Part shown: piece after piece, positions 1-52,560 of the stretch | Layout of the letters: each line of letters begins with the position of its first letter | Position numbering within the stretch: the first letter of the stretch is position 1 | Source: a virus | Taxonomy: Duplodnaviria; Caudoviricetes | IMG/VR virus record: IMGVR_UViG_3300033148_004975 | Location: 1-52,560 of that record | Strand: one strand, 5' to 3' | DNA length: 52,560 bases | Notes under the pieces: model-generated | What the model was told of the DNA's origin: nothing | The model's input: the letters and a program-made list of their open reading frames with translations, nothing else | The model's database searches: none | Made by a program: the position numbers and the translations under genes

Positions 1-583
1 TCTTGTTTTTGGGGTTCGTACACAAGATCTAGAAAAATAATTAGAGCCGAAAATGGTTATGCAATTAGATTCTTCGCTAACGAAAATAGAAAAACTGGAT
101 ATGGAAGGGCTTGGATAATTCCACGCAAAAATGTAGAATTTATATTTAATGCATATGGAATTAGCTTATTGGAAGCTGCAAGGATATTTTCAGCACATAA
201 AGGTGTTGCGTATAATGCAATTCAACTATCGTCTTATGATGGAATATTGTATATAAATGGAAACCGTGCTTATATAGTCGGAGAATTCGCTCATATAAAT
301 GAGTATGGAGAAACATTTTATCTGTATTTCATGTGGCACTATATATGGGCGTAAAGATAGCCCATGTGAAAGAAAATATATTCATGGTGTAAAAACTCCC
401 GATGAATTTAAAGTTATTGAAAAATTTTACAATACATGTCCAAAATGTTTTAATGAGATCTTTGTAGAATGCTCTACCCATCGTAATGAATATATTCCTA
501 AAAAGTATGCTTTAAAATATCAGGGTAATTATTATGGTGATACATATTGTATAAAGGCTAATATTGATGCTATTGTTGAATAG
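1..583 (+). pseudogene. 5'-truncated paralog of the 593-1633 protein, interrupted by a frameshift/deletion near nt 310
   Basis: Frame 1 from nt 1 reads SCFWGSYTRSRKIIRAENGYAIRFFANENRKTGYGRAWIIP, nearly identical to SCFWTGREISKQIIRAENGYAIRFFANKNKKTGYGRAWIIP in 593-1633. The Cys-rich C-terminus (CISC..KFYNTCPKC..YGDTYC) continues in frame 2 (299-583). Confidence 0.7.
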
Positions 584-592
584 GAAGCATAT

Positions 593-1633
593 ATGAAAGC
601 TCCAAAATTATTTACAACAGATATCTACAAAATTAACATTCCCACTGGAGTTATTCTTGGAGAAGGAAGAAGGATTATTCAAAATTATCTTATAGATCAT
701 GGTATTCCGCCATTGCCTAATAATTGGGATTGGAACTGGAAAGTTCTTTTCGGAAAATATTGTGGAACGCTCACTAAAAGAATATCAAAATATCTATATG
801 TAGAACATCAACTAAAAATCAAACCAGAAATGTTAGCGGAAATTGGCAATATTGCCTCACAATATGTATATGATCGTGATACATATTATGTGGATTTTAC
901 AAATGATTTTAATTGGGAAGCGGGTGATTTTGGGGATAAAAATTCTTGTTTTTGGACAGGAAGAGAAATAAGCAAACAAATAATAAGAGCCGAAAATGGC
1001 TACGCAATTAGATTCTTCGCTAACAAAAATAAAAAAACTGGATATGGAAGGGCTTGGATAATTCCGTATGCAAATGTAGAATTTATGTTTAATGCATATG
1101 GAATAGGTCTACCAGAAGCGGCAAGAGTTTATTCTATATATAAGAGAGTAGCACATAATAGAATAAATCTTCACTATGATGAAATAGTATACGGCGAAAC
1201 AACCATTTGCCACAATCATGATGTATTATGTGTTAATAGAAACTATGGCTATATTATAGGTAAACTCTCTGATATAAATACATATTGTAATGATGAAAAT
1301 AAACAAATAAATATACCAATAAATAATGTACGTATTTGTGATATATGTGATGAAATATATAAAGATCAACGCGATGAAAAATTATTACATAGCTTTTCTG
1401 CATTCATGTTTCCCGAAAAAAGAGAAAAGTTATACGATAAATTTTATAATTCATGTGATCGCTGTATAGAAAAAAATTTCACAAAATGTGATTATTGTGG
1501 ATGTTACATCTTCAATCCATATGTAATTACTTCTCCAAGGAGTGGTAATTATGGAAGTCAATATTGCATGACGAAGAATGAAACAAATCGTCCTGCTGAA
1601 ATGCATTTAATTCAAAATAATTACACAAAATAA
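593..1633 (+). CDS. hypothetical phage protein with Cys-rich (CxxC) C-terminal region
   Basis: 346-aa ORF; WEAGDFGDKNSCFW and GRAW motifs; several CxxC pairs at the C-terminus. Confidence 0.75.
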   Translation: MKAPKLFTTDIYKINIPTGVILGEGRRIIQNYLIDHGIPPLPNNWDWNWKVLFGKYCGTLTKRISKYLYVEHQLKIKPEMLAEIGNIASQYVYDRDTYYVDFTNDFNWEAGDFGDKNSCFWTGREISKQIIRAENGYAIRFFANKNKKTGYGRAWIIPYANVEFMFNAYGIGLPEAARVYSIYKRVAHNRINLHYDEIVYGETTICHNHDVLCVNRNYGYIIGKLSDINTYCNDENKQINIPINNVRICDICDEIYKDQRDEKLLHSFSAFMFPEKREKLYDKFYNSCDRCIEKNFTKCDYCGCYIFNPYVITSPRSGNYGSQYCMTKNETNRPAEMHLIQNNYTK

Positions 1634-1704
1634 GGAGCTAATAAATGTAAATTACAAAATACCACACTAATACTATATATCTCACTTTTATCAGTAGGAA
1701 TTAC

Positions 1705-2727
1705 ATGAATAAAAATCTATTGACGGCCTTATATGACACATGTGTTATGAATAAGGCAGATTTTGCTAAAATTAGCAATATGGAATCACTGCTAGATGAT
1801 GGTAGACAATTGTTATTCCAAAACAACAATGCCAATATACTTGGTGTTGCACATTTAGATAGTGTATTAACATCAAGACCTAGAATAAGAAAAAGCAGAA
1901 AAAGTAATTGGATATGTGAGTGCCCACAATTAGATGATAGATTAGGGGTGTGGGTACTTCTATATGTGTTGAAAAAAATCAACATTAATATAGATATATT
2001 ACTAACTGATGATGAAGAAAAAGGAATGAGCACGGCACAATTATTTCTCCCCCCAGAAGATAAAAAATATAATTGGATTTTTGAATTTGATAGAAGGGGA
2101 ACTGATGTTGTAATGTATCAATTTGATACACCAAAATTATCCAAAATGTTAAAAGAAAATGGTTTTCGTGTTGGGTGTGGATCATTTTCTGATATTGCCG
2201 ACCTTGATCATTTAGAAATAAGTGGATTTAATTTTGGAACAGGATATTATAATGAACATACTAGACAATGCCACGCTAATCTAACCCACACCATAGATAT
2301 GGTAAATAAATTCTCCTCCTTTTATAAAAAATATAAAGATGTAAAATTTCCATACGAATATTCACCCCAAAGACAATACCGTGGATATAATTATGGCAAT
2401 TGGTGGAGGAATGATTATAACACACAAATTGCCCAACATAAACGAGGCAACAGAAGGGGGTATTATGAATCATTTGACGAATATATAATAGACAGGAGAA
2501 AAGAAGAGGAAGAAGAATATTGGGCAAGTCCAATTAAACATTGTGAAATATGTGGAGATTACGTTAAAAATTTAATAATTTTAGAAGGAGTAGTAGTATG
2601 TAGTAAATGTCATGGTGCATTTTCAATAACGACCAAAGACACAAATGAAAAGGAGGAAAAGGAAGAAGAATATTATGATGAATATAAAAATTGGAGTCAT
2701 AGTGTTGATTGGAGTAGTGGATTTTAA
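1705..2727 (+). CDS. Zn-dependent M28/M20-like peptidase with acidic/CxxC tail
   Basis: AHLDSV, LDDRLGV, DEEKG, EFDRRG, SFSDI and GYYNEHT metal-ligand motifs; AGGA RBS. Confidence 0.75.
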   Translation: MNKNLLTALYDTCVMNKADFAKISNMESLLDDGRQLLFQNNNANILGVAHLDSVLTSRPRIRKSRKSNWICECPQLDDRLGVWVLLYVLKKININIDILLTDDEEKGMSTAQLFLPPEDKKYNWIFEFDRRGTDVVMYQFDTPKLSKMLKENGFRVGCGSFSDIADLDHLEISGFNFGTGYYNEHTRQCHANLTHTIDMVNKFSSFYKKYKDVKFPYEYSPQRQYRGYNYGNWWRNDYNTQIAQHKRGNRRGYYESFDEYIIDRRKEEEEEYWASPIKHCEICGDYVKNLIILEGVVVCSKCHGAFSITTKDTNEKEEKEEEYYDEYKNWSHSVDWSSGF

Positions 2728-2758
2728 GAATGTCAGTACAATTTTAGGAGAGTGAATT

Positions 2759-3781
2759 ATGGCACATAACATTACAATTGATGAATATGGATTTGCAGAA
2801 GCGGCATATGCAAAAGAGCCCGCTTGGCACGGATTAGGAGAAATTATTGATCACCAAATGACATCGGAAGAATGTCTAAAATATGCTAGATTAGACTGGA
2901 AGGTTGTAAAGAAACCATTGGCGATTAAGGAAGAAAACGGATATTGTGATTTACCAAGTCAATATATGATTACTGTAAGAGAAGATAATGGATTACCATT
3001 AGGTCTAGTATCAAATAGATATACCATTGTACAAAACACGGAAGCTTTTGAATTTATGGATGAACTTATTGAAAACCATGAAATGAAATATGAGGCCGCA
3101 TTTTCATTAAGTGGTGGGCGACGTGTAGTTTTACTGGCTCAATTACCTAAAGTAGATTTTATAAATAAAGAAGATCCAATTTTACGATATATCCTAATGT
3201 CATTATGTCATGATGGAACTGGAGCTATTAAATTTGGGCCAACTAATGTAAGAGTAGTATGTGCTAATACACTTGCGGTTGCTGCCCGAAAGAAAGAAGT
3301 TAGAGATTTGTCAGTTGCTCATAAGGGTGATATTAAAACTAAATTGAATAAGGCTAGGCAAATCTTATCTCTAATAAATGATAGATTTGATGAAAACTCA
3401 GAAATATATCGACAATTGTCCCAAAAAAGAATCACAATGGATGAATGGAATAGGTTTCTAAATATTATTTGTCCAGAGCCCGATGAAGCCGATGCTTCAA
3501 TTACTAAGAGAACTCGCAACAAAATTATGGAAATTAGAGAATCATTAACTAGAGGATTTATTGAAGGAGAAAACCAAAACATTCCAGGAATTGAAAGAAC
3601 GGCCTGGGCAGCATATAATACTGTTACCGAATTAGTCGATCATATGCCAAGGCGAGGAAAAGATTTTTCGTCTAAAGCAGAAGCAAGATTTAATACTGTA
3701 TTATATGGGACTGGAGCTACTCATAAGGATCATGCATTAAAGACCATAGCAAATATGGTTGGGGTGCAATTAGCAGTATAG
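2759..3781 (+). CDS. DUF932/DUF945 family phage/plasmid protein
   Basis: PAWHGLG, Y.IVQN.EAF.F, HDGTGA, RVVCANTL, TAWAAYN.VTE..DH motifs; AGGAG RBS. Confidence 0.9.
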   Translation: MAHNITIDEYGFAEAAYAKEPAWHGLGEIIDHQMTSEECLKYARLDWKVVKKPLAIKEENGYCDLPSQYMITVREDNGLPLGLVSNRYTIVQNTEAFEFMDELIENHEMKYEAAFSLSGGRRVVLLAQLPKVDFINKEDPILRYILMSLCHDGTGAIKFGPTNVRVVCANTLAVAARKKEVRDLSVAHKGDIKTKLNKARQILSLINDRFDENSEIYRQLSQKRITMDEWNRFLNIICPEPDEADASITKRTRNKIMEIRESLTRGFIEGENQNIPGIERTAWAAYNTVTELVDHMPRRGKDFSSKAEARFNTVLYGTGATHKDHALKTIANMVGVQLAV

Positions 3782-3798
3782 AAACTGAAGGCTGGTTG

Positions 3799-3841
3799 GG
3801 GGTAGGTCAACAATATTATGTTGGCCTACCCCACCTTTTTT
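3799..3841 (+). terminator. Rho-independent terminator
   Basis: 14-bp stem GGGGTAGGTCAACA/TGTTGGCCTACCCC (one G-U), 6-nt loop, then ACC-T6, directly after the DUF932 stop. Confidence 0.85.
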
Positions 3842-3874
3842 ACAATATATTTGAATAGAATAACTAAAGCCCAA

Positions 3875-4444
3875 ATGTCAAAGGCTCCACAAAAAAGTTG
3901 TCCTAAATGCAATAATAAAATTCATGTTAGAAGAAAACAATGTGATTGTGGATTTGTATTTGTCAGTAAAAATAAGAATAGAAATAAAGACAAAAAGAAA
4001 AAGACCACAAATCAAAAATCAATTAAAACATATACTACGCCTGGAAGAGGCAAAAAAAGATGTCAACAATGTAAAACACTAGTTGGTGTTAGAACAAAAA
4101 TATGCCCAATATGTAAAAGTGAAATCGTATCAAAAAAGATTATTAGAGAAAATATAAAAAGAGAAATAGAAAGTCTAGATTGGAAGACACTAAGCGTTAA
4201 TGACATAATATTATCTATATCTGGTGGCCCAGTATTTGAAACAGAAGAAACATCACATAATCTTGGACACTATGGAAAATTTAAAATTAAAGAAATAGTG
4301 AATGATGGCATTTTATGTTATGGAATGGAAAAATTAAATCACGGTGTATACTATTTATATATGGGCAAGCCACGTATATCTAAGTATGGAACAAACTTAA
4401 GGCCACATAAAATAAGGGTATTAAGAAAAGCGACCAATCAATAG
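3875..4444 (+). CDS. basic protein with two double Zn-ribbon motifs
   Basis: CPKC..CDCG and GKKRCQQC..RTKICPIC. Start moved to ATG 3875 because 3818 lies inside the terminator. Confidence 0.7.
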   Translation: MSKAPQKSCPKCNNKIHVRRKQCDCGFVFVSKNKNRNKDKKKKTTNQKSIKTYTTPGRGKKRCQQCKTLVGVRTKICPICKSEIVSKKIIRENIKREIESLDWKTLSVNDIILSISGGPVFETEETSHNLGHYGKFKIKEIVNDGILCYGMEKLNHGVYYLYMGKPRISKYGTNLRPHKIRVLRKATNQ

Positions 4445-4459
4445 GCCAAACACATAATT

Positions 4460-4831
4460 ATGCGAAAATATATCAAAAAAGCTAAAAGGATATTGCACAA
4501 TTGTCCCAATAGTCAGCATGTAACATTTATTGTTAAACGAAACACAATAATATGTTACGGCGTGAATAAAAAATATAAGACAGCGCCACTAGCTAAAAAA
4601 TTTGGACATAGATTCAGCGCCATACACTCTGAATTAGCCGCAATTAAATCTTTTCCCTACCCCATTGTACAGCTCCCCTCTTTTAAAATAATAAATGTGA
4701 GAATAAAGAAGAATGGTGACGTTGGATTGTCTAAACCATGTAGACATTGCCAGACTATGTTGTGGTTTTTTAATATAAGACAAATATATTACTCAACTAA
4801 TAATGGTGGATTTCGCAAATTAATAATATAG
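4460..4831 (+). CDS. small Zn-dependent cytidine/dCMP deaminase-fold protein
   Basis: H-S-E (IHSELAAI) and PCxxC (KPCRHC) motifs. Confidence 0.8.
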   Translation: MRKYIKKAKRILHNCPNSQHVTFIVKRNTIICYGVNKKYKTAPLAKKFGHRFSAIHSELAAIKSFPYPIVQLPSFKIINVRIKKNGDVGLSKPCRHCQTMLWFFNIRQIYYSTNNGGFRKLII

Positions 4832-4974
4832 ATAACAATCTAGAAAGTAGTAATTATCTCATCCCTATCTCGCCTTTTCGTCAAGATATTCTGGTTGTAG
4901 CACACCTAACACATATCTGAATAAAATTTCCGTTCTTTTATTGTCAACAATCGTCCGTCGCATTATGAGTAAGT

Positions 4975-5205
4975 AGAGGGGATGGTTACGACATCACAGA
5001 GTTACCAAATATAGTGAATGCGTAACCTAGAATAAAGGACAACAGGATAAGGTTTTCCTCGAACCAATTAAACAAAAACACGATGATTTTGTGTTTTTGG
5101 GTTAGCTGGGGCGGTATTTGTTTATACTTACTGTCCTAGTATGGGGATTTTGTGTGCATATTTATTGGACAATTTTTTTCTAAAAAATGTCTCAAACCCC
5201 CCAAA
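4975..5205 (+). ncRNA. candidate structured RNA (cluster of abutting hairpins), family unknown
   Basis: Stems 4984-4990/5021-5027, 5073-5081/5091-5099, 5106-5116/5129-5139 (3 G-U pairs on +) and about 5143-5200; no ORF. Confidence 0.4.
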
Positions 5206-5211
5206 AGTGGT

Positions 5212-5240
5212 TTGACAAAATGCGATTTTCTCCGTATTGT
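5212..5240 (+). promoter_or_regulatory. sigma70-type promoter
   Basis: TTGACA (5212-5217), 17-nt spacer, TATTGT (5235-5240). Confidence 0.65.
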
Positions 5241-5243
5241 AAA

Positions 5244-5531
5244 ATAGATACGAAAGTATCTATGGCAGGGAGTGGGAGCAACTGGTAATTCTATAGGTGA
5301 GCGAAACGTAGTACGGAAACACGTTCCAATAAGAAATGCATAACGACGTAAATAAAAAAGAGAGGATGGTGTACGAGATGTGAGAATGATAGCAAAGTAT
5401 GAATGTAGTGAAAGCCCTCACCAAGAATAATAGGTAGTAGCTAGTGAAACAGAAATAAACATATAGAATCTAATAGTAACTAAAGTAACAATAGTAGAGG
5501 AAATAGTATATAGAAACTCTCACTCTTTTTT
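5244..5531 (+). ncRNA. candidate ~285-nt structured RNA or structured 5' leader, family unknown
   Basis: Starts just after the promoter. 8-bp GAAA-tetraloop hairpin 5244-5263; 12-bp end-closing helix 5267-5278/5517-5528 running into a T-tract; nested helices 5289-5295/5509-5515 and 5296-5301/5417-5422; no ORF. Confidence 0.5.
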
Positions 5532-5542
5532 AGGATAATATC

Positions 5543-6043
5543 ATGCACGAAATAAGGGGAGATTTTTGGGAAGAATTGCAATCTAATTACTATGATGCTG
5601 CTTGTTGCACAACAAATATGGTTTGTAAGAATAATGGCGATCTTGTAATGGGAGCTGGAATAGCTAAAGAATTTGCTGCTAAATTTCCAATGTTACCAAA
5701 AATTTGGGGAAAAGCCACCACTATAATAAAAAACGGCAAGCTTTCATCTAACTTAATAGTTGAAGATATTCGTGATTGGAATATGGATCAAACAGAACAC
5801 CCCATGTATCTAGTTTCTTTTCCTACTAAATACCATTGGAGAGAGAAAGCAGATATAACACTAATAAAAAGATCGGCACTACAATTATATACTATCTCAC
5901 AATCTCTTGGATGGATTAAAATTTTACTTCCAAAACCAGGTTGTAAAAATGGTGGCCTAAATTGGAAAAATGAAGTTAAACCAATTTTAGATACAATATT
6001 AGATGATAGATTTTGGGTAATTTCTAATTTGGAGAATAAATAA
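5543..6043 (+). CDS. macro domain (ADP-ribose binding/hydrolase, Poa1p-like) protein
   Basis: TTN...MGAGIAKEF, FPTKYHWR, PKPGCKNGGLNW. Confidence 0.85.
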   Translation: MHEIRGDFWEELQSNYYDAACCTTNMVCKNNGDLVMGAGIAKEFAAKFPMLPKIWGKATTIIKNGKLSSNLIVEDIRDWNMDQTEHPMYLVSFPTKYHWREKADITLIKRSALQLYTISQSLGWIKILLPKPGCKNGGLNWKNEVKPILDTILDDRFWVISNLENK

Positions 6044-6179
6044 TGCTATATGAAATTCTTGTAATTTACTCAGATGGATATAATTGTAGTGATGAATATT
6101 GTTATGAGCCACAGTTTGTGATTTCATTTTACAGTTATTAAAAATAACAACTAAAATCTAAATTCAAAAAAGAATTACA

Positions 6180-6473
6180 ATGAGCAAAAAGCACAAGCTA
6201 GTTAAATTATTGCGTGGTGGTACTGGTGACTATTTTGTAGAAGCTAAAAATTTCAAGCCTATTTTTGAAGCCGTTTTAACAAAGAGAAATTTTATTGGTG
6301 AACCAAAGTTAAATACCAAACGTACCAAATGCAAGAAATGTGGAGTTATCCACAAATACGATGTTGTTCATTTAACCGCAGCTAGTGGCCATAAATTGCG
6401 TGGTCAATATGAGTGGTTTAGGAAGAAAAATCCAACTAGAAATATTAGGAAGAAAAAAGATGTAGAAAATTAA
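6180..6473 (+). CDS. hypothetical basic protein
   Basis: 97-aa ORF with CKKC. Confidence 0.55.
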   Translation: MSKKHKLVKLLRGGTGDYFVEAKNFKPIFEAVLTKRNFIGEPKLNTKRTKCKKCGVIHKYDVVHLTAASGHKLRGQYEWFRKKNPTRNIRKKKDVEN

Positions 6474-6493
6474 GTAAATAAGAAATTAATAAC

Positions 6494-7328
6494 ATGTCAA
6501 GCAAAGTAAAACAATTAACAGATGCAAATCTTATTAAGCCACCTTCATTCGTATACCATAATACTATGTATGAGACCATTATGGGTAGTGTAGCATATGG
6601 TATATCTAATAATACTTCCGATATGGATATATATGGGTGGTGTATACCTCCAAAAGATATAATATTTCCACATTTAGCAGGACAAATTGATGGATTTGGT
6701 AGACAAAAAAGACGATTTGAACAATTTCAACAACATCACATTTTTAAATCTGACGAAATAGGTGGTTGTGGTCGAACATACGATATTTCTATTTACAATA
6801 TTATTAAATATTTTCAACTTTGTATGGATAATAATCCTAACATGTTAGATTCTTTATTTACGCCCCAAGAATGTGTTTTACACATTACTCAAGTTGGCAC
6901 AATGGTTCGAGAAAACAGAAGAATATTTTTACATAAAGGTTGTTGGCACAAATTTAAAGGCTATGCTTATAGTCAATTACATAAAATATCTAATAAAAAC
7001 CCACGATGAATGTGAACAAATATTACGATATGGAGATTTAGATTTACAACGTAATAAAGAACATTTAAAAGCTATTCGTAGAGGAGAAGTGTCCGAAAAA
7101 GATATCCGCAAATGGGCTTCTGATAAAGAAAAACAACTTGAAATGCTATATAATAGTGATAAATGCTCTATTCCATATTCTCCAGATGAAAATAAGATTA
7201 AAAATTTATTATTAGCATGTTTAGAACATCATTATGGTAATCTTTCTAATGTTGTTGTTGTACCAAGTAAATTTGAAATCATACTAAAGGAAATTATAGA
7301 AACGATTAGAAAATATCAATTAATCTAG
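6494..7328 (+). pseudogene. Pol-beta superfamily nucleotidyltransferase (RlaP/PF10127-like), disrupted near nt 7003
   Basis: GSVAYG..SDMDIYG NTase motif and NPNMLDSLF in 6494-7009. The C-terminal half (DECEQIL..DLDLQR..LKAIRRGE) is in another frame ending at 7328. Confidence 0.8.
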
Positions 7329-7329
7329 T

Positions 7330-7815
7330 ATGGATTATTTTGAAGATGAAACCCAAACTAAAATAAAACCACATAAAATTAATGTAGATCTATTATATAT
7401 ATGCCCATATTGTGTTTCTTACCAATGGATTGATTATTTACAAATAAAAAAGACGAGTAAATTTATTTGTGATAATTGTTATACTATTGTTAATGTTGAC
7501 CAAATAAGTAATGTATCCCTTTCCTTTTCTTCATCATCTAATAATAAAAACAATTCAAATACGACAAAAAATAATATTGACAATACTAAACCGCCTTCTT
7601 CTCCCTCAAATAATAAAAATAAACCAAAAATAAACACTCACAGTAAAGATTACCATAATACTAATGATTACACAACACTAGTATCCACATTTGTATCTTT
7701 AGGATGGAGCAAAAAACAAGCAAAAAATATTATTGATAGTGGTATAGAAAGAGGGTATAATATAAAGGACCATGAAGATTTTGTGACGAATGTGTTGGTT
7801 AATATTAACAAATGA
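7330..7815 (+). CDS. Zn-ribbon, Asn-rich linker and RuvA C-terminal-like helical domain
   Basis: CPYC..CDNC; low-complexity linker; LVSTFVSLGWSKKQAKNII resembles RuvA domain III (ALxxLGY/WxxxEA). Confidence 0.55.
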   Translation: MDYFEDETQTKIKPHKINVDLLYICPYCVSYQWIDYLQIKKTSKFICDNCYTIVNVDQISNVSLSFSSSSNNKNNSNTTKNNIDNTKPPSSPSNNKNKPKINTHSKDYHNTNDYTTLVSTFVSLGWSKKQAKNIIDSGIERGYNIKDHEDFVTNVLVNINK

Positions 7816-7889
7816 AGAAAGGCTTTATTATGGTATAAAGATGTATCCAGGAATTTTTAATTTTTCCACAAAAGAATAAAAAGGAAAAA

Positions 7890-8336
7890 ATGAAATCCGA
7901 ATGTATTTGTAAGATTTTTAACAATGGCGTTAATATTCCACAAAAATCACATTCAACAGATGTTGGTTTTGATATTCAATGTGTAAGTGATGATAAATTT
8001 AAAGACGGTTTATTTACATTAGAACCATTTAAGCCTCATCTTTTTCACACTGGAATTTTTGCTGAAATTGATGAAAAATATGGAGTTATATTTAAAGATA
8101 GAAGTGGACTAGCTAAAAACGGTTTACATATCCTAGGGGGTGTGATAGATCCTGGATATAGGGGTGAATGGAAAGTTTGCATGATCAATCTTACTAACAA
8201 TACATATGTTGTAAAAGAAGGAGATAGAATAGCACAAGCCATAATTATTCCAGTTATAAATACAACTTGGGTTAGCGTGAATGAAATATCTAAATCCGAT
8301 AGGGGTGAAAGTGGATATGGATCAACTGGTAGATAA
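7890..8336 (+). CDS. dut: dUTPase (trimeric)
   Basis: DVGFDI, RSGLA, GVIDPGYRGE, GDRIAQ, RGESGYGSTG. Confidence 0.95.
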   Translation: MKSECICKIFNNGVNIPQKSHSTDVGFDIQCVSDDKFKDGLFTLEPFKPHLFHTGIFAEIDEKYGVIFKDRSGLAKNGLHILGGVIDPGYRGEWKVCMINLTNNTYVVKEGDRIAQAIIIPVINTTWVSVNEISKSDRGESGYGSTGR

Positions 8337-8349
8337 TAATGAAAATCAA

Positions 8350-9075
8350 ATGAATAGTTCTGGACTATTAAATGGTTTGCGATGCTATTTATCTGGCCCA
8401 ATAGAAAATGCTGATGATTGTGGGGGAGAATGGAGAAAACAAATATCAGAATTCTTGCATAGTATTGGTGTATTTGTATTAGACCCGCTTAACAAACCAA
8501 TACATACTGATATAACTGAAGGAAAAGAGCTTCATAAAACATTAAAGCAATTTATAAATGATGGCGAATTTGATAAAGTTGCATCTATTATAAAAACTAT
8601 ACGTGCTATAGATTTAAGACTTTGTGATGTTTGCGATTTTGTTATAGCATATATTGACAAGAATATTAATACTTGTGGAACGTGGGAGGAAATATTTCTT
8701 TGTAACAGACAAAAGAAACCTATACTTCTCGTATGTAAGCAAGGCGTCAAAAATATCCCATTGTGGATGTTTGGAACTATTCCACACTCACATATGTTTA
8801 GCAGTTTCGATGATCTGATTCAATACTTGACACGACTACACCAGAATATTATTATTGAGAGACAAGATAGATGGAGATTTTTAGATTATACTCAACTATA
8901 TTGTACAAATAAAGAAGAAATAAACAAATGTCAAGTAAGGGATAAGAATAAAAGAAATATTTTTTATCGCATACTTGATTTCTTAATACGTAATGATATT
9001 GATTTAATAATGGTTGCCGTTCTTGTGTTTTCTTTTATTGTATATTGTATAATTTATAGTATACTTAACAATTAA
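8350..9075 (+). CDS. nucleoside 2-deoxyribosyltransferase-like protein with C-terminal TM helix
   Basis: YLSGPI..WR, DLRLCDVCDFVIA, GTWEE, KKPI; hydrophobic tail LIMVAVLVFSFIVYCIIYSIL. Confidence 0.75.
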   Translation: MNSSGLLNGLRCYLSGPIENADDCGGEWRKQISEFLHSIGVFVLDPLNKPIHTDITEGKELHKTLKQFINDGEFDKVASIIKTIRAIDLRLCDVCDFVIAYIDKNINTCGTWEEIFLCNRQKKPILLVCKQGVKNIPLWMFGTIPHSHMFSSFDDLIQYLTRLHQNIIIERQDRWRFLDYTQLYCTNKEEINKCQVRDKNKRNIFYRILDFLIRNDIDLIMVAVLVFSFIVYCIIYSILNN

Positions 9076-9102
9076 CTCACTTTAGGTGTGGAGGATTTAA
9101 AA

Positions 9103-9282
9103 ATGCGTGGTGATGTAAAATACGTTCAAACTGGTACCGTTAAAGGAAAGAAAGACTGTCCATCGTGTGGGGAACAAATGATTCCAGCTAGGACTAGAGT
9201 TTGCCCAAACTGTAATTATGAATTTTATCCACCAAAAAAGAGTTGTGAAAAGGTGGAAAATTCAACTGAAAAGGCTGAATAA
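9103..9282 (+). CDS. small double Zn-ribbon protein, copy 1
   Basis: GGAGG RBS; GKKDCPSC..RTRVCPNC. Confidence 0.75.
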   Translation: MRGDVKYVQTGTVKGKKDCPSCGEQMIPARTRVCPNCNYEFYPPKKSCEKVENSTEKAE

Positions 9283-9319
9283 TTAAATGCTAGGCTATTT
9301 AGGTATGGAGGATTTAAAA

Positions 9320-9463
9320 ATGAAAGGAAAGAAAGACTGCCCATCGTGTGGGGAACAAATGATTCCAGCTAGGACTAGAGTTTGCCCAAACTGTAATTAT
9401 GAATTTTATCCACCAAAGCAAAGTCGTGAAAAGGTGGAAAATTCAATTGCAAAGGCTGAATAA
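9320..9463 (+). CDS. small double Zn-ribbon protein, copy 2 (47 aa)
   Basis: GGAGG RBS; MKGKKDCPSCGEQMIPARTRVCPNC..AKAE*. Confidence 0.7.
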   Translation: MKGKKDCPSCGEQMIPARTRVCPNCNYEFYPPKQSREKVENSIAKAE

Positions 9464-9467
9464 TTAA

Positions 9468-9614
9468 ATGCTAAGCTATATATTTACTACCGATATTACA
9501 ATATTTGATCTTGTATTTGCTGGTACGCTTATGACACTGGTTGTTTTATTTATGCATGTTATAACTCGAATTATATCACAAATGAGGAGAATAAAATGTC
9601 GTTTAATAAAGTAA
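9468..9614 (+). CDS. putative small membrane protein (48 aa)
   Basis: MLSYIFTTDITIFDLVFAGTLMTLVVLFMHVITR..; hydrophobic helix followed by a basic tail; overlaps the ssb start. Confidence 0.35.
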   Translation: MLSYIFTTDITIFDLVFAGTLMTLVVLFMHVITRIISQMRRIKCRLIK

Positions 9615-10006
9615 TATTGATGGGAAATCTTACCAAAGATATTCAATTGCGATATGTTGATTATAATGGTGTCCCGTGTGCGGTAACAGATATGCGTATT
9701 GCTGTTGATTGTAGAAATGAAAAAACCCTTTTTATTGACGTTGTATTATGGAGGAAATTAGCTGAAATAGCAAATTCATATTTAAAGAAGGGAAGCCCAG
9801 TATTAGTTGAAGGACGTTTAGAAGAAGATTCTTGGACAGATAACGAAGGAAATAAACGATATAAAGTTAAAGTTATTGCAGATGATCTTAGGCTATTGCC
9901 ACGTAACAAGCCAAAGGAGGAAGAAAATGTAGAGAATAGCAACAGTAACAGCAATGATGATAATATCAATGACGATATTGATATTGATCAACCAGTACTC
10001 TTTTAA
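9596..10006 (+). CDS. ssb: single-stranded DNA-binding protein with acidic tail
   Basis: FNKVILMGNLTKD, KGSPVLVEGRL, tail DDIDIDQPVLF. Confidence 0.93.
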   Translation: MSFNKVILMGNLTKDIQLRYVDYNGVPCAVTDMRIAVDCRNEKTLFIDVVLWRKLAEIANSYLKKGSPVLVEGRLEEDSWTDNEGNKRYKVKVIADDLRLLPRNKPKEEENVENSNSNSNDDNINDDIDIDQPVLF

Positions 10007-10058
10007 TTAAAATAAAGGCAATTTTACTCTTAGTCATTAAATTTAGAAAGGAAGAATT

Positions 10059-10412
10059 ATGCCTAATCTAAACCAAGTTATGTTAATTGGTCATGTAACA
10101 CGCGATGTCGAACTACGACATACTAATAACAATGTTCCTGTTACCGATATTTCATTAGCTATTAATGAAAAGAAGAAAAAGGGTAATGGAGATGTTATTG
10201 AAGAAACGACATTTGTTGATGTTACATTATGGAATAAATTGGCAGAAATCGCCTATCAATATGTCAGAAAGGGTGAAGCCGTATTAATTTGTGGTCGGCT
10301 TCGGTTAGAAACATGGGTTAAGGATGGAGAAAAGCGAAGTAAACTAAAGGTTGTTGCTAATCGTTTACAAAGACTAACCCATAAGTCTAATGAGGGCCAA
10401 GATAATGATTAG
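10059..10412 (+). CDS. ssb: second SSB, lacking the long C-terminal tail
   Basis: LNQVMLIGHVTRDVELR, EETTFVDVTLW, GRLRLETW, KRSKLKV. Confidence 0.93.
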   Translation: MPNLNQVMLIGHVTRDVELRHTNNNVPVTDISLAINEKKKKGNGDVIEETTFVDVTLWNKLAEIAYQYVRKGEAVLICGRLRLETWVKDGEKRSKLKVVANRLQRLTHKSNEGQDND

Positions 10413-10689
10413 TAGTCATCCATGCCATGATTGTCCAAGCGAACAAGATTATATTTGTTCTGCAAGGGATAAATGTGCAAGATATTTACGTTATAGAACA
10501 ATTGTCAATTGTTTTCAAAAAATATTAGATAATGTTAAAGATAGGGAAGAATTTGTTAGTTTTTGTTCTGATTATTTACTTGCTTGTGGATATACAGTAC
10601 ATATTGGCCCATTACATGGAGAATGTTGTGGCGAAATTAAAGTAGAAAAAGTTGAAGCTAATGAAAATCAATATACGGACACCGATTAA
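10405..10689 (+). CDS. hypothetical Cys-rich protein
   Basis: ORF overlapping the end of ssb2; CHDC..C..C. Confidence 0.55.
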   Translation: MISSHPCHDCPSEQDYICSARDKCARYLRYRTIVNCFQKILDNVKDREEFVSFCSDYLLACGYTVHIGPLHGECCGEIKVEKVEANENQYTDTD

Positions 10690-11848
10690 CGGTCTTGGTT
10701 ATGGTGTTGTTGGCAAAAATATTGTTAAATCATTACATAGATTAAACTATGATGTTACTTTATTCCCAATAGGTTATATGCAATTTGAATCTCAAGATGA
10801 ATCTGAATTCTTTTCATCACTAAGTAACAAAGCTAAACGAGAAAAATGTGATTTTGGTGCTCCGTCACTTACTATTTGGCATGAATTCGATCTATCTTTA
10901 AAAGTTGGCAACGGCGTAAGTGCTGTACTTCCAATATTTGAAACTTGGCCACTAAATAAACATGATATGAATAATTTAGCTTGGCACGATATTATTTTTG
11001 CAACAACATCAAAAAATGAAGAAGAAATTAAACGCGGATTTACAAAATATAATATGGGATATAAACCAGTGCATAAGATTACGCTTGGTTTTGATCCTAA
11101 AATATTTAATATTGACTGTGATGTTAAACCAGATCCACATGTTTTTACCTTTCTTAATATTGGAAAATGGGAAAAGAGAAAAGGGCATGATATATTAATT
11201 GAAGCATTTAATGCTGCTTTTACAGAAAATGACAATGTTAGATTATGGATGATGTGTCATAATCCATTTCTTGCACCAGGACTTAATAATGGAATAGATG
11301 AAAACACTGACTGGGAAAAGAAATATAAGCAAACTAAACTTGGTCATAAAATCACATTTTTACCTAGAGCCCAAACTCATAAAGAAGTTGCAAAGATAAT
11401 GCATCGTGCAGATTGTGGCATATTTCTTTCTCGGGCAGAAGGTGCTAATTTAGAATTATTGGAAATGCTAGCATGTGGAAAACCATGTATAGCAACACAA
11501 TGTAATGGTCATACAGAATATCTAAATGATGAACTATCAATTTGTATACCATTGGAAAAATGTGAATGTGCAAATGATGGAAAATGGTTTCGTGGTGATA
11601 AGATATGGAATAAAATTGATGATGAGGCTGTAGAAAAAATTTCCAACTATATGAATTTAATATATATATCTAAATTTCAAAGTGGTGTATTGCCACCTTT
11701 TAATAAGTGTAAAATTAATAAGAGTGTTCAAAATTTTACATGGGACGAATGTGTTAAGAATATTATTAATATAATATCAAATAGAGAAATTGAGAGTTTT
11801 ATTTCAAAACGAAATGACTTAGAATTACGTATATTACAAAATATTTAA
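10661..11848 (+). CDS. glycosyltransferase family 4 (GT-B)
   Basis: GKWEKRKGHD, EGANLELLEMLACGKP (E-x7-E). Confidence 0.9.
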   Translation: MKINIRTPINGLGYGVVGKNIVKSLHRLNYDVTLFPIGYMQFESQDESEFFSSLSNKAKREKCDFGAPSLTIWHEFDLSLKVGNGVSAVLPIFETWPLNKHDMNNLAWHDIIFATTSKNEEEIKRGFTKYNMGYKPVHKITLGFDPKIFNIDCDVKPDPHVFTFLNIGKWEKRKGHDILIEAFNAAFTENDNVRLWMMCHNPFLAPGLNNGIDENTDWEKKYKQTKLGHKITFLPRAQTHKEVAKIMHRADCGIFLSRAEGANLELLEMLACGKPCIATQCNGHTEYLNDELSICIPLEKCECANDGKWFRGDKIWNKIDDEAVEKISNYMNLIYISKFQSGVLPPFNKCKINKSVQNFTWDECVKNIINIISNREIESFISKRNDLELRILQNI

Positions 11849-11863
11849 AAAAGGAGTAAAAAT

Positions 11864-12253
11864 ATGCCACTTAAACGATGTACAAAAAATGGTAAAAAAG
11901 GATGGAAATTTGGAGATAAGGGTAAATGTTATACTTCTAAGAAAGATGCCATTAAACAGGGCATCGCAATATATGGACCTAAGAAATTTGCAGAAATTAT
12001 GAAGAAGGATAGTTTTGGTGAAGTGCGAGATATTGTTTTTTCTATTTTTGATGATATTAAAGAAAAAATTGTAGAGTATGGAGCAGAAGATTTTTCTCAA
12101 AAGATTAAGGAAGAAACATTCAACGACACACGTAATGTTATTTTATCTGTTTTTTACTATCACGATTTTGATAAGGAAATCTCTAACAACGTTTCAGAAG
12201 AAGATAAGCTAAATCTATATATTTTGGCACAAGATAAAGACAAAAATAAATGA
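11864..12253 (+). CDS. hypothetical phage protein
   Basis: AGGAG RBS; MPLKRC..GWKFGDKGKCYT. Confidence 0.7.
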   Translation: MPLKRCTKNGKKGWKFGDKGKCYTSKKDAIKQGIAIYGPKKFAEIMKKDSFGEVRDIVFSIFDDIKEKIVEYGAEDFSQKIKEETFNDTRNVILSVFYYHDFDKEISNNVSEEDKLNLYILAQDKDKNK

Positions 12254-12414
12254 AGTATACACAATTAGTAGAAAAACTTACGGATGAAAAACTACAAAAT
12301 GATGTTGCTTCACGTTTCTGTCATTGCTATGATGAATGGAGTTCAAAAGAATTCGCTAAAGAAGTAATAGAAGCTTTTGTTGATGATGTGCTGTGTGAAA
12401 TAGATAAGGAATAG
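12250..12414 (+). CDS. small hypothetical protein (54 aa)
   Basis: ATGA overlap with the upstream stop; fills the intergenic gap. Confidence 0.5.
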   Translation: MKYTQLVEKLTDEKLQNDVASRFCHCYDEWSSKEFAKEVIEAFVDDVLCEIDKE

Positions 12415-12434
12415 AAAAAATAAGGACAAAATAA

Positions 12435-13406
12435 ATGACAGAATCATCATATGAAGCTAATGTTGTCGAAATTATCATACATGATCATCCTAATGCGAAT
12501 AATCTTGGTATAGTATCAGTACATGGAAATCCAGTATGTATTAATAAAAATGACTGGAAAGGAATAAAGTATGGAGTTTATATTCCGCCAGATTCTATTG
12601 TTGACACTACAAGAGATGAATTTTCGTTTTTAGCAAATGGAAAAGATGATACTGCAATTATACGTGCTATAAAATTACGTGGTGTACCTAGTGTTGGATT
12701 ACTTATTCCAGCACCAAAGTGGGCAAAATTAGGCGATAATTTATATGATTATTATGGAATTAAACACTATCAACCAATAGATAGCAATATTAAAACTTCT
12801 GTTATAAATACTGCCCCGAATATATTTGCACCTAAATATGATGTGGAATCCATATTAAAATATAAAAATGTAATTCCTAAACAATCTAAGGTTTGGGTAT
12901 CTGAAAAAATTCATGGTGCTAATGCAAGATATGTATACCACAATAATCAAATGTGGTGTGGCAGTCGTAATAAATGGCATGGAAAAGAGTCAGAGTGGTA
13001 TAAGGCACTTGAATATCATCCAGAAATAGAAAAATATTGTAAAGACCATCCAGATATAATAGTATATGGCGAAATATATGGAAAAATACAGAAACTAAAA
13101 TATGGTATTGAAGATCATTGTCGGATATTTGTTTTTGATATATTGAAGGGATCAACATGGCTGTCACCGTTTTCTCTTATGAGTGAATGCGAGTTATTTA
13201 AATTGCCAATTGTCCCAACAATCTATATTGGACCTTATGATTTTGATTTAATTTGTGAGTTAGCCAAAGGTGATTCCTTAGTTAATAATGCCAACCATAT
13301 TAAAGAAGGATGCGTCATAAAACCAACAGAAGATATAATACATGATAAACTTGGCAGAGTTGCGTTAAAATGCATTAACAATGATTATTATGTTAATGTT
13401 AAATAG
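12435..13406 (+). CDS. ATP-dependent RNA ligase, DRB0094/Rnl5-like, with N-terminal OB-like domain
   Basis: HPNANNL N-domain; motif I EKIHGAN, YGEIYG, FDI, EGCVIK, LKCIN. Confidence 0.88.
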   Translation: MTESSYEANVVEIIIHDHPNANNLGIVSVHGNPVCINKNDWKGIKYGVYIPPDSIVDTTRDEFSFLANGKDDTAIIRAIKLRGVPSVGLLIPAPKWAKLGDNLYDYYGIKHYQPIDSNIKTSVINTAPNIFAPKYDVESILKYKNVIPKQSKVWVSEKIHGANARYVYHNNQMWCGSRNKWHGKESEWYKALEYHPEIEKYCKDHPDIIVYGEIYGKIQKLKYGIEDHCRIFVFDILKGSTWLSPFSLMSECELFKLPIVPTIYIGPYDFDLICELAKGDSLVNNANHIKEGCVIKPTEDIIHDKLGRVALKCINNDYYVNVK

Positions 13407-13427
13407 ATTTAGTTAGGAATTGCTATT

Positions 13428-13991
13428 ATGATAGTGCCATTATATGGTGTTAGAGAACTTAACATTGATGTTAATAAAGATATGGAAATTTTAACACAAA
13501 AAGAATATGAAGAATTAGCAATTAAAAGTATTTCACTACATGGCGGCAAATTAAGAGCTGTTCTCATGAATAGTGAGGATGCCATATCATATGTTATGTT
13601 CAAATTGATGATTGCATCATATAAGTGGGATAAAAGAATATCAGATCACAAATTATATTTATGGTATTGTGGAAAATATGCTGTGCAATCTATTACTACT
13701 GCCTGGTATAAAAATAGCGAAAGATATCCAATACATAAATCATTAAATGAGCACTTATCTGTTTATCAAGATAATGAAGATAACTATGATGCCGATGCAA
13801 TAAACGAGATGAAAAATATTATTAAAAATGCCAAATATTTAACAAAAAAGGAAAAAGAATATTCATTATTAGTTGCTGATGGTAATAATTTTACAGAAAT
13901 AGCCACAATGTATAATGTAACTAGACAAAATGTACAACAATTAGTTAGCTTTGCAACTAAGAAAATACGAGACAATGAAGATTTGGATTAA
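13428..13991 (+). CDS. sigma70-like factor (region 2 plus region 4 HTH)
   Basis: EDAISY..KWD..YLWY; LTKKEK..FTEIATMYNVTRQNVQQ; real start may be 13482. Confidence 0.7.
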   Translation: MIVPLYGVRELNIDVNKDMEILTQKEYEELAIKSISLHGGKLRAVLMNSEDAISYVMFKLMIASYKWDKRISDHKLYLWYCGKYAVQSITTAWYKNSERYPIHKSLNEHLSVYQDNEDNYDADAINEMKNIIKNAKYLTKKEKEYSLLVADGNNFTEIATMYNVTRQNVQQLVSFATKKIRDNEDLD

Positions 13992-14334
13992 ATTTATAAT
14001 TCATAAATATGATGGTGATGATTTGATCAATAACACACTATTTGTAGTTAAAAATAATAGAATTATTACTATTGAATATGATGGTAGCAAATCTATTGAT
14101 CAGATATTTAAAGATATACAAAAAGAAATTGGCCTAATTAATCAGAACATTATACATTATAGACCACTTGTTTTTAATGATAAAAATAACAATTTATGTA
14201 TAGTATATATATTAAGAGAATCACAAAAAATGAGATTGCCACCTCAATATAAATATATAAAATATAAAGATATTGATATTGTTTGCGAATCACCAATAGA
14301 CGCAAAATTACTAAAAATTAGCCTTAATATGTAA
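13975..14334 (+). CDS. hypothetical protein
   Basis: ORF within an operon-like run. Confidence 0.6.
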   Translation: MKIWIKFIIHKYDGDDLINNTLFVVKNNRIITIEYDGSKSIDQIFKDIQKEIGLINQNIIHYRPLVFNDKNNNLCIVYILRESQKMRLPPQYKYIKYKDIDIVCESPIDAKLLKISLNM

Positions 14335-14342
14335 GAAATAAA

Positions 14343-14681
14343 ATGAAATTTTGGGAAAAGAAAAAGTTAAATAAAAAACTTAATAAAAATAATAAGAAAC
14401 AAAAGTTTGAACCACCATATCAAATTGCACTAAATGTAAATGCCGTGGGTGAAAAATATTATTCAATTTCTTATCCAGAAAATGCAGATCCACATAATAA
14501 TGCAGATATATTATGTGAAATGATAAAATCCATAATGTTTAATTTTGAAGATGACATATTAAAAATAATAACCAACAGACAAGATACCACAATTAAAATT
14601 ATATTTCAAAAATGGCACAATATAATTAATGATGATAGTAATGATGCTATTGTTAGAAACCCTCTTCAGATCGATTTTTAA
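14343..14681 (+). CDS. hypothetical protein
   Basis: 112-aa ORF. Confidence 0.6.
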   Translation: MKFWEKKKLNKKLNKNNKKQKFEPPYQIALNVNAVGEKYYSISYPENADPHNNADILCEMIKSIMFNFEDDILKIITNRQDTTIKIIFQKWHNIINDDSNDAIVRNPLQIDF

Positions 14682-14690
14682 ACTAGGTAA

Positions 14691-15344
14691 TTGACAAAAA
14701 TGATAAAAAAATTTTTTTGGGAAAAATATGATAATAGAAGTGATGTTAATACTGATACACAACCATTCCCCAATATGAGTGGTGATGAGTTTGATGATGA
14801 AAATCAACAATTACATGCACATTATAAAATAATTCCATTGCCATTTGGTTTTTTTGGTCCCAAACAACAACAATATCAGTATGACGACTTTGATATATGG
14901 ATATTACATACCAATTTTAATATCACCCATGAAATATGTCAGCTTATTTCTGTCATCCCAGGAGTAGAGGCGGTTACAGTTTTATCAAGATATAGAATTA
15001 AAATCGGTTTTCATAAAACAAGTAGTAGTACCAAAATATTTAATATTAAAGAAATTCAAAAACGTATCGAGCAATCAATATTAGGATTTTTAATATTTAA
15101 ACAAGATGAACTCATTAATGCCTTTCCAGAAGAAATTTCTAAAAAGGTAAAATTACTTAGAGATAATATTGATTCTAAATATGAACATTGGGCTATTTAT
15201 GTATTACCTAATGCAGACATAGAAATAGTTACTAGTAATGATTATTCATGTGATTTTGTTAAGAAAGTACAATTTTTATGTTATATGCAAAAAATCATTA
15301 ATGGTGTAGTTATTATGTCTGATGATAAAGTATTCTTTACTTAA
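14691..15344 (+). CDS. hypothetical phage protein
   Basis: 217-aa ORF; WILHTNFNIT..IPGVE..SRYR. Confidence 0.7.
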   Translation: MTKMIKKFFWEKYDNRSDVNTDTQPFPNMSGDEFDDENQQLHAHYKIIPLPFGFFGPKQQQYQYDDFDIWILHTNFNITHEICQLISVIPGVEAVTVLSRYRIKIGFHKTSSSTKIFNIKEIQKRIEQSILGFLIFKQDELINAFPEEISKKVKLLRDNIDSKYEHWAIYVLPNADIEIVTSNDYSCDFVKKVQFLCYMQKIINGVVIMSDDKVFFT

Positions 15345-15366
15345 TCATTAACAATGATAAACGCAA

Positions 15367-16068
15367 ATGATAGAAGAACAAGAAAATGATTACAATTATG
15401 ATGATATAACTATATTACATGAATTTAACTTATCCATAAATACAAGAGAAATATTTGTACCACCAAATATATTTGATTCACCAGATGACACAATGATAGA
15501 TCATGTCGTTGCTTCTACATTTATTAAAAATTTACACATACTCAATTCAATAAGCAATGAACCAATAATAATCCATCAAATTAATTATGGTGGCGATTGG
15601 GGATATGGAATGGCAATTTATGATGCCATATTACATTCATGTAATAATCCGCGTATGTCTAATGTAGCTATAATATCATATGGTTATGCCGCATCCATGT
15701 CGTCCGTTATATTACAAGCTGCATCTAAACGTATATTAACACCAAATACTACTTTTCTTATGCATTGGGGCTCAGAAGAAATTAATAGTAATTTTTCCTC
15801 TGTTGTATCTGAAGTTGAACAGCGTAAAAAAGAAGCTGCAAAGATGCTAGATATTTATGTTAATAGATGTAAATATGGCAAATATTGAAAAAAAAGACAA
15901 ATGTCCCCAAGTCAAATTAAATCGTGGATAAAAAACGCCATCAATTCTGAACAGGAATATTATATGTCACCACAAGATGCTATAGATAAGGGGTTTATTG
16001 ATGGTATTTTAGGTAAAAGGCCATATGAAACAATAGAAAAAATTAAAAAAGCCCTCTATAAAAGATAG
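15367..16068 (+). CDS. clpP: ClpP-like serine protease with an internal in-frame TGA (15886-15888)
   Basis: GG..G.AIYD, AASMSSVIL (Ser), FLMH (His). After the TGA the same frame continues KKRQMSP..EYYMSPQDAIDKGFIDGI (ClpP C-terminus) to TAG at 16068. Confidence 0.8.
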
Positions 16069-16084
16069 CAATTTATATATTAAA

Positions 16085-16094
16085 GTGTATAATA
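16085..16094 (+). promoter_or_regulatory. candidate promoter element GTGTATAATA
   Basis: TATAAT in the only sizeable gap upstream of the 16168-17067 unit; no clear -35 box. Confidence 0.35.
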
Positions 16095-16167
16095 TATGGG
16101 AGTTTGGATTTTGATGGAATTGATAGGAAAACATTGTATTTATTTATATTTATAATGGAGGTAATAA

Positions 16168-16734
16168 ATGCCTGTTTATCCCGCACCTTATGCTAGATAT
16201 GGCCATGGTTATGCTACTGGTTTTAAACCTATGAATTCCTCGCTCCCAATTAAGAATAATGGGGGAACAATCATAGGTACTGGATCAACAAGTGGCCCAA
16301 TGGCATTAGTAAGCCAATTAGGACCACAGCAACGCCCAAATAATAATACTGTTCCAGGACCAAAACTACGAACTGGAACAGCACAACCTATTCCGGCAGG
16401 CACATTTAATAATCAAGTTGCTGGTAACTACATGATTAAGGGTGGCTCTTTTATGAGTTCGCTTGCTGGTGTATCTAGCACAAATCTTAATACTACAGCA
16501 AGACTTTCCTCATTTAATAAATCAATTAATAGCCTTACTTATCATAGAAGCCCCAATATTGCATCTTGGGATCTGCTTACTGGACAACCAACTTATAATA
16601 CAATAGCAGTTGTTAAGACTAGTTTTGGTGCTGATACCGCTGCCACCCCAACTAATACTGTACCTGGTTATCTTAGCTATATAGTTGGACTTTCTCCAGT
16701 AACAGATTATTATAATCCTCGCTATTTATGGTAG
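16168..16734 (+). CDS. Gly/Thr/Pro-rich, nearly uncharged protein, possibly virion structural
   Basis: Strong GGAGGT RBS; amino-acid composition unlike its neighbours. Confidence 0.7.
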   Translation: MPVYPAPYARYGHGYATGFKPMNSSLPIKNNGGTIIGTGSTSGPMALVSQLGPQQRPNNNTVPGPKLRTGTAQPIPAGTFNNQVAGNYMIKGGSFMSSLAGVSSTNLNTTARLSSFNKSINSLTYHRSPNIASWDLLTGQPTYNTIAVVKTSFGADTAATPTNTVPGYLSYIVGLSPVTDYYNPRYLW

Positions 16735-16743
16735 GGTAATCAT

Positions 16744-17067
16744 ATGATGGAAGCTATTAAAAAGAATGGTGCTATGGATTTGATTATTAAAGGAATAATT
16801 GGATCTGCTGGTGTTGTTCTTATTACTATTATGGGTTTTACATTATCAATATCTAATGGTGCTATAAAATCTAGTGAAGAAGCTAAAGTTTTAACAATTA
16901 AAAATAATAATGAATTGGCAACGCATATAGCTGCCCAAAAAGAATATGAAAAGGCTGTTAATGAAAAATTATGTGATATTAAAAATTCATTAGATGTTAT
17001 TAGCAAAGAACAAATTAATCAACGGGTAATGTTAGAGGCCCTTTCAACTAAAATCGAACAAAAATAA
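16744..17067 (+). CDS. single-TM, coiled-coil small protein (holin-like)
   Basis: IIGSAGVVLITIMGFTLSI TM segment followed by a heptad-like tail. Confidence 0.55.
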   Translation: MMEAIKKNGAMDLIIKGIIGSAGVVLITIMGFTLSISNGAIKSSEEAKVLTIKNNNELATHIAAQKEYEKAVNEKLCDIKNSLDVISKEQINQRVMLEALSTKIEQK

Positions 17068-17140
17068 CGCATAGAACAACATGGGCACAATCCAATGTGT
17101 AATGGGATGTAAAACAACATAAATAACAAAATAACTAGAA

Positions 17141-17179
17141 GGCTGCCACTATAAAATAATAGTGGTAGCCTTTTATTTT
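17141..17179 (+). terminator. Rho-independent terminator
   Basis: 12-bp stem GGCTGCCACTAT/ATAGTGGTAGCC followed by TTTTATTTT. Confidence 0.85.
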
Positions 17180-17216
17180 CTGCTTTAAAAAAACAATCGT
17201 GGATAAGGAATTAATT

Positions 17217-17966
17217 ATGGATTATGAAGTTGTTATATTTACATGCCCAAAGGATTATAATAAGTGTAAATTTACAATTCAATCATTAAAATATCTAAAC
17301 CCACAACCAAATAAAATTCATATCGTATCACCAAACACTGGTATAAAAACATATTTAAGAAATATTAATATAAAAAATATATCATTCCACAATGATAACG
17401 ATGTTCTAAACTTGGATATGAATGTTGCTAAATATAGAAGAATGTGGATGTGGCAACAGTTCGCAAAGTTATTTAACAATCTTAGCAACACGGACTATTA
17501 TTTTGTAGTGGATAGTGATGTGGTGTTCCTTGGTAATATCTTTGTTTTTAATCAAGATAAGCCACAGTTCTTCTTAACACAAGATCAACACCATGTACCA
17601 TATTTCAATACTATGAAGAAAATATGGGGGCTAGATAGGGCTTATGATCATTCTTTTATTGCAGATTTCATGTTAATGAATAAAGGAGTGAATGCAGAAA
17701 TATTAGGAAAATTTTCAATAAATGAATTATGGGGACGAGTCCACTCATTAATAAATCAAGATCCAGATAAATATTCATTTTCCGAATTTGAAACATATGG
17801 GCAATTCGTATATCATCATCACAAAAATATGTATGGTATATGTAAGATAGAGCATATATTACAAGCTTCATATGATAAATGGTGGGATGAAGATATAGAA
17901 CGATTTATTGCAGCGGTTAATAAGAATGAAGTAGACGCAATAAGTTTTCATACATGGATTAGATAA
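17217..17966 (+). CDS. GT-A fold glycosyltransferase-like (DUF6492-like)
   Basis: WMWQQFAKL, YYFVVDSD (DxD), FSEFETYG. Confidence 0.7.
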   Translation: MDYEVVIFTCPKDYNKCKFTIQSLKYLNPQPNKIHIVSPNTGIKTYLRNINIKNISFHNDNDVLNLDMNVAKYRRMWMWQQFAKLFNNLSNTDYYFVVDSDVVFLGNIFVFNQDKPQFFLTQDQHHVPYFNTMKKIWGLDRAYDHSFIADFMLMNKGVNAEILGKFSINELWGRVHSLINQDPDKYSFSEFETYGQFVYHHHKNMYGICKIEHILQASYDKWWDEDIERFIAAVNKNEVDAISFHTWIR

Positions 17967-17967
17967 A

Positions 17968-18246
17968 ATGAGAATTAGATTTGTGCGAAATTTTGTACTT
18001 TTCACTTCGGAATATACTATTAAAGATGGAAAAGCTACACATATTGAAAATCAATATCATATAAGGTCTGGAAAAATATATCCTATAGAATCATATGAGG
18101 AAAAGGGGGCTTTAATTGATATTACATTTTCTAATAATAGTAATATACGCGGAACAACATATAATTTAAATAAAGAATATGTAGAATTATTATTGGAGCC
18201 ACACGAAAGAAAAACCAGACTACAAGATTGTGGATGTGAAAAGTAA
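17968..18246 (+). CDS. hypothetical protein
   Basis: 92-aa ORF. Confidence 0.65.
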   Translation: MRIRFVRNFVLFTSEYTIKDGKATHIENQYHIRSGKIYPIESYEEKGALIDITFSNNSNIRGTTYNLNKEYVELLLEPHERKTRLQDCGCEK

Positions 18247-18258
18247 GGAGTAATTAAA

Positions 18259-18669
18259 ATGTCTAAAGTTAGATGTGTAAAAAACATACAATTGAATGTT
18301 ATAAATAGTGATGGCAAAGAAGAAACAAGAAATTTTCGATATGGAGCATATTATAAAGCAAAAGCATGGCAACAAATCATTGGCGATGATGAATACATAA
18401 ACATAATATTGGAAGACAATTCAATTATTAAAGAGGTAAATCGGCATATTTTTGAAAATTTTAAAACACCAATAACACAAGTAGAAATGGAATCTAATAA
18501 ATCTACTGAACCTATTGAATCTATTGAACTTACTGAGTCTAGTGAATCTATTGGACCTATTGAATCTACAGAATCTACTCAACCAACTAAACCTACTAAA
18601 CCAGCTAAAGCAGACAAAGATGAATATTCACCAAAAGTATACAAATTCAATCATGATCTTGAATATTAA
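18259..18669 (+). CDS. hypothetical protein with tripeptide-repeat tail
   Basis: AGGAG RBS; STEPIESIELTES..TKPTKPAK. Confidence 0.7.
   Translation: MSKVRCVKNIQLNVINSDGKEETRNFRYGAYYKAKAWQQIIGDDEYINIILEDNSIIKEVNRHIFENFKTPITQVEMESNKSTEPIESIELTESSESIGPIESTESTQPTKPTKPAKADKDEYSPKVYKFNHDLEY
18502..18618 (+). repeat. about 13 degenerate 9-bp coding tandem repeats
   Basis: tctactgaa cctattgaa tctattgaa ... cctactaaa ccagctaaa. Confidence 0.85.
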
Positions 18670-18841
18670 AAAGTGAACAACAATGTCTAAAACCATAAGA
18701 AGAAATAAAAAAGATAAAAAGAAATATAAGGATTTTAGAAAAAACAGACAAAAGAGAAGTAAATTTGCGTTTTCAAGCAAGAATGTTTCTTAATTTAGGG
18801 TTTTGTCTAAATCATCAATCATTTTAAAAATAAAAAGAAAA

Positions 18842-19351
18842 ATGATAAGTGGATATACAATAGATTGGGATACACTCTTTATGCAAATGGTTTATTGCAT
18901 TGCTAGTAAATCAAAGGATAGAAATACGCATGTTGGTGCTGTAATAGTGGGCCCCAATCATGAAATTAGAAGTGTTGGTTATAATGGTTTTCCTAGAAAT
19001 ATAAATGATGATATTGCGAAAAGACAAGAAAGACCATATAAATATAATTTCTTTGCTCATGCTGAAGTGAATGCTATTTATAATGCGGCTCGTGTAGGTA
19101 TACCTATTGATGGATGCATTTTATATACAAATAGTATTCCTTGCTGTTCATGTTGTGTTGGTATAATTAATTCTGGCATAAAAGAAGTTGTAGTAGATAA
19201 AAAGTGGCAATCCCACAATGAATGGAAAGAAAAAGCAAATATTACCAAAATGATGTTTAATGAGGCAGGAATAATTTTTAGAGAATGGGATGGAGAATTA
19301 TTTCCAATACAAAAATATCAAAATGGACAAATTATATGTAATGGAGAATAA
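18842..19351 (+). CDS. dCMP deaminase
   Basis: SKD..VGAVI..GYNGFP, HAEVNA, PCCSC. Confidence 0.92.
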   Translation: MISGYTIDWDTLFMQMVYCIASKSKDRNTHVGAVIVGPNHEIRSVGYNGFPRNINDDIAKRQERPYKYNFFAHAEVNAIYNAARVGIPIDGCILYTNSIPCCSCCVGIINSGIKEVVVDKKWQSHNEWKEKANITKMMFNEAGIIFREWDGELFPIQKYQNGQIICNGE

Positions 19352-19353
19352 GT

Positions 19354-21828
19354 GTGTATAGTGAAGAAGAAGCCATTAAAGCAAGTACAGAATACTTCAA
19401 TAATAATACACTTGCTGCTACAATATTTGTAAATAAATATGCATTAAAAGATAATGACGGAAAAATCTTAGAACTAACACCATCAGATATGCATAATCGT
19501 ATTGCTAATGAGTTAGCAAGAATAGAGCGAAGTAAATTTAACAATCCATTAAGTAAAAGTGAAATTTTTGATTATTTAGATCATTTTAAAAAAATTATTC
19601 CACAAGGAGGAATATTATTTGGTGTTGGTAATAATTATCAATATACAAGTCTAGCTAATTGTTTTTGTTGTCCACCACCAGTTGATAGTTATGGTGGTAT
19701 TTTTTTTACAGATCAAGCAATAGCACAATTAAGTAAAAGACGCTGTGGTATAGGTATTAATATTTCCGATTTACGGCCACGTGGTTTTACAACAAAAAAT
19801 GCCGCTGGTAGTAGTACAGGCCCAATTTCTTTCGCCAAAAGATTTGCATCAACTGTAGCAGAAGTTGGACAAAATAATAGACGTGGTGGCGGACTTTTAT
19901 TAATGAATGTCCACCATATTGATATACTGCCATTTATTAATTTTAAAAATAATCTTTCTGATAATACAGCAGTAAACATCTCTATTGGAATTACTGACGA
20001 ATTTATAAAAGCAGTAAAAAATGATGAAGAATATGAACAAAGATGGCCAATTACCAATCCACAAATAACACGCAAGATTTCTGCTAAAAAAGTGTGGAAT
20101 GAAATAGTTAAATGTTCCTGGAATACTGGAGATCCTGGAATCATCTTTTTAGATAATATTATTAATGAATCAATACCAGATTGTTACAGCAATGAATGGA
20201 AAACGTCATCTACTAATGTATGTGGTGAAATACCACTCAATCCACTTGGTGCATGTGTTTTAACTGTAGTAAATGCTTATTCATATGTAGATAATAAATT
20301 TAAAAATAATGCAAGCTTTAATTTTGATGAATTTTATCACGATGCAATGATAGCTCATAGAATACTTGATGATATTATAGATTTAGAAATAGAAAAAATT
20401 AGTAAAATCCTAGATAAAATAAATAAAGATCCAGAACCAGATTATATTAAAAGTACAGAAAAAATTATATGGGAACAAGCACGTAACATTTATAGAAATG
20501 GAAGGCGAGTTGGACTTGGATTAGTTGGAGTGGCAGATACATTAGCTGCGTTAAATAAGCCGTATTCAATGAAAAGTGCAAAATTTTTAGATAAACTATA
20601 TAAAACACTAAAATTTGCGGCTTATAGATCGTCTATTGAAATAGCTAAAGAAATTGGGCCATTTCCTATGTTTGATTGGGAAAAGGAGAAAGATAATCCA
20701 TTTTTAAATAGAATAAAAAATGAATCAATAAAAATAAATAATGAAATAATAGATGGGTATGATATTTTTCATGATATTGAAGAATATGGTCGCCGCAATA
20801 TTAATTGTTTAACTAGTTCACCAACTGGCACAATTAGTTTATTGGCTCAAGTATCTTCTGGTATAGAACCTACCCAATATATTAATTTCAAAAGAAAAGT
20901 TAAATTAACTGATGATATGATAAATAAATATGATGATAAAGATATAGAAATAGATGTGGATGGTAATAAATTTGTATCATTCATGGTTGAACATCCAAAA
21001 TTTACAGAATGGAAAAGAATTACTGGGAAAACTAAGCCAGAAGAAAGCCCTTGGTATTTATCATGTGCTCATGATATTAAACCAGAAGATCGTATAAAAT
21101 TACAAGGAAAAATCCAGAAACATATTTGCAATAGTATTAGTAGTACGGTCAACTTGCCACAAAATACACCACAAAAATTTATTGATGATATATTCTTACT
21201 TTCTCATGAAGTAGGACTTAAGGGTGTGACGATATACCGCGATGGTAGTAGGAAGAATATAATACAATCCGCAAATGTTGACAGGGACAACATTGACCAT
21301 ATTATTAAGACAGAGGCCCCTAGGCGACCAAGAGAACTACCATGTAACGTACATCATGTAACAGTTAAAGGTCGAAAATATTATGTATTAGTTGGGTTGT
21401 TTGGGAAGAATAAAGAGCCATATGAAATTTTTTGTGGCCCAAATAATATTATGCCAAATGGCATTACTAATGGTGTTATTGTTAAGAAAAGAAAAGGTTA
21501 TTATAAAGCCATATTCAAAGAACATGACTTTGAGATTTCACCACTTATGTCATCAGCTAATGAAATGGAAGAGGGGGTTACACGTCTTGCTTCTACCGCA
21601 TTAAGACATGGTACAGAAATTTATTATTTAGTTAAACAATTAGAAAGAGTGGGTGAACATAGTTCATTACAAGATTTTTGTCGTGCTATGGCTCGCACTT
21701 TAAAGAAATATATTCCAGAAAATAGAAAAGAAGAAAATGAATCATGTCCGTCGTGTGGTAATCAAACATTAGTTAGGCGAGAAGGCTGCCCATTATGTTT
21801 AACATGTTCTTGGAGTAGATGTCTGTGA
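19354..21828 (+). CDS. nrdJ: ribonucleotide reductase class II (adenosylcobalamin-dependent)
   Basis: SLANCF, TNVCGEIPL, PTGTIS, SSGIEP, SISSTVN, KGVTIYRDGSR; C-terminal TSCPD-like domain and CxxC ribbon; no NrdB nearby. Confidence 0.9.
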   Translation: MYSEEEAIKASTEYFNNNTLAATIFVNKYALKDNDGKILELTPSDMHNRIANELARIERSKFNNPLSKSEIFDYLDHFKKIIPQGGILFGVGNNYQYTSLANCFCCPPPVDSYGGIFFTDQAIAQLSKRRCGIGINISDLRPRGFTTKNAAGSSTGPISFAKRFASTVAEVGQNNRRGGGLLLMNVHHIDILPFINFKNNLSDNTAVNISIGITDEFIKAVKNDEEYEQRWPITNPQITRKISAKKVWNEIVKCSWNTGDPGIIFLDNIINESIPDCYSNEWKTSSTNVCGEIPLNPLGACVLTVVNAYSYVDNKFKNNASFNFDEFYHDAMIAHRILDDIIDLEIEKISKILDKINKDPEPDYIKSTEKIIWEQARNIYRNGRRVGLGLVGVADTLAALNKPYSMKSAKFLDKLYKTLKFAAYRSSIEIAKEIGPFPMFDWEKEKDNPFLNRIKNESIKINNEIIDGYDIFHDIEEYGRRNINCLTSSPTGTISLLAQVSSGIEPTQYINFKRKVKLTDDMINKYDDKDIEIDVDGNKFVSFMVEHPKFTEWKRITGKTKPEESPWYLSCAHDIKPEDRIKLQGKIQKHICNSISSTVNLPQNTPQKFIDDIFLLSHEVGLKGVTIYRDGSRKNIIQSANVDRDNIDHIIKTEAPRRPRELPCNVHHVTVKGRKYYVLVGLFGKNKEPYEIFCGPNNIMPNGITNGVIVKKRKGYYKAIFKEHDFEISPLMSSANEMEEGVTRLASTALRHGTEIYYLVKQLERVGEHSSLQDFCRAMARTLKKYIPENRKEENESCPSCGNQTLVRREGCPLCLTCSWSRCL

Positions 21829-22619
21829 AAATAAACAATAAGCCATTAGCATTATTGCACGCCCCTAAAACTGGCGGTTCATCTATAGTACAAGATAATA
21901 GAATTACAGAATTTGGCCATATGCAAGTATATGATGATAATATAAATAGCCCTAGAGTAAATTATACTTATCTTTATCATGATAGAAAAACAGCACTACA
22001 AGCTATTTTGCCACTATCACATGTAAGAAAATATTATACACTATTTATTGTCAGAAATCATTTTAGTTGGCTGGTTTCTTATGCTGATTGGTGTTCATGT
22101 TTTTCAAATTGGAATTTTGATCATCATGATGCAATATATGCAAGAAAAGGATTTGACTATTTAATTAAAACAATAATTAATAGAGAAAATGCGTGGCCAT
22201 CTCGAAACAATATATTTTGTCAAATGTTTACTACATCTGGTTCATTAGTGCCAGATTATATTTTACATACTGAAAATTTAGATAATGAATTAAAATTTCT
22301 CTTTTCTAAATATAATGAAGAATGGATTCCACCACCTAGAGTACAAATAGGTCGCAGACATGGTAATTTTGGTGCTAGAAGTGCTGGAAGAGGAAAAAAT
22401 CTACACATAAGTTCTAAACAAACTAAAAAACCCATTCATGAAATGTATTCGGATAAACTAGCAGAAGAAGTTTGGTTATGTTGGAATAAAGAGATGAAAA
22501 TGCTTGGATATGGGCCAAATCCGAATAAATTAGAAGCAGAAAAAAGTGATGATGTTTTATTTGGTGATGTTACAGAATGTAAAAAAACATATACCTATTA
22601 TTGGAATGAAACAAAATAG
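21819..22619 (+). CDS. sulfotransferase-fold protein
   Basis: LHAPKTGGSSI (5'-PSB) and VRN..WLVSY (3'-PB). Confidence 0.65.
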   Translation: MSVKINNKPLALLHAPKTGGSSIVQDNRITEFGHMQVYDDNINSPRVNYTYLYHDRKTALQAILPLSHVRKYYTLFIVRNHFSWLVSYADWCSCFSNWNFDHHDAIYARKGFDYLIKTIINRENAWPSRNNIFCQMFTTSGSLVPDYILHTENLDNELKFLFSKYNEEWIPPPRVQIGRRHGNFGARSAGRGKNLHISSKQTKKPIHEMYSDKLAEEVWLCWNKEMKMLGYGPNPNKLEAEKSDDVLFGDVTECKKTYTYYWNETK

Positions 22620-22630
22620 GATTAAATAAA

Positions 22631-22990
22631 ATGCCAACATACGATTATCATTGTGATAAATGCAATAAAACCATGGAAATTTTTCATAATATGTTTGATG
22701 AGTCACAACAAAAATGTCCAACATGTAATAGTGAAATTTATAAAATTTATATTACACCACCATATGGTTTTATAGATGAACCCAGAACGGTTGGTGGTTT
22801 AGCAGATAAAAATGCATCAAAATATTCAAATGATCAAAAGGAAGAAATACGGCTTAAGACAAGAAGTAGACCGCCTAAAAAGCAAAGCACAGAAAAACCA
22901 CTTTATGATAAATATAGGACTAAAACAAACAAAGAAGTCCTTAAAATGACACCAGAACAACGGAAGAAATATATATTGACAGGAAATTAA
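22631..22990 (+). CDS. FmdB-family Zn-ribbon protein
   Basis: MPTYDYHCDKC..CPTC. Confidence 0.8.
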   Translation: MPTYDYHCDKCNKTMEIFHNMFDESQQKCPTCNSEIYKIYITPPYGFIDEPRTVGGLADKNASKYSNDQKEEIRLKTRSRPPKKQSTEKPLYDKYRTKTNKEVLKMTPEQRKKYILTGN

Positions 22991-23011
22991 TCCAAAATTT
23001 AATTTTTACAA

Positions 23012-23485
23012 ATGGTTGAAGTATTAGTGGGAATGATAGCTTCTGGAAAATCCACATGGGCAAAACAACGGGCTAAAGAGGGTTGGATTGTTTTAAATGA
23101 TGATGCTATTGTTAATGCTGTTCATGGTGGTGACTATACTTTATATTCTGAAAACTTAAAACCCCTTTATAAATCTATTGAGGATCATATATTTCACACA
23201 GCAGTAGCAATGGGTAAAAATGTAGTTATAGATCGAGGTTTAGATATACGAAAAACATCTAGGCAACGATGGATTGCATTAGCTAAATCTTTAGATATTA
23301 TGATAATTGCAGTGGTTTTTGAGAAAAAAACACCAGAAGAACATGCTCATAGACGATACGAATCGGATGGTAGAGGATATAGTTATGAATATTGGTTAAA
23401 AGTCGCCAAAATTCATGACAAACAATGGTCTATGCCTTCAATTTTTGAAGGTTTTGATGGTGTGCGAAATGAAGTAGAAAATTGA
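23012..23485 (+). CDS. P-loop polynucleotide kinase-like (AAA_33)
   Basis: GMIASGKSTWA, NDD, VVID, R...W. Confidence 0.8.
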   Translation: MVEVLVGMIASGKSTWAKQRAKEGWIVLNDDAIVNAVHGGDYTLYSENLKPLYKSIEDHIFHTAVAMGKNVVIDRGLDIRKTSRQRWIALAKSLDIMIIAVVFEKKTPEEHAHRRYESDGRGYSYEYWLKVAKIHDKQWSMPSIFEGFDGVRNEVEN

Positions 23486-23751
23486 AATATAAAATGAACA
23501 CAGAAAACGAAATAATTGAAGCGGAATATCAAGCATTGATTAGAATAGATGCTTCGGTAAATCAACGTGTTGGTAATAATTATTGGCATCCTGCCGCAGT
23601 TTTTAATGATTCTTTTTTTGTTGTATTGAATGGAAAATCAGAAAATGATGTAATTGAGGAATTAAAAAATAAGTTAGATAATCTAAAGAAAGCATGGGAA
23701 GAAGTTGGCGGAAAAGTTGGTGTAATAGAGGATATAAATAAACATGGGTAA
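23482..23751 (+). CDS. hypothetical protein
   Basis: ORF within the operon. Confidence 0.55.
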   Translation: MKYKMNTENEIIEAEYQALIRIDASVNQRVGNNYWHPAAVFNDSFFVVLNGKSENDVIEELKNKLDNLKKAWEEVGGKVGVIEDINKHG

Positions 23752-24055
23752 AAAAATATTGTACAGTAATAATTCACCTGAAAATAATAGAAACATTTCA
23801 CAAAAATTAGAAGATGTTGATCATATAATTGTTAAGTGTTCTTCTTGTGATAAAGCACTTGTTGAGATATGGGTGGTTAGTAGGGATTCGGTTGATTCTA
23901 AAATTGTCGCCAATTGTCCTTTTTGTGGTGATAAATCTTTTATATACGAAATAAATGGTCAATTTCTATTAGGACATATGGATGATACTGTAATAGTAGA
24001 CACAGATGTTGATGATAATAATATAGTAAATATTAACGTTATTAAAGAGGTATAA
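23744..24055 (+). CDS. hypothetical Zn-ribbon protein
   Basis: CSSC..CPFCG. Confidence 0.65.
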   Translation: MGKKILYSNNSPENNRNISQKLEDVDHIIVKCSSCDKALVEIWVVSRDSVDSKIVANCPFCGDKSFIYEINGQFLLGHMDDTVIVDTDVDDNNIVNINVIKEV

Positions 24056-24065
24056 AAAAATAACA

Positions 24066-24443
24066 ATGAGAGAAAATGTAAATATAGATGATTTTATTGT
24101 TGATAAGAATAAGGAACTACAAAGCACATCCACTATTGATTTGCCAGAAAAAATTACAGGCTATGATGAATCTTATAATGTAGTGGACATTAATGATAAG
24201 AAGTGCTTATGTATTATAGATCTTCCTAATAATAAATTTTGGATTAAAATTAATAAAAGAGAAGGAAGACCATTTAATCCATTAAGCTATAGTTCTGTAC
24301 AAGAATATTTACCCGAAATGGGCTCATTTGCATGGCGTTTTCACGAAGTTAGTAAAGAATGTGCAATGAATTATCTTCGTTTTTTGCAAACTAAAAATTC
24401 AATCTATTTACATAATGCACATAGGCAAATCACGTATAATTAG
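24066..24443 (+). CDS. hypothetical phage protein
   Basis: 125-aa ORF. Confidence 0.65.
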   Translation: MRENVNIDDFIVDKNKELQSTSTIDLPEKITGYDESYNVVDINDKKCLCIIDLPNNKFWIKINKREGRPFNPLSYSSVQEYLPEMGSFAWRFHEVSKECAMNYLRFLQTKNSIYLHNAHRQITYN

Positions 24444-24453
24444 GAGAGATATA

Positions 24454-24852
24454 ATGCCTCGAAAGAAAATAGGTTTTATTGAAGAGTGTTTTATTTTATA
24501 TAATAAAGATAAAATGACTGTAGAAGAAATTGCATCCTTTCTTCCTGGTATAGGTCCAAAAAGTGTAGAAAATTTTATCATATCACATAATCCAAGTGAA
24601 GAAAAAAATATTGAAGAAAATATGCCAAAACAAAATCAGCCAGAACAATCAAAACGACCACAATCGCAACAATCTAAGAAGAGAATTGCTCCTGTTAAAA
24701 ATCTTTTTGCTACAGATAAAAACAGAAGAGCAACTGTAATGACACAACAAGCTAGTCAATATGGTGACGAAGCTAGTAAGAGAAATCTATCACAAAAACG
24801 TAAAATACATCCAAACGTTTTTATACCAGATCCAACCCGAAAGCCACTATAA
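24454..24852 (+). CDS. hypothetical protein with N-terminal HTH-like segment
   Basis: AGGAG RBS; MTVEEIASFL..KSVENF; VMTQQAS. Confidence 0.6.
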   Translation: MPRKKIGFIEECFILYNKDKMTVEEIASFLPGIGPKSVENFIISHNPSEEKNIEENMPKQNQPEQSKRPQSQQSKKRIAPVKNLFATDKNRRATVMTQQASQYGDEASKRNLSQKRKIHPNVFIPDPTRKPL

Positions 24853-24858
24853 AATAAA

Positions 24859-25635
24859 ATGGAAATTGATATAGCATTAAATAAAATTTATAACGAAGAT
24901 TGTTTAAAAACTATGGCAAAAATGCCAAATGAATTTATTGACTTAACAATAACTAATCCGCCTTGTGATGAACGCGTCTTTGATTTTACAAAAGTTGGAA
25001 AAGAATTATTTAGAGTTACAAAACGTGGTGGTGTTGTAGTTTGGATTGTTGCGGATCAAACTAAAAATTTCTGTGAGTCTCTCTTTTCTTTTAAGCAGGC
25101 GATTTATTTTGTTGAAGAATGTGGATTTAATTTATTAGATACGATGATTTATCACAAGTCCAAATATCCACCAATTTATCCATATTCGCTAGGAAGATAC
25201 TCTGACGCTTTTGAATACATGTTTGTGTTCTCAAAAGGTGAGCATAAAACGTTTAATCCAATTGTAATAGAAAAAACACCTAAATCATATACAAAAAAGG
25301 GGATTCTTTACAGAAAAGCAGATGATTCAACAATATATAGAAAGATTTTCATTGATAAAAAAATTAAGGATTTATCAAATGTATGGACTGCAATTACTAC
25401 AGAAAATGAAGATACAAAGGATGACTTAATGATATTTCCACCACAACTAGTTTATGATCATATTGTAAGCTGGAGTAATAGAGGGGATATTGTTTACGAT
25501 CCGTTTATGGGGCGCGGTACTACTGCCATGATGGCAATTTTAAATAGTCGCAAATTTATTGGTTCCGAAATATCCAAAACATACTGCTACATAGCAAATG
25601 AACGAATAAATACATTAAGAAAGCAAATACAATGA
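24859..25635 (+). CDS. N4C/N6A DNA methyltransferase (beta class), atypical NPPC motif
   Basis: IYNEDCL, TNPPC, DPFMGRGTT, FIGSEIS. Confidence 0.85.
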   Translation: MEIDIALNKIYNEDCLKTMAKMPNEFIDLTITNPPCDERVFDFTKVGKELFRVTKRGGVVVWIVADQTKNFCESLFSFKQAIYFVEECGFNLLDTMIYHKSKYPPIYPYSLGRYSDAFEYMFVFSKGEHKTFNPIVIEKTPKSYTKKGILYRKADDSTIYRKIFIDKKIKDLSNVWTAITTENEDTKDDLMIFPPQLVYDHIVSWSNRGDIVYDPFMGRGTTAMMAILNSRKFIGSEISKTYCYIANERINTLRKQIQ

Positions 25636-26114
25636 ATGTAGAAAATTTATTATCTAAATATTATTTATGTTATGATAAGCATGATCCATTCATTCAAGAT
25701 AAACCAATATGGGTAGCTGGTTTGGATTGTGGTAAAAACATCTACCAAGACGATGGTAGAAAAGGGTGTGGAGATTATTCTGCATGGATACGTTTGGGTA
25801 AATTAATTAAAAATGAAAATATTAATATTGTTAATTTAAAATTAATGTTCGGTACACATGTCGTTAATGTCATTGATGATTGTGATGCTTATTATTTTTC
25901 TATGGGCGCTCAAGGGCAAATGGGTAGCAGCACACAACATTTTTATGTAGTTGGCGGAATTCGCAACATAGAGCAAGAAAAATTTACATGTAAATGGTAT
26001 ATTATTCCAGCACTAGAAATAATAAGAATTGATAAAAAAGAAAATGATCCTCAGAAATTGGGGCAAAGGTTAATTACTAATGCCACAAAAGAAGAAAAAA
26101 TATCTTCAATCTAA
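25632..26114 (+). CDS. hypothetical phage protein
   Basis: YQDDGR..SAWIRL. Confidence 0.7.
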   Translation: MNVENLLSKYYLCYDKHDPFIQDKPIWVAGLDCGKNIYQDDGRKGCGDYSAWIRLGKLIKNENINIVNLKLMFGTHVVNVIDDCDAYYFSMGAQGQMGSSTQHFYVVGGIRNIEQEKFTCKWYIIPALEIIRIDKKENDPQKLGQRLITNATKEEKISSI

Positions 26115-26502
26115 ATATGGTGGTGGCAAAATATCAGAACCACAATATTTAGTAGAAATAATATGTGATCTTAAAGCTAAACATAATGGTGAATATCTTT
26201 CAGATAAATTTTGGCAAATAGATAAATGGAAAAAGGAATTTAGAAAACAAATTACTATTGCCAATAAATTACTTAAAGAATATCCATTTCCTGTTATAAT
26301 GAACGCTATTCTTCACAAAGATTGTATTACTAAAATAAATTCCCTTGGCGCCAATTGGTTATTAAAGCCAATTCTGGAAGAAGAATTAAGGAAGTATAAC
26401 TTAAATAAATCAAATCTACAAGCAACTAAAGCAGATCATGATATTACTAGCAAACCACAAAAGCCACTCGGCAAGAAAACACTCCTTTCTAAATTAGGTT
26501 AA
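26080..26502 (+). CDS. hypothetical phage protein
   Basis: 140-aa ORF upstream of recA. Confidence 0.7.
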   Translation: MPQKKKKYLQSKYGGGKISEPQYLVEIICDLKAKHNGEYLSDKFWQIDKWKKEFRKQITIANKLLKEYPFPVIMNAILHKDCITKINSLGANWLLKPILEEELRKYNLNKSNLQATKADHDITSKPQKPLGKKTLLSKLG

Positions 26503-26503
26503 T

Positions 26504-27487
26504 ATGAGCGAAAAAACAGAAAATCTTCCCTCTTATTATATTAGTGGAAGAGAATTAGCATCTCAAACTAAAGAAGTAATATCTATAGGGCCATGTTTAG
26601 ATGTTATTACACATGGTATACCATTTGGTAGTATAGTTACGCTTACAGGAGATCCCAAAGCTGGGAAAACGAATGTCAGCTTGAATATTGCAAGAAATGC
26701 ACAAAAATTTGGTAGTAAAGTATACTATTTTAATATAGAGGCCAGATTAAAACCGCGAGATCTATTAGGAATAGATGGATTAGATTTGGATAATTTTCTC
26801 ATTATTGGATCTTACTACAAAAATAAAAAACCAGTAATATTATCTGCTGAAGATTATTTAAATGAAGCGGAAAAAATTATTCACAACGAACCAAGATCTG
26901 TAATAATTTTTGATTCTATATCTCAGCTTATTACAAAGAAAGAATTAGCTAGTGAACTTGGTGATAGCGGATATGCTCCAGGTCCAGCATTAATGGCCTC
27001 TTTTCTTAAAAGGGTTTCTAATATTATATCAATAAATGATATTATAGCTATATGCATTTTACATTACACCACCAATATGAATCCTGCCACCCGTAAAACT
27101 AAACAGAAGAGTGGTGGAAGAAAGGTCGTATATGCTGCTGATATTGATTTAGAAGCAAAATATTTCAAAATCATCAAAAATAGTGATGGATACCCAGTTG
27201 GTCAGGAAGTTGTTTGGCAAACACTATCTACTGCTTTTTTACCACCTGGACAAGAAATAACATCATTAATAAGATACAATGTTGGTATAGATGAAATAGG
27301 AGAATGGATAAAATTAGGTGTTGATTTAGGATTAATAACACAAAATGGTCCATATTATAGTGTTAATATTGGTGATGAAGTTGTCAAAGCCCAAGGTAAA
27401 GAAAAACTTCGCACAATGCTTGAAAAAGATAAATCATTATTAGATAATCTTTCTTCAAATATTAGAAAAATGGTATTTCCATTATGA
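26504..27487 (+). CDS. recA: RecA/UvsX-like recombinase
   Basis: GDPKAGKT Walker A, NIEARL, IIFDSI, SGGRKVVY, YNVGID, GPYYS, QGKEK. Confidence 0.85.
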   Translation: MSEKTENLPSYYISGRELASQTKEVISIGPCLDVITHGIPFGSIVTLTGDPKAGKTNVSLNIARNAQKFGSKVYYFNIEARLKPRDLLGIDGLDLDNFLIIGSYYKNKKPVILSAEDYLNEAEKIIHNEPRSVIIFDSISQLITKKELASELGDSGYAPGPALMASFLKRVSNIISINDIIAICILHYTTNMNPATRKTKQKSGGRKVVYAADIDLEAKYFKIIKNSDGYPVGQEVVWQTLSTAFLPPGQEITSLIRYNVGIDEIGEWIKLGVDLGLITQNGPYYSVNIGDEVVKAQGKEKLRTMLEKDKSLLDNLSSNIRKMVFPL

Positions 27488-27900
27488 AAGTAATTGGACT
27501 AGATGGTAGAACTTATAATTGGCCATCAAAAAAAGATTGTGCTCGACATGGAAAAGAAAGAAAAACCAGATCTGAAATACAAGATTATGCAGTTAAATTA
27601 GTACAATCTCTATACCCAACACGGCTTGTTTTAGAAGAAGTTAAAATTCCAGGTGGAAGATTATTTATAGATATATATGTACCAGGAGAAAAATTAGCAA
27701 TAGAAGTTCACGGTATTCAACATTTTAAATATTCTAAGTTTTTTCATCGTAGTATTCCTAAATTTATTGAAGCTAAAAAAAGAGATAAACAAAAGGAAGA
27801 ATGGTGCAAAAAGAATAATATTAGATTTATTATTTTGCCGTACCATTTAATATCACAATGGCCAAAATTATTAGGATTTAATTATGATTCCAATTCTTAA
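27484..27900 (+). CDS. PD-(D/E)xK endonuclease (Vsr/DUF559-like)
   Basis: FIDIY..AIEVHGIQH..RD..K..WC. Confidence 0.75.
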   Translation: MKVIGLDGRTYNWPSKKDCARHGKERKTRSEIQDYAVKLVQSLYPTRLVLEEVKIPGGRLFIDIYVPGEKLAIEVHGIQHFKYSKFFHRSIPKFIEAKKRDKQKEEWCKKNNIRFIILPYHLISQWPKLLGFNYDSNS

Positions 27901-28690
27901 TGTTAGAGATAAATCATGTGCATGTGCATGGGAAAAATCTTTACAAACATTATTTTATCGTGGATGTTCAATTAATACTCAATATGATGGCAAAAATCAT
28001 TTACCAAGCATTGATTCTACCATGATTATTACTATTGACGACCCATTATCTGAACCTATGCTACATAGGGAAATACCAGGTGGATTGGGTGATTTGCAAG
28101 AGTATGTAATGGAAGTATGTGATGGATTAAAAGATGGTTGGGTTGATAATAATGATGAAAATAAATGGCAATATACATATCATGGAAGATTGACAAATTA
28201 CGATGGTATTAATCAAATAGAAAAAATGATTAGATTGTTATGTAAGTTTCCATATACTAGAAGGGCACAAGCAATAACATGGAAAGTTGCTAGTGATCTT
28301 AATATAAATGACCCACCATGTTTACAATCAATATGGATGAGAATATATGAAGATAAATTATGTACTAATATACGAATTAGATCTAATGATGCGTTTAAAG
28401 CTGCAATGATGAATATTTTTGCTTTTACTATTTTGATTAAGAATATAGCGGAAGAAATTTCCTATAGAACTAAGAAAGATATTTCGGTTGGTAGGTTATG
28501 TTGGATGGCTGATAGTTATCATATTTATGGTAAAGATATTGATGAATTTAAAAATAGATTTCTTAAATTATTGTCATCCCGCCCTCTAAAACAAAGAGTA
28601 TTTAATTATAAAGATGTTAAAGATATTATGGAAGAATATAACAATGAAATATTAAATAAAATAAAATTATATAATGAAAGACGTATATAA
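27884..28690 (+). CDS. thyA: thymidylate synthase family protein (archaeal-like; dUMP-specific Asn)
   Basis: TRRAQ, DPPCLQ, RSND..AMMN, SYHIY. Confidence 0.85.
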   Translation: MIPILNVRDKSCACAWEKSLQTLFYRGCSINTQYDGKNHLPSIDSTMIITIDDPLSEPMLHREIPGGLGDLQEYVMEVCDGLKDGWVDNNDENKWQYTYHGRLTNYDGINQIEKMIRLLCKFPYTRRAQAITWKVASDLNINDPPCLQSIWMRIYEDKLCTNIRIRSNDAFKAAMMNIFAFTILIKNIAEEISYRTKKDISVGRLCWMADSYHIYGKDIDEFKNRFLKLLSSRPLKQRVFNYKDVKDIMEEYNNEILNKIKLYNERRI

Positions 28691-29190
28691 TGATATTAAC
28701 GTCTGATAATGTTCAGGAAAATTTAAATAAGATTAGGGAAATTTTTGATAATCACAATAAAGTTTTAGGTATTGGGAATTTATTATCTAAAAATAATGTA
28801 GAATATTATTTAAATATAGATAATAAAAAAATAGCAGAATTATCTACACATCAATGCATTGAGGCGGCTGTAATTTTATCTCGCTATTCAATATTTTTAC
28901 AACAACAATATAATAGGCTTAGTACTGTTATACAATTTTGTAACAATGAAATGCATCGTATTGTGTCTGAAGCAATTATTAATGAATTTGATCAATACAC
29001 TCCATATAAATATAGAAGGTTAGTTGCAATACAAAAGAATCCAATAGCTCAAGAATATTATAATATAATAAAAACATTGAAAATAAAATTAGGAAACATA
29101 TTTGGGCTTAAAGAAAAAATAGAAGAATTATCTATAAAATTTGAAAAATTAGCATATTTTAAAAAATATAATGAAGATGGAGACAAATAA
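28690..29190 (+). CDS. helical hypothetical protein (possible recombination mediator)
   Basis: Coiled-coil character; lies between recA/thyA and the helicase. Confidence 0.5.
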   Translation: MILTSDNVQENLNKIREIFDNHNKVLGIGNLLSKNNVEYYLNIDNKKIAELSTHQCIEAAVILSRYSIFLQQQYNRLSTVIQFCNNEMHRIVSEAIINEFDQYTPYKYRRLVAIQKNPIAQEYYNIIKTLKIKLGNIFGLKEKIEELSIKFEKLAYFKKYNEDGDK

Positions 29191-29810
29191 TGAAAATTCA
29201 TGAAATATTAAAATATGCCATAAATAATAATAACTGGGATATTTTGTGCGAAACATATAAATATTTAACAGGAGAAGAAATATCTCCACCTGAACCAGAA
29301 AATACAATAAGAATTATTGATGATGATATTCCTATTGTGTGCGAAGAAACACATAAAAATATAGAAAGAACTCAATTATCGCAAAATAAAAAACCTAAAC
29401 AAAAACAAAATAAATTACTAAAGAAAAAAAATCAAGAAAACAAAAGTAAAAGGGCAGAAAATCAACAATTAGATTCTTTTAAAAATAAATTTGAACAATT
29501 TAAAATGAAGCCTAAAAAGACAACAGTTGCAATTAATGAAGAAAACCGTAAATCAGTTAACAAATTTCGTGAAAGTGATATTTTCAATGCTTTCATTGAA
29601 GAAAGAATTGATATAAATAAGGATGATCCAACACTTGGTGTAAAGACAAAGAAAAAAAGAAAGCGTCGACCACCACCACAAAAAATAGATGTTGTTTGCT
29701 CATCATGTAAAAATACCTTTAAAGAATATGCTTATCTATTAGAAGGGCGAGATATAGAAACATGGAAATGTAATAGTTGTTGTATCAATATGGCCCGAAG
29801 TAGAAAGTAA
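29190..29810 (+). CDS. hypothetical basic protein with C-terminal Zn ribbon
   Basis: CSSC..CNSC. Confidence 0.65.
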   Translation: MKIHEILKYAINNNNWDILCETYKYLTGEEISPPEPENTIRIIDDDIPIVCEETHKNIERTQLSQNKKPKQKQNKLLKKKNQENKSKRAENQQLDSFKNKFEQFKMKPKKTTVAINEENRKSVNKFRESDIFNAFIEERIDINKDDPTLGVKTKKKRKRRPPPQKIDVVCSSCKNTFKEYAYLLEGRDIETWKCNSCCINMARSRK

Positions 29811-29815
29811 TTATT

Positions 29816-31273
29816 ATGGATAAACTTTGCGATACATCAGCAGAAAGATTTGTAATATCAGGAATATTAGAACATGGTGAAGATGCTTATTTAGATGTTG
29901 CAGATTTTTTACAAGTAGATACATTTACAAATATTGTTAATCAAAATATTTTTAAATGTATTAATTATGGTTTTAGATTTAAAAAGATTACAGAAATAGA
30001 TGTGCCAACTATACTTGGCATAGCATCTGAATTACATATTGATCTCAATACACCAGCCAATGTAAAATATCTATCTATATTAGCTAGTATCCATGTATCC
30101 TTATCAAATGTAAGAGTTTGGGCTGTTAAAATCCGCAAACTTCATATTGCTAGAATATTATTGGAACAAATTAAAGAATCGGAGCATGAAATTGAAAATA
30201 TTACTGGTGATGAATCAATATCTACAATATTAAGTATAATAGAAAATAGAGTTTTTAACTTTGCCTCCTTAATAGAAGGAATGAATGACGATCCAACGCT
30301 TTTGGGTGATGGATTAGATGAATATATTGAATATATCGAAAATAACCCCAACGCCTCTATAGGAATCTCTTCTGGTTTTCCCTATTATGATAAAGCGATA
30401 GGTGGCGGTTTTAGACGACAAATTATATCATTAATTTCTGCTAGAATAAAAACTGGTAAGACTATGTTTGCCACCAATGTTGCAATGCATGTGGCCAAAA
30501 ACCTAAACATTCCAGTTCTATATATTGATACAGAAATGATAAAGAAAGATCATTGGGCTAGATTATTGGCGAACTTATCATTTGAAAGTAAAGTATCAAT
30601 TAATGAAATCGAAACTGGAACATTTATTTATAATAAACATAAAAAAGAAGCAGTTAATAATTCAAAAGAAATATTAAAATCAATTCCAATATGGTATAAA
30701 AATGTTGCTGGTAAGGAATTTGAAGAGATTATTTCAATAATTAGGCGGTGGGTACACAAATATGTGGGTTTTGATGAATATGGTAATACAAAAGATTGTT
30801 TAATAATATATGATTATTTTCAATTAACTAATTCTGATAGATTATCTTCTACTTTGCAAGAATATCAGATGTTAGGTTTTATGTTAATAACATTGAAAAA
30901 CTTTGCTATTAGATATAATTTGCCAATATTATGTATGTCACAATCAAATAGAGAGGGCATAGATAGAGAAACAACATCTGTATTAGCTGGCTCAGATAGA
31001 ATATTATGGACTGTTGCCAATTATTCAATATGGAAAGAAAAAGACGCTAAAGATTTAGCAGAAATAGGCCCAGAACATGGATCAATGAAATTAGTACCAT
31101 TGTGTGCTAGACATGGAGAAGGTCTTGGGTATGGAGACTATATTAATTTCTTTTTCCACAAAAAGTATGCTAAAATAGTAGAAGGAGAAACTAAAGGTAA
31201 TATATTATTAGAACAAGAAAAACTCAATTCGCTACAAAAAGATTTTGCTAGCATAAATGATGAAACAAATTAA
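29816..31273 (+). CDS. dnaB: replicative DNA helicase
   Basis: SAERFVI, GISSGF, ARIKTGKT, IDTEM, IYDY, SQSNR, GSDRI. Confidence 0.92.
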   Translation: MDKLCDTSAERFVISGILEHGEDAYLDVADFLQVDTFTNIVNQNIFKCINYGFRFKKITEIDVPTILGIASELHIDLNTPANVKYLSILASIHVSLSNVRVWAVKIRKLHIARILLEQIKESEHEIENITGDESISTILSIIENRVFNFASLIEGMNDDPTLLGDGLDEYIEYIENNPNASIGISSGFPYYDKAIGGGFRRQIISLISARIKTGKTMFATNVAMHVAKNLNIPVLYIDTEMIKKDHWARLLANLSFESKVSINEIETGTFIYNKHKKEAVNNSKEILKSIPIWYKNVAGKEFEEIISIIRRWVHKYVGFDEYGNTKDCLIIYDYFQLTNSDRLSSTLQEYQMLGFMLITLKNFAIRYNLPILCMSQSNREGIDRETTSVLAGSDRILWTVANYSIWKEKDAKDLAEIGPEHGSMKLVPLCARHGEGLGYGDYINFFFHKKYAKIVEGETKGNILLEQEKLNSLQKDFASINDETN

Positions 31274-32321
31274 CAATGTTTATCTTCTCATTGATGATGC
31301 GTGTAATCAATTTGAAAAAATACTTGATTATTTTGACGTAGAGTATACATATTCTGTAGCTAGAGTATATGGCCCATGTCCAGTACATCATGGAGATAAT
31401 AATAAAGCATGGAATTTTTATCCAGATAACACTAAGGGGCCACGCGGAATATGGATGTGTTATACAAATAGATGCCACAATCAATATGGAAAATCTTTTA
31501 TTGGTTTATTGAGGGGGCTTTTAAGTAATAAATTTTGCAAGAATGTTAGTTTTAATGAAGCTGTTGAATGGCTGCAAGCTTTTATACAACACAAAATTAA
31601 ATATGATAAATTATTAATTGATAATAAAGATAATCAACAATTCATTAACTTATATTCTAATTTAAATAATAGCGATAATAACAAACACCATTACAGTAAT
31701 GATAAACAAAAATACTTAAGAAGTAATATTATTAAACATTTATCTATACCAGCACAATATTATATAAATAGAAAATATAAACCATATATATTACAAAAAT
31801 ATGATGTCGGTTTATATACACCACAATCAAGGGTAATCGTACCAATATATGATGATACACGTCAATTTGCTGTTGGTTTTACTAAGAGAGCTATCTATGA
31901 TAATCAAAAACCCAAATGGTTACATAGTAAAGGATTAAAAATAGATAGTCTTTTGTATAATTCTTGGTTTGCTCAAAAATATATAAAAAAGACTCATTCT
32001 GCTATTATTGTGGAAGGGCCAGGAGATGTTTGGAGATTAGAAGAAGCTGGCATACATAATAGTTTAGCTGTTTTTACAAATCGCATTAGTAATATGCAAA
32101 TATGTAAATTATTAAGTATGGGCGTTACAGATATTATAATTTTAATGGATAATGATGAGGCTGGCAAAAAGGGTAAACAAGAAGCTAAACAAAAATTATC
32201 ACCATTTATGAGATTACATTTTGTAGAAATAGATAAAAAAGACGTTGGTGAAATGAATGTTGAAGAAATAAATAGTATTCTTTATCCTTATTCAAATATT
32301 TTAAAGAGGGAGATATTATGA
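31257..32321 (+). CDS. dnaG: DNA primase
   Basis: CPVH..C..C Zn finger; VEGPGD and MDNDEAG TOPRIM motifs. Confidence 0.9.
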   Translation: MMKQINNVYLLIDDACNQFEKILDYFDVEYTYSVARVYGPCPVHHGDNNKAWNFYPDNTKGPRGIWMCYTNRCHNQYGKSFIGLLRGLLSNKFCKNVSFNEAVEWLQAFIQHKIKYDKLLIDNKDNQQFINLYSNLNNSDNNKHHYSNDKQKYLRSNIIKHLSIPAQYYINRKYKPYILQKYDVGLYTPQSRVIVPIYDDTRQFAVGFTKRAIYDNQKPKWLHSKGLKIDSLLYNSWFAQKYIKKTHSAIIVEGPGDVWRLEEAGIHNSLAVFTNRISNMQICKLLSMGVTDIIILMDNDEAGKKGKQEAKQKLSPFMRLHFVEIDKKDVGEMNVEEINSILYPYSNILKREIL

Positions 32322-33160
32322 AAATTTTAGGATTGGCTGGCAGAAAAGGTTCTGGTAAAACAACATCCGCCAATTACTTATTTGGTATGGCGATGAAAAA
32401 TATTGGACTTATTAATAAATTTTCTATTAATGACAAGGGCCAATTAGTTGTACCTATGCTTGATGAAACACAAACTAGAGAAGAAGATACAGTGATTGAT
32501 CCATTAACTCCAAATAGAGAAGCACAAGATTTTTTTGCTGAAAATGTTTGGCCCTTTTGTAAAATTTATGCTTTTGCAGATCCACTTAAGGCAATATGTT
32601 GTCAAATTTTAGGACTATCTCCTCAACAATGTTATGGCTCACAAGAAGATAAAAATACAAATACACATTTAAATTGGGAAGATATGCCATCTGTTATTGA
32701 TCCCAGAATGATGAAAGAATTTCATATTAATAGTGATGATTTGATAAAATTAAAATTAATTCAACATGATCCTGGTAAAATGACCGCTAGAGAAGTCATG
32801 CAATATGTTGGTACAGAAATATTTAGATCAATGTATAAAGATGTTTGGGTACATGCAACAATGAGAAAAATATCCATAGAATCACCACAAATTGCTGTTA
32901 TTTCTGATGTGAGATTTAAGAATGAATGTGAAGCCATTAAAAATGTTGGTGGTAAAATTATATTCTTTACCAGAAGTCCATATGAACGAGATAAACATCC
33001 TAGTGAAACATTATATGAAATGAATAGTCAGAAGAAGTCATCTATTGCAGATAATGAAAATTTATTTGATGCCGTCATTGATAATAAAGAATTATCTATT
33101 GATGAACAAAATCAACAACTTGAATCAATTATTAGTAATTGGGCTATTTCATTAAAATAA
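32318..33160 (+). CDS. deoxynucleoside monophosphate kinase
   Basis: GRKGSGKTT, FADPLK, REVMQYVGTE, SDVRFKNE, HPSE. Confidence 0.88.
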   Translation: MKILGLAGRKGSGKTTSANYLFGMAMKNIGLINKFSINDKGQLVVPMLDETQTREEDTVIDPLTPNREAQDFFAENVWPFCKIYAFADPLKAICCQILGLSPQQCYGSQEDKNTNTHLNWEDMPSVIDPRMMKEFHINSDDLIKLKLIQHDPGKMTAREVMQYVGTEIFRSMYKDVWVHATMRKISIESPQIAVISDVRFKNECEAIKNVGGKIIFFTRSPYERDKHPSETLYEMNSQKKSSIADNENLFDAVIDNKELSIDEQNQQLESIISNWAISLK

Positions 33161-33167
33161 ATAATAA

Positions 33168-34187
33168 TTGAGGAGCACTACTATTTATATTAACTTTTTA
33201 AGATCATCATCATATAATGATTGGTTTGCTTGCCAATTAAAATATTTTTTAATTTATGTTCTTGGATTCAAGGATATTTCAAATAAAAGCGCTGAAAAGG
33301 GCACAATATGCCATAAAGCTTTAGAATGTTTGGCAAATATTAAATTATCACATGATAAGGGCTTAAATAAATTTGAAGATAATGAAATTGGAACATTATA
33401 TGTTGACGATTTTTTAAATACAGATGAAAATATAAGTGATTTAGTAATCAAAATTTTTGATTATTACACATCGCCATCTAAAACTATTCACACATTTAAT
33501 GAAGCAGATTTAAAAGATTGCATAAAATGGACTAATATACCATTAAAATACGGTAATGGTATGTTTGATCCTAGATTGAGAAATATTGTTGAACCAGAAT
33601 TATTTTTTGATATTGAATTTGATAAAGAATGGGCAAAATATGATTATAATATTAATAACAATAAAGTGCGTGGAAATTTTTCTCTAAAAGGTACAGTAGA
33701 TCTTGTAACCAAAGAGGACGACAAAGTATATGAAGTTATAGATTGGAAAACTGGACGAAGAATCAATTGGTCAACATTTGAAAGTAAAACGTATGATAAG
33801 TTGTATTTCGATCCACAACTTAGAATTTATCATTATGCTCTATCTAAAATTATGGGTAATCATACCTTTATCATTACAATTTTTTACATTAAAGATGGTG
33901 GCCCTTTTAGTATGGTTTTCAATAATGGCAATATTGAACAGACAAAAAATATGTTAAAGAATGTATTTTTAGATATTAAGAATACAACAAAGCCAATCAG
34001 ACGTAAAGAAACTGTACAAAATAAAAGATTTTGTTCATTTTGCACATTTAATAAACAACAATATAAAGACACTGGAATGTCCATATGTGATTTTATTCAC
34101 AATGAATTTAAATCTAAAAGTATTGATACAATATGCGATAAATATTGTAATGGCGATTTTCAGCTTGGTAACTATGAAAGAGGATAA
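33168..34187 (+). CDS. PD-(D/E)xK exonuclease (Cas4/RecB-like, probable Fe-S)
   Basis: SSSY..C, GTICH, GTVDL, IDWKTG, QLRIY, CSFC..C. Confidence 0.85.
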   Translation: MRSTTIYINFLRSSSYNDWFACQLKYFLIYVLGFKDISNKSAEKGTICHKALECLANIKLSHDKGLNKFEDNEIGTLYVDDFLNTDENISDLVIKIFDYYTSPSKTIHTFNEADLKDCIKWTNIPLKYGNGMFDPRLRNIVEPELFFDIEFDKEWAKYDYNINNNKVRGNFSLKGTVDLVTKEDDKVYEVIDWKTGRRINWSTFESKTYDKLYFDPQLRIYHYALSKIMGNHTFIITIFYIKDGGPFSMVFNNGNIEQTKNMLKNVFLDIKNTTKPIRRKETVQNKRFCSFCTFNKQQYKDTGMSICDFIHNEFKSKSIDTICDKYCNGDFQLGNYERG

Positions 34188-34249
34188 TGTTGCTTATTTA
34201 ACAAAACGCCACCATCACAATATGGTTAATGTAAGGAAAGCACTAGACA

Positions 34250-34690
34250 ATGAGAGATATACAAAAATTAATATCCACTAAAATAGAAGGATTACGTAAA
34301 AAGTACTTTATAGCTGATATATTACACGGATATGCATATATTTTGTATGCAGTTGAAAAATTTAAAGAATATTTATTCGATGAAGATAATAGGCCGAATA
34401 ATTTTATAGAAGATAATAATAATATATTAGATTTATTAGTTAACATTATAGCAATAACAATATATAGTGCAGAACAAACCAAACTTATTCCCACCTACGA
34501 AGAATTAAGTAATAAAAAAGAAACAGATCATTCTATGCTATGTATATTATTATCACACATCAAAAATAATATTTCTAAAGAACCAAAACAACCACAAAAA
34601 AATGGTGATTATTACTTTGTATCATTTACAAAAGAACAATTAGATATAATATTTGATATATTAAAAAATATACAAGAAAAACAAGGATAA
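34250..34690 (+). CDS. hypothetical protein
   Basis: 146-aa ORF. Confidence 0.6.
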   Translation: MRDIQKLISTKIEGLRKKYFIADILHGYAYILYAVEKFKEYLFDEDNRPNNFIEDNNNILDLLVNIIAITIYSAEQTKLIPTYEELSNKKETDHSMLCILLSHIKNNISKEPKQPQKNGDYYFVSFTKEQLDIIFDILKNIQEKQG

Positions 34691-34693
34691 TCA

Positions 34694-36580
34694 ATGGCAT
34701 ATATACCGTTACATGTACATAGCGACAATTCTATCTTAGATGGCCTATCAAAAGTTAAAGAAATAGCTAAACGAGCATCTGATATAAACGTTGAAGCTTG
34801 TGCAATTACTGATCATGGTAATATTTCTGGAGCAGTGCAATTTATATCTGCTTGTAAAGATAATAATATCAAACCAATTATTGGCGTAGAAGCATATATA
34901 TGCAATGATGATCCCAAAATAAAGGATAAGAACAACAAATCCCTATCTCATTTGGTTCTTCTTGCCAAAAATATTAATGGATTTAGAAATTTATTAAAAA
35001 TTATTAACTTGGCAAATGATCCAGAACATTTTTATTATAAACCAAGATTATCTTTAGAATCATTAACAGAAGTTGATGTTAATGATTTAATCTGTATAGA
35101 TGGACATCTTGGCTCTCATTTGTCTACTTTTTTATTTGGAGAAAATAATTCTATAAATATTGATGCGGCAATACAATCAGTGAATTATAAAAAAGATATA
35201 TTTGGTAGTGAAAATTATTTTCTTGAATCACAATTAATTGACGTAGAAAACCTACCTATAACTAAACAATTAACTTCCATTGTTAGAGAAATTGGAAAGA
35301 AAACAAATACAAAAATTGTAGCCACACCAGACGCACATTATACAACGAAAGAAAGTGCCATTGATCAAAGGGTACTATTATGCATCAATATGAATAAACC
35401 AATTATTGATATTAATAGAAAGATCGTTAATGGTGATAATAATATACCATTATCTCAGTTCTTTAAATCATTCAATTACCATATTCCAACAGAAATAGAA
35501 ATGAAAGAAGTTGGACACACAGAAGAGGAACTTGCTAATTCTGTGTTAATTGCCAATATGTGTGAAATATATGATTTGAAGAATAAGCCAATTATTCCTC
35601 ATTTTGAATGCCCAAATAATCTAACTTCATCTGAATATCTAAAACAAGTTTGTAGAAAAGGATGGGTTAATAAAAGAGATAAAATAGAAAAAGTATTATC
35701 TAAGTTAAATATTGATAAAAATGTATACGGTGATAGATTTAGAGAAGAATTTAATACTTTAGAAGAGGCAAATTTACATGATTATTTTTTGGTTATCTAT
35801 GATATAGTTCAATTTGCACACAACAATAATATATATTCTGGTGCAGGCAGAGGTTCTGTTGGTGGATCTTTAATAGCATATTTAATGGATATAACAAAAG
35901 TAGATCCCATTGAACATGGCCTTATTTTTGGAAGATTTTATAATAAAGGAAGAAATACTGAAGATAGAGTATCATTACCAGATATTGATTTAGATTTTGA
36001 AATGTCGGGTAGAGAAACAATAATAGGTTATTTAAAAGAAAAATATGGTCATGATAATGTTGCACAAATGATTACGTTTAATAAAATGCAAGGAAGAGCA
36101 GCAATTAAAGATGTATTAAGAGTATGGGAAGCGTGTCCATTTAATGTAATGAATGAAATTACCGAATTTATACCTAATGAGGCGGAAATTGCAGATCAAC
36201 TTCAAGCGATGAAGGATGAAAATGATGATGATAGTGCTAGTATAATAAAATGGGCATTAATCAATCATAAAGGCGATCTAAAGGAATGGGCTGTATTAAA
36301 TGATGACGACACAATATCTGGACCGCTTGGCAAAAGATTTGAGCAGGCTATAAGATTGGAAGGCACAAAACGTAGCCATGGAAAACATGCTGCTGGAGTA
36401 GTTGCGGGAAATGAACCATTATATAATATATGTCCTATGATTTATGATACCGTAACAAAACAAAAAATATGCGGATGGGAAATGAATGATTTAGAATATG
36501 TTGGATTAACTAAATTTGATATTTTGGGACTTGCATTATTAGACAAAATACATGAAATAACTAATCTTTTAAAAGGATAA
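34694..36580 (+). CDS. dnaE: DNA polymerase III alpha, N-terminal half (PHP plus palm/thumb)
   Basis: LHVHSD, TDHG, DAHY, GRGSVGGS, PDIDLDF, KHAAGV, KFDILGL; ends 15 aa later. Confidence 0.93.
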   Translation: MAYIPLHVHSDNSILDGLSKVKEIAKRASDINVEACAITDHGNISGAVQFISACKDNNIKPIIGVEAYICNDDPKIKDKNNKSLSHLVLLAKNINGFRNLLKIINLANDPEHFYYKPRLSLESLTEVDVNDLICIDGHLGSHLSTFLFGENNSINIDAAIQSVNYKKDIFGSENYFLESQLIDVENLPITKQLTSIVREIGKKTNTKIVATPDAHYTTKESAIDQRVLLCINMNKPIIDINRKIVNGDNNIPLSQFFKSFNYHIPTEIEMKEVGHTEEELANSVLIANMCEIYDLKNKPIIPHFECPNNLTSSEYLKQVCRKGWVNKRDKIEKVLSKLNIDKNVYGDRFREEFNTLEEANLHDYFLVIYDIVQFAHNNNIYSGAGRGSVGGSLIAYLMDITKVDPIEHGLIFGRFYNKGRNTEDRVSLPDIDLDFEMSGRETIIGYLKEKYGHDNVAQMITFNKMQGRAAIKDVLRVWEACPFNVMNEITEFIPNEAEIADQLQAMKDENDDDSASIIKWALINHKGDLKEWAVLNDDDTISGPLGKRFEQAIRLEGTKRSHGKHAAGVVAGNEPLYNICPMIYDTVTKQKICGWEMNDLEYVGLTKFDILGLALLDKIHEITNLLKG

Positions 36581-36587
36581 AGAAAAA

Positions 36588-37271
36588 ATGGATAAAAGAT
36601 ATATTATTAGCTTAGACTTGGAAACAAGTTCTCTAGATACGAAAAACTGTGAAATATTAGAAATAGGTGCGATTGCCATCAATCCAATTAACTTTACTAT
36701 TGCTGATAAATTTTCTTCACTCGTTAAACCAGATAAGATGGATGAAATCAGTCAATCTGCATTAGATGTTAATAGAATATCTAAAGATGAATTAGAATCT
36801 GCACCAGTCTCAAAAGTCGTATTTGATATGTTTGGTGAATGGATAACAAAATTTAATTATAGTAATAATAATAACATTTTCAGTGCTCCTATATGTGCTG
36901 GATGGAATATAGTAAATTTTGATATGCCTATTTTAGATAGATATCTTAAAAAATATAATTTTTGGGATAATAAAAGAAATCAGAGAAAATTGTTAAGTCC
37001 ACTTATAATTATGGATGTTATGCATTATATGTGGTGGTTAACAAGAATAAATGATGATATTAAAAGTATAAGCATGGGAAATATGTTAAAATATATGGGC
37101 ATTAATAAAGAATTAATTGGTGATAAAGCACATAGAGCATTATGGGATGCAGAACAAACAGCTAATGTTATTATTAAAATACTAAAATTAGGTAGATTCC
37201 TTACAGAAAAGAAAGAAGATGGAAAAAGAAGACTAGAGTTAAAAAATTGTATGATTGATAATAATGCGTAA
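36588..37271 (+). CDS. dnaQ: DEDDh 3'-5' exonuclease (epsilon-like)
   Basis: DLETS, GWNIVNFD, HRALWD. Confidence 0.88.
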   Translation: MDKRYIISLDLETSSLDTKNCEILEIGAIAINPINFTIADKFSSLVKPDKMDEISQSALDVNRISKDELESAPVSKVVFDMFGEWITKFNYSNNNNIFSAPICAGWNIVNFDMPILDRYLKKYNFWDNKRNQRKLLSPLIIMDVMHYMWWLTRINDDIKSISMGNMLKYMGINKELIGDKAHRALWDAEQTANVIIKILKLGRFLTEKKEDGKRRLELKNCMIDNNA

Positions 37272-37812
37272 TTCACATATCGTCTTCAAAAATTCATATG
37301 ATTGTGGATTATCAACGGAAGAATTATTTAAAAGATGCCTTGCAAAATTAAATATATTTTCCAACATAAGAATAGCATCACAACACGATAATCATAATTT
37401 ACATATAGATATATGGGCTACTCTAAATAAATCCAACAAAGATAAATCTTTTAGCATAAAATCAATGAAAAGAATAAAGAGACATAAAAATCTTCAAGAT
37501 GAATATTTTATAGTTGAGTTAGCTAATAATGCACATAAAATTAATCCAGATGGTTGGCTTTTTGGTGGAGCGGCAGATTTTATCGCTTCTATGAGGCAAT
37601 CTTATTTTTTGGTGATGCTAATGTCGGATTTACAAAAATTTATTAGATCTTACATTCAACCAGACTTTAAAAAGAGGGCGATTAAATATAATAATCCTTC
37701 TCCATATATAGTGTATTATAGAAGAGAAAATATTAAAAGGCGTGATTATCTTATGTTAGTTCCATATAGTGATATAGAAAAATATCTTAAATGTATAAAA
37801 TTAAAATTTTGA
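37264..37812 (+). CDS. restriction-endonuclease-fold (PD-D/ExK-like) protein
   Basis: HIDIW..SIK..VEL..GWLFGGAADFIA pattern. Confidence 0.5.
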   Translation: MRNSHIVFKNSYDCGLSTEELFKRCLAKLNIFSNIRIASQHDNHNLHIDIWATLNKSNKDKSFSIKSMKRIKRHKNLQDEYFIVELANNAHKINPDGWLFGGAADFIASMRQSYFLVMLMSDLQKFIRSYIQPDFKKRAIKYNNPSPYIVYYRRENIKRRDYLMLVPYSDIEKYLKCIKLKF

Positions 37813-37836
37813 TAAATAGTCAATAAGGAGTATGTT

Positions 37837-38121
37837 ATGTTTATTAAGCATATCAGAAATATCAATGGACAACCATTTGCTACTGTTGCAGTAGGTGATA
37901 GTGGAATTGGTTTTGCGATTTGTAATGAAGATGATCAATTTTCTAAAAAGATTGGAAGAAAAATTGCAATATCTAGAGCAAACAACCCAAAATTCAATAT
38001 TAATGAATTTATAAATAGATGCCCTAAAAGATGTGTAAATTCTAAAAATGGCTATCTTCCATTGCGTAATATTATTGAAAAAGAAATTAACCATATTAAA
38101 CAAATATATATGCGTAATTAA
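37837..38121 (+). CDS. hypothetical phage protein
   Basis: AGGAG RBS; GFAIC..DQFSKKIGRKIA..RA. Confidence 0.7.
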   Translation: MFIKHIRNINGQPFATVAVGDSGIGFAICNEDDQFSKKIGRKIAISRANNPKFNINEFINRCPKRCVNSKNGYLPLRNIIEKEINHIKQIYMRN

Positions 38122-38123
38122 AA

Positions 38124-39782
38124 ATGGGTAAATTGATTTATAAATGTGGTTGCGAATTTATCATTGATGATGGCACCAATAATATTATATATTGCAATGA
38201 TCCTACAAAAGATGTGCCTTCACACGGTGTTATATTAAATATATATGATGTTCCGCTTGATTGTCCAAAAACATGGGATATGTTTGCACAAGCACATAAT
38301 GTTGGCATTTTTCAATTGGAAAAATCACTTGGCAAACAATGGATGAAAAAAGTTGCACCGCGAAATATTGAAGAATTATCTGCACTTATTTCAATAATGA
38401 GGCCAGGAGCATTAAAATCTGTATCTGGAGACCCCCCTAAAAGTATGGCACAAAGATATGTTGATCGAAAATATGGCAAAGAAAGAATTGATGATTTTGG
38501 TGTTCCAATTTTAAAAAATATTATGGAAGATAGTTTTTCTGTTCTTATTTATCAAGAACATGCAATTAGAATTGCTCAAGAAATAGCTGGATTTAATGAA
38601 CAAGAAGCAGATATATTAAGAAAAGCAATTGGTAAAAAAAATGTAGAAGAAATGACCAAACTTGAAAATAGTTTTGTTGAAGGATGCGCAAAAACTGGTA
38701 TTGTAAATTCTAATAAAGCTAAGGAAGTATTTTCATGGATTCGTGAATCACAAAAATATTCATTTAATAAATCACATGGAACTCAATATGCCATCAATTC
38801 TTATTGGTCTGCTTACTGTAAAGCACATTTCCCTTTGCAATTTTATTGTGCTTATTTACGATTTGCAAAAAATAAACAAGATAGATTTGAAGAAATATAT
38901 AATATAATTAATGAAGCCAAACTACTCAATATTAATGTTTGTCTTCCAGATATTCGAGATATGGAAGAAACATTCTATATAAAAAATTCAGATATTTATT
39001 TTGGTTTAACAGATATTAAAAATATTGGTAGTGCTAATTTACAAAAGGCAATTAATACAATATGGGGATCTTTTTATGACAGGAGTTTTTCAGACATTAC
39101 ATGGGAAGATATATTAATATATTGCGATAATATTCCTATAACAGTTTTAGAATCTTTAATTTCATCAGGTGCTTTAGATTTTTTTAATGTTTCTCGTTCA
39201 ACTATGCTATTTCAATTAAATATAACACATGATAAAATCACAAAAAAAGAAAGAGAATGGATAAAACAACATTATAGTGGAGAAGGGCTTATAGAAATAT
39301 TAAGAAAATGTGCAAAAACTAAGAGAGAAGGTGGGGGTTGTTCCAATAAGAAAAGAATAGATATACTAAATAGTATTGCTAATTCAATAGAAAATCCACC
39401 AAGATCACTTAATGATGGGGTAGAATATATTGCATGGTTAGAAAAAGAATATCTTGGAGCATCTATATCGTGCCATGTAGTTGATGGCAATAAAGAATCT
39501 GTTAAAGCTAGTCATATTTGTAGAGATATAATTAATGGCAACAATCAATTTATGATTATAGCCGCCCAAATAGATAGAATTAATGTTATTACAACAAAAA
39601 ATAATAAAAAAATGGCTTTTCTAACAATTTCAGATTCTTCTTGTGCTGTAGATGATGTTGTATGTTTTCCTGATGTTTTTGAAAAAGTACAAAATATATT
39701 ATTTGATAATAATATTGTATTGCTTTATGGTTCTGTTGGTAAAAGAGGAAATTTTATATGCTCGAATATCACCCAAATATAA
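38124..39782 (+). CDS. dnaE: DNA polymerase III alpha, C-terminal half (fingers, HhH, OB)
   Basis: GIFQLE, MRPG, LIYQE, RKAIGKK, YSFNKSH, FGLTDIKNIG, EKEYLG, MAFLTISD. Confidence 0.93.
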   Translation: MGKLIYKCGCEFIIDDGTNNIIYCNDPTKDVPSHGVILNIYDVPLDCPKTWDMFAQAHNVGIFQLEKSLGKQWMKKVAPRNIEELSALISIMRPGALKSVSGDPPKSMAQRYVDRKYGKERIDDFGVPILKNIMEDSFSVLIYQEHAIRIAQEIAGFNEQEADILRKAIGKKNVEEMTKLENSFVEGCAKTGIVNSNKAKEVFSWIRESQKYSFNKSHGTQYAINSYWSAYCKAHFPLQFYCAYLRFAKNKQDRFEEIYNIINEAKLLNINVCLPDIRDMEETFYIKNSDIYFGLTDIKNIGSANLQKAINTIWGSFYDRSFSDITWEDILIYCDNIPITVLESLISSGALDFFNVSRSTMLFQLNITHDKITKKEREWIKQHYSGEGLIEILRKCAKTKREGGGCSNKKRIDILNSIANSIENPPRSLNDGVEYIAWLEKEYLGASISCHVVDGNKESVKASHICRDIINGNNQFMIIAAQIDRINVITTKNNKKMAFLTISDSSCAVDDVVCFPDVFEKVQNILFDNNIVLLYGSVGKRGNFICSNITQI

Positions 39783-40414
39783 CTGAATTTCTTATAAAAC
39801 ACCAATTTGCAGTTGAAGTTAAAACTATTACTAAAAATAATAATGAAATAAAAATAATTGTTTCATATCCAGATATTTTGTTAGGAGAGCCACAATATGG
39901 TTTTACTAATATTTATAAATATAAAATAAATAAATCAAATAAACCATCAGATTTATATATAATAACAGAAATTATAGGACAAAATCGAAAACTTCAAAAG
40001 GTCAAAATTCCACCTATAGCCGTAGGAATTTTCATATATACTCATATTGTTAATACGTGTGACAGATATACATATAATAAAAAACTCATCGTATATAAAA
40101 TAGACAATAAAATAGTTGAACAAAACTTATTTTGGGAAAATTTGCGAAAAAGATTAAATTTATCATTTTATGATTTAGAAAAAGGTATTATGCTATTAAA
40201 ATATTGTGCTCTTATATTATCTAAGGGTGAAGTTACACAAAACATATTGCAAGAGATGGAAAAAAATGACATATCACTAAATGATTGTATGACTATATGC
40301 AAAATTGATAATCCAAGTATAAAAGTAAACATTAAAGATAATATTGATAATTTTCATCAAAAAAATAAAACAAAATCCAAAAATATTCTTTCCTTTTTCC
40401 GCAGGAGCAAATAA
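39758..40414 (+). CDS. hypothetical protein
   Basis: 218-aa ORF. Confidence 0.55.
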   Translation: MLEYHPNITEFLIKHQFAVEVKTITKNNNEIKIIVSYPDILLGEPQYGFTNIYKYKINKSNKPSDLYIITEIIGQNRKLQKVKIPPIAVGIFIYTHIVNTCDRYTYNKKLIVYKIDNKIVEQNLFWENLRKRLNLSFYDLEKGIMLLKYCALILSKGEVTQNILQEMEKNDISLNDCMTICKIDNPSIKVNIKDNIDNFHQKNKTKSKNILSFFRRSK

Positions 40415-42111
40415 TGCATAAACCGCGTATATTGTGGTTGGGAGAAAGTTCATATTTGAACACTGGATATTCTACATATACTAAAGAAATATTAACTAGA
40501 TTATATAATACAAATAAATACGAAATTGCCGAATTTGGAATATATGGACATTGGGACGATCCAAATAGATATAATATTCCATGGACATTCTATGGTAATA
40601 TTCCAGATAAAAATGATAAATATCAAGTAGCAGAATATCATAAACATCATATTAATCAATTTGGTGCATGGAGATTTGAAGAAGTTTGTTTAGATTTTCA
40701 TCCAGATATTGTATGTAGTATACGAGATTTTTGGATGGAAGAATTTGTACAAAGATCACCATTTAGAAATTTTTATAAGTGGATATATATGCCACCAATA
40801 GATAGCGTGCCAAATTATGAACAGTGGCTATATACATATTTGGATGCTGATAAATTGCTAGGATATACACAATTTTGTGCAGATAATATTAAAAAAATAT
40901 CAAAAGATAAATTCTATAAATTAGCATCTCCTGGCGCTGATGCAAATATCTTTAAACCAGTAGAAGATAAAAAGCAATTAAGGGCAGAATATGGTTTTCA
41001 AGATGATATATTTATTATTGGCACAGTTATGCGTAATATGGGAAGAAAGTTATTTCCAGATCTAATAGAAACTTTTGCAACGTTTTGTAATAAATATAAA
41101 AAATCATCTGAAAATGTTTATTTATTTTTACATACTTCATATCCTGATCTTGGATGGGATATACCTAAATTATTAAGAAATAATAAAATTGCACATAAAG
41201 TATTATTTACATATGTGTGTAAAGATGCTCAATGTCAACATGTTTTCCCATCTTTTTTTAATGGATTAACACAATCATGCCCCAAATGTGGTAATATGTC
41301 TGGTAATTTACCAAATAGCAAGATAGGTGTTACCAGAAAACAATTAGCCACTATAATGAACTGGATGGATATATATGTACAATATTCATGTGCTGAATCT
41401 TGTGGTATGCCATTAATAGAAGCGGCATACTGTGGATTACCAATATTTGCTGTTGATTATTCTGGAATGTCATCAATAATAAAGGATCTACATGGTTATC
41501 CAATTAGAGTGGAAAGATTTTTTAATGATGTTGGTAGCCATGCTAAACGAGCATTGCCAGATAATAATAATTTTATTGAAGCAATTATTCGATATATAGA
41601 AGATTATAGAAACTTAGAAGAAGTCAGCACATTTAAAAAACTTTCCCCACAAAAACTTCATGAATTAGCACAAGAATATTATTCCTACGATAAAGCTGCA
41701 AAAATATGGGAAGAATGCATTGATAGTTTCGATATTATAGATCATAAACATACATGGTTTTCTCCTTCTAAATATGTATCACCTAGTCTAAGTATACCAC
41801 AAGGGCTCAACGATGAAGAATTTGCTAAATTTATTATATGTCATGTTTGGGGACGACCAGACAAAATCAACAGTTATACAGCGCTTAGATTGAGTCGCGA
41901 CATAAATTATCAGTTAACGAACGAGGGTATTTGTGGTTATTATTTTAATGAAATGTTGGTTGGCGGATCATTTAATTATAAAACTTTTACAAGACAAGAC
42001 GCAGTGAATGAAATGCTTAAATTAAATGAATTTTGGAAGTATTGGGATTATCAAAGATTAAATCCACGCAGAGAAAAACCGCTTTATATTCAAATGGCCA
42101 AAGGAAAATAA
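40414..42111 (+). CDS. glycosyltransferase family 4 with inserted Cys4 motif
   Basis: TGYSTY, MRNMGRK, ESCGMPLIEAAYCG; insertion CKDAQC..CPKC. Confidence 0.88.
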   Translation: MHKPRILWLGESSYLNTGYSTYTKEILTRLYNTNKYEIAEFGIYGHWDDPNRYNIPWTFYGNIPDKNDKYQVAEYHKHHINQFGAWRFEEVCLDFHPDIVCSIRDFWMEEFVQRSPFRNFYKWIYMPPIDSVPNYEQWLYTYLDADKLLGYTQFCADNIKKISKDKFYKLASPGADANIFKPVEDKKQLRAEYGFQDDIFIIGTVMRNMGRKLFPDLIETFATFCNKYKKSSENVYLFLHTSYPDLGWDIPKLLRNNKIAHKVLFTYVCKDAQCQHVFPSFFNGLTQSCPKCGNMSGNLPNSKIGVTRKQLATIMNWMDIYVQYSCAESCGMPLIEAAYCGLPIFAVDYSGMSSIIKDLHGYPIRVERFFNDVGSHAKRALPDNNNFIEAIIRYIEDYRNLEEVSTFKKLSPQKLHELAQEYYSYDKAAKIWEECIDSFDIIDHKHTWFSPSKYVSPSLSIPQGLNDEEFAKFIICHVWGRPDKINSYTALRLSRDINYQLTNEGICGYYFNEMLVGGSFNYKTFTRQDAVNEMLKLNEFWKYWDYQRLNPRREKPLYIQMAKGK

Positions 42112-43254
42112 ATGAAAGTATTATATTGTGGAAATTATAGAGAACATACTGGATGGGGAAATGCCGCTAAAGGCTATATATTAGCGCTTGATGCGGTAGG
42201 GGTTGACGTTGTTCCTCGCCCTATACATTTTACAAATGATGGTGAATATCCAGAAAGAATAAAAGAGCTTGAACAAAAAAGTAGTAAAGGCTGTGATATT
42301 ATAATTCAACATACCTTGCCATGTTATTATCAATATTGTGGAAAATTTAAGAAAAATATAGGACTATATGTTACGGAAACTGATAATTTTAATAATACTA
42401 ATTGGACACAACATATTAATATAATGGACCAAGCATGGGTAGCTTGTACAGATTCTATAGAACATTCTAAAAATAGCAATGTAGAAGTTGATATTAAAGT
42501 TATTCCACATGCATTTGACATTTCTAAATATAACAATTATTATTCAAGAGCAGACATACCATCACTGAAAAATAAATTTGTCTTTTATTTTATTGGAGAA
42601 TTTTCTAGACGCAAAAATCTTGCCGCATTATTGAGAGCTTATCATACAGAATTTCATCTTACTGAACCAGTTGCGTTATTAATTAAAACTTATGTACGTG
42701 GTATGTCACCAAGTGAATCAATGCAACACGTTGTGGACTATTGTCGTACAATTAAAAATGAATTAAGATTATATTCAGATGTGGATGATTATCTTAATGA
42801 AGTTATTATAACGGATTTTATTAGCAATGATCAAATTATGCAATTACATGCTACATGTGATTGTTATGTTGGCCCATCATTTGGGGAAGGATGGAATATA
42901 GAGGCGTTTGATGCAATGGCAATGGGCAAAACACCAATATGCACTAATCAAGGTGGTCCTAAAGACTTTATAGCTAGAGAAAATACACGGCATAAAACAG
43001 AATATGGTGGGTGGTTGGTAGATGGTCATAAAGAACAAGTTTTTGGTATGTCTAAATGGGCTATGACGCCTAATCTATATACCGCTAATGAATATTGGAC
43101 AAATGTTGATATTTGTAAATTACGCAAGGCAATGAGAGACGCATATGAAAATAGCCAAGAAAAAGAAAAGAGGGCAATTTTTGGCTATCAGAGAGCCAAC
43201 GATTTCTCATATGAAAATGTTGGCAAAGTTATGTTGGAGATATTAGAATGTTAA
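42112..43254 (+). CDS. glycosyltransferase family 4
   Basis: TGWG, RRKNL, EGWNIEAFDAMAMG. Confidence 0.9.
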   Translation: MKVLYCGNYREHTGWGNAAKGYILALDAVGVDVVPRPIHFTNDGEYPERIKELEQKSSKGCDIIIQHTLPCYYQYCGKFKKNIGLYVTETDNFNNTNWTQHINIMDQAWVACTDSIEHSKNSNVEVDIKVIPHAFDISKYNNYYSRADIPSLKNKFVFYFIGEFSRRKNLAALLRAYHTEFHLTEPVALLIKTYVRGMSPSESMQHVVDYCRTIKNELRLYSDVDDYLNEVIITDFISNDQIMQLHATCDCYVGPSFGEGWNIEAFDAMAMGKTPICTNQGGPKDFIARENTRHKTEYGGWLVDGHKEQVFGMSKWAMTPNLYTANEYWTNVDICKLRKAMRDAYENSQEKEKRAIFGYQRANDFSYENVGKVMLEILEC

Positions 43255-43412
43255 GAACAAGAGTAGAAATACTAAATTATCTTAACAAATCAATATTATA
43301 TTGGCGAAAAATAGCGAACGATAAAAATCATGAAGATAAAGAAGTAGCATGGTATTATTTAGATGCTTTTACAAGTATTAAAGAAGCCATTTTTGGCAAA
43401 ACAAAAGAATAG
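43248..43412 (+). CDS. small hypothetical protein (54 aa)
   Basis: MLRTRVEILNYL..; fills the gap between GT genes. Confidence 0.45.
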   Translation: MLRTRVEILNYLNKSILYWRKIANDKNHEDKEVAWYYLDAFTSIKEAIFGKTKE

Positions 43413-43424
43413 ATAGGAAAAATA

Positions 43425-44447
43425 ATGAAACATATTGAATCAATAATTAGACAAAGCACAAGAGATGATGATTCACTTAACATAATATGCTTTCCTACTT
43501 TTGAAAGGACGGAAAGTTTTATTGCTAATAATGTTAATCATACCTTTTATGCTTTGCAACATCCATCATGGAAAACGTGGCACAAAGAATATGCTGATGT
43601 ACCACAAAATTATATTTTATTAAATCCACAAAAGGATGTACTACAACAACTTCCACCATGGATAACTCCAGATTTAGTTTTATCTCAAAATAGAATGGCT
43701 CATTTTAAAGTTGCACATCATTTTAGCACACTCTATAATATTCCACTTATCACAGTTGAACATATGTCATGTCATCCAACTACTGGAGAATTTTTTAAAG
43801 CAAAAATGAGAGAAATGGTAGGTGATATCAATATATTTGTCACAGATTTAGTAAGAAATAGTTGGGGGTGGCCAGATAGTTTTGGTGAAATAATACATAA
43901 TGCTGTTGATTTAAATCTATTTAAACGTGATATGAATATTAAAAAACAAAATTATATTCTTACTGTTGCTAATGATTTTGTTAATAGAGATATATATTGT
44001 GGATATAATATGTGGAAAGATACAATATCAAATTTGAAAGATGATATAAAAGTGCGATTAGTAGGCGATAATAAAGGCTTATCTATTCCCGCACAAAATA
44101 CCCAAGAACTTATTAGATTCTATAACGAAGCCGCATTGTTATTAAGTACAACGCTTGTTTCATCTTTGCCAACAACAATTATAGAAGCTATGGCATGTGG
44201 TTTACCAATAGTCAGCACAAAAACCACCATCATACCGACTCTTTTGGTTGAACATGAATATAATGGGTTTTTATCTAATGATCCACAACAATTAGCCAAA
44301 TATTGTGAAATACTAATAGAAGATGAAGAACTTAGAAATACTATGGGAAACAATGCTAGAAAATTTGTAGAAGAAAATTTTTCACCAGATAAATTTCTAC
44401 AAGCATATAAGGACGTTTTTACAAGAGCAGCTAATATAGTTAAGTAA
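43425..44447 (+). CDS. glycosyltransferase family 4
   Basis: PTTIIEAMACGLPIV, HEYNGF, MGNNARK. Confidence 0.88.
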   Translation: MKHIESIIRQSTRDDDSLNIICFPTFERTESFIANNVNHTFYALQHPSWKTWHKEYADVPQNYILLNPQKDVLQQLPPWITPDLVLSQNRMAHFKVAHHFSTLYNIPLITVEHMSCHPTTGEFFKAKMREMVGDINIFVTDLVRNSWGWPDSFGEIIHNAVDLNLFKRDMNIKKQNYILTVANDFVNRDIYCGYNMWKDTISNLKDDIKVRLVGDNKGLSIPAQNTQELIRFYNEAALLLSTTLVSSLPTTIIEAMACGLPIVSTKTTIIPTLLVEHEYNGFLSNDPQQLAKYCEILIEDEELRNTMGNNARKFVEENFSPDKFLQAYKDVFTRAANIVK

Positions 44448-44457
44448 GGAAAATCTA

Positions 44458-44943
44458 ATGGTAAAATTAAATTTAATTTATTTTGATGATGATATTTTAT
44501 CGGGTTATATTAACATTCATCCTTGGGCTATGTCTGAACAAGAAGATCCAATTGTTAGAATAGGCAACTTATTTAATTTAGGAATTTTTGTAGATGATTC
44601 AGAAGCTAATGAAATAATTGCAAATAAAGTTGTAGATTATTTATCTCCGCAAGAATTTGATCAAGCAATAGGAGAATGGATTAAGAAATTACGACATGGT
44701 GGACAATTAACTATTATTGGTACAGATTTATACATGGTATTAAAGGACGCTATATCTTTTAAAATATCTGCTAAAAAAGCCAATAAATTAATTTTTGGGC
44801 AACAATCACAGGAATTTATTTTGAAAAGACAATTGTTAAACTGTCGTGGTGTAGCACTTTTGTTAGAAAAGGAATTTGGGCTTGAAATATTAGAACAGAA
44901 ATATGATGGTTATAACTTTATAGTAACCGGAAGAAGAAAATAA
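44458..44943 (+). CDS. SAM-methyltransferase-fold protein with degenerate motif I
   Basis: KLNL..GYINI..EII...VVDY..W.KKLRHGG; lacks GCG. Confidence 0.6.
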   Translation: MVKLNLIYFDDDILSGYINIHPWAMSEQEDPIVRIGNLFNLGIFVDDSEANEIIANKVVDYLSPQEFDQAIGEWIKKLRHGGQLTIIGTDLYMVLKDAISFKISAKKANKLIFGQQSQEFILKRQLLNCRGVALLLEKEFGLEILEQKYDGYNFIVTGRRK

Positions 44944-45758
44944 TGTATAGAAATAGTGAAATTATTACGTTTTGTAAAAATTGCATATTTTTTGATAGTA
45001 ATCAAATTAGATACTGTACCATTCATAAGTTAGAAAAATTAATACAACATGGTGGTAAATTAGTAACTAATTTTGATAAATCAGAAGATGATATAGAAAT
45101 TCATGATAGAGTATGCCGTTTCTATAGATCCCAACAATGGGGAGATTCATATGATAAAGAATCGTGGTATAAGATTGCTAGAGAAGAATCAAAAATACAT
45201 GTTGGATGTATTGTTTACGTTAAAAGTAACGATATTGGCAATGTTAATTCTCTTAATAATACTATAAAATATATAAATGATAGCGATATATTACCAAAAC
45301 AAATAATATTTGCAATTGATGCACAAGATCATAAATTAGTGGAGTGCATTAAATTTATAAGAAATAATGTTCCCAATACACTTAAATATACAATAGAAGT
45401 AATAGTAGATAAAGATAGGGCAACAGAAGATCATGTAATTAAACTATTGGCTAATAAATTCAAAACACAATACATCTTGTTTTTAATATTAGGTGAACCA
45501 TTAGAGAGAGACTATTTAACACAATTTGACAATATTATTAATGATGAATGTGCAAGATTTATTATGGCGATTGATAATGATAAATATCATAAAATGATAA
45601 TACAAAAAATGTGTATATTATTATTTAGGAATGAGCATCAGCCAATAATTGATATAATTAGAAAAGAAAGCAAAGACCAAGATGTTAAGTATCTATGTAT
45701 AGAAGATATACTTAATATTGATAAAAACAACGATGAAATTTCACAAATTGATATTTAA
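44943..45758 (+). CDS. hypothetical protein (Cys-rich N-terminus, possible GT-A remnant)
   Basis: CKNC..C..C; no DxD. Confidence 0.55.
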   Translation: MYRNSEIITFCKNCIFFDSNQIRYCTIHKLEKLIQHGGKLVTNFDKSEDDIEIHDRVCRFYRSQQWGDSYDKESWYKIAREESKIHVGCIVYVKSNDIGNVNSLNNTIKYINDSDILPKQIIFAIDAQDHKLVECIKFIRNNVPNTLKYTIEVIVDKDRATEDHVIKLLANKFKTQYILFLILGEPLERDYLTQFDNIINDECARFIMAIDNDKYHKMIIQKMCILLFRNEHQPIIDIIRKESKDQDVKYLCIEDILNIDKNNDEISQIDI

Positions 45759-45770
45759 GTTGGAGTATTT

Positions 45771-46553
45771 ATGGATACAGCAAAAACAAACATTAACATA
45801 GCAGATATGCCACATATTGGTGTTATTATACCATGTCACAATCATGCACAATATGTTGATAAATGTATTATGAGTGTAATTAAAGAAGAATATCCGAATA
45901 AAAGCATTGTTGTAATTAATGATGGTTCATCAGATGATTCTGCTAAAGTTGTTACTGGATTAATGCAAGATTGTCAAAAAAAGACAGATAATACATTGTC
46001 TGGACATATTGGCAATACACCAATTATTTTATTTAATAATGAACAACCGCACGGCCCATCATATGCAAGAAATGTAGGATTTTCAATACTTGGAAATTCT
46101 GCACATGTTTTTGCTCCAATAGATGCGGACGATTGTTATATGAATGGAAAACTATTTAAATCAATGGTTGAATTATCTAAAGATATACAAAGAATTGGAT
46201 TAGTATATAGTGATGTAATAATTTATAATGAATTAAAAAATCATTATACCTATGAATATAGACAACCATATAGTAGACGAAGATTAGAAGTGGAAAATAT
46301 AATCTCAAATGCTCCACTAATTAATAAAATTGCAATTAATCAAGTTGGTGGCTATGATGAATCATTAAGAACATGTGAAGACTGGGATTTATGGTTGCGT
46401 ATTACTGAATATTTTGTTGCTATACATATACCAGAACCATTGCAAATGTATAGGGTGACTGGGAAAAATGCTACACACACAGTAAACATGGATCAATGGA
46501 GGAAGGATTTTCAAACTGTACAGTTAAAATTAAGAAGTAGAAAACAACAATGA
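45771..46553 (+). CDS. glycosyltransferase family 2
   Basis: VIIPCHN, INDGSSD, ARNVG, DADD, GGYDE, EDWDLWLR. Confidence 0.92.
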   Translation: MDTAKTNINIADMPHIGVIIPCHNHAQYVDKCIMSVIKEEYPNKSIVVINDGSSDDSAKVVTGLMQDCQKKTDNTLSGHIGNTPIILFNNEQPHGPSYARNVGFSILGNSAHVFAPIDADDCYMNGKLFKSMVELSKDIQRIGLVYSDVIIYNELKNHYTYEYRQPYSRRRLEVENIISNAPLINKIAINQVGGYDESLRTCEDWDLWLRITEYFVAIHIPEPLQMYRVTGKNATHTVNMDQWRKDFQTVQLKLRSRKQQ

Positions 46554-47278
46554 CTCGGCCAGTAAGAAATATAGATATAATTCGTAAAAGCAAGAGAGAT
46601 CATAAAAATATTTCTATCATTATTTTGTCTACTACTACAGAACGAGAATGTGAATATAATAATAAAACATATATACCAACAGAAATTATAAAGTTACAAA
46701 TACAAACTATATATGAAACATTTAAAGGGGCCGACATCTTTGTTATAACAAAATCTTTACTTCCAACATTATTACCATTAAAAAATCAATATACGAATCT
46801 AAGAATATTATATCAACCTAATAATAACAATGAAAATGAATTATCTGATTTAAATTTAGTCTTTGCGGCTAATACAAATAAACATATAATAATTATTTCT
46901 GGTGCCATGTTATTTAGTAATAATGTTATAAAAAATATATTACAAGATAATTCAAGAATACTTATAGATAAAAATGATCCACAATTACCTAATACTGGAA
47001 TTGGTGTAACACTTAATAATAATAGAGTAGTTCACATGTCATATGATTTAAATCCAAAATGGGGCAAAATATTATATTTGAATCCAAAAGATTATTATAA
47101 ATTTCAAATGTTATGTCAATCTAATGATATTCATCATAAATTACTTTTCGAAGGTATAAATAAATTTATTAATAATGGTGGACAAATTTTAACATTTTCA
47201 CCTAAAAAATATTTTCTATCAAAAGTCAATAATAGGAACGATATTAAACGATACGTTAACTTAAAATTGGAGTTATAA
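46550..47278 (+). CDS. degenerate sugar/choline-phosphate nucleotidyltransferase-fold protein
   Basis: SIIIL without AAGxGxR; N.NELSDL, IISGAMLF, LFEGIN. Confidence 0.45.
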   Translation: MTRPVRNIDIIRKSKRDHKNISIIILSTTTERECEYNNKTYIPTEIIKLQIQTIYETFKGADIFVITKSLLPTLLPLKNQYTNLRILYQPNNNNENELSDLNLVFAANTNKHIIIISGAMLFSNNVIKNILQDNSRILIDKNDPQLPNTGIGVTLNNNRVVHMSYDLNPKWGKILYLNPKDYYKFQMLCQSNDIHHKLLFEGINKFINNGGQILTFSPKKYFLSKVNNRNDIKRYVNLKLEL

Positions 47279-48099
47279 TGAAAGTAGTATGTAGACCAGA
47301 TGAATTGTTAACAGCTTTTCAGTCACCATTTGTAGATATGGGATTTGAATGGTCATTATGGCATGGCAAAAAATCAGAATTTGATATGTTTGATGAAGAA
47401 AAACCACATTTAGTTATCGCTAACACGCATGATTTGACCCCAGCCTTTATAAAATGCTTAAATGAAAATAAACATGTAGAATGTATATTATTTGATAAGG
47501 ATAAATATAGACACGATACAAATGCACTGGAATATGATTATTATATTATGAGTAAGAGAAATTTATCTGATGAATCAACAAACATAGACGTGGATATGGG
47601 CATATCATTGTTGAGTATTATGCAAAAGGTCTCCGCTATACCACATGTTGACACGACAACCTTTTACCCCTATGATTATAGTGATGAGATGGCATGTGAT
47701 GTTGGTGTATATGGCGAACAAAACGACTTTATATATAGCTTGTGTTATCCCATCAATGCTATACATATTAAGATATTTGGACCGCATGAATGGACACAGC
47801 CCCAATATATGGGGCTATTGTCGCATAAAGAGAGATTATCATTATATAAATCGGCCTCTGTATGCTGGGCTAATGATGTACAAGAAGCACTAAAAATAGC
47901 GGCATGTGGTGGATTTCCAATTAGTAATCAACAATTTATTGTTGATATATTTTTTGAAGAATGTTTAGTAAATAATGTAAAAGATATAAAAAAGAAAATA
48001 TCATTATCTAATGAGATACTTAGAAATAAATGTTACGATATTGTTGTAAATAAATATTCATCACAAAGTGTGGTTGAAAAGCTTTTAGGAGCGCTATAA
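47278..48099 (+). CDS. GT-B/CgeB-like glycosyltransferase-related protein
   Basis: CDVGVYG, IKIFG..W..QYMG, LYKSASV, ACGGF. Confidence 0.55.
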   Translation: MKVVCRPDELLTAFQSPFVDMGFEWSLWHGKKSEFDMFDEEKPHLVIANTHDLTPAFIKCLNENKHVECILFDKDKYRHDTNALEYDYYIMSKRNLSDESTNIDVDMGISLLSIMQKVSAIPHVDTTTFYPYDYSDEMACDVGVYGEQNDFIYSLCYPINAIHIKIFGPHEWTQPQYMGLLSHKERLSLYKSASVCWANDVQEALKIAACGGFPISNQQFIVDIFFEECLVNNVKDIKKKISLSNEILRNKCYDIVVNKYSSQSVVEKLLGAL

Positions 48100-49022
48100 T
48101 GAATAATGTTTTAATATTAGGTGGTACTGGTTTTGTCGGTACAAATTTAACTAAGATGATGAAAGAAAATACTGCATATAATGTGCATTCTATTGGATCT
48201 AAATATGCAAATCTAATGGATATACAACAAGTTAAACTATTATATCAACAACTTAAACCAAATATTATCATTAATCTCGCTGGTGTAGTTGGTGGCATTG
48301 GTGCTAATAATAAATATGCTGGTGACTTTATTTATAAAAATCTCATAATCAATACTAATGCTATACATGAAGCAAGTAAATTAAAGAATTTAAAAAAATT
48401 TGTACAAATTGGTACTGTGTGCAGTTATGGCGATCAACCACCAGTACCTTTTAAAGAAGAATATTTATTTACTGAATATCCATCTGAAACAAATTCATAT
48501 TATGGTATGGCTAAATTAGTAACATTGCCAATGTTGTGGGCATATCGAAAACAATATAATTTTAATGGTATATATTTGATTCCCACAAATTTATATGGTG
48601 AGCATGATCATTTTGGCACAGAAAATAATCACGTTATTCCAGCAATAATAACAAAAATAAGCAAAGCCATATCTTTTAAACATAGCTATGTGAAATTATG
48701 GGGAACTGGAGAATGTAGCAGAGAATTTTTATATGTTGGAGATTTATGTCGTGCAATTATAATGGCAATTGAAAAATATGATAGCAAAGAACCATTAAAT
48801 ATTGGTTCTGGACAAGAAATTACAATACGTGAATTGGCAGACTTAATAGCCCAATTAATGAAATATGATGGACATATTATTTTTGACGATAGCAAACCAG
48901 ACGGACAAAGAAGAAGATGTGTAGACTCAACGCGGGCACATAACGCACTAAACTGGAAAGCTACAACTAATTTAGTTGAAGGATTACAAAGGACTATCAA
49001 TTATTATCAGGAAATTTATTAA
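48099..49022 (+). CDS. fcl: GDP-L-fucose synthase
   Basis: GGTGFVG, VGGIGAN, GTVCSY, YGMAK, NLYGEHD, HVIPA, WGTG..REFLY, KPDGQ. Confidence 0.93.
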   Translation: MNNVLILGGTGFVGTNLTKMMKENTAYNVHSIGSKYANLMDIQQVKLLYQQLKPNIIINLAGVVGGIGANNKYAGDFIYKNLIINTNAIHEASKLKNLKKFVQIGTVCSYGDQPPVPFKEEYLFTEYPSETNSYYGMAKLVTLPMLWAYRKQYNFNGIYLIPTNLYGEHDHFGTENNHVIPAIITKISKAISFKHSYVKLWGTGECSREFLYVGDLCRAIIMAIEKYDSKEPLNIGSGQEITIRELADLIAQLMKYDGHIIFDDSKPDGQRRRCVDSTRAHNALNWKATTNLVEGLQRTINYYQEIY

Positions 49023-49264
49023 TGGTAAAATCATATATTCCATTATCTCGTGAAATATGTAAAGCTTGTTATGAAATCGTTCGTGTGGGATTTTCTGTAC
49101 CAGATGACATTTGGGCTATTGCTGTACCAGAACGTCTTCAAGAATCCACTTTATGCTTTAATTGTTTTACTCGTCTTGCAGATGAGCATTTATTACCATG
49201 GGATAAACATATTAAGTTTTGGCCCGTATCTCTTATAACTCATTTAAAACCAGTTGAAAATTAA
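49022..49264 (+). CDS. small Zn-binding hypothetical protein
   Basis: CKAC..F.VPDDIW..LCFNCF. Confidence 0.6.
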   Translation: MVKSYIPLSREICKACYEIVRVGFSVPDDIWAIAVPERLQESTLCFNCFTRLADEHLLPWDKHIKFWPVSLITHLKPVEN

Positions 49265-49286
49265 TTTTATAGAAAATATATAGAAA

Positions 49287-49496
49287 ATGGCAAATAGAAC
49301 TTATTATTTTAAAGATAGAAAAAATAACATATATGTATATTGTCCTAAATGTGGTATAGAACAAGAATTATTGATAGATAAAAATTGGTATGATATTGAT
49401 AGAAATGGAGTAGTATTTCCTGATTTTGTATGTATGGAACCATCTAGAAAATGTAATTACTCTGCACAAATAGAATTAATAAATTGGAAAGGATGA
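49287..49496 (+). CDS. small Zn-ribbon protein
   Basis: CPKCG..FVC..C. Confidence 0.6.
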   Translation: MANRTYYFKDRKNNIYVYCPKCGIEQELLIDKNWYDIDRNGVVFPDFVCMEPSRKCNYSAQIELINWKG

Positions 49497-49497
49497 A

Positions 49498-50358
49498 ATG
49501 TTAACAGTTATCTTTAGCAAAGATCGCGCTTGTCAATTACATTGTTTACTTGAATCAATTTTTTGTTTAGATAAAGAACAAATATTTGAGCCTACAGTTA
49601 TATATAATTATTCATCAGATATTTATAAAAATGCATATGGAAAGTGCATTAAATATTGGTTAGATAAATATAATAAAGATAAAAGAAAACTATCATTCCT
49701 ATTAGAATCTAATTTTAGAAATGATTTATTACACACAATAGATAATAACAATCAATATTATAAACATAGTGAATATTTAATGTTTTTAGTAGATGATATG
49801 ATTTTAATGAAAGAAATTAAATCTACTTGGAATGAAATGCAACAAATATTAGATATGCCCAATATGTGTTGTTTATCATTACGATTGGGCAGAAATACAA
49901 CGTGGCAATATCAAACTAATTCACGTTTATCTTTACCATCTTTTAAAGAACATGGAAATTTACTTTGGTGGAATCGTTTTTCGTGTCCAACAAATACAAA
50001 CTTTAATTATCCACTTTCAACTGATTCTCACATATATAAACGTAATTTTATAGTACCAATAACTAAACAAACAGAATTTAAGAATCCTAATCAATTTGAG
50101 GCAAATTTACAAAGATTTGTTCGTAAATGTCCACCATATATGTCTTGTCTAAACGAAAGTGTTTTTGTTAATAATGTTATTAATATATGTCAATATGAAT
50201 TTAAAAACAAATATGGTGTTGATGTATTTGAGTCGTTAGAAAGTCTAAATGAAAAATATATGCAAGATCAAATTATAGATTTTGCAAATATGGATTTTGA
50301 TAGTGTTAACGGTTGCCATTGTGAAATTCCACTGAAATGGAGAAAATTAGATGACTGA
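49498..50358 (+). CDS. GT-A-like glycosyltransferase
   Basis: IFSKDRACQL..LLES, FLVDD, LSLRLG, YPLSTD, PNQFE. Confidence 0.7.
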   Translation: MLTVIFSKDRACQLHCLLESIFCLDKEQIFEPTVIYNYSSDIYKNAYGKCIKYWLDKYNKDKRKLSFLLESNFRNDLLHTIDNNNQYYKHSEYLMFLVDDMILMKEIKSTWNEMQQILDMPNMCCLSLRLGRNTTWQYQTNSRLSLPSFKEHGNLLWWNRFSCPTNTNFNYPLSTDSHIYKRNFIVPITKQTEFKNPNQFEANLQRFVRKCPPYMSCLNESVFVNNVINICQYEFKNKYGVDVFESLESLNEKYMQDQIIDFANMDFDSVNGCHCEIPLKWRKLDD

Positions 50359-50491
50359 TGGGCAAATAATGGAAATGATATATCGTATTATTTCATATGC
50401 TGATTATGATTTATATACTGAATGGCAAATCGAACCACCAAATGAATCATTAGAAAAAGAATTGATCTCTATTGTTAGAGAATATATATAA
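50351..50491 (+). CDS. small hypothetical protein (46 aa)
   Basis: Overlaps the upstream stop; acidic. Confidence 0.4.
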   Translation: MTDGQIMEMIYRIISYADYDLYTEWQIEPPNESLEKELISIVREYI

Positions 50492-50528
50492 TGAATATTA
50501 AATAATAGCATATTAGAAGAGGAAAAAT

Positions 50529-51401
50529 ATGGTAAAAGTTGCTGCTGGAATGATAATTTTTAATGGTAATTATGTTTTAGAAGAATGTTTAGAGTCGATG
50601 TATCCGCACGTCGATCAAATACTTATTGCAGAAGGTCCAGTACAATTCTGGCAAGAACAAGGATATACTACATCTGACGATGGTACTAATGATGTTATTC
50701 ACCAATTTTATGATCCAGAAAATAAGATTACTATTGTACACGGACAATATCAAGAAAAAACAGAACAAGCAAATGCTTATATGAAATATCTTCGTGATGA
50801 TATTGATTATATATTTAATATTGATAGTGATGAATTCTATAAAGATGAAGATTGGGGCCGCATTAAAAATATTTTGAATACTAAAAAATATTCTGAAATT
50901 CAATTTCGATCACATACATTTTTTGGTGGTTTTGAATATTTAATGGGTGGATATGAGGCAACAGTAAAATATGTTAGAATACAAAAAGTATATCCTGGGG
51001 CAAAATGGAAAACACATAGGCCGCCTAGAATAGAACCCAAAAGATGGGTAAATTATCCTCCCTGTGTTCTTACTCATGAAGATACAGACGACATTAATAT
51101 CAGAATGTACCACTATTCTTATGTCTTTCCTAAACAAGTTAAACAAAAAGCTACTTACTATGAATTAGTTATTGATAGCAGCAATTGTATTGAAAATTAT
51201 TATGAAAATGTTTGGAAACCATGGGTATTAGGTGATGAACGAGAAAAACAAAAAATAGAAAACAAATATAATGGTGTACATAAATATAAAAAACGATCAA
51301 TGGCATTTACAAATAAATTTACTGGAGAACATCCCAAAATTATTCAAGATAGATTACCAAAACTAAAAGAAATATTCAATCAACAATTATTAACGGTATA
51401 A
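50529..51401 (+). CDS. glycosyltransferase family 2-like
   Basis: AEG..SDDGT, IDSDEF, HYSYV. Confidence 0.8.
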   Translation: MVKVAAGMIIFNGNYVLEECLESMYPHVDQILIAEGPVQFWQEQGYTTSDDGTNDVIHQFYDPENKITIVHGQYQEKTEQANAYMKYLRDDIDYIFNIDSDEFYKDEDWGRIKNILNTKKYSEIQFRSHTFFGGFEYLMGGYEATVKYVRIQKVYPGAKWKTHRPPRIEPKRWVNYPPCVLTHEDTDDINIRMYHYSYVFPKQVKQKATYYELVIDSSNCIENYYENVWKPWVLGDEREKQKIENKYNGVHKYKKRSMAFTNKFTGEHPKIIQDRLPKLKEIFNQQLLTV

Positions 51402-51407
51402 ATAAAT

Positions 51408-51947
51408 ATGGACGATACAGATATAAAAGAACAATTAAAACAATTATTATTAGATGTACAGCAACTAAATAATAATAAATACCCACAACATTGGGCACAT
51501 TTTATAGATTGTGTTAATGCTTATAAAAATAAGATTACACGTGTAATTGATGTTGGTTGTGGATCTGGAATATATTATAAATTATGTAAAATACATTTTC
51601 CAAATATTAAATATTTTGGCATAGATAGATCTGCACAAGCAATATCATTGGCTATGGAACATTGGAGAGCCACATGCTTTGCACAATTAGATTATTGTGA
51701 ACTTTCTCCAAGATATTTTACTGATAAAGATCTATTAAACATAAATTTATACAATGGCCAATGGAATTATGCACATATAAATCATTTATTAAATTTGGGT
51801 ATACCAATAGTTTTAATGCACGGGGTAAATATAAGAAAAAACAAAGAAATACCACGCTTCATAATTAATCATAATTATATTTCTCTATTTGATTTAGCAG
51901 ATAAAGACGAATCAATATTTAATATTTCTATGGTAAAAGGATTATAA
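51408..51947 (+). CDS. class I SAM-dependent methyltransferase
   Basis: VIDVGCGSG, YFGIDRS. Confidence 0.8.
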   Translation: MDDTDIKEQLKQLLLDVQQLNNNKYPQHWAHFIDCVNAYKNKITRVIDVGCGSGIYYKLCKIHFPNIKYFGIDRSAQAISLAMEHWRATCFAQLDYCELSPRYFTDKDLLNINLYNGQWNYAHINHLLNLGIPIVLMHGVNIRKNKEIPRFIINHNYISLFDLADKDESIFNISMVKGL

Positions 51948-51948
51948 A

Positions 51949-52560
51949 GTGCAAAATTGCATTACATATATATATGCTGGAGAATTTTCTTATGGATTAT
52001 GTTGGTGGACGCCCAAATTAAGATTTATATCAAATACCAAATTCAGTAAATATTACAAAATAGCATTTGATTATAATGGTAGAAATGGCTTATATAAAGA
52101 TTTTGTAGATTTATTTATACCATATGATAAAGATACGGAATTAAAATTGGGATGGCCAACATGTGGCGGAACTAGAGATAAAAAAAGTGGCTGTCCATTT
52201 ACTGAAATTACTGATCCAGCAGCATTATCCTTTTCTCAATCAATACTTAATGACCGCAACATTCAACTTTCTCAAATTGTTACTGCTAGCAATATACATA
52301 AATTTTGTGGTGATAGATGGAATTTACTTGGTACACGTCCAACACTTGAAGAAAACCCAATAGGTCAATATAAATATCTAGATGCACCAAAACATATACA
52401 TAATAGGATACAACAAGAATTATCAGAAAATCTAAATATGGATAGACCAACAATAGCAATTATGGCTAGGGTACGTAATAGATTAGAACATGAAGATGGA
52501 GAAAATTGGCCTAAAGAAAAATGGCAAATATTAATAGATAAGATTCTCAATATATTAAAT
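51949..52560 (+). CDS. GT9-like glycosyltransferase, runs off the window end
   Basis: Open frame from GTG 51949 to the end; GEFSY..W.P and ENWPKEKW motifs. Confidence 0.6.
   Translation, partial: MQNCITYIYAGEFSYGLCWWTPKLRFISNTKFSKYYKIAFDYNGRNGLYKDFVDLFIPYDKDTELKLGWPTCGGTRDKKSGCPFTEITDPAALSFSQSILNDRNIQLSQIVTASNIHKFCGDRWNLLGTRPTLEENPIGQYKYLDAPKHIHNRIQQELSENLNMDRPTIAIMARVRNRLEHEDGENWPKEKWQILIDKILNILN

Follow-up and report, generated by a model that had tools for sequence, protein, structure and literature searches.

The 711-nt gap and its neighbouring genes

The window analysed here covers an IMG/VR virus record from end to end (52,560 nt; estimated completeness ~34%), and its plus strand carries essentially all of the genes. 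It contains a single large gap in 52.5 kb that holds no small ORF, a 711-nt stretch (4832-5542) that separates a cytidine/dCMP-deaminase-like gene (4460-4831; PF00383, E = 1e-6) from a gene for a 166-aa protein (5543-6043). On reading, the other gaps of more than 130 nt mostly carry small ORFs, so that 4832-5542 is the one large non-coding stretch of the window. Stop codons number 8-30 per frame in all six frames of this gap, no credible ORF is present in any frame, and reassigning any one stop codon leaves every plus-strand frame closed. A preliminary description of positions 5212-5531 had called the interior of that stretch free of ORFs, and the stop counts agree with this. A 93-codon stop-free stretch on the minus strand was rejected as a gene; it has no usable start and is expected from the pyrimidine-rich composition. 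Mini-ORFs in the putative leader were set aside likewise, since on reading of the sequence they lack a ribosome-binding site (RBS). Stop counts and reading of the gap reveal no leader peptide with an RBS, and a tRNA/tmRNA search found none.

Although the window's own 166-aa protein has no Pfam match, its sequence relatives indicate that it is a macro domain: PF01661 is precomputed for 15 of 50 homologues, and a profile built from 23 proteins of the family matches the macro-domain PDB chains 5m3i (E = 1.6e-19) and 5m31. Downstream of this gene, hereafter the macro gene, lie an RlaP-type nucleotidyltransferase gene (PF10127), dUTPase and nucleoside deoxyribosyltransferase-like genes and genes for RNA ligase, ribonucleotide reductase, DnaB and a split DnaE. 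The matches to PF00383, PF10127 and the two macro-domain chains bear out the gene context first proposed for the stretch (deaminase, macro domain and RlaP). The features of the gap are collected in Table 1.

Table 1. Features in and next to the gap upstream of the macro gene (positions in the window)
Feature	Position	Strand	Details
Structured element, outside 5212-5531	5056-5148	+	Predicted hairpins 5073-5099 and 5105-5140, closed by UCCUC/GGGGA
AT-rich imperfect inverted repeat (I8), just 5' of the -35 hexamer	5165-5196		Arms 5165-5179 and 5182-5196, 73% complementary
Sigma-70-type promoter-like site	5212-5240	+	TTGACA 5212-5217, 17-nt spacer, TATTGT 5235-5240; 10/12 matches
Perfect 8-bp hairpin, C(GAAA)G tetraloop	5244-5263	+	ATAGATAC-GAAA-GTATCTAT; at the predicted transcript start (~5246-5248)
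Polypurine AGGGAGUGGGAG	5267-5278	+	Two tandem SD-like GGGAG; 5' strand of the proposed end helix
Purine-rich, ORF-free interior	5279-5516	+	108 A, 53 G, 50 T, 27 C; no significant structure
Cluster of three AATAGTA motifs	5472, 5490, 5502 (5472-5508)	+	Low-complexity repeat, ~9 nt
Pyrimidine tract CUCUCACUCUUUUUU	5517-5531	+	3' strand of the proposed end helix; other partners 5353-5362 and 5554-5562 (macro ORF)
AGGA ribosome-binding site and macro-domain gene	5533-6043	+	AGGA 5533-5536; ATG 5543; 166 aa; from ORF call and family profile

Promoter-like site, hairpin and predicted folding

The TTGACA-N17-TATTGT promoter reported earlier sits where it had been placed. Judged by the sigma-70-type hexamers TTGACA and TATAAT spaced 16-18 nt apart, the site agrees with the consensus at 10 of 12 positions, although its -10 hexamer matches at only four of six and an extended TG is absent. 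It is oriented toward the macro gene, and is the only one outside an ORF among five plus-strand promoter-like sites with a perfect TTGACA. The position of the elements speaks in their favour, the promoter-like site lying outside an ORF and the hairpin starting 4 nt past the -10 hexamer. The frequency of such sites does not: in three scanned parts of the window we count 17, 135, and 166 promoter-like sites against 27.0, 137.6, and 166.0 in dinucleotide shuffles, and the 27 plus-strand sites in the window with at least 10 of 12 matches correspond to an expectation of 0.37 per 711 nt. Since shuffling does not lower the frequency of such matches, the 5212 match alone is not above chance and is by itself no proof of activity. 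The sigma-70 and Shine-Dalgarno (SD) consensus logic is in any case an assumption, and about half of the genes (31 of 67) have no recognisable SD sequence. Directly before the macro gene, the sole promoter-like site is a 9/12 match at 5511.

The perfect 8-bp GAAA-tetraloop hairpin given in the preliminary description was likewise located at 5244-5263, where it also forms a perfect 20-bp DNA palindrome overlapping the predicted position +1. It is predicted to be stable, with a pair probability of 0.66-1.0 (0.83-1.0 with position 5244 included), and because it begins so soon after the -10 hexamer, the predicted start at 5246-5248 would leave the transcript with a paired 5' end. The hairpin sequence occurs once in the window when up to three mismatches are allowed; counting this one, the window has 12 distinct perfect hairpins with stems of at least 8 bp. 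The receptor for GAAA tetraloops is an 11-nt motif with the halves UAUGG and CCUAAG; by eye, UAUGG is seen at 5261-5265 and CCUAAG is absent. Shortly after the hairpin comes AGGGAGUGGGAG, an SD-like polypurine within a putative leader and without a start codon of its own, as in the STAB-SD and polypurine class of elements. There is no ATG, GTG or TTG 5-13 nt downstream of the doubled GGGAG, the first such codon being the GTG at 5297-5299, 19 nt past the second GGGAG. On the plus strand GGGAG occurs 10 times in the window, and four of these copies fall within 5268-5650.

Central to the preliminary description was a 12-bp helix closing the ends of the RNA, formed by AGGGAGTGGGAG (5267-5278) and CTCTCACTCTTT (5517-5528). 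Both strands are at these positions and make 12 pairs, three of them G-U, but uninterrupted helices of at least 12 bp (G-U allowed) are also present in 15 of 300 dinucleotide shuffles of 5244-5535, and the predicted pairing vanishes in longer transcripts. Only RNAs that end at 5532 or 5545 give it a pair probability of 0.65-1.0 (about 1); the value falls to 0.01 or less in transcripts that run on to 5700 or 6050, or that begin at 4832. For the RNA ending at 5532, the MFE structure and the centroid alike contain the hairpin and the end helix, at a probability of ~1.0. In the long-context RNA, the pyrimidine tract is predicted to pair with AAGGGGAGA (5554-5562) inside the macro ORF (probability 0.89 with the end at 5700), which places the RBS and the AUG in a 26-nt loop, and polypurine 5267-5278 pairs with 5676-5691 in the coding region. 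Moreover, 5353-5362 is a perfect 10-nt complement of 5523-5532 (inverted repeat I17). With several purine partners available, a lone pyrimidine tract in a purine-rich region can pair variously, and in these folding models the 'paired ends' result from the ends chosen for the RNA. Ribosomes in translation would strip the coding-region partners, so that the long-range end helix might still form in vivo, although nothing in the predictions singles it out.

The RNA as a whole folds no better than expected. A 302-nt transcript (5244-5545) has a folding energy of -48.1 kcal/mol, compared to -47.2 +/- 4.3 kcal/mol for its shuffles (z = -0.22), and an equally good energy is reached by 41 of 100 shuffles; the opposite strand of the same stretch gives z = -0.56. 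An energy clearly below that of shuffles, which would mark a structured ncRNA, is not found for 5244-5545. The sequence TTCTATA (5289-5295) does have copies of TATAGAA at 5462 and 5509, as described for a nested helix with switching partners, but the ensemble probabilities are 0.01 for the helix 5289-5295/5509-5515 and 0.08 for the alternative with 5462-5468. The helix between GGTGAG (5296-5301) and CTCACC (5417-5422) reaches 0.93-0.99 at the positions first given for it, but does so solely in RNAs ending at 5532 or 5545.

The interior is as purine-rich as had been claimed, 5267-5516 being 68.8% purine, although this value, the maximum for the window, is also reached by two coding stretches at 2440 and 3965. 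Taken alone, 5279-5516 gives z = +1.0 (50 of 300 shuffles fold as weakly), and every 100-nt window within 5250-5549 has z between +0.9 and +1.9, which makes the region locally less structured than its shuffles; this positive-z run ranks 8th of 1045, and comparable runs are seen in several coding regions. The three AATAGTA motifs lie within 37 nt of each other (5472-5508) out of 28 matches on both strands of the window, and Tandem Repeats Finder reports a period of 9 with 2.9 copies at 5470-5496. The G clusters after the promoter-like site prompted us to consider an R-loop origin, which we regard as a remote prospect given the A-rich interior (45% A, 22% G) and a cumulative GC skew that makes no turn in this region. 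An internal duplication of the gap was also rejected, the similarity between 5008-5035 and 5402-5430 being weak and equalled in score by 14 of 500 shuffles.

The best local folding signal in the gap, according to these models, is instead the element at 5056-5148, in which the second hairpin (5105-5140) comprises 12 pairs, four of them G-U. The fold of 5040-5160 has an energy of -36.1 kcal/mol (z = -3.83; 0 of 200 shuffles fold as well), a wider fold of 4940-5215 gives z = -3.2 (again 0 of 200 shuffles), and for the element itself the minus strand is far weaker than the plus strand (-16.4 versus -34.3 kcal/mol). Among 1050 windows, each compared with 30 shuffles, it ranks 5th by z and 2nd by energy. 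Since the same scan of the whole window returns six windows with z < -4 and 22 with z < -3, several of them inside genes, the element is notable rather than unique. Its location upstream of the 5212 promoter-like site means that it would be carried by a transcript reading through from the deaminase operon, or else by an RNA that starts elsewhere.

The 3' boundary of the stretch does not resemble an intrinsic terminator, understood as a local GC-rich hairpin with a loop of 3-8 nt followed by a U-tract. A U-tract is present at 5526-5531, but the helix before it is long-range, with 238 nt between its strands, and a terminator scan of the gap (4832-5542) returned no terminator-like site. Throughout the scanned region 3500-47999, the only strong plus-strand terminators are at 3799-3832 (14 pairs) and 17136-17175 (17 pairs). 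The T-tract does lie just ahead of the RBS of the macro gene, as the preliminary description had it: the T6 run ends at 5531, the AGGA begins 1 nt later and the ATG follows at 5543. With no terminator, an RBS 1 nt past the T-run and only the weak 5511 site to serve the macro gene, transcripts from 5212 are most simply read as entering that gene. The sequences and positions of the elements, and the lack of ORFs and of terminator-like sites in the gap, are direct observations. All of the elements of the preliminary description are thus in place and the observation is partly confirmed, with support beyond chance that is marginal.

Searches for relatives and known RNA families

No Rfam 15 family matches the window at the gathering thresholds, which is what had been expected if the RNA were novel. 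Even with E values up to 10, the region 4700-5700 gives only three matches, all to microRNA hairpins (E at least 3.7; 16.9-18 bits against gathering scores of 82-90), and no Rfam cis-regulatory family is found there. The curated RNAs of Rfam 15, among them large phage-associated ncRNAs and riboswitches, share with the present stretch their type of location in a phage intergenic region, but none of them matches it. A blastn search of 4800-5600 at a distant setting against 50,697 phage records gave no match, and an exact 19-mer from the polypurine region does not occur in the viral contigs. On 53 RlaP loci, blastn of the gap returned only chance matches (E at least 0.46) and nhmmer none; in 80 metagenome loci with a macro gene, both programs were likewise without a true match. 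A covariance model of the upstream element (5054-5150) matches only itself among the window and 99 loci, and a match in one of these (L095; E = 7.4) was discarded as chance.

The neighbouring genes tell a similar story. Neither the deaminase nor the DUF932 neighbour has relatives in the viral contigs, the N-terminal half of DnaE reaches at most 33% identity, and at most 34% in phage records, and a lineage-specific protein alignment (A2) finds nothing in viral contigs or genome contigs. The RlaP nucleotidyltransferase does have 52 relatives at 47-65% identity, but in unrelated neighbourhoods, its gene being a mobile module that shares no synteny. Homologues of the macro protein reach at most 64% identity among those found. 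The preceding ORF could be placed in 71 of 80 of their loci, and the gap upstream of the macro gene is then at most 221 nt long, with a median of 9 nt; none of the 71 loci has an upstream gap of at least 300 nt, and the gap is not a conserved partner of the macro gene. The only true relative of the phage is L055, with 12 common genes at 25-59% identity, in which the macro gene lies between homologues of o16744 and o17199, the deaminase gene is not adjacent and the gap region is absent. The displaced macro gene indicates that the neighbourhood has been rearranged. A TTGACA with a hairpin and T-tract upstream of the macro gene in L055 was examined as a parallel architecture and rejected, because that hairpin occupies the position of the window's own terminator at 17136-17175, after the o16744 homologue. 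Judged from these comparisons, the contig appears to represent an orphan lineage.

Candidate readings of the stretch

Our tentative preference, which we hold with limited confidence, is that the stretch is a sigma-70-type promoter together with a ~296-nt 5' leader of the macro-domain operon, carrying a 5' hairpin and an SD-like polypurine. That the finding is a promoter-proximal part of an mRNA, and not a free-standing RNA gene, is the most likely interpretation. The preliminary description had left the choice between a discrete RNA and a regulatory leader, and this two-way interpretation is partly supported: its leader half agrees with a promoter-like site that faces the next gene, an RBS 1 nt past the T-tract and the lack of a terminator-like site between them. 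We infer that a host sigma-70-type promoter at 5212-5240 would start transcription near 5246-5248, at the 6-8 nt past the -10 hexamer that such promoters use, and that the transcript would cross an untranslated leader of ~296 nt (5247-5542) into the macro gene and the genes behind it. Its first nucleotides would fold as the stable GAAA-tetraloop hairpin without a 5' overhang, and ~20 nt further on would come the SD-like polypurine AGGGAGUGGGAG with no start codon after it. Known 5' mRNA stabilisers are defined by these same two features: decay that depends on the 5' end is blocked by base pairing of that end or by a bound 30S subunit. By likeness to them, the first ~35 nt would be a putative 5' stabiliser of an early mRNA. 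The U/C-rich tract before the real RBS would most simply be part of the translation-initiation region, and not a terminator tail. Pairing of this tract with the polypurine over 12 bp is thermodynamically possible while ribosomes hold the coding region open, and any role for that long-range helix would be an addition that the proposed leader does not need.

The comparison is with the 5' mRNA stabilisers known from Gram-positive bacteria and from their phages, as covered in the review PMC3997798, which include 5'-terminal stem-loops such as that of the aprE leader, the 'STAB-SD' of cryIIIA and a polypurine 5' stabiliser. The review describes them for organisms without RNase E, and we read the first ~35 nt in the same way. 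The reviewed examples and the present stretch have in common a stem-loop at the (here predicted) extreme 5' end, upstream of a long mRNA, and an SD-like polypurine in the leader that is distant from any start codon. They differ in that the ~296-nt leader is far longer than these elements need, and in that this putative leader carries GGGAG twice instead of a full GGAGG. The same excess of length argues against the leader-stabiliser reading itself, as a stabiliser leaves the ~240-nt interior and its three AATAGTA motifs unexplained. In addition, promoter-like sites of equal quality are expected at 0.37 per 711 nt, the -10 hexamer matches at four of six positions without an extended TG, and perfect 8-bp hairpins are not rare, with 12 in the window. 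Related macro loci manage with short upstream gaps (at most 221 nt in the 71 of 80 loci), and the L055 macro gene sits at another genome position without the gap region.

An alternative that we consider rather unlikely, although it comes next in probability, is that the gap is spacer DNA with chance motifs, non-functional or decayed by the shuffling of modules, and that the macro gene is read through from upstream. In that case the promoter match, the hairpin and the helix would have arisen by coincidence in AT-rich and purine-rich DNA. Each feature on its own is near chance level, the tract pairs with several purine runs (5267-5278, 5353-5362, and 5554-5562), no terminator separates the deaminase and macro genes, the rearranged neighbourhood in L055 is in keeping with module exchange, and 5008-5035 has a weak similarity to 5402-5430 (14 of 500 shuffles score as high). 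Phage genomes are compact, however, and a sole large gap in 52.5 kb is not readily attributed to spacer. A perfect -35 hexamer, a 17-nt spacer and an immediate perfect hairpin are also jointly unlikely when there are ~12 such hairpins in 52.5 kb, and the upstream part of the gap carries a significantly structured, strand-specific element. A leader of a more elaborate kind would use the competing helices as a switch, with tract 5517-5528 alternating between polypurine 5267-5278 and 5554-5562 (which would place the RBS and AUG in the 26-nt loop), and with a protein or the ribosome itself using it to tune translation or decay of the macro mRNA. The folding models do predict two mutually exclusive states, the long-range helix at ~1.0 with the end at 5545 and the local helix at 0.89 with the end at 5700; GGGAG motifs cluster to either side of the tract, and a protein could bind at the three AATAGTA motifs shortly before the RBS. 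We nevertheless find this switch improbable, as its basis is single-sequence thermodynamics, the pairing of the 5' strand with 5676-5691 in long contexts shows how far the predictions depend on context, and neither an Rfam cis-regulatory match nor a leader peptide with an RBS accompanies it.

The hairpin could also be a candidate protein-binding site, either in the DNA, as an operator for a dimeric repressor (8-bp inverted repeats around a 4-bp spacer, centred on the predicted transcript start), or in the RNA, as a nut/boxB-like hairpin bound by an antiterminator. Operators commonly overlap +1, as the perfect 20-bp palindrome does with the predicted start here, and a second imperfect AT-rich palindrome lies 5' of the -35 hexamer. 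In the lambda nut site, boxB is a hairpin with a GNRA-like loop that lies downstream of an early promoter, and the present GNRA-loop hairpin likewise lies just downstream of a putative early promoter; it differs from lambda-type nut in its 8-bp stem and true tetraloop and in having no adjacent boxA, and no N-like protein was identified. We consider this reading slightly less probable than the switch. The hairpin is a single site in the 52.5-kb window (up to three mismatches) with no regulon visible, albeit on a contig that covers ~34% of the genome, no boxA-like partner is adjacent and the analysis yields no candidate binding protein. Lowest in our estimate, and very unlikely, is a discrete ncRNA of ~285 nt transcribed from 5212, clamped by the 12-bp helix and released at the T-tract, with a trans-acting role as decoy, sponge or scaffold. 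Hairpin and end helix are present in the MFE and centroid structures (~1.0) of an RNA ending at 5532, the helix is followed by a T6 run, few interior pyrimidine runs compete for the 5' strand, and the negative Rfam result is compatible with novelty. The 'terminator' would require a loop of ~240 nt, however, and the scan reports none; the macro gene would be left without a strong promoter of its own, having only the 9/12 site at 5511; and no homologue was found in any collection searched. The claim of a discrete, end-paired structured RNA gains no support from its folding either, which equals that of shuffles overall, has interior z values of +0.9 to +1.9 and loses the end helix in longer RNA. 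Genes for sRNAs, with their promoter and intrinsic terminator, resemble the stretch in the promoter-like site, the ORF-free transcript and the T-run at the proposed 3' end, but here a local GC-rich terminator hairpin is missing, the helix spans ~240 nt and the RBS of a gene follows at once. We hold it just as doubtful that a free, purine-rich RNA of ~285 nt, clamped by the 12-bp helix and with a deliberately unstructured interior of repeated AATAGTA/AGTA and GGGAG motifs, would act in trans as decoy or sponge against a defence factor of the host that binds or targets RNA, and be co-expressed with the macro gene as an anti-defence pair; Rfam contains no RNA class like such a decoy or sponge.

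A discrete trans-acting RNA would matter more than a leader, because RNA-based anti-defence factors are few in phages. The negative results are of practical use: they show that the 'paired ends' depend on the assumed stop of the RNA. If, as we tentatively prefer, the stretch is a promoter with a leader, it would represent a routine phage expression architecture in which an early promoter and a stabilising leader precede a probable anti-defence macro-domain gene. Such a leader would not be surprising, and would aid the annotation of an orphan phage lineage.

Elements upstream of the macro-domain gene

The DUF932 gene is followed by a strong intrinsic terminator (see table). It overlaps position 3818, which is listed first among the starts of the following ORF, and because of this overlap the true start of that ORF is probably later, for example near 3875. 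Between this terminator and the macro-domain gene lies a strand-specific structured element, the predicted fold of which (z = -3.83; none of 200 shuffles being equally stable) ranks second for stability among the 100-nt windows of the contig. A covariance model of the element found no homologue elsewhere in the window or in 99 loci fetched through homologue searches.

Coordinates of the features discussed in this section and those that follow
Feature	Position	Strand	Details
Strong intrinsic terminator	3799-3842		14-bp stem, 8 GC pairs, then T-run; 3' of DUF932 gene
Structured element	5056-5148	+	Two hairpins, 5-bp closing stem; 5' of putative promoter
Macro-domain gene	5543-6043
RlaP-type nucleotidyltransferase	6494-7328		Two overlapping frames, 6494-7009 and 6873-7328
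Two small, near-identical tandem zinc-ribbon ORFs	9076-9470		Motif CPSCGEQMIPARTRVCPNCNYEFYPP
187-aa protein	13428-13991		Weak sigma-70 region 4 match (PF04545, E = 0.0015, below cut-off)
DNA polymerase III alpha (DnaE), split	34694-39782		PHP/NTPase half 34694-36580; finger/HhH/OB half 38124-39782

Macro-domain and RlaP-type genes

Profile comparison places PDB chains 5m3i and 5m31, with the depositor titles 'RNase III inhibitor' and 'Appr-1-p processing domain protein', among the closest to the macro-domain protein, together with the O-acetyl-ADP-ribose deacetylase 1/C6orf130 macro domains. It is plausible that this protein is an eraser of ADP-ribosylation, which makes its gene a candidate anti-defence gene. 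The genome position of this gene differs between the window phage and L055, its one true relative.

The frame break in the RlaP-type gene is close to an A-run (6995-6999). Its homologue in another locus (L004) is a single 313-aa ORF, about 30 residues of which have no counterpart in the window's gene. Either the window's gene is frameshifted or has decayed, or the break comes from an error in sequencing; programmed slippage is a further possibility.

Tandem, divided and possible sigma-like genes

Each of the two zinc-ribbon ORFs is preceded by a GGAGG RBS, and the pair looks like a recent tandem duplication. Three ORFs separate the two DnaE halves, and this split looks conserved, because relatives of the first intervening ORF (36588-37271) adjoin DnaE pieces in four fetched loci (L058, L081, L082 and L084). 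Finally, the 187-aa protein, which is conserved in the relative L055 with 37% identity, may be a phage sigma-like factor. If so, phage-specific promoters for later genes would be implied.
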